From an uncultured Clostridia bacterium (GTDB taxonomy: Bacteria > Bacillota > Clostridia > TANB77 > CAG-508), in assembly GCA_947591045.1 (NCBI GenBank), contig CANQCV010000002.1, forward strand, positions 35,075 through 99,074: a stretch of 64,000 nt of DNA, written 5' to 3'. The notes beneath the pieces were generated by a model. That model was not told the origin of the DNA. It searched no databases and was given only the letters and a program-made list of their open reading frames with translations. The position numbers and the translations under genes were made by a program. This document shows positions 1 to 64,000 of this stretch, piece after piece; position 1 is the first letter of the stretch, and each line of letters starts with the position of its first letter.

Positions 1-10010: not shown

Positions 10011-10490
10011 TTAAAGTTCAATTATTTCAATTAAATCGACAAGACCTGTTTGTTGGCTATAATGTAAATTAACCAAATATTGTACATCAGTATTGTTAAA
10101 ATTTTGCTTTATTTCATTATAATCTTCGGATCCAGAAGTAGATAATCTATACTTTTTTTCTTTCATTTGAATATCAACTAACTCTGCTTCATTATCAATG
10201 TTAGTACAATTCATATATGATATAAAATCAATAATTTTAATTAATTCTTCTTTGTTATGTTTTCCCTCAACGAATATTTCATATGTACTATTATGTTTAT
10301 AAACATCTAAATTAGTAATTCTTAATGTTTTATTTACCCAATACCCACCTTTCATATTAAGAGATGCTTCCTCTTTAATTTGCTTGTGCATAAGAATTAA
10401 AAATAAATTTGATATTACTAAAAATATGATTATCAAAATTACACCTATTATAAATATATTCTTTTTCACAAAATCACTCCTAAATATCAT
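10011..10490 (-). CDS. hypothetical membrane-anchored protein
   Basis: 159 aa, N-terminal TM (IFIIGVILIIIFLVISNLFLIL). Confidence 0.45.
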   Translation of the reverse strand: MIFRSDFVKKNIFIIGVILIIIFLVISNLFLILMHKQIKEEASLNMKGGYWVNKTLRITNLDVYKHNSTYEIFVEGKHNKEELIKIIDFISYMNCTNIDNEAELVDIQMKEKKYRLSTSGSEDYNEIKQNFNNTDVQYLVNLHYSQQTGLVDLIEIIEL

Positions 10491-10714
10491 ATTTGCTTTT
10501 CATAAATGATTATATCACTTTCCGCCAAAAATTAATACTAATAAAATGTAATTTTTTATAACTAACCAATATATTTTTATTTTTGTATTTTTAAGATAAA
10601 ATTAAAATTTATAAAAAATGAAAAAAATGAAATTTTTTTATACATAAAAAACATCATATAAATAGAAGTGGGTTTATAACAAAACTTAAATAAATAATAT
10701 AAAAAGGAGAAGAA

Positions 10715-11248
10715 ATGGAGGAATTAGTAAAAAAAGCACAAAATGGTGATGAAAATGCTTTTACAAATCTTGTATTGTTATTTGAAAATGATTTATATAA
10801 GATTGCAAAATCCAGATTACAAGATGATGATGATGTATGTGATGCAGTACAAGAAACTATGATAATTGCTTTTAAACATATTAAAACTTTAAAAAAACCA
10901 ATAAGTTTTAAAAAATGGATTATCAAAATTTTAGTTAATCAAAGTAATAACATATATAGAAACAAGAGTAGAAAAAAATTAATATCATTCGAGGAAATAG
11001 AAAATGAAGAAATAATAGATTGTTCAGAAATAGAAAATAGAGAACAGTTATTAGATTTTAATTTTTTTTGTAAAAACTTAAAATATGAAGATAGAATCAT
11101 AATGATATTGTACTACATGGAAAAATTTACTGATAAAGAAATATCAGAAATAATGGGCTTAAATGAAAATACAATTAGAACTAAAAGATTTAGAGTATTA
11201 CAAAAAATCAAGGATAATATAAAAGGAGGAAAAAAATTATATGAATAA
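10715..11248 (+). CDS. ECF-type RNA polymerase sigma-70 family factor
   Basis: 177 aa; region 2 (VQETMIIAFKHIKTLKKPISFKKWIIKILVN) and region 4 HTH (FTDKEISEIMGLNENTIRTKRFR); RBS AAAGGAGA. Confidence 0.8.
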   Translation: MEELVKKAQNGDENAFTNLVLLFENDLYKIAKSRLQDDDDVCDAVQETMIIAFKHIKTLKKPISFKKWIIKILVNQSNNIYRNKSRKKLISFEEIENEEIIDCSEIENREQLLDFNFFCKNLKYEDRIIMILYYMEKFTDKEISEIMGLNENTIRTKRFRVLQKIKDNIKGGKKLYE

Positions 11249-12434
11249 TGTAGAAGAAAATCAATATTATGAAATAGAAAAAAGGATATATCATGATGTA
11301 AATATAACAACAGAAATTCCAGAAAAATTTAAAAAATGTATACAAACCATACCACATAGGAAAAAGAAACAATATTCAATATTAAAAATGGTTACAGTAG
11401 CTTGTGCAATAATATCAGTAAGTGCTGGTATAGTATATGCAGGGGCTACGGTATCTAAAAAAATATTCAAGCAACCTCAAAAAACAGTAGGATTTTATAG
11501 TGATGAAAGAGCAAAAGAATATGCAATAGCGAAACAAGAAAGAGAAAGTGTAATTTCCGAAGAAGAAGCTAAGAAACAAGCAAAAGAATTACTAATAAAA
11601 TATGAACATGAAGATGAAGAAATACAAAGTGCAGAACTTATAAATAGTTCAGAAGATTATGGTTTAGTATGGTTTTTAAAAACAAATAAAGATGATACAA
11701 TTTCAATTAATGCAAAAGATACACGATGCTTTAGTGTAGAATTTAGGAGTGTTGAAGATAAAAAAGTAGAACCAATCAAAATATCAGATGAAGAAGCTAA
11801 AGAACAAGCAAAAAAATTATGTGAAAAATATGGATATGATTTAAGTGACTATACTCATGTAAGAGTAAAAGCAACAAGATATAACTTTGAAGATTTAAAA
11901 GATGAAAGATGTATAAGATTATATGTAGATTTTCTTAAAACATACGATGGACTTATTTGTCCATATGGGGCTATTCGTATAGGTTTTGTACCTAAAACAA
12001 ATGAAATTTGTTCATTTACAGTAGGCTATTCAAAATATGAGGATAATCCAATTGAAATAACAGAAGAACAAGCTAAAAATATTGCTTTAGAAGAAGAACA
12101 AAAAATTAAAACAAAATATGATATAAAAGATATAAAAATTGAATTAAATATAGTTGGAACAAATGGTATAGCATATTTTAGAACTAAAGATTATGAACAT
12201 TTTTATAATCAACTTCGAGGAACATATCTAGTAGAAGATATCATTAGTTACAGGGTAGAAAAACATATTAGAAAAGCATATGTTGTTACTTTAAGATATG
12301 ATATACCAGAACCTGATGGTGAATACAATGAATTTGAATATGAATATTTTTCTTATTTTGTAGATGCAACAACAGGAGAAATAATAGGCGGAGACATTGA
12401 TTTTGAAAGTACAAAAGAATTATTATATGAATAA
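11241..12434 (+). CDS. putative anti-sigma factor: short cytoplasmic N-terminus, one TM, extracellular PepSY-like repeats
   Basis: Overlaps the sigma gene stop (ATGA); TM MVTVACAIISVSAGIVYAGATV; three (E/D)EEAK.QAK... repeats reminiscent of PepSY domains. Confidence 0.5.
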   Translation: MNNVEENQYYEIEKRIYHDVNITTEIPEKFKKCIQTIPHRKKKQYSILKMVTVACAIISVSAGIVYAGATVSKKIFKQPQKTVGFYSDERAKEYAIAKQERESVISEEEAKKQAKELLIKYEHEDEEIQSAELINSSEDYGLVWFLKTNKDDTISINAKDTRCFSVEFRSVEDKKVEPIKISDEEAKEQAKKLCEKYGYDLSDYTHVRVKATRYNFEDLKDERCIRLYVDFLKTYDGLICPYGAIRIGFVPKTNEICSFTVGYSKYEDNPIEITEEQAKNIALEEEQKIKTKYDIKDIKIELNIVGTNGIAYFRTKDYEHFYNQLRGTYLVEDIISYRVEKHIRKAYVVTLRYDIPEPDGEYNEFEYEYFSYFVDATTGEIIGGDIDFESTKELLYE

Positions 12435-12486
12435 AGAATAAACAAAAAAGGAGGGTGAATTACCTTCCTTTTTGTTATTTTTATAT

Positions 12487-14937
12487 TTATTTTATTTTTA
12501 CTTCTTCATCTTCCGCAAATATAGTTGCTTTTTTATTAATTACTATTTTTCCATCTAAAATAGCCTCTGCTATTTTATCTTCTATATTACTCTGTATTGC
12601 CCTTTTTAGTGGTCTTGCACCATAATTTGTATCAATTCCTTTTTTAGATAAATATTCTTTAATACTATCGTCAAATTCTATATCAATATTTTGCTCTTTT
12701 AGTCTGCTTTGTACTTGTTTAAGCATAATATCTATAATTTGTTTAATGTCTTCATCATTTAATTTATGGAACACTATAATTTCGTCAATACGATTAATAA
12801 ATTCAGGTCTAAATTGCTTTTTTAATTCACTCATAACATCTTTTTTAGTATTTTCATATTCTTTTTGCCTTGATTCATCTGTATTACTTGCATTTGAAAA
12901 GCCCAATGTAGTTTTATCCGTAATTAACCTTGCACCAATATTTGATGTCATAATAATTACTGTATTTTTAAAGTTAACAGTTCTTCCTGTTGCATCTGTA
13001 AGTCTTCCATCATCTAATATTTGAAGTAACATATTCATAACATCAGGATGTGCTTTTTCAATTTCATCAAATAAAATAACTGCATATGGTTTTCTTCTAA
13101 TTTTTTCTGTTAATTGTCCGCCATCATCATATCCAACATATCCTGGAGGTGAACCTATTAGTTTTGATACAGAATGTGGCTCCATATATTCAGACATATC
13201 TATTCTAATCATGCTATTTTCATTTCCAAAAAGACTTTCAGCTAGTGCCTTTGAAAGTTCAGTTTTTCCAACACCTGTTGGTCCTAAAAATAGGAATGAT
13301 CCGATTGGTCTATTTGGATCTTTTAAACCTACCCTACCGCGTCTTATAGCTTTTGCGACAGCTGAAACTGCTTCACTTTGTCCAATAACTCTTTTATGAA
13401 GTGTTTCTTCAAGATGTTTTAATTTTTCATTTTCATCTTGTGTAATTTTATTTGCAGGAATGTTTGTCCAACTACTAATAACTTCTGCTATATCTTCTGC
13501 TACAAGATTTGTTACACTCCTTGTATTTTTATTTTCCCACTTTTCTTTTTCTTTTTCTAATTTTTCCTTTTGCTCTTTTTCTTTATCTCTTAAATTTGCT
13601 GCCTTTTCAAAATTTTGCATACGAATAGCATCTTGTTTATCTTTATCTAAACTTGCTATCTTGTCCTCTAATGTCTTAATACTATCTGGCATTGTATATG
13701 TTCTCATTTTAACTCTAGATGCAGCCTCATCTATCAAATCTATAGCTTTATCTGGTAGGAATCTGTCATTAATATATCTAACAGATAGCTCCACAGCAGC
13801 TTTAATAGCCTCTGGTGTTATTTTAACATTGTGATGTGCTTCGTACTTATCTTGTATGCCCTCTAAAATTTGAATAGTCTCTTCCATAGTTGGCTCTCCT
13901 ACTGTAACAGGACTAAATCTTCTTTCTAATGCACTATCCTTTTCAATATATTTCCTGTATTCATTTAAAGTAGTAGCGCCAATTACTTGAACTTCTCCTC
14001 TTGCTAAAAGAGGTTTCAAAATATTTGCAGCATCAACAGCTCCCTCTGCAGAGCCTGCACCAACAATCGTATGAATTTCATCTATAAATAGAATAACATC
14101 TCCTGCTTTTTTTACCTCTGATAAGCATTTCTTAATTCTCTCTTCGAAATCTCCTCTGTATTTAGCACCAGCTACCATACTTGAAATATCTAGACTTACA
14201 ACTCTTTTGTTTTTTAACATTTCTGGAACATCGTCTGCGATAATTTTTTCTGCTAGTCCCTCTACAACAGCAGTCTTTCCTACACCCGGCTCACCAATTA
14301 AACAAGGGTTATTTTTTGTTCTTCTTGATAAAATTTGTGTAACTCTTTCTATCTCATTTTTTCTACCAATAACAGGATCAAGTTTGCCCTCTTCTGCTTG
14401 TTTTGTGAGGTCTGTGCCAAATTGGTTTAAAGTAGCTGTTTGATTAAAACTACCTTTACCTTTTCCATTTGTTGGTCTTGCATTATTTACAGCGTTATTT
14501 TCCTCATTTATAACATTTACAATTTGATTATATAACTTTTGAGGATTTACTCCTAAATTCATCATAATTCTAACTGCAACACTATCTCCCTCACGCATAA
14601 TACCAATTAATAAATGTTCTGTTCCAATATATTCAGAGCCAAGTTTTCTCGCCTCAACAAATGCATTTTCAATAACTCTTTTACTTCTTGGAGTAAAAGA
14701 AACTGCATCTTCATCTGATAAAGGTTCTCCTGTTCCAATTAAAACCTCTATTTCAGAAATAATATTATCTGCATTTACATCTTGTGTTTCCAAAACTTTA
14801 CTTGCAACGCCTGTACCCTCTTTTGAAAGACCATACAAAATATGCTCTGTTCCAATGTAATTATGTCCTAATTCCATAGCAAGGTCACTTGCAATTTCTA
14901 AAGCTTTTTCTGCTCTATTTGTAAATTTATATACCAT
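12487..14937 (-). CDS. clpC: ATP-dependent Clp protease ATP-binding subunit ClpC
   Basis: Two Clp-N repeats, two AAA+ modules (GEPGVGKT, GPTGVGKT), UVR-like coiled coil; start probably MVYKFTNRAEKAL (14937; track ORF begins at 14958). Confidence 0.9.
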   Translation of the reverse strand: MVYKFTNRAEKALEIASDLAMELGHNYIGTEHILYGLSKEGTGVASKVLETQDVNADNIISEIEVLIGTGEPLSDEDAVSFTPRSKRVIENAFVEARKLGSEYIGTEHLLIGIMREGDSVAVRIMMNLGVNPQKLYNQIVNVINEENNAVNNARPTNGKGKGSFNQTATLNQFGTDLTKQAEEGKLDPVIGRKNEIERVTQILSRRTKNNPCLIGEPGVGKTAVVEGLAEKIIADDVPEMLKNKRVVSLDISSMVAGAKYRGDFEERIKKCLSEVKKAGDVILFIDEIHTIVGAGSAEGAVDAANILKPLLARGEVQVIGATTLNEYRKYIEKDSALERRFSPVTVGEPTMEETIQILEGIQDKYEAHHNVKITPEAIKAAVELSVRYINDRFLPDKAIDLIDEAASRVKMRTYTMPDSIKTLEDKIASLDKDKQDAIRMQNFEKAANLRDKEKEQKEKLEKEKEKWENKNTRSVTNLVAEDIAEVISSWTNIPANKITQDENEKLKHLEETLHKRVIGQSEAVSAVAKAIRRGRVGLKDPNRPIGSFLFLGPTGVGKTELSKALAESLFGNENSMIRIDMSEYMEPHSVSKLIGSPPGYVGYDDGGQLTEKIRRKPYAVILFDEIEKAHPDVMNMLLQILDDGRLTDATGRTVNFKNTVIIMTSNIGARLITDKTTLGFSNASNTDESRQKEYENTKKDVMSELKKQFRPEFINRIDEIIVFHKLNDEDIKQIIDIMLKQVQSRLKEQNIDIEFDDSIKEYLSKKGIDTNYGARPLKRAIQSNIEDKIAEAILDGKIVINKKATIFAEDEEVKIK

Positions 14938-15017
14938 ATTTTTTACACATCCTTTCATATTTGCATTATTTATAAAACTGTGATATAATTTCGCTAGTTA
15001 ACTTTTTAACAGTCCCC

Positions 15018-15341
15018 TTGGGACATGAGCCATTGTCTAATTTAGACAAAACCAATAAGGAGGGAAAAGCTGTGCGGTTTCTTGTCTTTTTGATTGAAGG
15101 TGCGATTATCTTTGCCGGAAAGTTCATTTTCAACGATAACGACATAGCTTTCGCAGCAATAGTTGCGTCTGTTATCATCTTCCATGGGCTTTACACCATT
15201 GCTTCACAAATCGAAGAAAGTAGAAAAGTTTTTCATTTTTATTTTCACTACAAAAAAGAAAAACCAGATGTTGAACTTGAAAACACTAGAGTGGAACCTT
15301 ATAATGAAGAAGATGATGATTGTGACTTTGATGATCAATAA
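15018..15341 (+). CDS. small hydrophobic/acidic protein, antisense insertion between mcsB and clpC; likely GTG start at 15072
   Basis: AAGGAGGG 7 nt before GTG 15072; C-ending codon usage unlike neighbours; own terminator 15362..15387. Confidence 0.45.
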   Translation: MGHEPLSNLDKTNKEGKAVRFLVFLIEGAIIFAGKFIFNDNDIAFAAIVASVIIFHGLYTIASQIEESRKVFHFYFHYKKEKPDVELENTRVEPYNEEDDDCDFDDQ

Positions 15342-15361
15342 AGAAAACCTTATTTTCCTTA

Positions 15362-15387
15362 CCCTCCTTATTGGAGGGCTTTTTTTA
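15362..15387 (+). terminator. rho-independent terminator
   Basis: ccctcc ttatt ggaggg c ttttttt. Confidence 0.65.
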
Positions 15388-15410
15388 TTATGTTATAAAA
15401 TAAATTATCA

Positions 15411-16427
15411 CTAACTTTCCAAAATTTGTTTTATTACTTCTGTTCTTTTAATATCTCTATCATATCCGTCTAGTTTTTTTCCTAAATATATTTGCAAATT
15501 TCCTGGTTTTGTATATAAGTTTAATTTGCTTATTTTACTATCTTCTAATTCTTTTATAATTCCCATATCTGTTCCTAATTTAACATCAGATAATAGTCTT
15601 TTGCATTCGTCAAGTGATAATTTTTTCGCATATTTTAGAATTCCAAAAGAACGATATACTTTATTTTCTAACTCCAAAGAATCTTTTGTTAAATATTTTC
15701 TAGCTAGCCTTTCCTGCTCTATTACTTTATCAATAATTGTTTTTACATTTTTAACTATTTCTTCTTCTGTCAAACCTAAAGATTGATTGTTTGAAATTTG
15801 ATATATGTCTGATTGAATTTGTGAAGTTTCCCCATACATTCCTCTAATATTCATTCCAAAATTATTAACAATATTAAGAACTTTTGCTATGTTTCCCGTT
15901 AAAGCAAGTGCTGGCAAATGTACCATAACAGATGCTTTCATACCTGTACCAACATTTGTAGGAGATACTGTTAAAAAACCGAATTGCTTGCTATATGAAT
16001 AAGTAACAAGCTCCCCTAATTTCTCGTCAATTTCAATAATTAAATTCATTAAATTTTCTAGGTCTTGCCCTGCACTAAATACCTGCAATTTAATATGGTC
16101 TTCATCATTAATCATTATACATATATTTTCATCTTCACTTATTAGAATTGCACCATTTGCATTTTTCTTTGCTGCAAAATCAGGGCTAATTATATGTTTT
16201 TCAACTAGACTTAATATATTCAAATCGTCAATATCTTTTAATTTAATAAACTTAAGTCCATATCCTAAACTAGGTGTTATTTCCTTTATTTCTTCTAACA
16301 TCTTTTCAAAATCATTTTCAGAACATTTTGTTGTAAATGGATATTTTTCAATATTTCTAGCAAGTCTTATCCTTGAACTAATTACAATATCCGAATCTTT
16401 TCCACTTTGCAAATACCAATTTACCAT
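15411..16427 (-). CDS. mcsB: protein arginine kinase McsB
   Basis: ATP:guanido phosphotransferase core (SSRIRLARN, NVGTGMKASVMVHLPAL); start MVNWYLQ (16427) behind AAGGAGGAAAG. Confidence 0.9.
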   Translation of the reverse strand: MVNWYLQSGKDSDIVISSRIRLARNIEKYPFTTKCSENDFEKMLEEIKEITPSLGYGLKFIKLKDIDDLNILSLVEKHIISPDFAAKKNANGAILISEDENICIMINDEDHIKLQVFSAGQDLENLMNLIIEIDEKLGELVTYSYSKQFGFLTVSPTNVGTGMKASVMVHLPALALTGNIAKVLNIVNNFGMNIRGMYGETSQIQSDIYQISNNQSLGLTEEEIVKNVKTIIDKVIEQERLARKYLTKDSLELENKVYRSFGILKYAKKLSLDECKRLLSDVKLGTDMGIIKELEDSKISKLNLYTKPGNLQIYLGKKLDGYDRDIKRTEVIKQILES

Positions 16428-16450
16428 AACTTTCCTCCTTATTATATTAT

Positions 16451-16495
16451 GACTTGTCCCCAATGCGACAAAAATGGGAAAAAGGGTCAGGCCCC
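16451..16495. repeat. 45-bp dispersed repeat, copy 1 (mcsA-mcsB spacer)
   Basis: gacttgtccccaatgcgacaaaaatgggaaaaagggtcaggcccc; the reverse complement recurs at 23145..23189 with one mismatch. Confidence 0.9.
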
Positions 16496-16496
16496 A

Positions 16497-17081
16497 TTAC
16501 GACATTTTTGCTATTTGGTCTCTTATTTTTGCAGCATCTTCATATCTTTCTTCTTTTATTGCTTTTTGTAGTTCTTTTTTTAGTTTTTCTATTTCTGATT
16601 TATCTTTTTGCTCTGCTTTTTCTTGTTTTTCTGTAGTTTCCTTTTTGGTACCTTTTTTATTTTGAGAATCTTCAAATTGTTTTTTATTGTATTCTAACTC
16701 GTCTATTGAGTCTTTATATTCTCTTCCTATATGCTTACTAGAACCATGTAAATTTTTAAGTACAGGTGATATTCTATCTGCAAAAGTAATATAGCAATTA
16801 CCACAACCAAATTCTCCAGTATTTGCGAAATCATCAAATGTCATTCCGCATTTATTGCATTCTAACAAATTTGTTTTTGTAAAACTTGGTAAGAACCCTT
16901 CTGTATCATGAAAAAAGTCTGTAAAGAAACTAGAAAAGTTAATTGGCATATTAAAATCTATACTTTCTAGTCCCAACTCTCTTGCACATTTATCACAAAG
17001 TGCCATTTCTTTTTTTACTCCATTTATTATTTGTGTATATCTAAAATTAACCTCATTTTTTCCACAATTTTGACATAACAT
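16497..17081 (-). CDS. mcsA: McsA, activator of McsB (zinc-finger and UVR motif protein)
   Basis: 194 aa; CQNC..CDKC and CNKC..CGNC zinc fingers, C-terminal UVR-like LKKELQKAIKEERYEDAAKIRDQI. Confidence 0.85.
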   Translation of the reverse strand: MLCQNCGKNEVNFRYTQIINGVKKEMALCDKCARELGLESIDFNMPINFSSFFTDFFHDTEGFLPSFTKTNLLECNKCGMTFDDFANTGEFGCGNCYITFADRISPVLKNLHGSSKHIGREYKDSIDELEYNKKQFEDSQNKKGTKKETTEKQEKAEQKDKSEIEKLKKELQKAIKEERYEDAAKIRDQIAKMS

Positions 17082-17109
17082 AATATTACTTCCTTTCTTA
17101 ATTTTACTT

Positions 17110-17568
17110 TTAATCTTCTACTAAGTTTAAAAGCATATTTTTAAATATTTTCGCTCGCAAGCTATCTTTTATATCTTGCGGTACAGTCAGCACATTATCA
17201 CTCGTTGCTACTTTTAATAGTTTGGCCTCTTTTTGCGTAATAATTTCATAAGATAGAAAATTTCCAATAAAAATATCTACTTCTTGTGCTGTAATTTGAT
17301 TTCCAATGTTTGAAATGATATGCATTAAATAATTACTTTTAGTAATATTAATTTTGCGAATACCTATATAACCTCCGCCACCACGCTTGCTTTCTACATA
17401 ATAGCCTTGTGTCGGTTTGAATCTTGTTGCTATAACATAATTTATTTGTGATGGTACACAATTAAAATGTTCTGCCAAATCATTTCTCTGTATTTCTATG
17501 TAGTCATCATCTTCAAATAGTTCTTTTATGAAATTCTCTATCATATCAGCCATTCGCATTTCTATCAC
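17110..17568 (-). CDS. ctsR: class III stress gene repressor CtsR
   Basis: 152 aa; first gene of ctsR-mcsA-mcsB-clpC; VPSQINYVIATRF..GYYVESKRGGGGYI motif. Confidence 0.9.
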   Translation of the reverse strand: MIEMRMADMIENFIKELFEDDDYIEIQRNDLAEHFNCVPSQINYVIATRFKPTQGYYVESKRGGGGYIGIRKINITKSNYLMHIISNIGNQITAQEVDIFIGNFLSYEIITQKEAKLLKVATSDNVLTVPQDIKDSLRAKIFKNMLLNLVED

Positions 17569-17604
17569 CTCGATTATATATTATTTTTATTCTTTGCTTC
17601 TGAC

Positions 17605-17658
17605 TTTGACTTTCTTTGACCTACAATATTATTATACTACGAATTTTTATTTTGTCAA
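17605..17658 (-). promoter_or_regulatory. ctsR operon promoter (TTGACA, 16-nt spacer, TATAAT) with CtsR operator GGTCAAA-GAA-AGTCAAA just downstream of the -10
   Basis: Minus strand reads TTGACA (17658..17653), TATAAT (17636..17631) and GGTCAAAGAAAGTCAAA (17621..17605), matching the (A/G)GTCAAA-NAN-(A/G)GTCAAA CtsR box. Confidence 0.8.
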
Positions 17659-17668
17659 TATATATTTT

Positions 17669-17710
17669 AAAAAAAATTAGCAGAAAAGGGAACTGTACCC
17701 TCTCTGCCAA
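17669..17710 (-). terminator. terminator downstream of the pilin-like FGE gene (TGGCAGA-type stem with G-U pairs)
   Basis: Minus strand ttggcagagagggtacagttcccttttctgctaa followed by tttttttt. Confidence 0.5.
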
Positions 17711-17942
17711 AATATCACAAAAGTGACAAACCTATCTTTTGTTTTACACAAAATTTATTACACTCTTGCATTTTATGCTCATTTGTAACATAACTACAAT
17801 ATTATACAGGTTTCAATAACTCATGTCAACTTTATAATATAATCGTTATTACATTTTTCACACTTTATTACATTTAACAGAATGGAAACCGTCCTATTCT
17901 GATAAATTGTCACAAAAGTGGCAGAAATTTGTGGTATTTGTG

Positions 17943-19409
17943 TTACTTAACATAAAGCACGACACGGAACCCAAGGACGATGTTGGCGCCAGACACTGCA
18001 TCGTTGCCAGCGCGACAGGAAGCAGGAGTGCTGGTGCCGTTGTTGTTAAAGCTACCCCCACGATGAACCGCGTACTTCGTACCGGTTGTTGTAGTAGGTG
18101 AGCTTGTGCTATGGTAACCCGTCTCTGTTGTCCACTCCCACATATTTCCTGCCATATCATAGATATTTTTTAATTTAAATTGCTCTACTACTCCTGTTGA
18201 TAATTCTATATATTTTGATAATGTATGTGTTGTTGTGTTATAACTACTACCATTTGTATAATCTGCTGCAGTATATTTTAATCTTTCCTCTGCATCTGTT
18301 AAGTTTTCTGTTCCTAATTTTGGCTGTCCCTTTTTATATTTATTTGCTATTACCCAAACTGATGTGCCCGTTTGTTCACTTTTTACTGTTGCCAATACAT
18401 GCTGTACATACAAGACATCTTCTGTTAATTGTGTTGTATTATTGGTATAATTTCCATAATCTTTACTATCTGTTACTATTTTTTCTTTTCCTTCTTCACT
18501 TGCTATCCATTCTACTGTTCTATCCCATGCTATTCCATCTATTAACTGACTTGTTACATCATAGCTACTTTCTACTCCACTATACATATTTTTTGATACT
18601 TCTACCGCATTTGTTTGATTTATATAATTCCATGCTTGTACTCCCTGCTTACTTACTGGTTTTAAATCTTTGTCCCCTTCTTTAGTTACATTTTTCGATT
18701 TATTCCCATTTGTAGAATCAGCTGTTTGGTATTTATAATCATTTTCTTCATTTGCATAAAATGGTGCATCTTCTGGCACTCCTGCCTCAAATCTTGCTAC
18801 ATAAAAACCGCCATTTTCTTTCACGCTCTTTTTATTTGTTTCTATATCTGACTCTTCCTTCCAATCTGTATAGTTTCTGTAATAATATGTTTTCCATGGG
18901 TTAGTTCCTTCGTCTACTGTTGAGCTACCTGTATCATTTACATTTGGTTTATTATACTCGTGCTTTTTATACTGCCCCTCTGTGCATGGTACCCATACAA
19001 ATTGATTTCCGTCAGCATCTTCTATTACTATCCCGTCACTTACAGTTGTTCCACAGTCTGGTACTACTTTAAAGCCTTTTGGCACTGTTACTTCTTTTCC
19101 GTACTTATCTTCTGCCTTTACTGTTCTTTTTTGTATTTCTGTTAGTCCCTCTACTAATGGTTTTCCTGTTGGTCCTTGTGGTAATTTCCTTAATTCCATT
19201 AAATAGTCATATTCTTCTGCCATTGAATCTAAGCCCTCTTCTTCTCTTTTAGCGCTTTCTTCATATGCATCTCTTGCTTGCTCTGCTTTTTTTATTAAGC
19301 CATTTTTTCCTGCTACCATATTTATACTTACCGTTGCAAGTATTATTAAAACGATTATGGTTACAACTAACGCAATTAGTGTGATTCCTGTTTCTTTTTT
19401 TCTTATCAT
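17943..19409 (-). CDS. secreted or membrane-anchored protein with a prepilin-like N-terminus and a C-terminal FGE-sulfatase / C-type-lectin-fold domain
   Basis: 488 aa; N-terminus KETG-ITLIALVVTIIVLIILA resembles a class III (prepilin) signal but has Ala instead of Glu at +5; C-terminus GNMWEWT..HRGGSFNNN..CRAGN..GFRVVL is the FGE/CLec signature. Confidence 0.7.
   Translation of the reverse strand: MIRKKETGITLIALVVTIIVLIILATVSINMVAGKNGLIKKAEQARDAYEESAKREEEGLDSMAEEYDYLMELRKLPQGPTGKPLVEGLTEIQKRTVKAEDKYGKEVTVPKGFKVVPDCGTTVSDGIVIEDADGNQFVWVPCTEGQYKKHEYNKPNVNDTGSSTVDEGTNPWKTYYYRNYTDWKEESDIETNKKSVKENGGFYVARFEAGVPEDAPFYANEENDYKYQTADSTNGNKSKNVTKEGDKDLKPVSKQGVQAWNYINQTNAVEVSKNMYSGVESSYDVTSQLIDGIAWDRTVEWIASEEGKEKIVTDSKDYGNYTNNTTQLTEDVLYVQHVLATVKSEQTGTSVWVIANKYKKGQPKLGTENLTDAEERLKYTAADYTNGSSYNTTTHTLSKYIELSTGVVEQFKLKNIYDMAGNMWEWTTETGYHSTSSPTTTTGTKYAVHRGGSFNNNGTSTPASCRAGNDAVSGANIVLGFRVVLYVK
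17946..18135 (-). other. G+C-rich, codon-usage-atypical 3' segment of the FGE gene (DGR variable-region-like)
   Basis: Codons such as GGC, AAC, GTC, CGC, GCG, GGG and TTC are concentrated in the last ~60 codons, whereas the rest of the gene is A/T-ending; both strands are stop-free here (track shadow ORFs). Confidence 0.5.
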
Positions 19410-19427
19410 TTTTATTTTCCTCCCATC

Positions 19428-19506
19428 TCGGGCGACCGATGGTCGCCCCTACATTTAATTTTTTGGTTTTTTTCTTTCCTCGGGCGACCGATGGTCGGCC
19501 CCTACA
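19428..19506. repeat. two copies of the GGGCGACC-NATG-GGTCGCCC-CTACA hairpin repeat, 52 bp apart, in the 5' leader of the FGE gene
   Basis: tcgggcgaccgatggtcgcccctaca (19428-19453) and tcgggcgaccgatggtcggcccctaca (19480-19506). Confidence 0.9.
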
Positions 19507-19700
19507 ATAGTTATTTTCTTTTACAATGTAGCCAATAATATTTTTTGAATAGAAAAAACATTATAATTACATTACACAATTTGTACATTTATAAATAAGC
19601 ACGCAAAAAGACAGGCTGTTTATTTTTACATAAATAGTCTGTCTTTATATATCACAAATAAAGCGATTCTTTCGCTTAACTCTATTTTACTAAATTGTAG

Positions 19701-19732
<32 letters not shown>

Positions 19733-19777
19733 GTTTCAAGGCTTTTGTGATTTTTCATTTGAATATTCTCCTTTACC

Positions 19778-19860
19778 TCTGGCGACCGATGGTCGCCCCT
19801 ACATTTAATTTTGCTGTGTTCACCCCTACATTTAATTTTGCTGTGGTCGCTCCTACATTT
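19778..19860. repeat. one full GGCGACC hairpin repeat followed by two degenerate 27-bp tail copies (cccctacatttaattttgctgtg)
   Basis: tctggcgaccgatggtcgcccctacatttaattttgctgtg / ttcacccctacatttaattttgctgtg / gtcgctcctacattt. Confidence 0.85.
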
Positions 19861-19950
19861 GGTAATCCCTGTTTGTGTTTTTCTGTTCTTTTATGTATTT
19901 AGTATACCCATATTTTTTATCTTAGTCAAGTATTTTTTTGTTATTTCATA

Positions 19951-20808
19951 TTATTTACACAATTTATTTGCAATTTGTGCAAATTGCTCTATTTTTAAGC
20001 TTTCCCCTCTTACATTTTCAGAAAGTTGTAACTCTTCTAATAACTTTTTTCCTTCTTCTTTATTTTTTATAATTCCGCCATTTAATAGCCCATTTAACAA
20101 GGTTTTTCTTCTTTGCATAAAACTTGCCTTTATTATTTTGAAAAATAATTCCTCATTTTTTACTTTTACTGACACATCTTTTCTAATGCTTAAGCTAATT
20201 ACTTTTGAATCTACTTTTGGCACTGGAATAAAGCAATCTTTTGAAACAAAACATATTTCATCTGCCTTTGCATAATAGTATACGCTATATGTAATTGCAC
20301 CAGAAAGCTTTTCTCCCGGGCATGCAGTTATTCTATCTGCAACTTCTTTTTGCACCATAACAGTAATGCTTTCTACTTTATCTAGTTTGTCTTCTAATAA
20401 TTTCATTATAATTGGAGTTGTAATATAGTATGGTAAGTTTGCAACGATTTTTACATTTGTGTTTTGTCCTTTTTTTTCATCAATTAATTTTTTTAAATCT
20501 ACTTTTAAAATATCGTCATGTAGTAGTTCAAAATTTGTATATAGTGAAAATCTATCTTTTAATATATTTACCATTCTATCGTCTAATTCTACTGCAACTA
20601 CATAACCTGCTACATCTAGTATTTTTTTTGTCAAAGTACCAAGACCTGGCCCTATTTCAATTACCAAGTCTTGATTTGTTATATCACTAGATTCTACAAT
20701 TTGATTTACGATGTTGTCGTCAATTAAAAAATTTTGTCCTAAATCTTTATTTGCTGTAATGCCATACTTTTTCATTATATATTTTGTTTCTTCTAAAAGA
20801 TTTTGCAT
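19951..20808 (-). CDS. rsmA: 16S rRNA (adenine1518/1519-N6)-dimethyltransferase
   Basis: 285 aa; KDLGQNFLID, EIGPGLGTLT SAM motif, NLPYYITTPI. Confidence 0.9.
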   Translation of the reverse strand: MQNLLEETKYIMKKYGITANKDLGQNFLIDDNIVNQIVESSDITNQDLVIEIGPGLGTLTKKILDVAGYVVAVELDDRMVNILKDRFSLYTNFELLHDDILKVDLKKLIDEKKGQNTNVKIVANLPYYITTPIIMKLLEDKLDKVESITVMVQKEVADRITACPGEKLSGAITYSVYYYAKADEICFVSKDCFIPVPKVDSKVISLSIRKDVSVKVKNEELFFKIIKASFMQRRKTLLNGLLNGGIIKNKEEGKKLLEELQLSENVRGESLKIEQFAQIANKLCK

Positions 20809-20834
20809 TCTTCTTATTTTCTCCCCTATGGTCT

Positions 20835-23120
20835 TTACTTTTTTTGCAGTGTTACTACTATAACTGTTCCCTCTTCTACTGATGTTCCTGCCGGAATGTC
20901 TTGGTTCGTGACAACTCCGCTTCCTGTTATTTTAATATTTAAGTTTTTCTTTTTTAATGCTGACTTTGCTTCTGAAATTGTCATTCCTTTTAAATTTGGT
21001 ACAGTTTGTGATACTCTTGTATCATTTCCTTGTGTGTATAAAAATACTGTTGCGTCTTTTAATAATGGTGTTCCTGCCCTTGGCATTTGTTCAGTTACAA
21101 TATCTGTTTCTTTACCTGATATTTTACAATTGAATCCTGCTTTTTCTATCTTTTTCTTTGCCTCTGAAACTGTTTTATTTACTACATTTGGAAGAGTTGT
21201 TGTTTTGTTATTTTTTGTACCACTTTCCGTTATTTCTGATGGTATTCCTAAATATGGTAATACTTCTGAAAGAATTTGTGATGCAACAGGTGCTGCAACT
21301 ACACTACCACTATGACTACCTGCTCTTGGTCCATATAATGTTATCAAAACTACAACTTCTGGACTTTCTGCTGGTGACAATGCTGCAAAAGATGCTACAT
21401 ATTTGCTATTGTCATTGTCGTCTGGTTCTGATGTTCCTGTTTTTCCTGCTACTGTATATCCTTTTACTTTTGCTGATTTACCTGTTCCATCTTCAACAAC
21501 TGTTTTTAACATATCTAATAATTTTTGTGAAGTTTCTTTTGATATTACTTGTCTAACTTGTGTAGGTTCTATTGATGTTACTGCTCCTGTATCTGTATTT
21601 GTAATTTCTTTTACAATTCTTGGTTGCATTAATACTCCGTTATTAGCTACTGCTGAAACTGCTGTAATCATTTGTAATGGGGTAATTCTAAACCTTTGAC
21701 CAAATGACATTGTTGCAAGCTCTACTTCGCCAACATTTTGCAATTTCCAAAATACTCCTGAAACTTCTTCACTACTTGCAAATCCTGTTTTATCGAAAAA
21801 GCCAAATGCATCATAGTAGCGATACAAAGTAGCTGCTCCTATCTTTTTTCCTAATTGCATAAATGCAGGGTTACAAGAATTTTTTAATGCATCTCTAAGG
21901 CTTTGAGAACCGTGTCCTGATTTATTTGAACAACCAATTTCCATATTTGCAACTTTTTGATAGCCTGAACATTTAAAAACATTTGCTTGATCTTCTGTTA
22001 CAATATTTTCTTCTAGTCCTGCTGCTGCTGTAATTATTTTAAATACAGAGCCCGGCTCATAAGTCGATGTAATTGCTCTGTTATTCCATAATGTTTGAAG
22101 TGTTGTATTTTGCTGTTCTGAACTTAATTTTTCCCAATCTTCTTCACTAATATTTGTTGGTGTGAATGGTGTATTTAAGTTATAGTCTGGATATGTTGCC
22201 ATAGCTAAGATATCTCCATTACTAGGATCCATAATAATTACATTTCCACCATCTGAGCATTTATTTTCTTTACATGCTTGTTCCAAATATTTTTCTGCTA
22301 TTGTTTGAATATTTGCATCTATTGTTAGTGTAATATCATTTCCGTTTTGTGCTGCTATATATGTTTTATTTTGGTCTGGTATTAAGTCTTGAACTGCATC
22401 TTGTGATGATACTATTTTTCCAGGTGTTCCTGTAAGCACACTATCCCATTTTGCCTCTATTCCCTCTAGACCTTGATTATCCGTTCCGCAAAAGCCTATT
22501 AAATTAGATGCTAAATCATTATATGGATAATATCTTTTTGTGTCTTCGTCTATGTTGATTCCAGAATATATTTTATTTTCTTTCATCCATTCTTTTAATT
22601 TATCTATTTTATCTTTTTCTACCTTTTTAGCAATAGTTTGTACTGTTTTACTCTCACTTGAAACTTTTCTTAGTGTTTCATCATAATCTAATTCAAATAT
22701 ATCAGAAAACGCTTTTGCCACTTTTTCTTTTAATGCTTTTGTTTTTATTTGTGCTACTTCTTCATCCTCGTGTTTTACAACAATTTTATCAGCATTAATA
22801 CTTACTGTATCTACCTGTGCACTTCTTGCTAGGGCTTTTCCAGTAGAATCATAAATTGTTCCTCTTTTTGGGCTAATTAATCTACTTGTAGTTAACTGAT
22901 TATACATTGCCTCTTTAAGGTCTGCACCTTGTACAATTTGTAGCCAGCCCAAACGCCCAATAAGCAAGATTAGTAATAGGAAAAATATTAGTAACATTAT
23001 TTTTAATCTTTGTGGTATCGTTAAAGTTTTTTTGGCGCTTTTATGTACTATTTGTGAGCTTACTCCATTTCTAATTGGTTTTATATTTATCTTTTCATTA
23101 TTTTTTTTATTTGATTTCAT
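20835..23120 (-). CDS. class B penicillin-binding protein (transpeptidase) with two C-terminal PASTA domains (SpoVD/PBP2B-like)
   Basis: SVFK, SCN and KTGT motifs; two PASTA modules; start moved to MKSNKK (23120) behind AAAGGAGA, because the longer track ORF starts inside the 45-bp repeat. Confidence 0.85.
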   Translation of the reverse strand: MKSNKKNNEKINIKPIRNGVSSQIVHKSAKKTLTIPQRLKIMLLIFFLLLILLIGRLGWLQIVQGADLKEAMYNQLTTSRLISPKRGTIYDSTGKALARSAQVDTVSINADKIVVKHEDEEVAQIKTKALKEKVAKAFSDIFELDYDETLRKVSSESKTVQTIAKKVEKDKIDKLKEWMKENKIYSGINIDEDTKRYYPYNDLASNLIGFCGTDNQGLEGIEAKWDSVLTGTPGKIVSSQDAVQDLIPDQNKTYIAAQNGNDITLTIDANIQTIAEKYLEQACKENKCSDGGNVIIMDPSNGDILAMATYPDYNLNTPFTPTNISEEDWEKLSSEQQNTTLQTLWNNRAITSTYEPGSVFKIITAAAGLEENIVTEDQANVFKCSGYQKVANMEIGCSNKSGHGSQSLRDALKNSCNPAFMQLGKKIGAATLYRYYDAFGFFDKTGFASSEEVSGVFWKLQNVGEVELATMSFGQRFRITPLQMITAVSAVANNGVLMQPRIVKEITNTDTGAVTSIEPTQVRQVISKETSQKLLDMLKTVVEDGTGKSAKVKGYTVAGKTGTSEPDDNDNSKYVASFAALSPAESPEVVVLITLYGPRAGSHSGSVVAAPVASQILSEVLPYLGIPSEITESGTKNNKTTTLPNVVNKTVSEAKKKIEKAGFNCKISGKETDIVTEQMPRAGTPLLKDATVFLYTQGNDTRVSQTVPNLKGMTISEAKSALKKKNLNIKITGSGVVTNQDIPAGTSVEEGTVIVVTLQKK

Positions 23121-23144
23121 TAGTTCTCCTTTTATCCCTTTAAA

Positions 23145-23189
23145 GGGGCCTGACCCTTTTTCCCATTTTTGTCGCATTGGGGACAGGTC
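23145..23189. repeat. 45-bp dispersed repeat, copy 2 (inverted; PBP 5' leader)
   Basis: ggggcctgaccctttttcccatttttgtcgcattggggacaggtc, the reverse complement of 16451..16495. Confidence 0.9.
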
Positions 23190-23295
23190 AGTTTTTATTT
23201 TATATATACATAATATACGAAGATAAAAGAAAAATCAATATAAATATAAAAATTAGATGATACTTTATAATACCATCTAATTTTTTATTTAATTT

Positions 23296-25104
23296 TTAAT
23301 TATTAAAGATTTCGTCAAATTCTTCTCCGTCAATTTTTTCTTTTTCTAATAGGACACTTGCTACTTTATGAAGTTTATCTTCGTTTTGTTTTAATATTTC
23401 TTCTGCTTTTTTGTAAGCAAAATCAATTATACTTTTTACTTCTTCGTCTACTATTCCTGCTGTTTCTTCTGAATATTCTTTTTGTGTAGCAAAATCTCTT
23501 CCTAAAAATACTTCTTCTTGGTTTTGACCTAATGTAATAGTTCCTACTCTCTCACTCATACCATATCTTGTCACCATGTTTCTCGCAATTTTTGTTGCTC
23601 TTTCTATGTCGTTACTTGCTCCTGTTGATATATCGTCTAATATTAATTGTTCTGCAACTCTACCACCTAATAGTGACACTATACTTTCTACCATTTCTGT
23701 TCTAGACATGAATGATTTGTCTTCTGTTGGACGATACATTGTGTATCCTCCTGCCATTCCTCTAGGTACTATTGATATTTGATGTACAGGATCTTGTGTT
23801 GGTAAAAATCTACTAACAACGGCATGACCTGCCTCGTGATATGCTACTAATTTTTGTTCTTTATCACTTCTTACTCTTGTTCTTTTTTCTGGTCCCATTG
23901 TTACTTTTATCATTGCATCTTCTATTTCAAGCATTCCTATTTCGTTTAAGTTTCTTCTAGCTGCAAGAAGTGCCGCTTCGTTTAAAACATTTTCTAGGTC
24001 TGCTCCTGAAAAACCAGAAGTATTTTTTGCAATAGTTTTTAAATCAACATCTTCTGCTAATTTTTTCTTTCTACTATGAACTTCTAATATTTGTTCTCTT
24101 GCTTTTACATCAGGGCTTGATACTACGATTTGTCTATCAAATCTTCCTGGACGAAGTAGCGCTTTATCTAGTACATCTGGTCTATTTGTTGCAGCAAGTA
24201 CAATAACTCCTTCATTTTCAGAGAATCCATCCATTTCTACTAATAATTGGTTTAATGTTTGCTCTCTTTCGTCATGTCCTCCACCAAGTCCTGCTCCTCT
24301 TTGGCGTCCAACTGCATCTATTTCATCTATGAAAACAATACATGGTGCTTTTCTTTTTGCCTCTTCGAATAGGTCTCTTACTCTTGATGCACCAACACCA
24401 ACAAACATTTCGACGAAGTCTGAACCACTAATGATAAAGAATGGAACTCCTGCCTCTCCTGCTACTGCTTTTGCAAGTAATGTTTTACCAGTACCAGGAC
24501 TTCCTACTAATAGGACTCCTTTTGGTATTCTTGCTCCCATATCTGTAAATTTCTTTGGATTTTTTAAGAATTCTACTATTTCTTCTAATTCTTCTTTTTC
24601 TTCATCTACTCCTGCTACATCTTCAAATGTTATTTTATTTTTGTCTGCAGGATTCATCATTCTAGCTCTACTTTTGCCAAATGACATTGTTTTTCCTGGA
24701 CCTGCTCCTTGATTTCCTGAATTCATAAATAAGAACCAGAAAATAAAGAATATTATTAAAATTCCAAATGGTGTTAATAGGCTTAATATAAACATAAATG
24801 CCGACTCTGATTTTTCAGATACTTTTACACTTCCTGTTTTCATGCTTTCTTGCAAAGTTTCCATTAAACTATCTACACTTGGGATATTTACTTGTTTAAC
24901 TAAATTTTCATTTTTTAATTTTACATCTGCTTTAGTTCCATCAGAAGATATTTCTATTTCTTTTACATCTCCTGACTCCACCCTTGCAACTAAATCTGAA
25001 TACGCTAAACGATTATTACTACTATCAAATATAGAACTAATTAATACAACAAAAATAACTCCAATAATAAGCCATGTTGCTAATGTTTTTATACTATTTT
25101 TCAA
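23296..25104 (-). CDS. ftsH: ATP-dependent zinc metalloprotease FtsH
   Basis: 602 aa; two TM segments, GSPGTGKT Walker [15 protein letters not shown] zinc site. Confidence 0.95.
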
Positions 25105-25175
25105 TTATAACTCCTCCTAATTTTTAATTACTATTGAAATATAACACATATATTTCCCATTTTCAAGCATTTTTA

Positions 25176-26174
25176 TTAATTTATAACAGAAAATATAATT
25201 TCACCTTTTTTTACAAATACTTTTAAGTTTTTATTCGGGGTAAGATATTTGTTTCCTACATTGTTTTGACATAATTTTATAATATCTTCTATATGTATCT
25301 TTTCTATTCCTTGTGTTGTATCAAAAAGCTTATTAATAGTATATAAAATGAGTCTTGACTTTATTACATTATCTAAATTATTAAATTTTTTTAAATTTAG
25401 AGTAATAGATTTTTGTTTTTCATCTTTTTGGTCAATTTTTGTTTCTTTAAATACATTTTCTATAAGCTCTATGAAATACTGTTCTTCTTTTTGAACAATG
25501 CTAGACATACGATTTAATGTTTCAATTATATTTGGGTTAAATTCTTTTTCTATATATGGAATAAGTTTATTTCTAATTTTGTTTCTAGTATAAATATTTT
25601 CCATATTTGTTTTATCATACTTTGGCTGTAAATTTTTTTCTTTACAATAGTCTTCTATTTCTTTTCTCGTACATTCTAGAAGTGGTCTTATAAATTTTTC
25701 GTTTCTTTTTATTTCAATTCCTTTTAACCCAGATATTCCGCTTCCCCTCATAAGATTCATAAGTACAGTTTCTGCATTGTCATTTGCTGTATGTGCTGTT
25801 GCAACTTTATTCGCATTTACTTTTTTTGCAATCTCTTCAAAAAATTCGTATCTTGCATTCCTTCCAATTGTTTCTGTACTCATTTTAAACTCTTGTGCTT
25901 TACTTTTTACATCTACATTTTTTGTATAACATTTTACGCCTATCTTTTTACAAAAGTTTTGTACATATTCTTCTTCTTGTTTTGCCTCTTTTCTTATCAT
26001 GTGATTTACATGTGCAACACAAATATCAATTTGCAACTGTTTTTTTAGTTCAAAAAGTACATTAAGAAGAGTCATTGAATCCGGTCCTCCAGATACACCA
26101 ATGACTATACTATCTTTTTTTTGTATTAAATTATTTTTTGTAATTGTATCTAAAACCTTTTCTTGTAAATTCAT
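25176..26174 (-). CDS. tilS: tRNA(Ile)-lysidine synthase
   Basis: 332 aa; PP-loop VSGGPDS; upstream of ftsH as in many Firmicutes. Confidence 0.85.
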   Translation of the reverse strand: MNLQEKVLDTITKNNLIQKKDSIVIGVSGGPDSMTLLNVLFELKKQLQIDICVAHVNHMIRKEAKQEEEYVQNFCKKIGVKCYTKNVDVKSKAQEFKMSTETIGRNARYEFFEEIAKKVNANKVATAHTANDNAETVLMNLMRGSGISGLKGIEIKRNEKFIRPLLECTRKEIEDYCKEKNLQPKYDKTNMENIYTRNKIRNKLIPYIEKEFNPNIIETLNRMSSIVQKEEQYFIELIENVFKETKIDQKDEKQKSITLNLKKFNNLDNVIKSRLILYTINKLFDTTQGIEKIHIEDIIKLCQNNVGNKYLTPNKNLKVFVKKGEIIFSVIN

Positions 26175-26259
26175 TAACCTACTCCTAACAGCCTGAATTT
26201 GATTTTTTCCCCTATTTATGATATAATAATTTTATACTACATAGATAGGAGTGTAAAAG

Positions 26260-26790
26260 ATGAACATTGAAAATCGTATTCTACCTTTTGGTCCTAACTA
26301 CCTTGGCAACATTGTCCGGAATTCCGAAACATTCATTACAATCCACGAAACTAGTGAAGGAACAGATTTTGCCCCAGAGAATCGAACCATTGAGTACTAT
26401 GAAGACCGACTCAAAAACCCTCCTAAGGGTTTAGAGCAGATTGGCTATCACTTCTTAGTAAGTGATAAAAGAGTTGTTCAGTTTATCCCTCTTAACTTTC
26501 GGACTGCTCATGCAGGTTCTACCGAAGGAAACAATAGCTTAGCTATTGAAAGACTAGTAAACAAGAACATCGACTTTCCCAAAGCGATTGCTAACCAAGC
26601 AAAACTAACAGCCACTCTAATGCACAAGTATGGTATCCCTATTACGCATGTCGTCCCTCATACCTATTGGAATCCTCGCAAATCTTGCCCCGCTAGACTC
26701 CTTGCAGGAATGTTTGGAGGCTGGGATGGTTTTATCTCCCAAGTAGAAACATTTTCTCGAAATCAGGATTTTTTCTTTGATATCCTGTAA
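26260..26790 (+). CDS. N-acetylmuramoyl-L-alanine amidase (amidase_2/PGRP family), G+C-richer foreign-looking gene
   Basis: 176 aa; ITIHET.., YHFLV.., AHAG.., VPHTYWNPRKSCPARLL resembles CwlA/phage amidases; own TGATATAAT -10 and hairpin plus T-run terminator at ~26797-26835; contains in-frame CGG at 26317 and 26500. Confidence 0.75.
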   Translation: MNIENRILPFGPNYLGNIVRNSETFITIHETSEGTDFAPENRTIEYYEDRLKNPPKGLEQIGYHFLVSDKRVVQFIPLNFRTAHAGSTEGNNSLAIERLVNKNIDFPKAIANQAKLTATLMHKYGIPITHVVPHTYWNPRKSCPARLLAGMFGGWDGFISQVETFSRNQDFFFDIL

Positions 26791-26835
26791 TTTCATCTCT
26801 CCCATATGAGCGAATTCGTTCACATGGGAGTTTTT

Positions 26836-28169
26836 TTATTCTCTATATTTATCGATATTTGCAAATTTTGTATAATTTCCAAGCCATAAAAGCTCAACCG
26901 TTCCTGTTGAACCTGACCTATGTTTTGATATAATAATTTCTGCTATATTTTTCTTTTCACTGTTTTCGTTATAATAATCATCTCTATACAAAAACATTAC
27001 AATATCAGCATCTTGCTCTATTGCTCCTGATTCACGCAAATCTGCAAGCATTGGTCTATGATCTGGTCTTTGCTCTGGTGCACGAGAAAGCTGTGATAAT
27101 GCAATAACTGGTACATTTATTTCTTTTGCAAGAATTTTTAAAGAACGACTTATTTCTGATATTTCTTGCTCACGACTTCCGCTGTTTTTTTCCACTTCCT
27201 TGAACAAGCTGTAAATAATCAATAACTACTAAACCTATATTTTTTTCTAGTTTTAACTTCCTACATTTTGCTCTAATTTCCATTATAGAGATACCTGGTG
27301 TATCATCTATAAATATTTGTGATTCTGAAAGCTGTCCAGATGCTGATGCAAGTTTTGCCCATTCGTCATCACTTATTGTTCCTGTACGAACTTTATTACT
27401 GTCTACCATTGCTTCCGAACACAAAATTCTATTTACCATTTGCTCTTTTGACATTTCCAAGCTAAAAATTACTACTGGTACATTTGCTCTTACTGCTGCA
27501 TTTGTTGCTATATTTAATGCAAAAGCTGATTTTCCCATGGCTGGCCTTGCTGCAACTAATATTAAATCAGAAGGATGTAGTCCTGCAGTCCTATAATCTA
27601 AATCTGAAAAACCTGTTGGAACACCTGTAATATGTTGTTTTTGATTATATAGTTGTTCTAGCTGTGTAAATGTATCTACTAATATATCTTTTATAGATGT
27701 ATAACCCTTTTGATTTTTCTTTTGCATAACCTCAAAGATTTTTTTCTCTGCACTGTCTATAATATCTTCTACTTCTTGTGTTGGATCATACCCCAATGTA
27801 ATTAGTTCATTTGCTGTTTTTATTAAATTTCTAAGTGTTGCCTTTTCTTCTACAATTTTTATATATTGCATAGCATTTGCAGTTGTTGGTACTTTATCTG
27901 GAAGACTAGCTATATATTCTAGTCCACCAACAGCATCTAATTTTCCCATTGATGATAATTCTGATTTTAGTGTAATAACATCTATTGGCTGACTTTTGTT
28001 ATATAAATTAAGAATTGCAGAATATATTGCCTTATTATCTTCTCTATAAAAGTCGTCTTCTTTTAGGACTTCTATTGCTGATAAAACTGCATCTCTATCT
28101 GTTAACATACTTCCGAATAACTGCTTGTTCTGCTTCTGTATCATTTGGTGGTATTTTGCCTAGTTCCAT
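26836..28169 (-). CDS. dnaB: replicative DNA helicase DnaB, interrupted by two single-C insertions (in-frame CGG 28115..28113 and 27181..27179)
   Basis: True start ATG 28169 gives [18 protein letters not shown] then (C)GGA.. [10 protein letters not shown]; Walker [13 protein letters not shown]; second break QGSGKKQ then (C)GGA.. [15 protein letters not shown]. Confidence 0.85.
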
Positions 28170-28214
28170 GTTTTATTTCCTTTCTGTCTTATTTTTCTAT
28201 TTTAACGATTTTTT

Positions 28215-28362
28215 GCGGGCGACCAATGGTCGCCCCTACATTGCATTTTAATTACAATATAGTAAATTGAAGAAACACCGCGCAGGGGACCAAACGAACG
28301 GAGTAAATTTACTATATTGTTATTTTTGTATTGCTTGTGGGCGACCAATGGTCGCCCCTACA
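28215..28362. repeat. composite element in the rplI-dnaB spacer: two GGGCGACCAATGGTCGCCCCTACA hairpins flanking a perfect 15-bp-stem hairpin with a 37-nt G+C-rich loop
   Basis: Hairpins at 28215-28240 and 28336-28362; arms acaatatagtaaatt (28254-28268) and aatttactatattgt (28306-28320). Confidence 0.85.
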
Positions 28363-28363
28363 A

Positions 28364-28810
28364 CTACTCACTAATTACCTGTAATTTTAAAGTGGCTATA
28401 ACACCTTCATATAGCTTTATATTTACATTAAAACTACCTAATGTTTTTATTTGATCTTTTACTTCTATTTTCTTTTTGTCTATCTCTATTTTATATTGTT
28501 CTTTTAAGTTTTCAGCTATTTCTTTTGATGTAACTCCACCAAATATTTTTCCGTTTTCTCCAGCTTTTACTTTTATTTTTAGTAAAATGCCTTTTAATCT
28601 TTGGGCGGTATCCATAGCCTCTTGCTTTTCTACATCTTTTTTGTACGCATTTGCATCTTTTTTATTGTTTAATTTGCTTATGTTTTCTGCATTTGCTTCT
28701 ACTGCTAACTTTTTAGGTAATAAATAATTTCTGGCATAACCATCACTTGCTTGCAAGATATCGTCTTTTTTTCCTACACCTTTTATATTTTCTAATAAAA
28801 TTACCTTCAT
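28364..28810 (-). CDS. rplI: 50S ribosomal protein L9
   Basis: 148 aa; MKVILLENIKGVGKKDDILQASDGYARNYLLPKKLA. Confidence 0.95.
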   Translation of the reverse strand: MKVILLENIKGVGKKDDILQASDGYARNYLLPKKLAVEANAENISKLNNKKDANAYKKDVEKQEAMDTAQRLKGILLKIKVKAGENGKIFGGVTSKEIAENLKEQYKIEIDKKKIEVKDQIKTLGSFNVNIKLYEGVIATLKLQVISE

Positions 28811-28828
28811 GCTTATTTTCCGCCTTTC

Positions 28829-30826
28829 CTAATTTATTTCACTAAAATATTCATGAATTCTATTTATTAACTCTTCTTTTACTTCTAATGTTGTCATTCC
28901 TTCGACTTGCGCTCCTGCAAGTGTAATATGTCCTCCTCCTCCGAGTTTTTCTAAAATAAGCTGAACATTTATATCTCCAATAGAACGACCAGAAATATAT
29001 ACTTTATCTGCTAACTTTCCTATTACAAAAGATGCTGTAATATTATTTATTGTTAGTAATTCGTCTGCTGCTTTTGCACAAATAAGGTTTGTATCTTTAT
29101 CTTCTTCTTCATATATACTAATTGCAATTGTATCATAGATTGTATCTGCATTACTTACAATATTTGATATTTTATGATATGTTTTCAAATCACTTTGAAA
29201 CCATTTTTTTACTCTTATAATATCAACTCCGCATTTTCTTAAATATGCTGCTGCCTCAAAAGTTCTAACACCTGTTTTAAATGTAAATGCTTTTGTGTCC
29301 ATCATAATTCCCGCATATAGTGCCTCTGCCTCAAATTCCGTAAGATTTACGCTTTTATCTGCATATTCTATAATTTCTGTTACTAATTCGGCTGTTGATG
29401 ATGCATAAACTTCTTGGAATGTAAGTGTTGCATTTTCGATATAGTCTGTACTTCTTCTATGGTGGTCTATAACAACTATTTTAGACACATTTTCTAAAAT
29501 TTCTGGTACTTCAACATAGTTTTTCTTGTGTGTGTCTACTACAATAAGTAGTGTATTTTCATCTATTTTTGAAAGTGCCTCATTTTTTCCTATTATAGCA
29601 TTTTCATATGCTGGCTCTATTTTTAAGCTTTCCATAAAAGCATCTAAACTAGTTCCATAACTTTCATTTACAATGTATCCTTCTTTTTTTAATGTTTGTA
29701 CTAATTTATAGATACCTATTGCAGACCCCATACAGTCTATATCAGGGCTATTATGCCCTATGATAAGCACATTTGAAGATTCTGCTATTAATTCTGATAA
29801 TGCATGTGAAACTATCCTTGCTTTTACTTTTGTTCTTTTTTCTAGCTCTTGTGTCCTTCCACCGAAAAAATGATATTTTTCTTCTTCTTTGATAACAGCT
29901 TGGTCTCCACCTCTTCCTAGTACAATATCTAATGATTCTCCGGCAGATTTATATTTCTCATAATTTGTTTCTCCTTCATTTGACATTGCTATACTTAAAG
30001 TAAATGGTATTTTTTCTGATATATCTTCATCTTTTATAATATCTAATATATCAAATTTTTTATCTACAATTTGTTTTACCTTTTTCTTTTCAAAAATACC
30101 TACAAATGTATCTCTATCAGATTTTAAAATTAATCCATCATATTCTGATGCCCAATCATATATTTTCTTTTCAATTTTTGCAATTATTTGTGGCTTTTCA
30201 TCATCACTTATTCTTTGTATAATTTCGTCATAGTTATCTATCTTGATAAGCCCTATATAGGTATTTGTTTCGTCAATTTCTTTTTCCAAGCCTACTAATT
30301 TTGTTTCGTCAATAAAATATATAGTAATAACATATTCGTCTTTTAATGGCACATATTCACCATAAATTTTGTATGTTTTTTTATCTATCTCTATTTGACT
30401 TACTATTTTTTCTTTCTTTTCGTTATTGTTAATTTCTGCTTTTACATCTTTTAATATATCTTTTAAATAGTTATTTATATCTATGTTTGCAAATTCTTCG
30501 TTAAATCTTGTATTTCTAAAAATCAAGTTACCATTTGTTTCTGCAATTACCAATGGAAATGGAGAATTTACCAAAGAAATTTTAGCCACTTTATCTATGC
30601 TAAAAGTCAAATTCTTGATGTGTTCTGATAGCTCCTCTTGTCCTTTACTATTTGTCCAATAAGCATAAACTATAATTAGTATATATATACATATTGCTGG
30701 AATGATATAATGTGTATTATATACACAAATCATAATCATTAAAATTGCAATAATCAATAAATATATCTTTGTTTTTGAAACTATTTTTTCAAATACTTTT
30801 TTATTATGATTCATAAATTCCTTCAT
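28829..30826 (-). CDS. gdpP: cyclic-di-AMP phosphodiesterase GdpP (DHH/DHHA1 with N-terminal TMs and degenerate GGDEF)
   Basis: 665 aa; two TM segments, HNSPDIDCMGS, DTHK, IDHH, GGGGH; conserved gdpP-rplI-dnaB order. Confidence 0.85.
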   Translation of the reverse strand: MKEFMNHNKKVFEKIVSKTKIYLLIIAILMIMICVYNTHYIIPAICIYILIIVYAYWTNSKGQEELSEHIKNLTFSIDKVAKISLVNSPFPLVIAETNGNLIFRNTRFNEEFANIDINNYLKDILKDVKAEINNNEKKEKIVSQIEIDKKTYKIYGEYVPLKDEYVITIYFIDETKLVGLEKEIDETNTYIGLIKIDNYDEIIQRISDDEKPQIIAKIEKKIYDWASEYDGLILKSDRDTFVGIFEKKKVKQIVDKKFDILDIIKDEDISEKIPFTLSIAMSNEGETNYEKYKSAGESLDIVLGRGGDQAVIKEEEKYHFFGGRTQELEKRTKVKARIVSHALSELIAESSNVLIIGHNSPDIDCMGSAIGIYKLVQTLKKEGYIVNESYGTSLDAFMESLKIEPAYENAIIGKNEALSKIDENTLLIVVDTHKKNYVEVPEILENVSKIVVIDHHRRSTDYIENATLTFQEVYASSTAELVTEIIEYADKSVNLTEFEAEALYAGIMMDTKAFTFKTGVRTFEAAAYLRKCGVDIIRVKKWFQSDLKTYHKISNIVSNADTIYDTIAISIYEEEDKDTNLICAKAADELLTINNITASFVIGKLADKVYISGRSIGDINVQLILEKLGGGGHITLAGAQVEGMTTLEVKEELINRIHEYFSEIN

Positions 30827-30919
30827 TCTGGCAGTCTTACTGCCTATTTTTTATATACTTTAATACATAGTATATTGTACTATCTTTGTACACCATTGTC
30901 AAGTTTACATAACTGAAAA

Positions 30920-30952
30920 ATGGCAGAAAAGGAACTTCTTCCCCTCTGCCAT
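30920..30952. terminator. bidirectional hairpin terminator after rpoC (ATGGCAGAAAAGG-type stem)
   Basis: atggcagaaaaggaacttcttcccctctgccat, flanked by A-run and T-run. Confidence 0.6.
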
Positions 30953-30956
30953 TTTT

Positions 30957-33900
30957 TTATTGTGCTGTTTCTGGTATTTCTTCTTGTAAATCGCCACTTT
31001 CTTCTGATTGGTTTTCTGTGCTTATATGAATATTTTTATAAACATTTAAACCAGTTCCTGCTGGAATTAATTTACCAATGATAACATTTTCTTTTAGTCC
31101 AATTAATTCGTCTACTTTTCCTTTTACAGCTGCCTCTGTTAATACTCTTGTTGTCTCTTGGAATGATGCTGCTGATAAGAAACTTTCTGTTGCAAGTGAT
31201 GCTTTTGTTATACCAAGCAATACTCTTTTATAAGTAGCTGGCTTTTTACCTTCACTTATAACTTTTTCGTTTTCTCTTTCTACATCATAAATATCAACAA
31301 GTGAGCCTGCAAATAAAGATGTGTCACCATTATCTTCTACTCTTACTTTTTTAAGCATTTGTCTACCAATAACTTCAATATGTTTATCGTTAATATCAAC
31401 ACCTTGGTTTCTATAAACTTTTTGAACTTCTTGAATTAGATATTGATAAACTCCCTCTGCTCCATTTATAATAAGTATTTCATTTGGATTTATAGATCCC
31501 TCTGTAATTGGCTGACCTGCTTTTACTTCGTCTCCGTCTTTTATACGCAATTTTGAACCAAATGGTATTGTATATGTTTTAGAATCGTCTTTTGATGTTA
31601 CTGTAACTTGTTTATTTGACTTTTCTTCTAATATTTTTACTTTACCATCAATTTCAGATATGATTGCTAATCCCTTTGGTTTTCTTGCCTCAAATAGCTC
31701 TTCAACCCTTGGAAGACCTTGTGTAATATCTGCTACACCTGCAACACCACCAGAGTGAATTGTTCTCATTGTAAGCTGTGTTCCTGGCTCACCAATTGAT
31801 TGTGCTGCAATAATACCAACAGATTCTCCGATGTTTACTTCTTCACGAGTAGCTAAGCCCATTCCATAACATTTAGCACAAACACCATGTTTTGTTCTAC
31901 AACCTAATACTGAACGCACTTTTAGTCTTTCAATTCCTGCATCTATAATTTGTTCTGCTATATTTTCTGTGATTAATGTATTTGTGTCTGCAAGAACTTT
32001 CTTTGTTTTTGGATCAATAACATCTTCTAATGGATATCTACCAATTAATCTTTCTATCATTTTTTCTACAACTTGGTTTCCATCTTTAATGTCTGCAACT
32101 TCTATTCCCTCATGTGATCCACAATCATGTTCTCTTACAATAATATCTTGAGAAACATCAACTAATCTTCTTGTTAGGTATCCAGAGTCTGCTGTTCTTA
32201 AAGCTGTATCTGCTAATCCTTTTCTTGCACCATGGGCAGAAATAAAGTACTCTAGTGCGTCTAGTCCTTCCCTAAATGATGAAGTAATTGGAATCTCAAC
32301 TGTTTTTCCTGTTGTACTTGCCATAAGTCCACGCATACCTGCAATTTGTCTTAATTGGTTAACATTTCCGTCTTGCTCCTGATTCTGACATCATGTATAC
32401 TGGGTTTAATCTGTCAAAATTATCTTTCATTGCATCAGTTACTTTATCTGTTGCATCTTCCCATATTTTAATAACTGAATTATATCTTTCTGTATCTGTA
32501 ATTAAACCACGCTTATATTGTTTTTGTACTTGGTCTACTTCTTTTTCTGCATCCTCTAATATTTGCTTTTTAGCAGGTGGTACTTTAACATCACTTGTAG
32601 AAACTGTCATACCAGCTATTGTAGAGTACTTATATCCTGTTTGTTTAATATAGTCTAGTAATTCTGCTGTTTTGCTTAAACCATGTACATTAATGCATTT
32701 TGCAATAATTTTTCCTAAATTCTTTTTAGCTACTGTAAAGTTTAGTTCTGGATCAAACATTGTCTCAGGGTTTGTTCTATCTACAAAGCCTAAATCTTGT
32801 GGTATTCCCTCGTTGTATATTAATCTTCCTACTGTTGTTTCTACTTTTTTATATTTTATTTCTCCATCTATTTCTTTACTCATTTTAACAAATATTTTTG
32901 CATGCATTCCTAATTCTTTGTTTACATATGCTATAACTGCTTCTTCTGGTGATGAGAAGTAATTTCCTTCTCCTTTTTCTCCGTCTACATCCATTGTTAA
33001 ATAGTATGCACCTAAAATCATGTCTTGCGTTGGTACTGTTACTGGTTTACCATCTTGTGGTTTAAGTAGGTTATTTACTGATAACATTAAATATCTTGCT
33101 TCTGATTGTGCCTCTGGTGAAAGTGGAACATGTATTGCCATTTGGTCACCATCGAAGTCAGCGTTAAATGCTGTACATACTAATGGATGTAGTTTTATTG
33201 CTCTTCCTTCTACTAAAACTGGCTCAAATGCTTGAATACCAAGTCTATGTAGTGTTGGAGCACGGTTTAACATTACTGGGTGGTCTTTTATAACATCCTC
33301 TAGTATATCCCATACTTCTGGGCGTAGTCTTTCTACCATTCTTTTTGCATTTTTAATGTTATGTGCAATACCACGACCAACTAATTCTTTCATAACAAAT
33401 GGTTTAAATAATTCTACTGCCATTTCTTTTGGAAGTCCGCATTGATATATTTTTAGCTCTGGTCCTACTACTATAACAGAACGACCTGAATAGTCAACAC
33501 GCTTTCCAAGTAGGTTTTGACGGAATCTACCTTGTTTTCCTTTTAATAAGTCAGATAATGATTTTAATGGTCTGTTTCCTGCTCCTGTTACAGGTCTTCC
33601 ACGCCTTCCATTATCTATAAGGGCATCTACTGATTCTTGTAACATTCTTTTTTCATTTCTTACAATAATCTCTGGTGCGCCTAATTCTAATAATCTTTTT
33701 AATCTATTATTTCTGTTTATAACTCTTCTATATAAATCATTTAAATCTGATGTTGCAAACCTACCACCATCTAATTGTACCATTGGCCTTAATTCTGGTG
33801 GAATAACTGGTACAACATTCATAATCATCCATTCTGGTCTATTTCCAGATAATTTAAATGATTCTACTGTGTCTAATCTTTTTACAAGTTTTGCTTTCTT

Positions 33901-34506
33901 TTGCTCACTTGCTTTTTCTAGTTCTTTTCTTAAACTGTTTGATAATTTGTCTAGGTCAATTTCTTCTAGTAGTGTTCTAATTGCCTCTGCTCCCATTTTT
34001 GCTACGAAAGAACCTCTACCATATTTTTCTTCTGCCTCATGATATTCTTTTTCTGATAAAACTTGTGTTTTTGCTAAATCTGTGTTTCCTTTATCTAAAA
34101 CAATATATGATGCAAAATAAATTACTTTTTCTAGACTTCTTGGTGAAATGTCTAACATTAAAGCAATTCTACTAGGTATTCCTTTAAAATACCAAATGTG
34201 TGCTACTGGTGCTGCAAGCTCAATGTGTCCCATTCTTTCACGCCTTACTTTTGATTTTGTAACCTCTACACCGCAACGATCACAAACGATTCCTTTATAT
34301 CTTACTCTTTTATATTTTCCACAATGACATTCCCAATCTTTTGTAGGTCCAAATATTCTTTCACAAAAAAGACCGTCTCTTTCTGGCTTTAATGTTCTGT
34401 AATTAATAGTTTCAGGTTTTTTTACTTCACCTTTTGACCATTCTCTTATTTTTTCATCTGATGCTAATCCTATTTTGATTTTATCAAAAATTTCTAATTC
34501 GTCCAC
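30957..34506 (-). CDS. rpoC: DNA-directed RNA polymerase subunit beta', interrupted by one extra C (in-frame CGG 32370..32368)
   Basis: Track ORFs 32359..34506 and 30957..32336; junction ..MMSESGAR then (C)GGA AAT.. gives [17 protein letters not shown]; NADFDGD catalytic motif present; GTG start. Confidence 0.9.
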
Positions 34507-34547
34507 TTTGGATTTTAGCCCCCTCTGATTTTATATTTTTTGTTTCT

Positions 34548-34608
34548 CAAAGATTTTTAAGACTATCCTCCGCTCTAGCAATTCCTTATGGTCGCTTAAA
34601 AATCTTTT
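34548..34608 (-). other. 13-bp-stem hairpin with 33-nt loop in the 124-bp rpoB-rpoC spacer
   Basis: caaagatttttaag ... cttaaaaatcttt. Confidence 0.5.
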
Positions 34609-34630
34609 TTGAAACTATGAAATTAATTTT

Positions 34631-38388
<3,758 letters not shown>

Positions 38389-38935
38389 CCCTAAAAAAGA
38401 TTAAGCAGAACAAATACAAACTTACAAAATTATTAAAATTCTGAAACTGTTTGCATATATATGATTTATAAAAAAGTCCCTCTTATACATTATTTTAGCT
38501 TACTAAAATATAACTTCCTGCTTTCTAAAGTTCTATTTTCCGTAGCCTTGACAATGCAAATTCCTCTTTTTTATAAAGTTACATAACAAAAGAATATAAA
38601 TTTGTTTTTTGAAGAATAAAATAATAAAAAGGCAACAAAAAAGTCAGGCTGATAATTTTTATCAACTTAACTTTTGTAATATTTTTTTAAAAAATGTTAA
38701 TAAAGCTTGCCACTCTTATTATTAACCATCCTCTATTATTTTTTATTCGACCGATTTTTCAAAAGCAGAAAAATCCCCTATAATAGTTTAGTATACAACA
38801 TAATACCAATGCTTGTCAACTATTTTTCGAAAAGTTATATATATTTTTGTTTTATTATTTATATTGAAATATTTTATACGGTATAGTAAAATATTGAATA
38901 TTAATAAAGTAGATTTAACGAAAGGAATTAATTAT

Positions 38936-39424
38936 ATGTCAGTTATATATAAATATCTTATTACTTTTTTTGTTGGTATGGTTCCAATTATTGAATTAAG
39001 AGGTGCTATTCCCATTGGAGTTGGCTTAGGTCTATCATATTTTGAATCATTTATTTGTAGTTTTCTTGGAAACATTTTACCTATTTACTTTATTGTAAAA
39101 TTTATCAGGCCATTATTTGATTTTTTTGGAAGATGGAAACCTTTAAAAAAGATAATCGATTGGGCTTCTAATAAAGCTACAAAAAATATTGAAAATAACC
39201 CTCGCTTACAAAACTTTACTGCACTCGGTTTATTTTTATTTGTAGCAATACCTTTACCTGGAACTGGTGCTTGGGTAGGCTCACTTATTGCTAACTTTTT
39301 AAATCTACCACCAAAAAAAGCTATTCCGCCAATTATAGCAGGTGTTATCACAGCAGGAATTATTGTTTTAACAATTACAGCAATTTCTTTTGGAGGAATT
39401 GAATATATTTTTTCACATACATAA
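38936..39424 (+). CDS. small multidrug-export (COG2426/Sm_multidrug_ex) family membrane protein
   Basis: Start MSVIYKY (38936); PIIELRGAIPIG and PLPGTGAWVGSL motifs. Confidence 0.65.
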   Translation: MSVIYKYLITFFVGMVPIIELRGAIPIGVGLGLSYFESFICSFLGNILPIYFIVKFIRPLFDFFGRWKPLKKIIDWASNKATKNIENNPRLQNFTALGLFLFVAIPLPGTGAWVGSLIANFLNLPPKKAIPPIIAGVITAGIIVLTITAISFGGIEYIFSHT

Positions 39425-39456
39425 AAAAAGTTTAGGCTAAAGCCTAAACTTTTTTA
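39424..39456. terminator. bidirectional rho-independent terminator
   Basis: aaaaaagtttaggc taaa gcctaaactttttt. Confidence 0.75.
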
Positions 39457-39474
39457 TTGTAGAACCATTTACTT

Positions 39475-42400
39475 TTAGATTACAAATTTCTTAATTAATG
39501 CAATTCCTAATGTTAATATAGCAAGCATTATTCCTGTTATACCAATGTAGTTTTCTCCTATACCTGTTTTTACTGATAAGATTACTTCTGCATTATCTAT
39601 GTCGTCTTCATCTTTTTGGTTATTGTCTGGTGTTGAATCTTTATCTGGTACATCTTTATCGTTTCTGTCTTTACTAATTTCTGCCCAGTTGTCTTTTAAT
39701 CCTAAATTGTTGCTGCCATTCTTCCATTGGAATACTACTTCTACTATTGCACTTTCTCCTGGTTTTAATAGTGTATCTTTTAGCTGGTCTGTTGTTATTG
39801 TTTTTCCGTCTTCTGATAGTTCCCATTTTGGATTATCTTTTGCTACAAACTTCAAACCTTCTGGGATATAGTCTCTTATTTCGTCTGCATATCCTTCTAT
39901 TTCTCCCTCATTTACTACTTTGATTTGATATGTGAATTTTATTATTGATGATTTTATTTGTGAATTTGTTAATTCTACTTTTACTACTGGTTCTGGTTTT
40001 ACACCAAATTTATGTCCTGTTTTTGTTACTGTTTTCTTTCCGTTTCTTTCTATGCTGTATTGTGTAACTATTTTTTCTAATGATAAGTCAAAGTAGCTTA
40101 CTTTTACATGCTCTTTATCAATATCATCTTCGTCATCATCATTATTGTCTGGATCTGAGTCTACATCTTCTATTGGGTTTCCGTCTTTATCTCTATCATC
40201 AGTTATTTCTGCTATATTTGTTAATATTCTATCTGATGTATTTGGTTCTGTTACTTTAAATGCTATTTTTAAGTCTCTATGATCTGGTTGTGTCATTGTC
40301 TCTTTATCAAATGCTTTTAATAGATTGTCTCTATTTGAATTCTTTTCTTGCTCTTTTGCTAAGTAATCTGTTCTAATTTCTTTTGCTTCTGAAACTAAAG
40401 TTGTCTCTTTTCCATCTGCATCGTACATTTTCCATCTATATTCTAAGTTTGTTGAATTTAGTGGTAAATATTCTAAGCCATCTGGTAAATCATCTTTTAC
40501 TTCTTCTGCATATCCTGGTGTATTTCCTTCATTGTATACTCTTATTGTATAAATAACAATATCTCCATTTACAACTAATACTGGTGTCTTTGGATGATCA
40601 TAACTCATGTTTCCATGGCTATCCATTGAGAAAACTGGAATTCTATCTGTTATTTCTTCATCATTTACACCTGTTATAAATTTTCTTAATGATAAGTCAA
40701 ATCTTTGTACAATTACTTTTTCAAAGTCGTCGTCGTCTTCTTGTCCTTCTATATATTTGTCCCCTCTTTTAATTTCGTCATCTTTATATTCTGGTAAGTC
40801 TTCGTCTGATGGTAATTTTACTAAACTATCATTATCAAAATCTGGAATATTTTCTCCCTTGCTATCTGATTTTTTAGTAATTTCAGCAATGTTTGTTATT
40901 TTTTCTGCAATACCTGTATCTTTTACCTTACATTGAATTTGTACATCAATATAGTCTAATGTTGTTCCACCATCAAAATGTTTTAATAATACTTTGTCTT
41001 TTTCGGTTGTTCTATCTGCATATATAATATCTCTGTTTGCTGAATTTTTAGTTTTTGGTGATGTAATATCTGTTGTTACTGTTCTTCCGTCTCCAGATAC
41101 GCTCCAACCATATGATGCATTAAATTCATTATTAACATATTCTAGCCATTCTGGTAAATGGTCTGTAATTTCATCTGCATAACCATCTATTTGACCTTCA
41201 TTATATACTCTTAATGTATATGTTACGATACTTCCTACGCTTACGCTAACAGGAGCTTTTGAATGTTCATATATAGCTGTATCTTTTCCCTGTTTTAATG
41301 GTGATACATCTACAACTGGCTCTCTTGTATATTTTCCGTCTTTCTTTAATTCCTTATCGTCTACTTTTACAATAAATTTTCTTAATGCTAAGTCAAACAT
41401 TTTTCCTTGAAGAACTAAATCTTCAAAATCATCATCATCTTGTTTGCTTGTATCTCCATAGTTGTCTTTTTCTTGATCTGTTAAGTTGTCTGGTGTTGAG
41501 TCTCTATCTGGATTTTTATTTGTTATTGTTCCATCTTGACTACTATGTCCTGTAATCTCTGCAATATTTTTTAAAGATACTTTTCCTACTTCAGGTGCAG
41601 TAGCTTTTACTTCACATTCAATTTGTACATCAATATAGTCTAATTTTTCTGATCCTTTATTAAATGCTTTTAGTAATTTTCTTCCTGCAGCATCTTGTGG
41701 CTCTTCTCCACTATGTCTATCTTCATAATCTTCTACTTCTTGACTTTCTGTTGCTGTATAATTTTTTGATGTGATTTTTGTACTTACTCTTGTTCTCTTT
41801 CCATTTGCCTCTGTTTCTTCTGATACTTCCCAGCCATATTTTTTATTTATTTCACTATCTTTTACAAATTCCAATCCATCTGGTAAATAGTCTGTAATTT
41901 CATCTACATATCCATCAACATCACCTTCATTATATACACGAATAACATATATAACTTTATCTCCTTCATTTACTTGTACTGGTGTTTTTGGATGTGTATA
42001 AATTGCTGTATCCTGTCCTTGCTTTAATGGTGATACATCTACAACTGGTTCTCTTGTATATTTATCATTTTCTTTTAATTCTTTTTCCTCTACTTTTATG
42101 ATAAATTTTCTTAATGCTAAGTCAAATTCTCCATTTGGAACATATGTATCTGAATCAGTATATGTTTTTTCTTCTCTTTCTACTTCTACAACTGGTTGGT
42201 CTTTTGCATTTTCTGTTGACCAATATTTAACTTTAGTTTCAAAATATGAACCTGAAATTGTTAAAGTAACTTCTCCTAATTCTGTTACACTTGATTTTGG
42301 AATACCAATATAGAAATCCTGACCTATTGGTGCTTTGTTAGGTTCAGATGTCTCTCCTGTTCCTTCTGCATCTGTATAATACTTAACATCTTCAACTTCT

Positions 42401-43371
42401 GTTCCACCATTTGTTACTTTTACTGTAAGGTCTCCTATAAGTTCCTCGTCAATACCAGTATTTTTTTCTATTTTAAATGGACCAATAATATATTCATTAT
42501 TATCTGATAACTTATGTGTTTTTGTTACTTTGCTTAAAGTATATGGCTTAACTGTTTGCTCTGTTGGCTCTGTATATGTAGCTCCTTCTGTCTTTGCTGT
42601 ATTTACTAAATAGTTATATAACTGTTTACATTGATCTGCTCTGTCTTCGTATTCTTCGCTTAATGATTTCCAATCGTTATTAGCTTCTTGACCTTCAAGA
42701 GTTGATATCTGTATATCAAAAGTTGCTTCATCTTCAGCTTCACCATTAGTACTTACATCATAATCTTCTTGTTCTTTATTAGTAAAATGCCAAATTGCTA
42801 ATTGTTGCACAACATCAATATCTTCATCTGTTAATTCACTTTCTTCTATGTTAGCATTTTCTAATAATGTATTTTTATATTTTTCTGCAGCATTTTGTAT
42901 ATCTGTATTTTGTGTTGGAGCAACATATAGGTGGTCTAATAACCACAATAATGCCTTTTTATCATCTTCGCTCATTTGTGAGCTTTCCTGTGGACTTGAT
43001 GCTTGTAATAAGCCACTTTCAGTTTGATTTGCGTACTCAATTAACTTATCTAATGACTCTTCTTCTTTATATGTTTCAACAGTATTAATTCCACTTCCAA
43101 AGGTTGACGAACCAAACCCTACACCTGCTCTTACACAATATAAAGTATGGTCATAGTTTACAGTATTACCGGTTTCGTCTGTTACCTCACAAATTTTATA
43201 TACTATTTTGTCACTTACTTTGTATGAGTGTCCTCCTTGTTTATGTAATGATTTAATAGTCATTTTCATTTCTTCTTGCGATGTTGCTGCATAAGTTTGA
43301 TAAAAACTACTTGTATACATTACTGCTACAATTATCATTATTAATGTTAGCATTAATTTTTTTAGTTTCAT
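39475..43371 (-). CDS. large surface adhesin: signal peptide, N-terminal thioester (TQxA-type)-like domain, four DUF11/TIGR01451-type repeats, LPXTG-like (SVKTG) sorting signal
   Basis: Start MKLKKL (43371) behind GGAGGA; LYCVRAG and QQLAIWHF resemble thioester Cys/Gln motifs; four ~230-aa repeats (FDL(A/S)LRKFI..VYNEG..GYA(D/E)EI.D.LP.GLE(F/Y)); C-terminus SVKTG, hydrophobic stretch, then KK. Confidence 0.7.
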   Translation of the reverse strand: MKLKKLMLTLIMIIVAVMYTSSFYQTYAATSQEEMKMTIKSLHKQGGHSYKVSDKIVYKICEVTDETGNTVNYDHTLYCVRAGVGFGSSTFGSGINTVETYKEEESLDKLIEYANQTESGLLQASSPQESSQMSEDDKKALLWLLDHLYVAPTQNTDIQNAAEKYKNTLLENANIEESELTDEDIDVVQQLAIWHFTNKEQEDYDVSTNGEAEDEATFDIQISTLEGQEANNDWKSLSEEYEDRADQCKQLYNYLVNTAKTEGATYTEPTEQTVKPYTLSKVTKTHKLSDNNEYIIGPFKIEKNTGIDEELIGDLTVKVTNGGTEVEDVKYYTDAEGTGETSEPNKAPIGQDFYIGIPKSSVTELGEVTLTISGSYFETKVKYWSTENAKDQPVVEVEREEKTYTDSDTYVPNGEFDLALRKFIIKVEEKELKENDKYTREPVVDVSPLKQGQDTAIYTHPKTPVQVNEGDKVIYVIRVYNEGDVDGYVDEITDYLPDGLEFVKDSEINKKYGWEVSEETEANGKRTRVSTKITSKNYTATESQEVEDYEDRHSGEEPQDAAGRKLLKAFNKGSEKLDYIDVQIECEVKATAPEVGKVSLKNIAEITGHSSQDGTITNKNPDRDSTPDNLTDQEKDNYGDTSKQDDDDFEDLVLQGKMFDLALRKFIVKVDDKELKKDGKYTREPVVDVSPLKQGKDTAIYEHSKAPVSVSVGSIVTYTLRVYNEGQIDGYADEITDHLPEWLEYVNNEFNASYGWSVSGDGRTVTTDITSPKTKNSANRDIIYADRTTEKDKVLLKHFDGGTTLDYIDVQIQCKVKDTGIAEKITNIAEITKKSDSKGENIPDFDNDSLVKLPSDEDLPEYKDDEIKRGDKYIEGQEDDDDFEKVIVQRFDLSLRKFITGVNDEEITDRIPVFSMDSHGNMSYDHPKTPVLVVNGDIVIYTIRVYNEGNTPGYAEEVKDDLPDGLEYLPLNSTNLEYRWKMYDADGKETTLVSEAKEIRTDYLAKEQEKNSNRDNLLKAFDKETMTQPDHRDLKIAFKVTEPNTSDRILTNIAEITDDRDKDGNPIEDVDSDPDNNDDDEDDIDKEHVKVSYFDLSLEKIVTQYSIERNGKKTVTKTGHKFGVKPEPVVKVELTNSQIKSSIIKFTYQIKVVNEGEIEGYADEIRDYIPEGLKFVAKDNPKWELSEDGKTITTDQLKDTLLKPGESAIVEVVFQWKNGSNNLGLKDNWAEISKDRNDKDVPDKDSTPDNNQKDEDDIDNAEVILSVKTGIGENYIGITGIMLAILTLGIALIKKFVI

Positions 43372-43523
43372 ATTATCCTCCATCCTTTTTTACCTATTCT
43401 TATATTATATATTTTACTTTCATTTGTTTTGATAGTCAATAACACATTTTGGCAGTTTTGCCAAATGTTTTCAATGTGTTTTTTGTGTTACTACGGAAAT
43501 TTGTTTTCCATTTTTCGCGTAAA

Positions 43524-43565
43524 ATATTACGATTATATTACAATTATATTACATTTTTGTAATAT
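43524..43565. repeat. three ATATTAC copies at exact 11-bp phasing plus an inverted TGTAATAT, upstream of the adhesin gene
   Basis: atattac at 43524, 43535 and 43546; tgtaatat at 43558; palindrome atattacatttttgtaatat. Confidence 0.8.
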
Positions 43566-43781
43566 TTTCAAGTCCCTTAGCACTTATTCCTAGGAAAACA
43601 GTATTTTTATTCAATTTATGTATTGACTTTCTCAAGCAAATTTGTTATTATTGTATTGTTCTATTTGTATATTTATTGCATATATTATATAGGAATTAAT
43701 ATAAATAATTGTATGAATAGTTTAGTTAAAGTAGAGTTCTGCCTTGGCAAGGCAGGGTTAATTTTTTAAAATTTAATATTT

Positions 43782-43855
43782 GCAGGTATAGTTTAGTGGT
43801 AAAACGAGACCTTGCCAAGGTTTAGTCACGAGTCCGATTCTCGTTACCTGCTCCA
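43782..43855 (+). tRNA. tRNA-Gly (anticodon GCC)
   Basis: Cloverleaf by hand: acceptor gcaggta/tacctgc, anticodon stem agacc/ggttt, 7-nt loop ttGCCaa, T-arm acgag-tccgatt-ctcgt, encoded CCA. Confidence 0.85.
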
Positions 43856-43918
43856 TTTTAAATATTTAATATATAAACAACTCGTCAGTATGACGGTATT
43901 TTATAGAAAATAATAAAC

Positions 43919-43992
43919 GGCGAGTTAGCCAAGTGGTAAGGCACGAGTCTGCAAAACTCTGATCATCGGTTCGACTCCGATACTCGCCTCCA
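43919..43992 (+). tRNA. tRNA-Cys (anticodon GCA)
   Basis: Acceptor ggcgagt/actcgcc, anticodon loop ctGCAaa, T-arm atcgg-ttcgact-ccgat, encoded CCA. Confidence 0.85.
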
Positions 43993-44005
43993 AGTTAAAA
44001 CCAAT

Positions 44006-44039
44006 TTCCACAGATTTTTAATATTTCTGTGGAATTTTT
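44006..44039 (+). terminator. terminator after the tRNA pair
   Basis: ttccacag ... ctgtggaa ttttt. Confidence 0.65.
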
Positions 44040-44115
44040 ATAACTGTCCAAAGCTTTTTATATCAAGCATTTCAATTTTTTTATAATTTCTTTTAGTTTT
44101 CTTCAATTTTCCAAA

Positions 44116-44159
44116 ACTACATTAACACTACATTAACTTTTCATAAAAACTACATTAAC
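44116..44159 (+). repeat. three 11-bp direct repeats ACTACATTAAC (two tandem, the third 22 bp on)
   Basis: Copies at 44116-44126, 44127-44137 and 44149-44159. Confidence 0.85.
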
Positions 44160-44354
44160 TTTTTTTACAAGTATTAACAAATAAGCACTTTTGAAATAAT
44201 GTTTTTTTATATAAAAAATTAATCCTCCAGTTCAAATGCTTGGTTTTGATTTTAATATTTTTTATGGAATATTTAATATAATTTATTTGTATAAATATAT
44301 TGACACTTACAAACTTTTGTTCTACAATATAAGCAAAGTTTACACAGGAAAGGA

Positions 44355-45339
44355 ATGAATTTATTTATGAATAATCTCACTAATATTGAGCCAGTAAATA
44401 AAGAATTAAATTTAGTAAAATATGAAACAATAGATATTAAGAATTTAATTTATTGCATAAGAGGAAAACAAGTTATGCTAGATAGTGATGTAGCAATGTT
44501 ATATAATTATCAAACTAAAAGAATAAATGAAACAGTTACTAGAAATAAGGAAAGATTTCCAGAAAATTTTTGTTTTCAATTAACGAACGAAGAATGTATC
44601 ATATTGAAGTCGCAAATTGCGACTTCATTGGAAACTGAAGATATGCGGTCGCAATTTGCGACCGCATGAGAAAAAAGAGAATAGCAAGAGAAATAAAAGT
44701 AAACTTCCTTATGCGTTTACAGAACAGGGTATAGCAATGCTTTCAGGTCTATTAAGAAATGACATTGCAGTTCAAGTAAGTATAAATATAATGAATGCGT
44801 TTGTGGAAATGAGAAAATTTATTTCGATAAATGGACAAGTTTTTGAAAGATTAACAAATGTTGAATATAAATTATTAGAACATGATAATAAATTCAATCA
44901 AGTATTTAATGAATTACAAAAGAATAAAGACCAAGAATTCAAACAAAAAATATTTTTCAAAGGACAAATATATGATGCCTATGAACTAGTAATTGATATT
45001 ATAAAAACAGCACAAAGTAAAATAGTAATAATAGATAATTATATAGACGATACTATTCTTAAAATGCTACAAAAGAAAAATAAAAATGTCCAAGCAATTA
45101 TTTTAACTTCACAAAATTGTAATTTAACAAACTTAGATATTAAGAAGTTTAATGAGCAATATGGGGCACTAAAAATAGCACGAACAGATAAATTCCATGA
45201 TAGATTTATTATTATAGATAATAAAGAGCTTTATCATTGTGGAGCATCACTCAAAGACTTGGGTAAAAAATGTTTTGGAATTAATAAGATAGAGGGAATA
45301 GAATTTATAGAAAATATAAATAAAATAATTAATTTTTAA
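44355..45339 (+). CDS. ORF6N-domain DNA-binding protein with C-terminal PLD-like (H-x-R..GAS) domain; frame break near 44646-44669
   Basis: IRGKQVMLDSDVAMLY..FPENFCFQLT..KSQIATS and KLPYAFTEQGIAMLS are ORF6N hallmarks split between track ORFs 44355..44669 and 44617..45339; C-terminus FHDRFIIIDNKELYHCGASLKDLGKK. Confidence 0.7.
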
Positions 45340-45516
45340 TACCTATATATAAGATAGATACTTTGTTTTTCGAGATATTTTATTCTATAAATATTTATAT
45401 AGTTTAAAACTATTATAAATTACTATTAAACAGCCACTCGCTATTTGTGTCTAGCAAAAAATAGCAATTCGCTATTTGTGGGGTGTTAATTTTTTGATTT
45501 TTTTGCTATTTTTAAT

Positions 45517-45855
45517 ATGGAAGGAGTAAAAAATTATGGATATTCTATGATTGGACTAATTATATCATTAATTGGCTTTTCTAAGCTTAACAAGAAAAAA
45601 TCGTATATAAAAAGGCTATTTTTAAATTTGATATATTTTATGTTAGGTTTAATTGATAATGTTCAAAATATTACTTTTAATTTTAGTGGTAATTCATATA
45701 AAGTAAATAGAAAGCAAGTCGAAGAATTATATCCTAATTATCATGATATAGTAAGCAATGAAATAAATAAAGACAATTTTAACAAATATTTAGAAAATAA
45801 AATGAATGATAGCGAATTTGTGAAGACAATTTTTAATAAAATATTTGTTAATTGA
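45517..45855 (+). CDS. hypothetical small membrane protein
   Basis: ORF with one hydrophobic segment, followed by terminator 45861..45891; start uncertain. Confidence 0.35.
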   Translation: MEGVKNYGYSMIGLIISLIGFSKLNKKKSYIKRLFLNLIYFMLGLIDNVQNITFNFSGNSYKVNRKQVEELYPNYHDIVSNEINKDNFNKYLENKMNDSEFVKTIFNKIFVN

Positions 45856-45860
45856 GAAAT

Positions 45861-45891
45861 GTGCGACCTTAACAGGTCGCACTTGTTTTTT
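45861..45891 (+). terminator. rho-independent terminator (GCGACC/GGTCGC stem)
   Basis: gtgcgacc ttaaca ggtcgcac ttgtttttt. Confidence 0.7.
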
Positions 45892-45919
45892 GCCATAATA
45901 TTCATTTTTTATCATTATT

Positions 45920-46462
45920 CTAACTTCCGAAATACAAATAACATTCCTTATCGTGCGAATATATAATTCCAATTGCCTGCAAATACGAATAAATAATCGT
46001 ACTTCCTACAAATTTCATTCCTCTTTTTTGCAAATCTTTTGAAATAGCATCTGACAATTCATTTGTGCTTTTTCCTATTTCATAAATTGTCTTATCATGT
46101 GTAAACTCTTTTAGGTAATTATAAAATGTACCATATTTATTTACTATATCTTTAAAAATTTTACTATTATTTATACTTGCTTTTATTTTTAGTTTATTTC
46201 TAATAATTTCTTTATTATTTAGCAATTCTTCTATTTTTTCATTCTGATACAAACATACTTTGTCTATATCAAAATTATCATATGCTTTTCTAAAACTTTC
46301 TCTTTTATTTAAAATGCACTCCCACGACAATCCTGCCTGAAATGACTCTAATATTAACATTTCATACAAATATTTATCATTGAAATTTTGCTTGCACCAT
46401 TCATTATCATGGTATTCTATATATTTAGGATTATTTAGATTACACCATTTGCATCTTTTCAT
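45920..46462 (-). CDS. tag: DNA-3-methyladenine glycosylase I
   Basis: 180 aa; CKWC..YHDNEWC zinc motif, LILESFQAGLSWECIL. Confidence 0.85.
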   Translation of the reverse strand: MKRCKWCNLNNPKYIEYHDNEWCKQNFNDKYLYEMLILESFQAGLSWECILNKRESFRKAYDNFDIDKVCLYQNEKIEELLNNKEIIRNKLKIKASINNSKIFKDIVNKYGTFYNYLKEFTHDKTIYEIGKSTNELSDAISKDLQKRGMKFVGSTIIYSYLQAIGIIYSHDKECYLYFGS

Positions 46463-46998
46463 AATGCCGTACCTTTCTTTGGAACAAAATATTTTTCCAT
46501 ATCAATTCCTTCATGTTTTAATAATTCTACTTTATTATTTATACCCCCACCATATCCTGTAAGGCTCCCATTTGTTCCAACTACTCTATGGCAAGGAATA
46601 ATTATACATATTGGATTCCACCCTACTGCACCGCCTACTGCTTGTGATGACATTTTTTCTATTCCTCTTTTTTTAGCTATAATTTCAGAAATGTCATTAT
46701 ATGTTAGCAATTCTCCATAGTTAATAGTATTCATTATATCTATTACTTCTTTTCTAAAAGGTGTTAAGTTATTTATTTTATATTTAGGTATAAAGTTAGG
46801 AACCTTGCCAGCAAAGTATAAGTCTAGCCATTTACTTGTTTGTTTAAATATTGGAAGGAGCTTTTCTTCGCAATTTGTTTCATGTTTTGATGTGTCTTTT
46901 GAGCCTTCAAACCATAAGCCTGTTAAATATTCTCCATCACTATTCATTATCATATTTGAAAATTGTTTTGGTGTTTGATATGTATATTTATATATCAT
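46459..46998 (-). CDS. ogt: methylated-DNA--protein-cysteine methyltransferase
   Basis: Active site IIIPCHRVV, GYGGG; start MIYKYTYQ (46998) behind TAGGAGA; overlaps the tag start by 4 nt. Confidence 0.85.
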   Translation of the reverse strand: MIYKYTYQTPKQFSNMIMNSDGEYLTGLWFEGSKDTSKHETNCEEKLLPIFKQTSKWLDLYFAGKVPNFIPKYKINNLTPFRKEVIDIMNTINYGELLTYNDISEIIAKKRGIEKMSSQAVGGAVGWNPICIIIPCHRVVGTNGSLTGYGGGINNKVELLKHEGIDMEKYFVPKKGTAL

Positions 46999-47089
46999 TT
47001 GATATCTCCTAAAATTAAGATATATCACAATTATATCATAACAATTTAAAATATCAAAATTTTAAGGTGTACTATAATTTAGTACACCT

Positions 47090-48337
47090 CTATACAAATA
47101 CCTCTAAAAATTCGGTCAAATATTCTTTTATATCCTTTTTTTGTATTTCTTTTTTATTGTATATTTGCAATATTTTTACAGTTTCATCTCCTACCATAAT
47201 TTTCATATTGCCTATTACTTTGTTTTTTGCAATTGGTGCTTCTAAATAATATAAATTGTTTATTTCTATTTTTATATTATCTACCTGTGTGCTCTTTATA
47301 GCCATTGTCTGATATTCTATTTCTTGTAACCCTAACTCTATTTCGTCTCTTACTCCTTTATTTATTACTATCCTGCTTTTATTAAGTCGCAACCAATTTT
47401 CAAATTCTTCTTCTACTTTTTGTTTTATATTAATCATTTCATAGTTTTGGTCTGCATATTCTATCAATTTTATGCTATCTGATGTTCTATATTTTTTTGT
47501 ATCTGCACCTAATACTACTGTAATAATATCTAGGTCATCTCTTTTACAAGCTGTTACTAAACATCTTCCTGCTCCATTTGTAAAACCAGTTTTTACACCA
47601 TATACTCCTGATAAATTTCCCAATAATTCATTTGTATTCTTAATTGCTTTTGGATTTCCATTAATTGTAACTGTATAATTTTTCGTACCTACTATTTGCC
47701 TTATTTTATCTACATTTAAAGCATAATCTGCCATTTTTGCAAGTTCATATGCAGTTGTATAATGTTTATCTACATCTAACCCATGTGGTACTACAAAATG
47801 AGAATTCACAAGTCCCATTTGAACTGCTTTTCTATTCATCATTTCCGCAAACCCTTCTACACTACCTCCTACATGTATTGCAAGTGCAAGTGCTGCATCA
47901 TTTCCTGAACATAGCATTAAGCCATATAACAAATCATTTACTGTAATTTTGTCGTTTTTCTTTAGACCAAGTCTAGATCCTCCTACAGATGCTGCTTTGT
48001 TTTCTATTGTAACAACATCTGTAAGATTACTATTTTCTACAACTACAATAGCTGTCATTATTTTTGTTGTACTTGCCATTGGCGTTTGCTTGTTCGCATT
48101 TTTTTGATACAAAATCCTTCCAGATGCTCTATCATATATAACAGCAATTCTTGAATTTAATTTAGGTTCAGTAGAAAGTGTTGCGCTTGTTTGTATAACT
48201 TCTTCTCTTATTTTTTCTACATCTACCTTTTCATTATCCTCTAAATTTGCAAAAACAACATTTATTTGAAATAGAAAAATTATTAAAAGAATAAAACTTA
48301 TATGTTTTATCATTTTTTCTCTTTTCAATTTTCTCAT
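47090..48337 (-). CDS. D-alanyl-D-alanine carboxypeptidase (S11, PBP5/DacB-like)
   Basis: Signal/TM, STTK, SGND and KTGFT motifs, C-terminal PBP5_C-like domain. Confidence 0.8.
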   Translation of the reverse strand: MRKLKREKMIKHISFILLIIFLFQINVVFANLEDNEKVDVEKIREEVIQTSATLSTEPKLNSRIAVIYDRASGRILYQKNANKQTPMASTTKIMTAIVVVENSNLTDVVTIENKAASVGGSRLGLKKNDKITVNDLLYGLMLCSGNDAALALAIHVGGSVEGFAEMMNRKAVQMGLVNSHFVVPHGLDVDKHYTTAYELAKMADYALNVDKIRQIVGTKNYTVTINGNPKAIKNTNELLGNLSGVYGVKTGFTNGAGRCLVTACKRDDLDIITVVLGADTKKYRTSDSIKLIEYADQNYEMINIKQKVEEEFENWLRLNKSRIVINKGVRDEIELGLQEIEYQTMAIKSTQVDNIKIEINNLYYLEAPIAKNKVIGNMKIMVGDETVKILQIYNKKEIQKKDIKEYLTEFLEVFV

Positions 48338-48377
48338 AAAAAAATCACCTTTTAAATTATATTTTAAAAAGTGATTT
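48338..48377 (-). terminator. terminator closing the T4SS-like operon
   Basis: aaatcaccttttaaa ttatat tttaaaaagtgattt with a T-run on the minus strand. Confidence 0.55.
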
Positions 48378-48394
48378 TTATGATTTTTTGTGAT

Positions 48395-49780
48395 TTATTT
48401 GTTTCCCCTATCAGGAAATCTTGATTCATCTAAAACAGCTTCTTTTATATCATTTGTAGTCATTTCTATTTCATCTTCTGATAATTCAAGTCCTGATTCT
48501 GAAATCTTTGACCTGATAAACTCGTCTTCTTCTCCTCTTGACATCTCTCCTTGTTTAAGTGTTTCTTCTACTATTTGCATTTTTAACTCTTTTAATGTTA
48601 GCTTTCCACCGTCTGCCATATCTGTATCTATTCCATCTAATGATTGAGGATCTACTCCTTTTTCTTGCCTTTTGTTGTAAATTTTTCCTTCTTTTTCTAC
48701 TTCTTGCCTACTATCTCCTGCATTTTCTCTTACCTCGGCAGTTGGCACTCTTTGATTTTCTGATTCTTTCGTTCTAATTGGCGTTGCTCTTCTATTTTCC
48801 TTGTCCATAACATTTTTTACATAGTCTATATCCATCATTCCATAACTTCCTATTGATACAGCAATTCCATCATTTCTGTCTCTGCTATTTATTTGAAATA
48901 AGCCTTTTACTTGTTTTTGTGTTACTTCTGTTCCATCTTCATTTACGGAAATAACATTTTTAGAAGTCGATGTTCCTTCTATGCTATTTACACTGTTTAG
49001 TGGTTGCCTTTCTCCATTTTGTTTTACCCCTAATATTGTAAATTCTCCATTTCCTTTATTGTCAGAGTTACTATATACTACTTGTGCCTCTTCATATTCT
49101 CTTAATTCTGGCATGATGTCTGCTAAAGTTTCTTTGTCTGTTACCTTTTCATGTGGATTTATTGTATTTACTGACTTTATATCTTCTTTTTTCATTCCTA
49201 ATGCTTCTGCAGATTTTTCCTTTTTTTCATCTTCTGTTTCTTGCTTTTCGTCTTTTTCTTTACTTTCATCTTTTTCTTGTGTATTATCATCTTTATTTAT
49301 GTCTTGAGATGTTCTTCCTAGACTATCTCTTTCTAAGCCTTCTTTTCTATGTTCTTCTATTTCTTCTTTTGTAACAACTAAATCCTCACTCTTTATATCT
49401 CTTGGCAATTCAAATTCAATATTTTCTATGCTTAATCTATTAAAATACTCTTCTCCAAATTGTTTCAAATGTTCTATATATTCTGGAGTAAACTGTACTA
49501 TTCCATCTTCTGCAACAATTCCTATTAAGCCAATATCCTCTTTGTATATTTCATATGTATTGGGATTTTTGCTTTCTTTATTTGCAATTTGTACAACATA
49601 TATTTTTTCTTCTCCAAGCGTGTTTCCATACCCATTATTATTAAATTCAAGATTATTATAATATTGTATGTTTTCTATTTCTTGGTTTTTTGAATCTAAA
49701 TGCAAGCTCACTTGTTTAGAAAGTTCTGTTATTTTATCTAATATATCTTTCCTTTCTTGCTCATTCATATTTTTTACCAC
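48395..49780 (-). CDS. hypothetical acidic soluble protein (461 aa), last gene of the T4SS-like operon
   Basis: No signal peptide or TM; long Glu/Lys/Asp-rich linker; no recognisable catalytic motif. Confidence 0.5.
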   Translation of the reverse strand: MVKNMNEQERKDILDKITELSKQVSLHLDSKNQEIENIQYYNNLEFNNNGYGNTLGEEKIYVVQIANKESKNPNTYEIYKEDIGLIGIVAEDGIVQFTPEYIEHLKQFGEEYFNRLSIENIEFELPRDIKSEDLVVTKEEIEEHRKEGLERDSLGRTSQDINKDDNTQEKDESKEKDEKQETEDEKKEKSAEALGMKKEDIKSVNTINPHEKVTDKETLADIMPELREYEEAQVVYSNSDNKGNGEFTILGVKQNGERQPLNSVNSIEGTSTSKNVISVNEDGTEVTQKQVKGLFQINSRDRNDGIAVSIGSYGMMDIDYVKNVMDKENRRATPIRTKESENQRVPTAEVRENAGDSRQEVEKEGKIYNKRQEKGVDPQSLDGIDTDMADGGKLTLKELKMQIVEETLKQGEMSRGEEDEFIRSKISESGLELSEDEIEMTTNDIKEAVLDESRFPDRGNK

Positions 49781-49785
49781 CTTTT

Positions 49786-51159
49786 TTAATTTAAATTAAA
49801 TGATATTGCAAAATCTGTTCCTTCTTTTAACTGAACTAAAAAGTTTTTATTTAAGGTAATTTCTTGGTTCTCATTTAACAGGCTTACTTCATATTTATGA
49901 ATATCTCCTATTAGTTCATAATTAGAGTATTTTACTTCATGATTTTTATAGAAATTCTCTTTTGCATATTTAGTAAATGCCTCTAATGTTTTAAAGTTAT
50001 TTTGTTTAAATGCATCGTCCAATTTTGAATATGCATATTTATAGTCTTCGTCATTTATTGCATCAAATACTTTTTGTATATTTAACCCTGCTTTTATTCT
50101 ATCTGCTCCTGCATTATATTGTTCTAAAAATTCTGGTAAATCTATTGTATAAGTATCTAGTATAACTTTATAGTCTGTTACTGAATTTGCTATAAAAATA
50201 TAATATTTTCCATTTGTATCAATACAAATATATTTTGTCTTTTCACCTTCCTGTTTTATTTGATATTTATCTACTGATGTATAAGTTATTTTGTCTATAT
50301 TTGCTTGAATATATTTTTCAAATTCTTCATAACTACCATATTTTTTTTGACGATATTCTTCATCAATAAGTTGATATGCTTTTTCTGTATCGTTTAACAT
50401 TTCCATTCTATATTCTGTGAAATACTGTGACACAATATAGTTATCTGTTACTTTCATATTCACATTTGCATGATTATTATAACTATTGACTTGTATATTA
50501 TCACTTTTAATATTAATATCTTTTTCGTTCATGTTTTCATTATAACCATATTTTGTTATGTAATCGTCTAAAAAGATAGAAAATGTATTATTAAACTTAT
50601 CTATTTTTATTATCATATTTAGTTCTTCATTGTTTAATTTTGCACTTACTAATATTATACTAATTTGTTCACTAATGTCTTTTACAAATATTTTATTATA
50701 GTCTATATTGTAATTAACATTTTGACTATAGTCTCCTTTTTGCATATATTTATTTTGAGCCTGCACAATTTTATTATCGTCTACACCCAAATCTTCAATA
50801 TATTGATTATCTAACAATGTTTTTATTGCAGTGATGCTATTATCTTTTATTTTTACTTTTAATTCTTCTTCGCTTAATTCTTCTTCTTTTCCAACTTGGA
50901 CTAATTCATCTCCATTTATTTGTTTTATATATTTAATATATCCTTCTATAATTCTTTTTGCTGTATAATATGTTTCATAGTCTTTTACTTCATAAAAGCC
51001 TTTTTCTATTGTGTTTTCAGCAACCGTATTTTCCTCTTCAATATCTTCTTGAATATCCTTTTCAATATTATCTATTTTATTTTTAAAGCAAATTAAGATA
51101 ATCAGTAATATAACAAAGACTATTGCAAGTACTATTACAGTTTTTTCTAAATGTTTCAA
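49786..51159 (-). CDS. hypothetical N-terminally anchored protein (457 aa), possible VirB8/TcpC-like role
   Basis: One N-terminal TM; repeated beta-rich modules of NTF2-like flavour (by eye only). Confidence 0.4.
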   Translation of the reverse strand: MKHLEKTVIVLAIVFVILLIILICFKNKIDNIEKDIQEDIEEENTVAENTIEKGFYEVKDYETYYTAKRIIEGYIKYIKQINGDELVQVGKEEELSEEELKVKIKDNSITAIKTLLDNQYIEDLGVDDNKIVQAQNKYMQKGDYSQNVNYNIDYNKIFVKDISEQISIILVSAKLNNEELNMIIKIDKFNNTFSIFLDDYITKYGYNENMNEKDINIKSDNIQVNSYNNHANVNMKVTDNYIVSQYFTEYRMEMLNDTEKAYQLIDEEYRQKKYGSYEEFEKYIQANIDKITYTSVDKYQIKQEGEKTKYICIDTNGKYYIFIANSVTDYKVILDTYTIDLPEFLEQYNAGADRIKAGLNIQKVFDAINDEDYKYAYSKLDDAFKQNNFKTLEAFTKYAKENFYKNHEVKYSNYELIGDIHKYEVSLLNENQEITLNKNFLVQLKEGTDFAISFNLN

Positions 51160-51171
51160 GTTAGTCCCCCC

Positions 51172-51600
51172 TTATTCTCCTTCGATATCTTTTGTTATTT
51201 CAATTTCGTCTGTTAACAGATTTATAGTTATTTTTATTTTTGTATAGTTGATATCATTTAAAGACATTTTTATTTCTAACTGATTTTCTGTTATATTCCA
51301 ATCTGTTACAATGGCAGTATCAGCATCTACTAACCCTTTCAAATATCTATATTCCTTAAATTCTATATTAAATTCGTCCATGTTTTTTATGTGATTAGTT
51401 ATTTCTGATGTTAAACCTTGTATATCTATTGGAATATCAATGTTTTTTAATCGACTTCTGTCATATGGAGCTCCTCCTGCATCTTTTTCTTCTAATCCAT
51501 TTTTTTGAATATATAGCATTGTTAATAGAACTAGCATTAATATTATAAGTGCTATCATTAATATAACAATAAATTGTAATATTATTTTTTGATTTTTCAT
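51172..51600 (-). CDS. hypothetical N-terminally anchored small protein (142 aa)
   Basis: TM ILQFIVILMIALIILMLVLLTML. Confidence 0.45.
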   Translation of the reverse strand: MKNQKIILQFIVILMIALIILMLVLLTMLYIQKNGLEEKDAGGAPYDRSRLKNIDIPIDIQGLTSEITNHIKNMDEFNIEFKEYRYLKGLVDADTAIVTDWNITENQLEIKMSLNDINYTKIKITINLLTDEIEITKDIEGE

Positions 51601-51615
51601 TTTTTCCTCTTTTCT

Positions 51616-54369
51616 TTATCGTTCAAATATAAAATATCCTTTTGCAGCTCTGTCTATTTCTTCTTTTGTAAATACTCTATCGTTATATCCTAATCCTATT
51701 GCATTACTTCTGTTTGGATCTCTTACACGAATTCCACCATTTGAATCCATATAAAGTAATATAAAATGTCCTTTTTTAGTAAATAATCCTTTTTTTTGTG
51801 AACTAATTACAAGATTGCCTTTACGAAGTTGTGATACTACAGTATCAATGTCTTCTGTTCTAACTACTCTACATGGTAAGTTAAAATGCTCAGTAGCAGC
51901 CTCAAAGAAATCCCAATCGGCTCCTCTTCCTCGTATATAGTATTTGTCTGCACCTTTCCATCCTACTGCTTCCCTTGGCGTAATTATTCTGCCTGTGTAA
52001 TCAGTAGCAACCATTGCAAATGCGGTAGGACCACATCCACTAGCACTAATAGTAGTTGAACCCCAGTGTACATCACTATAATCTCCTTGATAATATACTG
52101 CTCCACCTTCTGTTGAAATAAATCCACTTGTACTATTCTCTTTAAATTTTTGATACCACTCTTGTGCATATCCATATCTTAATGCACTTTCATCTCTTGA
52201 TTCTTCAAAATTATTAGATGATGAAAATGCGATTTCATAATATCTTGCAAAATACCATGTTGCATATTCTAGATCTGATTCATCTGTAGATCTCATAATA
52301 ACATCTCTTGTATCTGAATAATCATCTTCTAGTTCACTCCACATAAAGTCTAATTGCAAATCCACATCAGTCCAATCCACTCCTCTTTCAATTGCAAGTT
52401 GTTTTAAAGCATTTTTTCTATCTTGACTATACCACTGACATAAACCAGATGCTCCATTTTTATATACATTTGCTGGGTCAAAACTGCTTTCTCTTTGTAT
52501 ATTTCCCATAATGGCAGCTGCTCCAACTGGTGGCACTCCTTTTGATAATAAGAAATTGTATACTATTCCTGGTACTCCATCTATATCAACAGTTCCGATA
52601 TATGAACCTCCTCCGTATGAACCTCCACCATATGAACCACTTGTATTTCCGCTTCCAAAATTTACGAATTCTTCTATTTTAAATGTGCTAAAATCATATT
52701 CTTCTACTCCATAATCTCGTCCTGTATATAAATGCAAAGCATATCTCATTATTTGTTCTAGATATTGAGTTTTCGAATCTTGCTGTAATAGTCCAAATAA
52801 TGTTTCTGCACCCGATACAAGATTTAGTCCTGGAGTTTCATATACCTTGCTATTTGGTTTTCTAAATTTATTATCTAATAGTCCTAAAAATCGAGTGTTT
52901 TCGTCTACTTTTTCATCTGTATCAACTCTGTCATTTCCGTTTTTATCTAATATACCTTGTGACCCTTTTTCTCCAAGCCTAGAGCCTGCTTGTCCTCCTG
53001 CTATTTTAGTATATTCTACCTTAGTAGTTTCTTCTGAAGTAGTTATAGATTTTTCTGGTATATATTCCATATCAGTTCCATAATCTAATACTTCTTGTGC
53101 GGTCGGTTTTTTTTCTCCAGTAATTCTTTGAGAACTTTCTGGTTGCTTATTAGTGGTTTCCTTTTTTTCATATAAAATTGATTCTTCGTAAAACCATGTT
53201 TTCACATATGTTAGTTGTACAGTTGGAATTTGCGAACGAGTTATTTTCGATGTAGTTTCTGTAACATCATCTAATGGCATGTCGAAAGTATCTCCAATTG
53301 CATTACCATTAGGCTGGTATGACACTATATGTGGCGTATATTTATTTGTCTCTGTCTTTTTTGTTACTTCGGTTGTATACATTACAGTTATTCTAATTTC
53401 ACTATCTTTTACTAAATCTGCTACGGCTGATACAAATTCAGGATTTTGAGAAATCATATTTAAGTATAAAAAGAAGTTCATTGGTGTTGTGTATTTTGAT
53501 ATAACATTTACATAGTCTATATGTTCTAGGGTTATTTCCCATGGAACATCTTCATAGCCCTTATCTGGTAATTCTCCTGTTGTTTCAATTTCTCCTTCAA
53601 AACTAGGAACTACTAAATAACCGTTATTATCTACTGAAAAATAATTACTAATATCCGATGAACCATTTGTTGCCATTTCTTGCATTTTTTCATATTCTTT
53701 ATATGATAATTGTGTTATTGTTTCTTTTGATTGTTGTGTTGTTCCTCCTTGACCAAGATTGCCTGGTGCCCTCCTATATATTTTAACTGTTCCATAAGTT
53801 TTATTTGGCTCTTTACCTAAATTTCTATCTAGTGTTTCTGTTACTGCTTGTGCTTCAAAAAATTCTTTAATATACTTTCTTAACGCATCTTGATATGCCT
53901 CTTGATATTTTGCTTGTTGTTGTGGATCTAAAGAATTTTGTACACCTACATCTCCTAATAAATCTAAGCCTTCTACCGCAACACCTGTATCTTTAAGAGA
54001 ATTAATAATTAAATCTATTTGATTACTATCAATTTCTATCGCACCATCGCTAGGCATTGAGAAAAAGCTTGTTATACTTTGCCATACCTCACTTATTACA
54101 GATCCTACTCCAGTTATAATTGCATACCAAATTAATACTGGTAATAATATAGATGCAAGCGCTGCAATTAAGACTTTTTTCATAAAAGTCTTATTTTTTA
54201 ATAGGTTTAATGCATCTTTTGCTACTCCTAGCCAATTACTTGTTGCTGCGTTTTTAGCTAAATTTGCTGCATCTTTTACACCTTGTGCAGTTTGTTGTAC
54301 ATCATTTGCAACCTGTTGTCCCTTTTCTTGTAAGTTTTTTTGTTCTCCACCGCCATTTTCTTCGTCCAT
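51616..54369 (-). CDS. T4SS-associated bifunctional peptidoglycan hydrolase (phage-tail-lysozyme-type muramidase domain plus papain-like C39/NlpC-type cysteine peptidase domain)
   Basis: 917 aa; one TM; (GGSY)-type Gly/Ser linker; GAAAIMGNIQRESSFDP..GLCQW lysozyme motif; ASGCGPTAFAMV ... GHFILLY Cys/His pair. Confidence 0.7.
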   Translation of the reverse strand: MDEENGGGEQKNLQEKGQQVANDVQQTAQGVKDAANLAKNAATSNWLGVAKDALNLLKNKTFMKKVLIAALASILLPVLIWYAIITGVGSVISEVWQSITSFFSMPSDGAIEIDSNQIDLIINSLKDTGVAVEGLDLLGDVGVQNSLDPQQQAKYQEAYQDALRKYIKEFFEAQAVTETLDRNLGKEPNKTYGTVKIYRRAPGNLGQGGTTQQSKETITQLSYKEYEKMQEMATNGSSDISNYFSVDNNGYLVVPSFEGEIETTGELPDKGYEDVPWEITLEHIDYVNVISKYTTPMNFFLYLNMISQNPEFVSAVADLVKDSEIRITVMYTTEVTKKTETNKYTPHIVSYQPNGNAIGDTFDMPLDDVTETTSKITRSQIPTVQLTYVKTWFYEESILYEKKETTNKQPESSQRITGEKKPTAQEVLDYGTDMEYIPEKSITTSEETTKVEYTKIAGGQAGSRLGEKGSQGILDKNGNDRVDTDEKVDENTRFLGLLDNKFRKPNSKVYETPGLNLVSGAETLFGLLQQDSKTQYLEQIMRYALHLYTGRDYGVEEYDFSTFKIEEFVNFGSGNTSGSYGGGSYGGGSYIGTVDIDGVPGIVYNFLLSKGVPPVGAAAIMGNIQRESSFDPANVYKNGASGLCQWYSQDRKNALKQLAIERGVDWTDVDLQLDFMWSELEDDYSDTRDVIMRSTDESDLEYATWYFARYYEIAFSSSNNFEESRDESALRYGYAQEWYQKFKENSTSGFISTEGGAVYYQGDYSDVHWGSTTISASGCGPTAFAMVATDYTGRIITPREAVGWKGADKYYIRGRGADWDFFEAATEHFNLPCRVVRTEDIDTVVSQLRKGNLVISSQKKGLFTKKGHFILLYMDSNGGIRVRDPNRSNAIGLGYNDRVFTKEEIDRAAKGYFIFER

Positions 54370-54388
54370 TTTATCACCGCTTTTCTTG

Positions 54389-55330
54389 TTATATCTCTAT
54401 ACTTATACTTACTTTTTGTATATTTTCATCATTTGGATTTTGCAAATATAGCTCTTTATCTAGTATTATATTAGACATTTCTATTTTTTCTATAATTCTA
54501 TATATATCATATATTTTATTAAATCTAATTTCTATATTTTTTGTTTGCATACTATCTACAGACAATTCCTCTATTGAATTCTCATGTATAAAAGAAGAAT
54601 ATTTTACATTATTTTTATCTATTAAACTAATATCTTTGCTATTTTGCCTATCACTTATTAATATTGTTTTATCAGTGTTATTTTTTATTGTTATACTATA
54701 TGTCTCATAGTCTGCATAAACTTCTTTACTATTTATTATTACTTCTATATTGTTTATATTTTGTGATTTGTCTATATTTTTTTTGGTTATAAGATTATTT
54801 ATATTAAGTTTATTTTCTTTGTTTTTAGTTACAACAGTTATATAATCTTCTATTGCTTGATTTGTATTGATATTTCCTGTTGCCATCATATTGTTATCAT
54901 AGTATTTAATTTTATATGTATATTGATTTGTTTCATTTAGCCATAATTCTAGCTTATATGTTCTACTTGTTGAAAATACATTTTTGCAATAACTATTTAC
55001 AAATGAATTTACATCATTATTAAACTGTGCTTTTGACTCTTCTGTTAATAGCAAAAACGCTTTTTCATATTCTTTATTATTACAATTTTGCACAAATTCT
55101 TTTATAATATTTGTATTTTCATCTGTTTTTTCTTCTGAAACATTTTCCCCTGTAATAACAGATTGAATTGGCTTGCCTTTATCTAGTGCTCCTGCTATGT
55201 TCTCACTTGAATGATCTTCTTTTAATATTTGATTAACTATTTGTATAATAGCAAAAATAAAGACTACCACCGCGACTGTAATAATTATTTTGCTCCTATT
55301 TTGATTCCAAAATCTTCTTAAATTTTTCAC
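54389..55330 (-). CDS. hypothetical N-terminally anchored protein (313 aa), GTG start
   Basis: TM IIITVAVVVFIFAIIQIV; RBS AATGGAGGA. Confidence 0.45.
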   Translation of the reverse strand: MKNLRRFWNQNRSKIIITVAVVVFIFAIIQIVNQILKEDHSSENIAGALDKGKPIQSVITGENVSEEKTDENTNIIKEFVQNCNNKEYEKAFLLLTEESKAQFNNDVNSFVNSYCKNVFSTSRTYKLELWLNETNQYTYKIKYYDNNMMATGNINTNQAIEDYITVVTKNKENKLNINNLITKKNIDKSQNINNIEVIINSKEVYADYETYSITIKNNTDKTILISDRQNSKDISLIDKNNVKYSSFIHENSIEELSVDSMQTKNIEIRFNKIYDIYRIIEKIEMSNIILDKELYLQNPNDENIQKVSISIEI

Positions 55331-55354
55331 AATGATAGTCCTCCATTTTTTATT

Positions 55355-57905
55355 TTACATACCCTTTTCGTAATTTACCTTTTTGTATTTACATAATAGT
55401 CTCATCATCTCTTCTGAACGATTCTTTAATTCTGTTTCACTTGTTACACCGCCAATTTTTTAGACCTTTTCTAAAATCTGCTCTTAAATTTTTTCTATAA
55501 TCTGCATTTGTCATTAATTTTCCTTCATCAACATGATCCGCTAATCCCGCAATAGTTTGTGATTGATATTTTGCCATATCATTTCTATCTTTTTCTGAAA
55601 GGTTTTCTGGCAAATCTTTTCTTATATCATTTTCTAGTTTTAATGTTTTTTCAATTGAAGAAAAATCTGTAATTCCAGCATTGTAGTGTTCTATTGCTCT
55701 ATTTTCATAATCATCTAATTCTTTTCTAGTTAATCTAGTTCCATCTTCATTCGTAAAGTTATTTCCAAGATACTGTCTTAGTTCTCCTGACTCCCTTAAC
55801 ATCTGTTCCTGTTTAGCAATTGCCGCTTCTTTTACACCACCATAACGCTGTTCTCTATAACCTTGGCTTAATGCATGTGCAAGTCCTGAATTTGCTACTC
55901 CTTGTCCAAGCATTTGAGCACCTGCTGTACCTAATGTAGCACCAGCTGCACCATACTTAAGTACATCTTCTAGGTCTCCTCCTGCTATTCCTGCTCCTAA
56001 ACCTATTATTGCACCAGTTGCAGCTCCAGCTGTTCTTATAGCTGCTCTTCCTAAGAATCTAGCATTTTTCTTCCAGCCCTCTTTTGTTCCAAATCTATTA
56101 TATAATTTTTCTCCTGTATACCTTCCTGCTGATGTTATAGCTCCACCTATTGATCTTAACACTCCAGATCCTTTTTTATCAGTATTTTCTGCTGATTGTT
56201 GTTGTTCTGGTTGTGGATTTTCTGCTCCATATTGTTCTGCCAATATCTGATTTATATCATCTTCTTCAAGTCCAAGATCTTGTAAGTATTGTCCATATTC
56301 TTCCCTTGAAAGATTACTATTATCAACACTACTTGGATCGTTTGCTCCTGCTTCCATAGCCATAGCTGCTCTTTCTTGTGGATCCCAATCTTGTGTTCCA
56401 TAATTTTCATCATATGCATCTAACATTTGTTGTTGAGGCGTTCTTTCTCCCGTATTATTTTGATTATTTCTATTTTCCTCTTCTTGTGCACCGCCACTTC
56501 CTCCTGCAAATGCTTCATAACCTTTAGGAGCATCATCAGATTTAACTGGTTTATCTTGTGTTCTAATTCTTGCAGGATCTTTTCCTCCTGGTTGACCTCC
56601 TCCTATTCTTTTTGCTCCTCTTGAAACCAAACCTCTCATTGCACTCATAGCAGCTGCTCCTCCGAAGCCTGCTGCAAATGAAGAACCATTTGCTGTGGTT
56701 GCTTGATCAAATTTAAAGAACCTCCTTAATAATTTTTCTGCGTCTGACATAAATGCAAATAGCATGATAGCAAACAGTGGGTTATCAAATGCTATATCTA
56801 TTGCCCCACTAAAGAATACCACATATATAATTAAATGAAATGGTTGTAACAATGCATTAAATATATATTCTTTTAGCCACATATTAAATGCTTGTGCTTT
56901 TCCATCTCCTATTTTGTCTAGTGGATATGTTAATGTTACAAGAGGTGCCATTAAAGTTAGAAAAGCAAGTGTAACCGCCCTTTTCATATAACTCCATGTA
57001 AATTTAAGTGTATATATAATTATTGCCACATAAAATATCATATAGACTGCTCTTTTGTAACCATTTATATTTTGCATCATTAACCTACAATATCCTGTTA
57101 AATTAGTTCTAAAGCTAATACTGTCACCATCTAATGATGTATCATTTATTATTACATTAACATTCATAGCCTCTCCTAATTTATCCGCAATTGATCCAAC
57201 AAAAGTCATAATAAATGACATAATGTAATGTAAAAAGAATAACAAACATACTGCAATAAACCAATCCATTAACATTTGCTTGTATTTTGCTTTATCTGTC
57301 GTAACACTTGTTAACATCATTCTAATACCAACATATAATAATTCTGACAATAAGAAAACTAATACTAGATTTCTTAAAGCATTATACCAACTTGATATAG
57401 TTTTTTGTAATTTATTTGCAACTGATTGATTATTTTCCTTAAATGTAGGATTAATAAAGTTTGCGTCTAGTCCGGCTATTTTATTTGAAAATATCAATTC
57501 TGGGCTATATCTAATAATTGGTATACCATAGCTTGTAAGTCCAAGTGCGCCAAGATTACCATGATCTAGATCAGATGCATTGATTTCCTTCGTTTCTTCC
57601 ACATCTATATACTTAATATCACCATCTAACTTTTGATTATATGTATCTTGGTTATCTACATATTTTCTTACATCAACAACAGCTCCATCCCACCATGCAG
57701 CATCGTCATCAGTATCATTTAGAAACTTTTGTAAAAAAGTTAATATACTATCTCCTATTGCTGCTACCAAATCTAATGTTGGACCTAATACTACTCCCCC
57801 AAAATCTGCTTTCGAATATGTTGGAGCTATGAAATTAAATGATAGCATAATTACAATTGCAATGATTATCTTCTGTGTGAGCTTTTTGTTAGTTAATATT
57901 TTCAT
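55355..57905 (-). CDS. VirB6/TrbL-like polytopic T4SS membrane protein; C-terminus extended by 33 codons if the in-frame CGG (55451..55449) is read as +1
   Basis: Signal-like N-terminus, six or more TM segments, Gly/Ala-rich C-terminal region; the track ORF stops at 55437, and the +1 frame from GGT 55450 stays open to TAA 55357..55355. Confidence 0.6.
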
Positions 57906-57914
57906 ATAATCCCC

Positions 57915-59888
57915 CTATTGATTTGCATATTGTTTCTTTCCTTTTTGCATTAGTTTATTTAAGTTTGTTTCTACAAATTCAAACTCTTTTCTTGTTGGAT
58001 TTATTTGTATAATTGCACTATCTGCTCCAACTTTTAGTAAACCTTCTCCTTTTAAGCAAGTTACTAAAAAGTTTGCCTCTCCCTCGCTTAATTTGAATAC
58101 TTCTTTTAAGTATGCAATTTCTGATTTATCTTGTGCTAAAAATAGTTTTGTATCTGATGATGTAAGTACGGCTTGTGCCTCTGGTTTTTCATAAAAGTCT
58201 TGGAATCTTTGTGAAATGATTGCTAATGATACATTTCTTTTTCTGGCACGCCTTGCCATTGTATTTAAAAAGTCTACTGCTTCTGGGAATGGAAGTAACA
58301 TCCATGCCTCATCTACTAAAACTCTTTTTTTGGCTGCTTTTGTTCTGTCTTCACTATTTTTCTTTACATATTTTTCCCAAATCCATTCTAGTAATATTTG
58401 TTGTGCAAGTGGTCTTGCAAATTTTTCTTCTAGTTGTGATATATCTAAGTTGATAAATAATGAACCCTCTAATAAATCAAATGTAGATTGTCCATCAAAA
58501 TATGCCATTTGTCCGTCATATTCTCTTATGTATTGTTTCATAACTTTTAATAAATAGCTATAATGAAAGTTATAGTCAGGGTTTCTATTTTCTTCTGCCT
58601 TTTTTTGAATTCTTTTATACCAAGAACCAATTGTTGGCATTTCTTTTTTCTTTCTTCCTAGCATGTTTGAATCTCTGCTATCTGCTGTACTTTCAAATAA
58701 ACTATTTGGATCACTATTAATTCCATGTGCTACATATTCTTCTGAAACTGATTCTGCTATGATTTGTTTTGTAAGTTCGTTTACTTCTTCACTTCTTGTA
58801 CTTCCTCTTGCCATTGTGAGTAGAGCTTGTGTTACATCTTCTACTTTATTTTCTACATTTAAAACTGTCCTATCTCTACCTGTTATTTCGTCTTTTATAA
58901 TTTCTGTTTCAATATCAAATATATTGATTACTGTTTTAGATGTTGGGCTAATAACTACATTTATTCCACCTAAGCTCTCTGCAACAATACTATATTCGCC
59001 TTCAGCATCTAGAGCTAAACTTTGAATTCCCATAAGTACTGCTGACCTTGAAATTAAGGTCTTCATAGTAACTGATTTACCAGCTCCTGATTTTGCAAAT
59101 ATAACCATGTTGTAATTTGTAAGTGAGCTGTGGAAATTATCAAATAAAATTGGCACTCCTGTTTGTTTATTAACTCCTAGTGGTACTCCTGATGGATGTC
59201 CAACTTCTGATGTTGTAAATGGGAATACAGTTCCCATTGATCTACGGTCAAAAGTATGTGTTTTTTGTATTTTATTTTCCATTAAAGGTAGATTTGATTG
59301 AAAAGCCTCTTGTTGCATTGCCCACGCGCTTTTTATTCCTACTAATGATTTTGACATTTCTGTTGCAAGTAGTTTTGTATATCTATCTAGGTCTTCTAAG
59401 CTATAAGCAAATAAGGTAGATATAATAGATGCTTCATATAATTTATTGTATCCTGCTGCGATTTCATCTCTTAATTGCTCTGCCTCATATCTTTTTTGTC
59501 CTAAAGTACTTTCTCTATTTATGTTTCCTCTATCTGCTGCTACAATTCTTTCTGTTTCAAGTTCATTTATAACTCTATTTAATTCATTTTGAGATTTTGA
59601 CTCTGCAACTGGTGTAATATATATTGATGTATTTATATCTCCAAACAAGTACAAATCTCTAAATAATTCTGGGAAAGTACACATTCTTGGTAATGCTGAT
59701 ACAAAGAAACTTCTTGCATATCTTGTCACATTTGAAACAATTTCCAAATGGTCAATATTAGTTGCGTCTATTCCTGATGGAGCTATTAATTGCTTAATAG
59801 TTTTCTTTTTTAAAATTTTAAATTCATCTGGTTTTGTATAATCACTATGCTGTCTTTGCTCTTCTTCTCTTTGTCTTTTCTTTGACAT
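57915..59888 (-). CDS. VirB4-family T4SS ATPase (TcpF/ConE/PrgJ-like)
   Basis: 657 aa; N-terminus IAPSGID..YARSFFVSALPR; Walker A FAKSGAGKS; Walker B RVLVDEAW. Confidence 0.8.
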   Translation of the reverse strand: MSKKRQREEEQRQHSDYTKPDEFKILKKKTIKQLIAPSGIDATNIDHLEIVSNVTRYARSFFVSALPRMCTFPELFRDLYLFGDINTSIYITPVAESKSQNELNRVINELETERIVAADRGNINRESTLGQKRYEAEQLRDEIAAGYNKLYEASIISTLFAYSLEDLDRYTKLLATEMSKSLVGIKSAWAMQQEAFQSNLPLMENKIQKTHTFDRRSMGTVFPFTTSEVGHPSGVPLGVNKQTGVPILFDNFHSSLTNYNMVIFAKSGAGKSVTMKTLISRSAVLMGIQSLALDAEGEYSIVAESLGGINVVISPTSKTVINIFDIETEIIKDEITGRDRTVLNVENKVEDVTQALLTMARGSTRSEEVNELTKQIIAESVSEEYVAHGINSDPNSLFESTADSRDSNMLGRKKKEMPTIGSWYKRIQKKAEENRNPDYNFHYSYLLKVMKQYIREYDGQMAYFDGQSTFDLLEGSLFINLDISQLEEKFARPLAQQILLEWIWEKYVKKNSEDRTKAAKKRVLVDEAWMLLPFPEAVDFLNTMARRARKRNVSLAIISQRFQDFYEKPEAQAVLTSSDTKLFLAQDKSEIAYLKEVFKLSEGEANFLVTCLKGEGLLKVGADSAIIQINPTRKEFEFVETNLNKLMQKGKKQYANQ

Positions 59889-61095
59889 CTTCTTTTGTAC
59901 CTCCTTTTTGTTTTTCTTTTTTATCTGCTACTTTTTCATTTTTTATTTTTTCTTTTGCTCTATTAGCTATGTCTTGCCCTATTATGCCACTGTTTTGCTC
60001 AACAATTAATTGCGCCATTCTATTTATTAAGCTATCCATGCTGTTTTCTTTTTCTTCTAACTCTTTTTGTTTATCTGATCTTGCTTCAAATACCTTTTCA
60101 TTTGCCTTTTTAAAGGCCTCTTCTTCTATTTTATCATCTAAAACTTTCATCTTTTTATCTAATACATCTGGAGCTGTTGAATATAGCTCATCATATCCTG
60201 CACGCAAAGCTTTATCTAGTCCATAAACTTCTGATTCATCTCTGTTATATGCTACATATAATAGTTCTGCAAGTTCTGTAGAAGTTAGTATTTTTCCATT
60301 TATACCACATGCTGATAATGTTCTTAAAACAGATTGACTTCTTGTATATAACTCTGAAAAAGACATGTTTTTAATTTCTTCTTTATCAAAATTGTTTTGT
60401 CCTAAGTCTTCTGGATAATATGGTATTACAACATAATATTTTTTATTTAATACATTTTTGTTTAAACTCATTCTTTCTGTATTGTATATTATATCTTTTC
60501 CGTATTCTGCTAGGTTTCTTTGTTTTGTAAGTTCATAAAATGCTTTATCTAACTGCTCTTTTGAAAATTTTTCAGAAGAAACCATTTCTTTGTATTGTAA
60601 TTCTTGTCTTTCTAGTTTTTCTTCTATTTGCTTTACTTGTTCTTTGTATGATTCTATACTACTTCCCAAATTTATTGTTCTTGTTTGTGTATATATTTGT
60701 ACTGGATGTCTAATAGTGTTTAGGAATTGAATAAATCCCTCTTCTACAGCATTTTTTTCTACTTCTGACATTAGGTCATAGTTAATTCCTTGGCATTCTA
60801 CTACCATCACAAATTTATTACCATCTTTTTGTATAATCATGTTATCTTCAATTTTGTCAAATTCCATAAAATCCATTACAGACTCTACAGCAAAAGTTTT
60901 TGATTTTGGTAGCTCATTTGTGCCATTTTCTGTTGTATGTATTACTGTTTTTTGTTTTGTATTTTTTCTTTTTGACATAAAATATACTATACATAGGATT
61001 GCAAGTAGTACTACAATAATACAAATTATTATTAATAATATTGTTGTTAAAGTATTTACATCATCAATCATTTTCTTTTTCCTCCCTATATACAT
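59845..61095 (-). CDS. membrane-anchored coiled-coil protein with a VirB4-N-terminal-like domain but no NTPase motifs
   Basis: 416 aa; TM; FMEFDKIEDNMIIQKDGNKFVMVVECQGINYDLMSEVEKNAVEEGFIQFLNTIRHPVQIY parallels the N-domain of the adjacent VirB4. Confidence 0.45.
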   Translation of the reverse strand: MYIGRKKKMIDDVNTLTTILLIIICIIVVLLAILCIVYFMSKRKNTKQKTVIHTTENGTNELPKSKTFAVESVMDFMEFDKIEDNMIIQKDGNKFVMVVECQGINYDLMSEVEKNAVEEGFIQFLNTIRHPVQIYTQTRTINLGSSIESYKEQVKQIEEKLERQELQYKEMVSSEKFSKEQLDKAFYELTKQRNLAEYGKDIIYNTERMSLNKNVLNKKYYVVIPYYPEDLGQNNFDKEEIKNMSFSELYTRSQSVLRTLSACGINGKILTSTELAELLYVAYNRDESEVYGLDKALRAGYDELYSTAPDVLDKKMKVLDDKIEEEAFKKANEKVFEARSDKQKELEEKENSMDSLINRMAQLIVEQNSGIIGQDIANRAKEKIKNEKVADKKEKQKGGTKEDVKEKTKRRRAKTA

Positions 61096-61408
61096 ATATT
61101 TTCTTTCCTTTTGTCTTAAATTTTATTGCTCTTTTAATAATATCGTCTATGTTTTCTCCACCTGTTTTTTTAGTAAATTCTAATTTTGATATATCTGGTA
61201 CTTTAAATGTTCCAATTATAAATCCTATCAAAGCAAAAAATACAGTAATTCCTATACCTATCATTCTTAAATTTAGCATTGATAAAATTGCATAAAAAAT
61301 TAATCCTACCCCTCCTGCTAATACTGCATAAATTAAACTTTTTCCTGTGAAGATAAATAGGATTCTTCCTTCTCCTTTTACACTTCTCGGTAAATTGTAT
61401 GTTCCCAC
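61064..61408 (-). CDS. PrgI-family (VirB3-like) T4SS membrane protein, GTG start
   Basis: 114 aa; LPRSVKGEGRILFIFTGKSLIY followed by two TM segments, typical PrgI layout and position directly upstream of VirB4. Confidence 0.65.
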   Translation of the reverse strand: MGTYNLPRSVKGEGRILFIFTGKSLIYAVLAGGVGLIFYAILSMLNLRMIGIGITVFFALIGFIIGTFKVPDISKLEFTKKTGGENIDDIIKRAIKFKTKGKKIYVYREEKEND

Positions 61409-61480
61409 AAACAGTTCCTCCTTTGTATAGTTTTATACTTATTATATATTATAACAGAAATAATCGAAAAATGGTAGAAA

Positions 61481-61511
61481 AAATAAAAAAAAGTGCATTT
61501 GTAATGCACTT
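61481..61511 (-). terminator. intra-operon terminator/attenuator after the third pilin-like gene
   Basis: aagtgcat ttgta atgcactt with a T-run on the minus strand. Confidence 0.6.
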
Positions 61512-61521
61512 TTAATATTTT

Positions 61522-61551
61522 TGTAATATATTTGTAATATTTTTGTAATAT
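61522..61551. repeat. three TGTAATAT copies at exact 11-bp phasing
   Basis: tgtaatat at 61522, 61533 and 61544. Confidence 0.85.
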
Positions 61552-61578
61552 TATACTATAGTGTTGTTGTTACCTTTA

Positions 61579-61941
61579 TTATGTTGTTGTTATAGTTTGA
61601 GCCATATTTACTACTACTTTTGCTATTGCTGATGCACCAAAGATTAAAACAGCACCAACTAGATATGGTATCATTGTCTTTTTGTATTCGGCTTTTTCTG
61701 ATGCACTTCCCATCATATATTTAATACCTAATATTAATAGAACAATTACTGAAATAACTACACCAACTGTAGATATAATGTTTGTTATTTTTTGTCCTAT
61801 AGTTGCTATTCCTCCATCCGCGCTATAATCAGGTTTCATTTTGTCTATAATTCCCTCTGCTGCCATAACTGTTGTTGAAAGAAATGATACCATCATAAGT
61901 ATTGTTAATAAAATACTAATTACTTTTACTGTTTTTTTCAT
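61579..61941 (-). CDS. VirB2/TrbC-like pilin-type small membrane protein, paralog 3
   Basis: Signal peptide (..TVMAAEG), then TM-loop-TM: VVISVIVLLILGIKYMMGSASEKAEYKKTMIPYLVGAVLIFGASAIA. Confidence 0.55.
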   Translation of the reverse strand: MKKTVKVISILLTILMMVSFLSTTVMAAEGIIDKMKPDYSADGGIATIGQKITNIISTVGVVISVIVLLILGIKYMMGSASEKAEYKKTMIPYLVGAVLIFGASAIAKVVVNMAQTITTT

Positions 61942-62016
61942 ATATTTTTCCCTCCCTTTTTATTTAATTATATATGTAAATGTATCTCTTTTTTGAGATA
62001 ATTTTAAAAACTAAAA

Positions 62017-62421
62017 TTATGTTGCCGCAGACTGCATAAGTGTTACAACCAATTTCCATATTCCAAAGGCTCCAAATACTACAATACATCCTGCTACATA
62101 TGGAATTAATGTTTCCTTTATTTTTGCTTTTTGTTCAACTCCAGATGTCATAAATTGAATTCCTATAATTAATCCTACTATAACTGCTACTATAACAGCT
62201 ATTACAAACAATATATTGTACATCATATCAGATAACTCTTCTATTTTATCCTCACCAATTTTTTCTCCTGCAGCGCCGTCACCTGCTTGAATGAAAGAGT
62301 CTGCTCCTCTAATTATATCAGATAATCCATATACTTGCATATGAGGTATATTTGATAAAAAAGCATATATTATTATGATACTTAAAATAAATAATATCTT
62401 TAATAATCTTTTTTTCATCAC
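62017..62421 (-). CDS. VirB2/TrbC-like pilin-type small membrane protein, paralog 2 (most divergent)
   Basis: Signal peptide; IAVIVAVIVGLIIGIQFMTSGVEQKAKIKETLIPYVAGCIVVFGAFGIW. Confidence 0.5.
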   Translation of the reverse strand: MMKKRLLKILFILSIIIIYAFLSNIPHMQVYGLSDIIRGADSFIQAGDGAAGEKIGEDKIEELSDMMYNILFVIAVIVAVIVGLIIGIQFMTSGVEQKAKIKETLIPYVAGCIVVFGAFGIWKLVVTLMQSAAT

Positions 62422-62497
62422 ATATCACCCCTATTTATTAGATTATACTACATATTTTTCTATATTTCAACATTTTATTATATATTTATTTTTCTAT

Positions 62498-64000: not shown

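Follow-up and report, generated by a model that had tools for sequence, protein, structure and literature searches.

A gene of 488 codons plus a TAA stop was called as an open reading frame on the minus strand at 17943..19409 of the window, by which we mean the whole 64-kb stretch of DNA from an uncultured Clostridia bacterium that was analyzed here, and it is most likely the target gene of a diversity-generating retroelement (DGR). Its neighbors in the window are ctsR-mcsA-mcsB-clpC, rsmA and a PBP gene, and an Rfam scan of the window returned two tRNAs and nothing else. The encoded protein has a membrane helix at its N-terminus, followed by a long helical stalk and an FGE-type C-type-lectin domain; its AlphaFold2 model has a mean pLDDT of 90.9. 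A Pfam FGE-sulfatase match covers residues 384-484 (E 8.6e-10), which are encoded at 17958..18260 (-) and correspond to profile positions 143-254 of 255; this stretch forms the C-terminal half of the lectin fold, where the variable region (VR) is located. Comparison of the model against the PDB ranked the DGR variable protein TaqVP of Thermus aquaticus first (PDB 5vf4, E 2.3e-5, probability 1.00) and the DGR variable protein TvpA second (PDB 2y3c, E 1.9e-4), followed by PvdO, with FGE and Mtd (PDB 1yu4, E 2.2e-3) lower down among the weaker matches. TaqVP shares the C-type-lectin fold with the window protein; however, the TM-scores are low (0.33 and 0.41) with an identity of 10%, and the window protein adds large insertions, the membrane helix and the stalk. 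The solved FGEs gave marginal sequence matches only (E 0.07-0.8), and the common ground with the catalytic FGE/SUMF1 is the fold only. The DGR variable proteins Mtd and TvpA employ the FGE-type lectin fold for binding, and the model predicts that the VR of the window protein is displayed on a C-terminal C-type-lectin fold of this type, as in DGR variable proteins.

The N-terminal segment, encoded at 19311..19409 (-), reads MIRKKETGITLIALVVTIIVLIILATVSINMVA; here a short basic leader with a terminal Gly precedes a hydrophobic helix that spans residues 9-33 in the model. Type IV pilins and pseudopilins likewise possess a short basic leader ending in Gly and about 20 hydrophobic residues, and the GITLIAL stretch resembles their GFTLIEL. 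A prepilin-like signal had been suggested, as G/ITLIA with Ala at +5; however, the signature G/[FM]TL[IL]E needs Glu at this position, and the +5 Glu that defines pilins and pseudopilins is replaced by Ala in this protein. Profile searches did not bear out a prepilin membership, as Pfam N_methyl scored 10.9 bits against a cut-off of 21.2 bits and NCBIfam gave no match at E 0.1. A further difference is that no prepilin peptidase or pilus gene was noticed among the window genes read. Ala is found at +5 in 86/86 family copies examined, and GIT[LV][IV]AL occurs 85 times at paralog N-termini in related loci. Judged from these sequences, conservation of GITLIAL across the family is striking, although membership of the prepilins is unsupported.

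The 3' end of the gene differs from the rest of the window in base composition. The claim of a G+C-rich gene end was reproduced, with 55% G+C at 17950-18140 compared to 29.5% for the whole window. Calculated over 150 nt, the G+C content reaches 0.553 at 17950-18099 and 0.533 at 18000-18149, with flanks of 0.25-0.35 on both sides. The maximum 190-nt G+C of the whole 64 kb is also 0.553, starting at 17950; other peaks of the window reach just 0.43-0.45 and sit within ordinary long ORFs. The tail is codon-atypical as described, in that the best GC3 change-point falls at codon 422 (18143), with a GC3 of 0.19 before and 0.56 after it, and the atypical codons listed by the first-pass annotation (GGC, AAC, GTC, CGC, GCG, GGG, TTC and CGT) are found in the patch. 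ORFs at 17894..18160 (-) and 17907..18101 (+) span the patch, in agreement with its being stop-free on both strands. A VR of about 190 nt had been proposed, whereas the part templated by a template repeat (TR) is 118 nt only (17953-18070).

Upstream of the VR, the GC3-rich patch continues into an extension of 73 nt, M-WEWTTETGYHSTSSPTTTTGTKY (18071..18143, minus strand), that matches none of the TRs seen. Between the WEW codons and the VR (69 nt), the window gene has a GC3 of 0.52 and four close homologs reach 0.39-0.43, compared to 0.14-0.19 for the gene bodies. In a TR-end scan, 0/15 genuine TRs extend upstream of the CGTGG core region, that is, no longer TR covering the extension was found among them. 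The amino-acid variability of the extension is ordinary, with a mean entropy of 0.88 compared to 0.84 for the body. This 73-nt extension lies outside what the DGR model accounts for.

In contigs of related gut Clostridia, a DGR-type reverse transcriptase (RT) with the motifs IGNLTSQ...YMDD lies just downstream of a homologous gene and is followed by a TR. Mismatches of the VR/TR pairs in those contigs fall almost exclusively on TR adenines (11/12, 15/17, 20/21 and 21/22). The closest cassettes are those of the rabbit-gut contigs L320 and L321, the targets of which are 63% and 62% identical to the window protein. Both cassettes are arranged in the order target, bAvd (PF22296), RT (PF00078) and TR; their RTs carry IGNLTSQ...YMDD and adjoin the matching TR, which begins about 20 nt past the RT stop codon. 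The bAvd of the related cassettes matches NF033474 (DivGenRetAVD) with an E-value of 2.7e-17 and 63 bits, under the 80-bit cut-off. The accessory protein Avd is seen in the related cassettes only.

The VR of the window gene (17953..18070, minus strand) is 118 nt long, makes up the last 39 codons and is colinear with the TRs of L320 and L321; the matching TR was taken from related contigs and same-sample contigs, outside the window's own contig. Superposition of the VR onto the L321 TR (3633-3750) is gapless over the 118 nt and leaves 17 mismatches, 13 of which are at TR adenines, while the remaining four comprise the T/C difference between IMH and IMH* and three others. Counted by TR position, 13/30 adenines and 4/88 non-adenines of the L321 TR are changed in the VR (Fisher p = 2e-6). 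Against the L320 TR there are 19 mismatches, with 14/19 at adenines. The per-position comparison of VR and TR confines the A-to-N substitutions to a zone at 17975..18031 (-), in which codons 460, 461, 465, 467, 470, 473, 474, 475, 478 and 479 are altered. All 13 substitutions are at the first or second positions of the TR codons AAC, AAT, ACT, ACC, TAT and ATT. They lie at 18031, 18028, 18016, 18011, 18010, 18002, 17993, 17990, 17989, 17987, 17978, 17977 and 17975, which leaves 17 TR adenines unchanged in the VR. Among 21 close homologs, the columns derived from adenine-containing TR codons have a mean entropy of 2.70 bits, compared to 0.61 bits for the others (p = 9e-7). Two of the non-adenine differences, at 18022 and 17997, remain against the TR contigs of all four samples described below; the third, at 18064, is seen against the L321 TR, and the L323 TR has CAT at that codon. 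The VR is thus colinear with a TR from which it differs in an adenine-specific manner, the property by which membership of a DGR is recognized. A remote near-repeat differing mainly at A, as anticipated from the window alone, was found in the form of the L320/L321 TR and in contigs of the four samples.

At its 3' end the VR closes with an IMH-like invariant stretch, TTGGGTTCCGTGTCGTGCTTTA (17953..17974, minus strand), the TR counterpart of which ends ...GTGCTCTA (IMH*). The VR end GGGTTCCGTGTCGTGCTTTA and this TR end are set apart by a T/C difference that is common to every VR/TR pair of the clade, and the VR end of the window gene is the same as that of every cassette-adjacent VR. These alignments show an IMH at the VR 3' end, paired with a slightly different IMH* at the TR end. 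The stop codon and the post-stop bases, TAACACAAATACCACA (17930..17945, minus strand), look like a degenerate remnant of the TAGCACTG motif, which follows 13/13 cassette-adjacent VRs and one clean remote VR (L040), and the AGCAC of which is reverse-complementary to a GTGCT within the IMH. In the window, the post-stop sequence is TAACACAAAT, in which one pair is gone (TAG to TAA) and similarity stops after CAC; homology of the window gene to the cassette-adjacent copies stops about 13 nt past the VR, and weak AT-rich hairpins are found further downstream. An inverted repeat downstream of the IMH is known from about one third of DGRs only (PMC5758913).

Three re-checks upheld the first report that the 64-kb window has no TR copy, RT or Avd. 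Neither a repeat search nor an adenine-tolerant sliding comparison found a TR copy in the window; an RT-motif scan and tblastn with a related RT found no RT there, and tblastn with a related bAvd found no Avd. On the apparent wider contig of the window, none of the best 120 RT homologs was located. In the samples, Logan contigs show, on the VR, exactly the 12-13 differences expected of an L320/L321-type TR, and the same contigs run on into the post-TR flank of L320/L321 (CTAATATAATTCGAGATT[T/G]TGTATTTTACG). Contigs with TR and 3' flank are present in 4/4 samples holding this genome. Compared to the genome flanks, the depths of the TR contigs are 6.4 and 6.05 vs 5.85 in S1, 7.5 vs 7.7-15.2 in S2, 6.0 vs 2.9-6.9 in S3 and 3.4 vs 3.3-3.5 in S4, all read from assembled Logan contigs, in which the unitigs end at either edge of the VR and alleles cannot be told from paralogs. 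For the comparison between samples, the contigs are fragmented and cover the gene body poorly at a likeness of at least 93%, and in S1 no contig was assignable to the 5' third of the TR. As no RT, Avd or TR lies in the window, the link between VR and cassette is one of co-occurrence and similar depth, not of a shared contig; from this we infer that a matching cassette resides in the same genome as the window gene. Two other RTs were considered as cognate, those of L322 (NCBI GCA_947627405.1) and L323 (Logan). They are 80% identical to the L321 RT, but their TRs differ: these mismatch the window VR at 36 and 34 positions without an adenine bias, and both were rejected.

The target gene belongs to a family. 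As the paralogs P0002 (78% identical) and P0005 (70%) appear to share the window's own contig, the family is apparently multi-copy in this genome, with apparently at least three copies; related MAGs hold at least nine loci, some of them in tandem arrays. A clean remote target was found in a related MAG, where 9/11 mismatches between the L040 VR and the second L071 TR are at adenines. Of the paralogs in related MAGs, many fail to match the TR of their MAG. P0009 and P0003 led to the paralogs L078 and L079, which have no RT beside them and whose VRs do not match the L320/L321 TR. At non-adenine TR positions, L078 and L079, which are not clients of this TR, agree at 63/88 and 69/88, compared to 87/88 and 85/88 for the own VRs of the L320 and L321 cassettes. 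Their settings are those of housekeeping genes, with topoisomerase I as the neighbor in one case and with secA and a flavoprotein gene on either side in the other.

Taken together, these features make it probable that the gene encodes a membrane-anchored surface lectin, the last 39 codons of which are the VR of a chromosomal DGR located outside the window, that is, a remote target. The proposal of a DGR VR on an FGE-type C-type-lectin scaffold is well sustained, in that homologs adjoin bAvd, RT and TR, the mismatches to the TR are adenine-specific and the IMH is the same. Following the established DGR pathway, the TR would be transcribed and then copied into cDNA by the RT together with Avd, with misincorporation opposite adenines. 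The cDNA would replace the VR, beginning at the IMH of the VR 3' end; as a result, the AAC, AAT and ACN codons of the ligand-binding face would be rewritten, whereas the scaffold codons (Gly, Phe, Pro and Arg) would stay fixed. We also infer that homing into this copy continues. Because the segment would be repeatedly overwritten from a TR of 49% G+C, it would not drift with the genome of 29.5% G+C, which explains its G+C-rich and codon-atypical look. Adenine mutagenesis had been put forward as a cause of the high G+C. The excess is inherited from the TR, and the replacement of adenines has pushed the VR beyond this level, to 58%.

The first-pass annotation offered three origins for the patch, of which the remote target fits best. 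The next is a fossil VR, in which a duplicate of a cassette-adjacent target kept its VR but was recently frozen and receives no more cDNA, and which we consider unlikely. In its favor are the degenerate TAGCACTG motif after the stop codon and the loss of homology about 13 nt past the VR. In related MAGs, paralogs without this motif show 6-27 non-adenine differences from the TR of their own MAG, and the L078 VR has decayed to a GC3 of 0.24; by this comparison, copies without the post-stop motif could cease to be DGR targets. The VR of the window gene itself departs from the TR at two to three non-adenine positions, but cassette-adjacent VRs also show 1-3. Its identity to the TR at non-adenine positions is 84/88 (95.5%), synonymous sites included, compared to 71-72% for the gene bodies. 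Its GC3 of 0.57 is near the 0.60-0.62 of cassette-adjacent VRs, unlike that of L078, and its IMH is intact. Since the non-adenine identity, GC3 and IMH are still cassette-like, a frozen VR would need to have been frozen very recently.

The third origin, a patch brought in by recombination or gene conversion from a homolog of higher G+C or from DNA acquired horizontally, without reverse transcription, is effectively excluded and very improbable. The compositional boundary is abrupt, and the 73 nt upstream are GC3-rich without TR cover, where some non-DGR process may act. Against such a patch stand the colinearity of 118 nt with an RT-adjoining TR, the concentration of differences on TR adenines (p = 2e-6) and a 3' boundary that is the IMH common to all VR/TR pairs. 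Moreover, no higher-G+C donor was seen: the relatives all belong to low-G+C Clostridia and share the local peak. Still less credible is a conserved family feature, in which the amino-acid or codon needs of the lectin scaffold make the end G+C-rich and no retroelement is involved at this locus or in this genome: the G+C-rich ending is present in all close homologs, but homologs adjoin RT and TR, the GC3 excess is lost where the VR matches no TR (L078, 0.24), and the hypervariable columns are those of adenine-containing TR codons. A G+C-rich ending shared by homologs had been expected to speak against a DGR; the ending is indeed shared, yet it does not refute the reading as a remote target, since shared TR templating explains it.

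Compared to known systems, the window gene is most likely an ordinary though well-documented remote DGR target, with the known working of DGRs unchanged. As in Bordetella phage BPP-1 (Mtd, Avd, TR and Brt), the VR lies at the 3' end of the target and differs from the TR in an adenine-specific manner; IMH and IMH* are one base apart, and both an Avd and an RT bearing the IGxxxSQ motif are part of the system. It differs from BPP-1 in the order of its parts, here target, Avd, RT and TR, and in its chromosomal setting rather than a phage tail-fiber gene. It also has no G+C-rich inverted repeat wholly downstream of the IMH; instead, pairing could occur between the post-stop AGCAC and the GTGCT within the IMH. 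In Treponema denticola, a single DGR cassette is believed to act on the target beside it and on several remote paralogs (Wu et al. 2018, PMC5758913). The TvpA system of this species is likewise cellular and not evidently phage-borne, and its targets are surface-anchored and bear the VR in an FGE-type lectin fold at the C-terminus. Unlike the lipoprotein TvpA, the window protein is built with a pilin-like signal-anchor helix and a long helical stalk, and identity over the fold alignment is about 10%; in the window genome, remote targeting is a probable reading. Cellular DGR targets from metagenomes combine an N-terminal transmembrane helix or signal peptide with a C-terminal lectin-fold VR (Roux et al. 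2021, PMC8144416), and the window protein falls into the same general class as these membrane-anchored lectins.

The conserved N-terminus allows a further reading that goes beyond the remote target. Tip pseudopilin subunits such as GspK also have no Glu5. GITLIAL might, as in GspK, be a class-III-like signal peptide without Glu5 that marks the dispersed family as subunits of an unrecognized pilus-like fiber, the lectin tips of which would be rewritten by a single chromosomal DGR, with the post-stop hairpin GTGCT/AGCAC deciding which copies are writable. We regard this as rather improbable. If true, a single retroelement would run a repertoire of hypervariable adhesin tips that spans the genome, with the copies inserted next to housekeeping operons.

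Remote copies like the window gene are missed by standard metagenome surveys, because there the VR must adjoin the RT (PMC8144416). In a low-G+C genome, a local maximum of G+C and GC3 where an FGE-fold gene has its 3' end can be used to spot remote VRs, and the cognate TR is recoverable from paralog-adjacent cassettes and same-sample contigs. The series of cassette-adjacent, clean remote and decayed copies could show what a remote VR needs to remain a target, with the post-stop TAGCACTG as a candidate. For gut ecology, the finding adds a large hypervariable surface-lectin family for uncultured Clostridia of the rabbit and human gut.

The target gene spans 17943..19409 on the minus strand (488 codons), and its final stretch has no compositional counterpart elsewhere in the window. 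The G+C content of this stretch is 0.553 at 17950-18099, compared to 0.25-0.35 in the surroundings (150-nt windows) and 0.295 for the whole window, and the highest 190-nt value of the 64 kb begins at 17950. The best change-point in codon usage falls at codon 422 (window 18143), before which GC3 is 0.19 and after which it is 0.56; further reading frames are open through the G+C-rich patch. The first-pass annotation had read this codon-atypical end as a DGR-like variable region (VR) with no reverse transcriptase (RT), template repeat (TR) or Avd in the window, and all checkable points of that observation proved correct. Neither a repeat search nor an adenine-tolerant sliding comparison detected a TR copy in the 64 kb, and an RT-motif scan and tblastn with related Avd and RT sequences detected no RT or Avd there.

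Residues 384-484 of the encoded protein match the Pfam FGE-sulfatase domain (E 8.6e-10). The AlphaFold2 model (84 homologs; mean pLDDT 90.9, pTM 0.84) is confident and places a membrane helix at residues 9-33 and a long helix at 38-74, besides a large globular domain. Structural similarity search revealed that the top PDB matches are the DGR variable proteins TaqVP (5vf4, E 2.3e-5) and TvpA (2y3c, E 1.9e-4), followed by PvdO, OvoA, Mtd and FGE, with low TM-scores of 0.3-0.46 that we attribute to insertions; at the sequence level, solved FGE-family proteins give marginal matches. As modelled, the protein fits a known class, the membrane-anchored lectin-fold targets of cellular DGRs (PMC8144416). 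The N-terminus, previously described as pilin-like, is indeed laid out as a class III signal peptide, with a basic leader, a Gly and ~20 hydrophobic residues, but its membership of the prepilins is not supported: no prepilin signature was found with Pfam (N_methyl under cut-off) or NCBIfam, and position +5 is Ala or Ser in 86/86 family copies, never Glu, 85 of which share GIT[LV][IV]AL. It is treated here as a putative signal anchor, and pilin-like processing would be speculative. At six loci from different MAGs (L009, L013, L015, L016, L019 and L022), the N-terminus reads GITLIALVITIIVLLILARS... and the frame is lost directly past the membrane helix; tblastn nonetheless covers nearly the full query length in L009, L016, L019 and L022, and the site may be a recurrent frameshift or an assembly artefact.

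Relatives of the protein number in the thousands, the nearest being 60-79% identical, and full-text searches returned no paper on this Clostridia family or its N-terminal motif. At the C-termini of close relatives, the scaffold positions (Gly, Phe, Pro and Arg) are conserved, with hypervariable positions between them. A scan of species-representative genomes yielded 77 family loci, nearly all in MAGs of uncultured gut Clostridia from rabbit ('Lapin') and human, commonly with many paralogs per MAG and often at contig ends; according to sequencing-run look-ups, rabbit gut metagenomes also contain the window. The family appears to be multi-copy in the window's genome as well, as inferred from two of the nearest relatives, P0002 and P0005, which are recorded on a contig matching the window's own in length (113,390 nt). 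At three loci (L038, L046 and L049), three to five paralogs sharing the N-terminal motif stand in tandem, and some of them terminate in ...SFRPALY instead of GFRVVLY, indicating sub-families with other C-termini.

Several homolog loci have an ORF with DGR-type RT motifs (IGNLTSQ...YMDD) immediately downstream of the target on the same strand, and directly past it a ~120-nt repeat matching the 3' end of the target gene. Mismatches between repeat and target lie at repeat adenines in 11/12, 15/17, 20/21, 11/12 and 21/22 cases, and these homologs are bona fide DGR targets. All VRs end in ...GTGCTTTA and all TRs in ...GTGCTCTA, and such an IMH/IMH* arrangement is a canonical DGR feature (PMC5758913). 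The window protein shares 63% identity with P0017 and 62% with P0015, two close homologs that were traced to the ENA rabbit-gut contigs L320 and L321, each of which carries a complete cassette of target, bAvd, RT, TR and an 82-codon ORF; the bAvd matches NCBIfam DivGenRetAVD with an E of 2.7e-17, under the model's cut-off. An ORF of 82-83 codons without family match is conserved past the TR (L320 3263-3511, L321 3952-4200, L322 2193-2444), beyond which lie a MutS_I fragment, an HTH gene and, in L320, also a sortase gene. The L071 cassette has two tandem TRs (1747-1867 and 2055-2172), with 9 substitutions and one 3-nt indel between them; the adjoining VR fits the first, and the VR of L040, another contig of the same MAG, fits the second.

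The last 118 nt of the target gene (17953-18070) align without gaps to the L321 TR with 17 mismatches, 13 of them at TR adenines, one the T/C difference between IMH and IMH*, and three others (18064, 18022 and 17997), which supports the DGR interpretation of this end. Changes thus affect 13/30 adenines compared to 4/88 other positions (Fisher p = 2e-6). All 13 adenine substitutions fall at codon position one or two of AAC, AAT, ACT, ACC, TAT or ATT, and turn the TR-encoded ...GTNNPVSYRNGNNAVTNTNINIGFRVVL into ...GTSTPASCRAGNDAVSGANIVLGFRVVL. Among 21 close homologs the mean entropy is 2.70 bits in columns of adenine-containing TR codons and 0.61 elsewhere (p = 9e-7). At non-adenine positions the window VR is identical to the TR at 84/88 (95.5%), the cassettes' own VRs at 87/88 and 85/88, and the paralogs L078 and L079 at a background level of 63/88 and 69/88, whereas the window gene and the L320/L321 targets are only 71-72% identical over their gene bodies. 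The VR backbone is therefore conserved far above the gene body, synonymous sites included, as expected if a conserved template overwrites it repeatedly, and this pattern argues against both an old fossil VR and a recombination patch of foreign origin. Judged by these matches, the window VR is a member of the L320/L321 DGR lineage. The TRs of L322 and L323, whose RTs are 80% identical, were rejected as cognate, with 36 and 34 mismatches and no adenine bias; their misfit indicates that several DGR lineages coexist in these communities.

The G+C-rich patch exceeds the VR by 73 nt (18071-18143, M-WEWTTETGYHSTSSPTTTTGTKY), with a GC3 of 0.52 across 69 nt starting at the WEW codons; the equivalent stretch of four close homologs has a GC3 of 0.39-0.43, compared to 0.14-0.19 in their gene bodies. 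Its amino-acid variability is ordinary. Possible sources of the excess are an ancestral longer TR, G+C-biased repair at the 5' cDNA junction or gene conversion between paralogs. A scan for the TR end found none of 15 genuine TRs reaching into this stretch; all start ~10 nt before the CGTGG core, ~20 nt past the RT stop codon.

Of the 120 best RT homologs, none is recorded on a contig of 113,390 nt, the length of the window's contig. Evidence for a cassette in the same genome comes from assembled contigs of public runs, aligned to the VR at 80% similarity. Each of the four samples in which the window's genome occurs has a contig with exactly the 12-13 VR differences expected of the L320/L321 TR, continuing into the L320/L321 post-TR flank (CTAATATAATTCGAGATT[T/G]TGTATTTTACG). 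The depth of the TR contig tracks that of the window's unique flank: 6.4 and 6.05 against 5.85 in S1, 7.5 against 7.7-15.2 in S2, 6.0 against 2.9-6.9 in S3, and 3.4 against 3.3-3.5 in S4. That the two occur together and at similar abundance in four samples of two studies is, as distinct from physical linkage, good circumstantial evidence that cassette and window share one genome. The non-adenine mismatches at 18022 and 17997 recur in the comparison with each sample's TR and are therefore real VR-specific changes; cassette-adjacent VRs have 1-3 non-adenine changes each.

The weakest point of the case is that the window VR would be rewritten currently or very recently. In favour are the intact IMH, the high non-adenine identity and a VR GC3 of 0.57, compared to 0.60-0.62 in cassette-adjacent VRs and 0.24 in L078. 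Against it, 13/13 cassette-adjacent VRs (loci L004-L075 and L320-L323) have TAGCACTG(N4)C.G.TA right at the stop codon, the AGCAC of which is the reverse complement of GTGCT within the IMH; the TR is without this partner. The motif is retained in L040, the sole clean remote target whose MAG's TR is known (9/11 mismatches at adenines), and paralogs without it show 6-27 non-adenine differences from their own MAG's TR. In the window, the corresponding sequence TAACACAAAT has the putative stem minus one base pair, and similarity stops 13 nt past the VR. The motif may be a recognition element or a mere companion of recent duplications. In the run data (X1-X4), which consist of contigs with unitig breaks at either edge of the VR and with paralogs and alleles intermixed, word depth is 90-150x and 300-1,490x at the conserved edges (17947-17970 and 18115-18177) and 4-30x inside; these edges are common to many paralogs and species of the community, and assemblies break there.

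Several further elements surround the target gene. Two inverted copies of a ~48-nt element, TGAC[T/C]TGTCCCCAATGCGACAAAAATGGGAAAAAGGGTCAGGCCCC (16450-16499 and 23141-23190), with arms 96% complementary and an exact 38-nt core where none is expected by chance, enclose 6.6 kb including the target gene; one sits at the mcsA/mcsB junction, and the other closely precedes the probable real start of the PBP (SpoVD-like) gene. The interval separating the target gene from the ctsR promoter (17658 to 17631) contains a perfect sigma-70-type promoter, TTGACA-17-TATAAT (17829 to 17801, minus strand), followed ~90 nt on by a strong intrinsic terminator with a 13-bp stem and T-run (17710-17677, minus strand); the unit (17677-17829) has no Rfam match and possibly represents a small RNA or a leader. 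The palindrome-containing word CACTTTTGTGA occurs twice on the minus strand ~200 nt apart, just past the target-gene stop codon (c. 17912-17922) and just before the terminator hairpin (c. 17718-17728). The 540-nt upstream intergenic region contains a (CT)14 microsatellite (19701-19728) and 2.6 copies of a 27-nt tandem repeat (19790-19860), which could permit slipped-strand expression changes.

Non-adjacent or remote DGR targets are established and found in lineages without phage association, and seven are thought to exist for the Treponema denticola DGR (PMC5758913); metagenome surveys state that they miss remote targets (PMC8144416). The finding is real, and the remote-target type of DGR is already known. 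On one side the target gene borders ctsR-mcsA-mcsB-clpC, and on the opposite side rsmA and a PBP gene; other paralogs adjoin secA and topoisomerase I genes. Such housekeeping neighbours are in keeping with a chromosomal, cellular DGR whose targets are dispersed.
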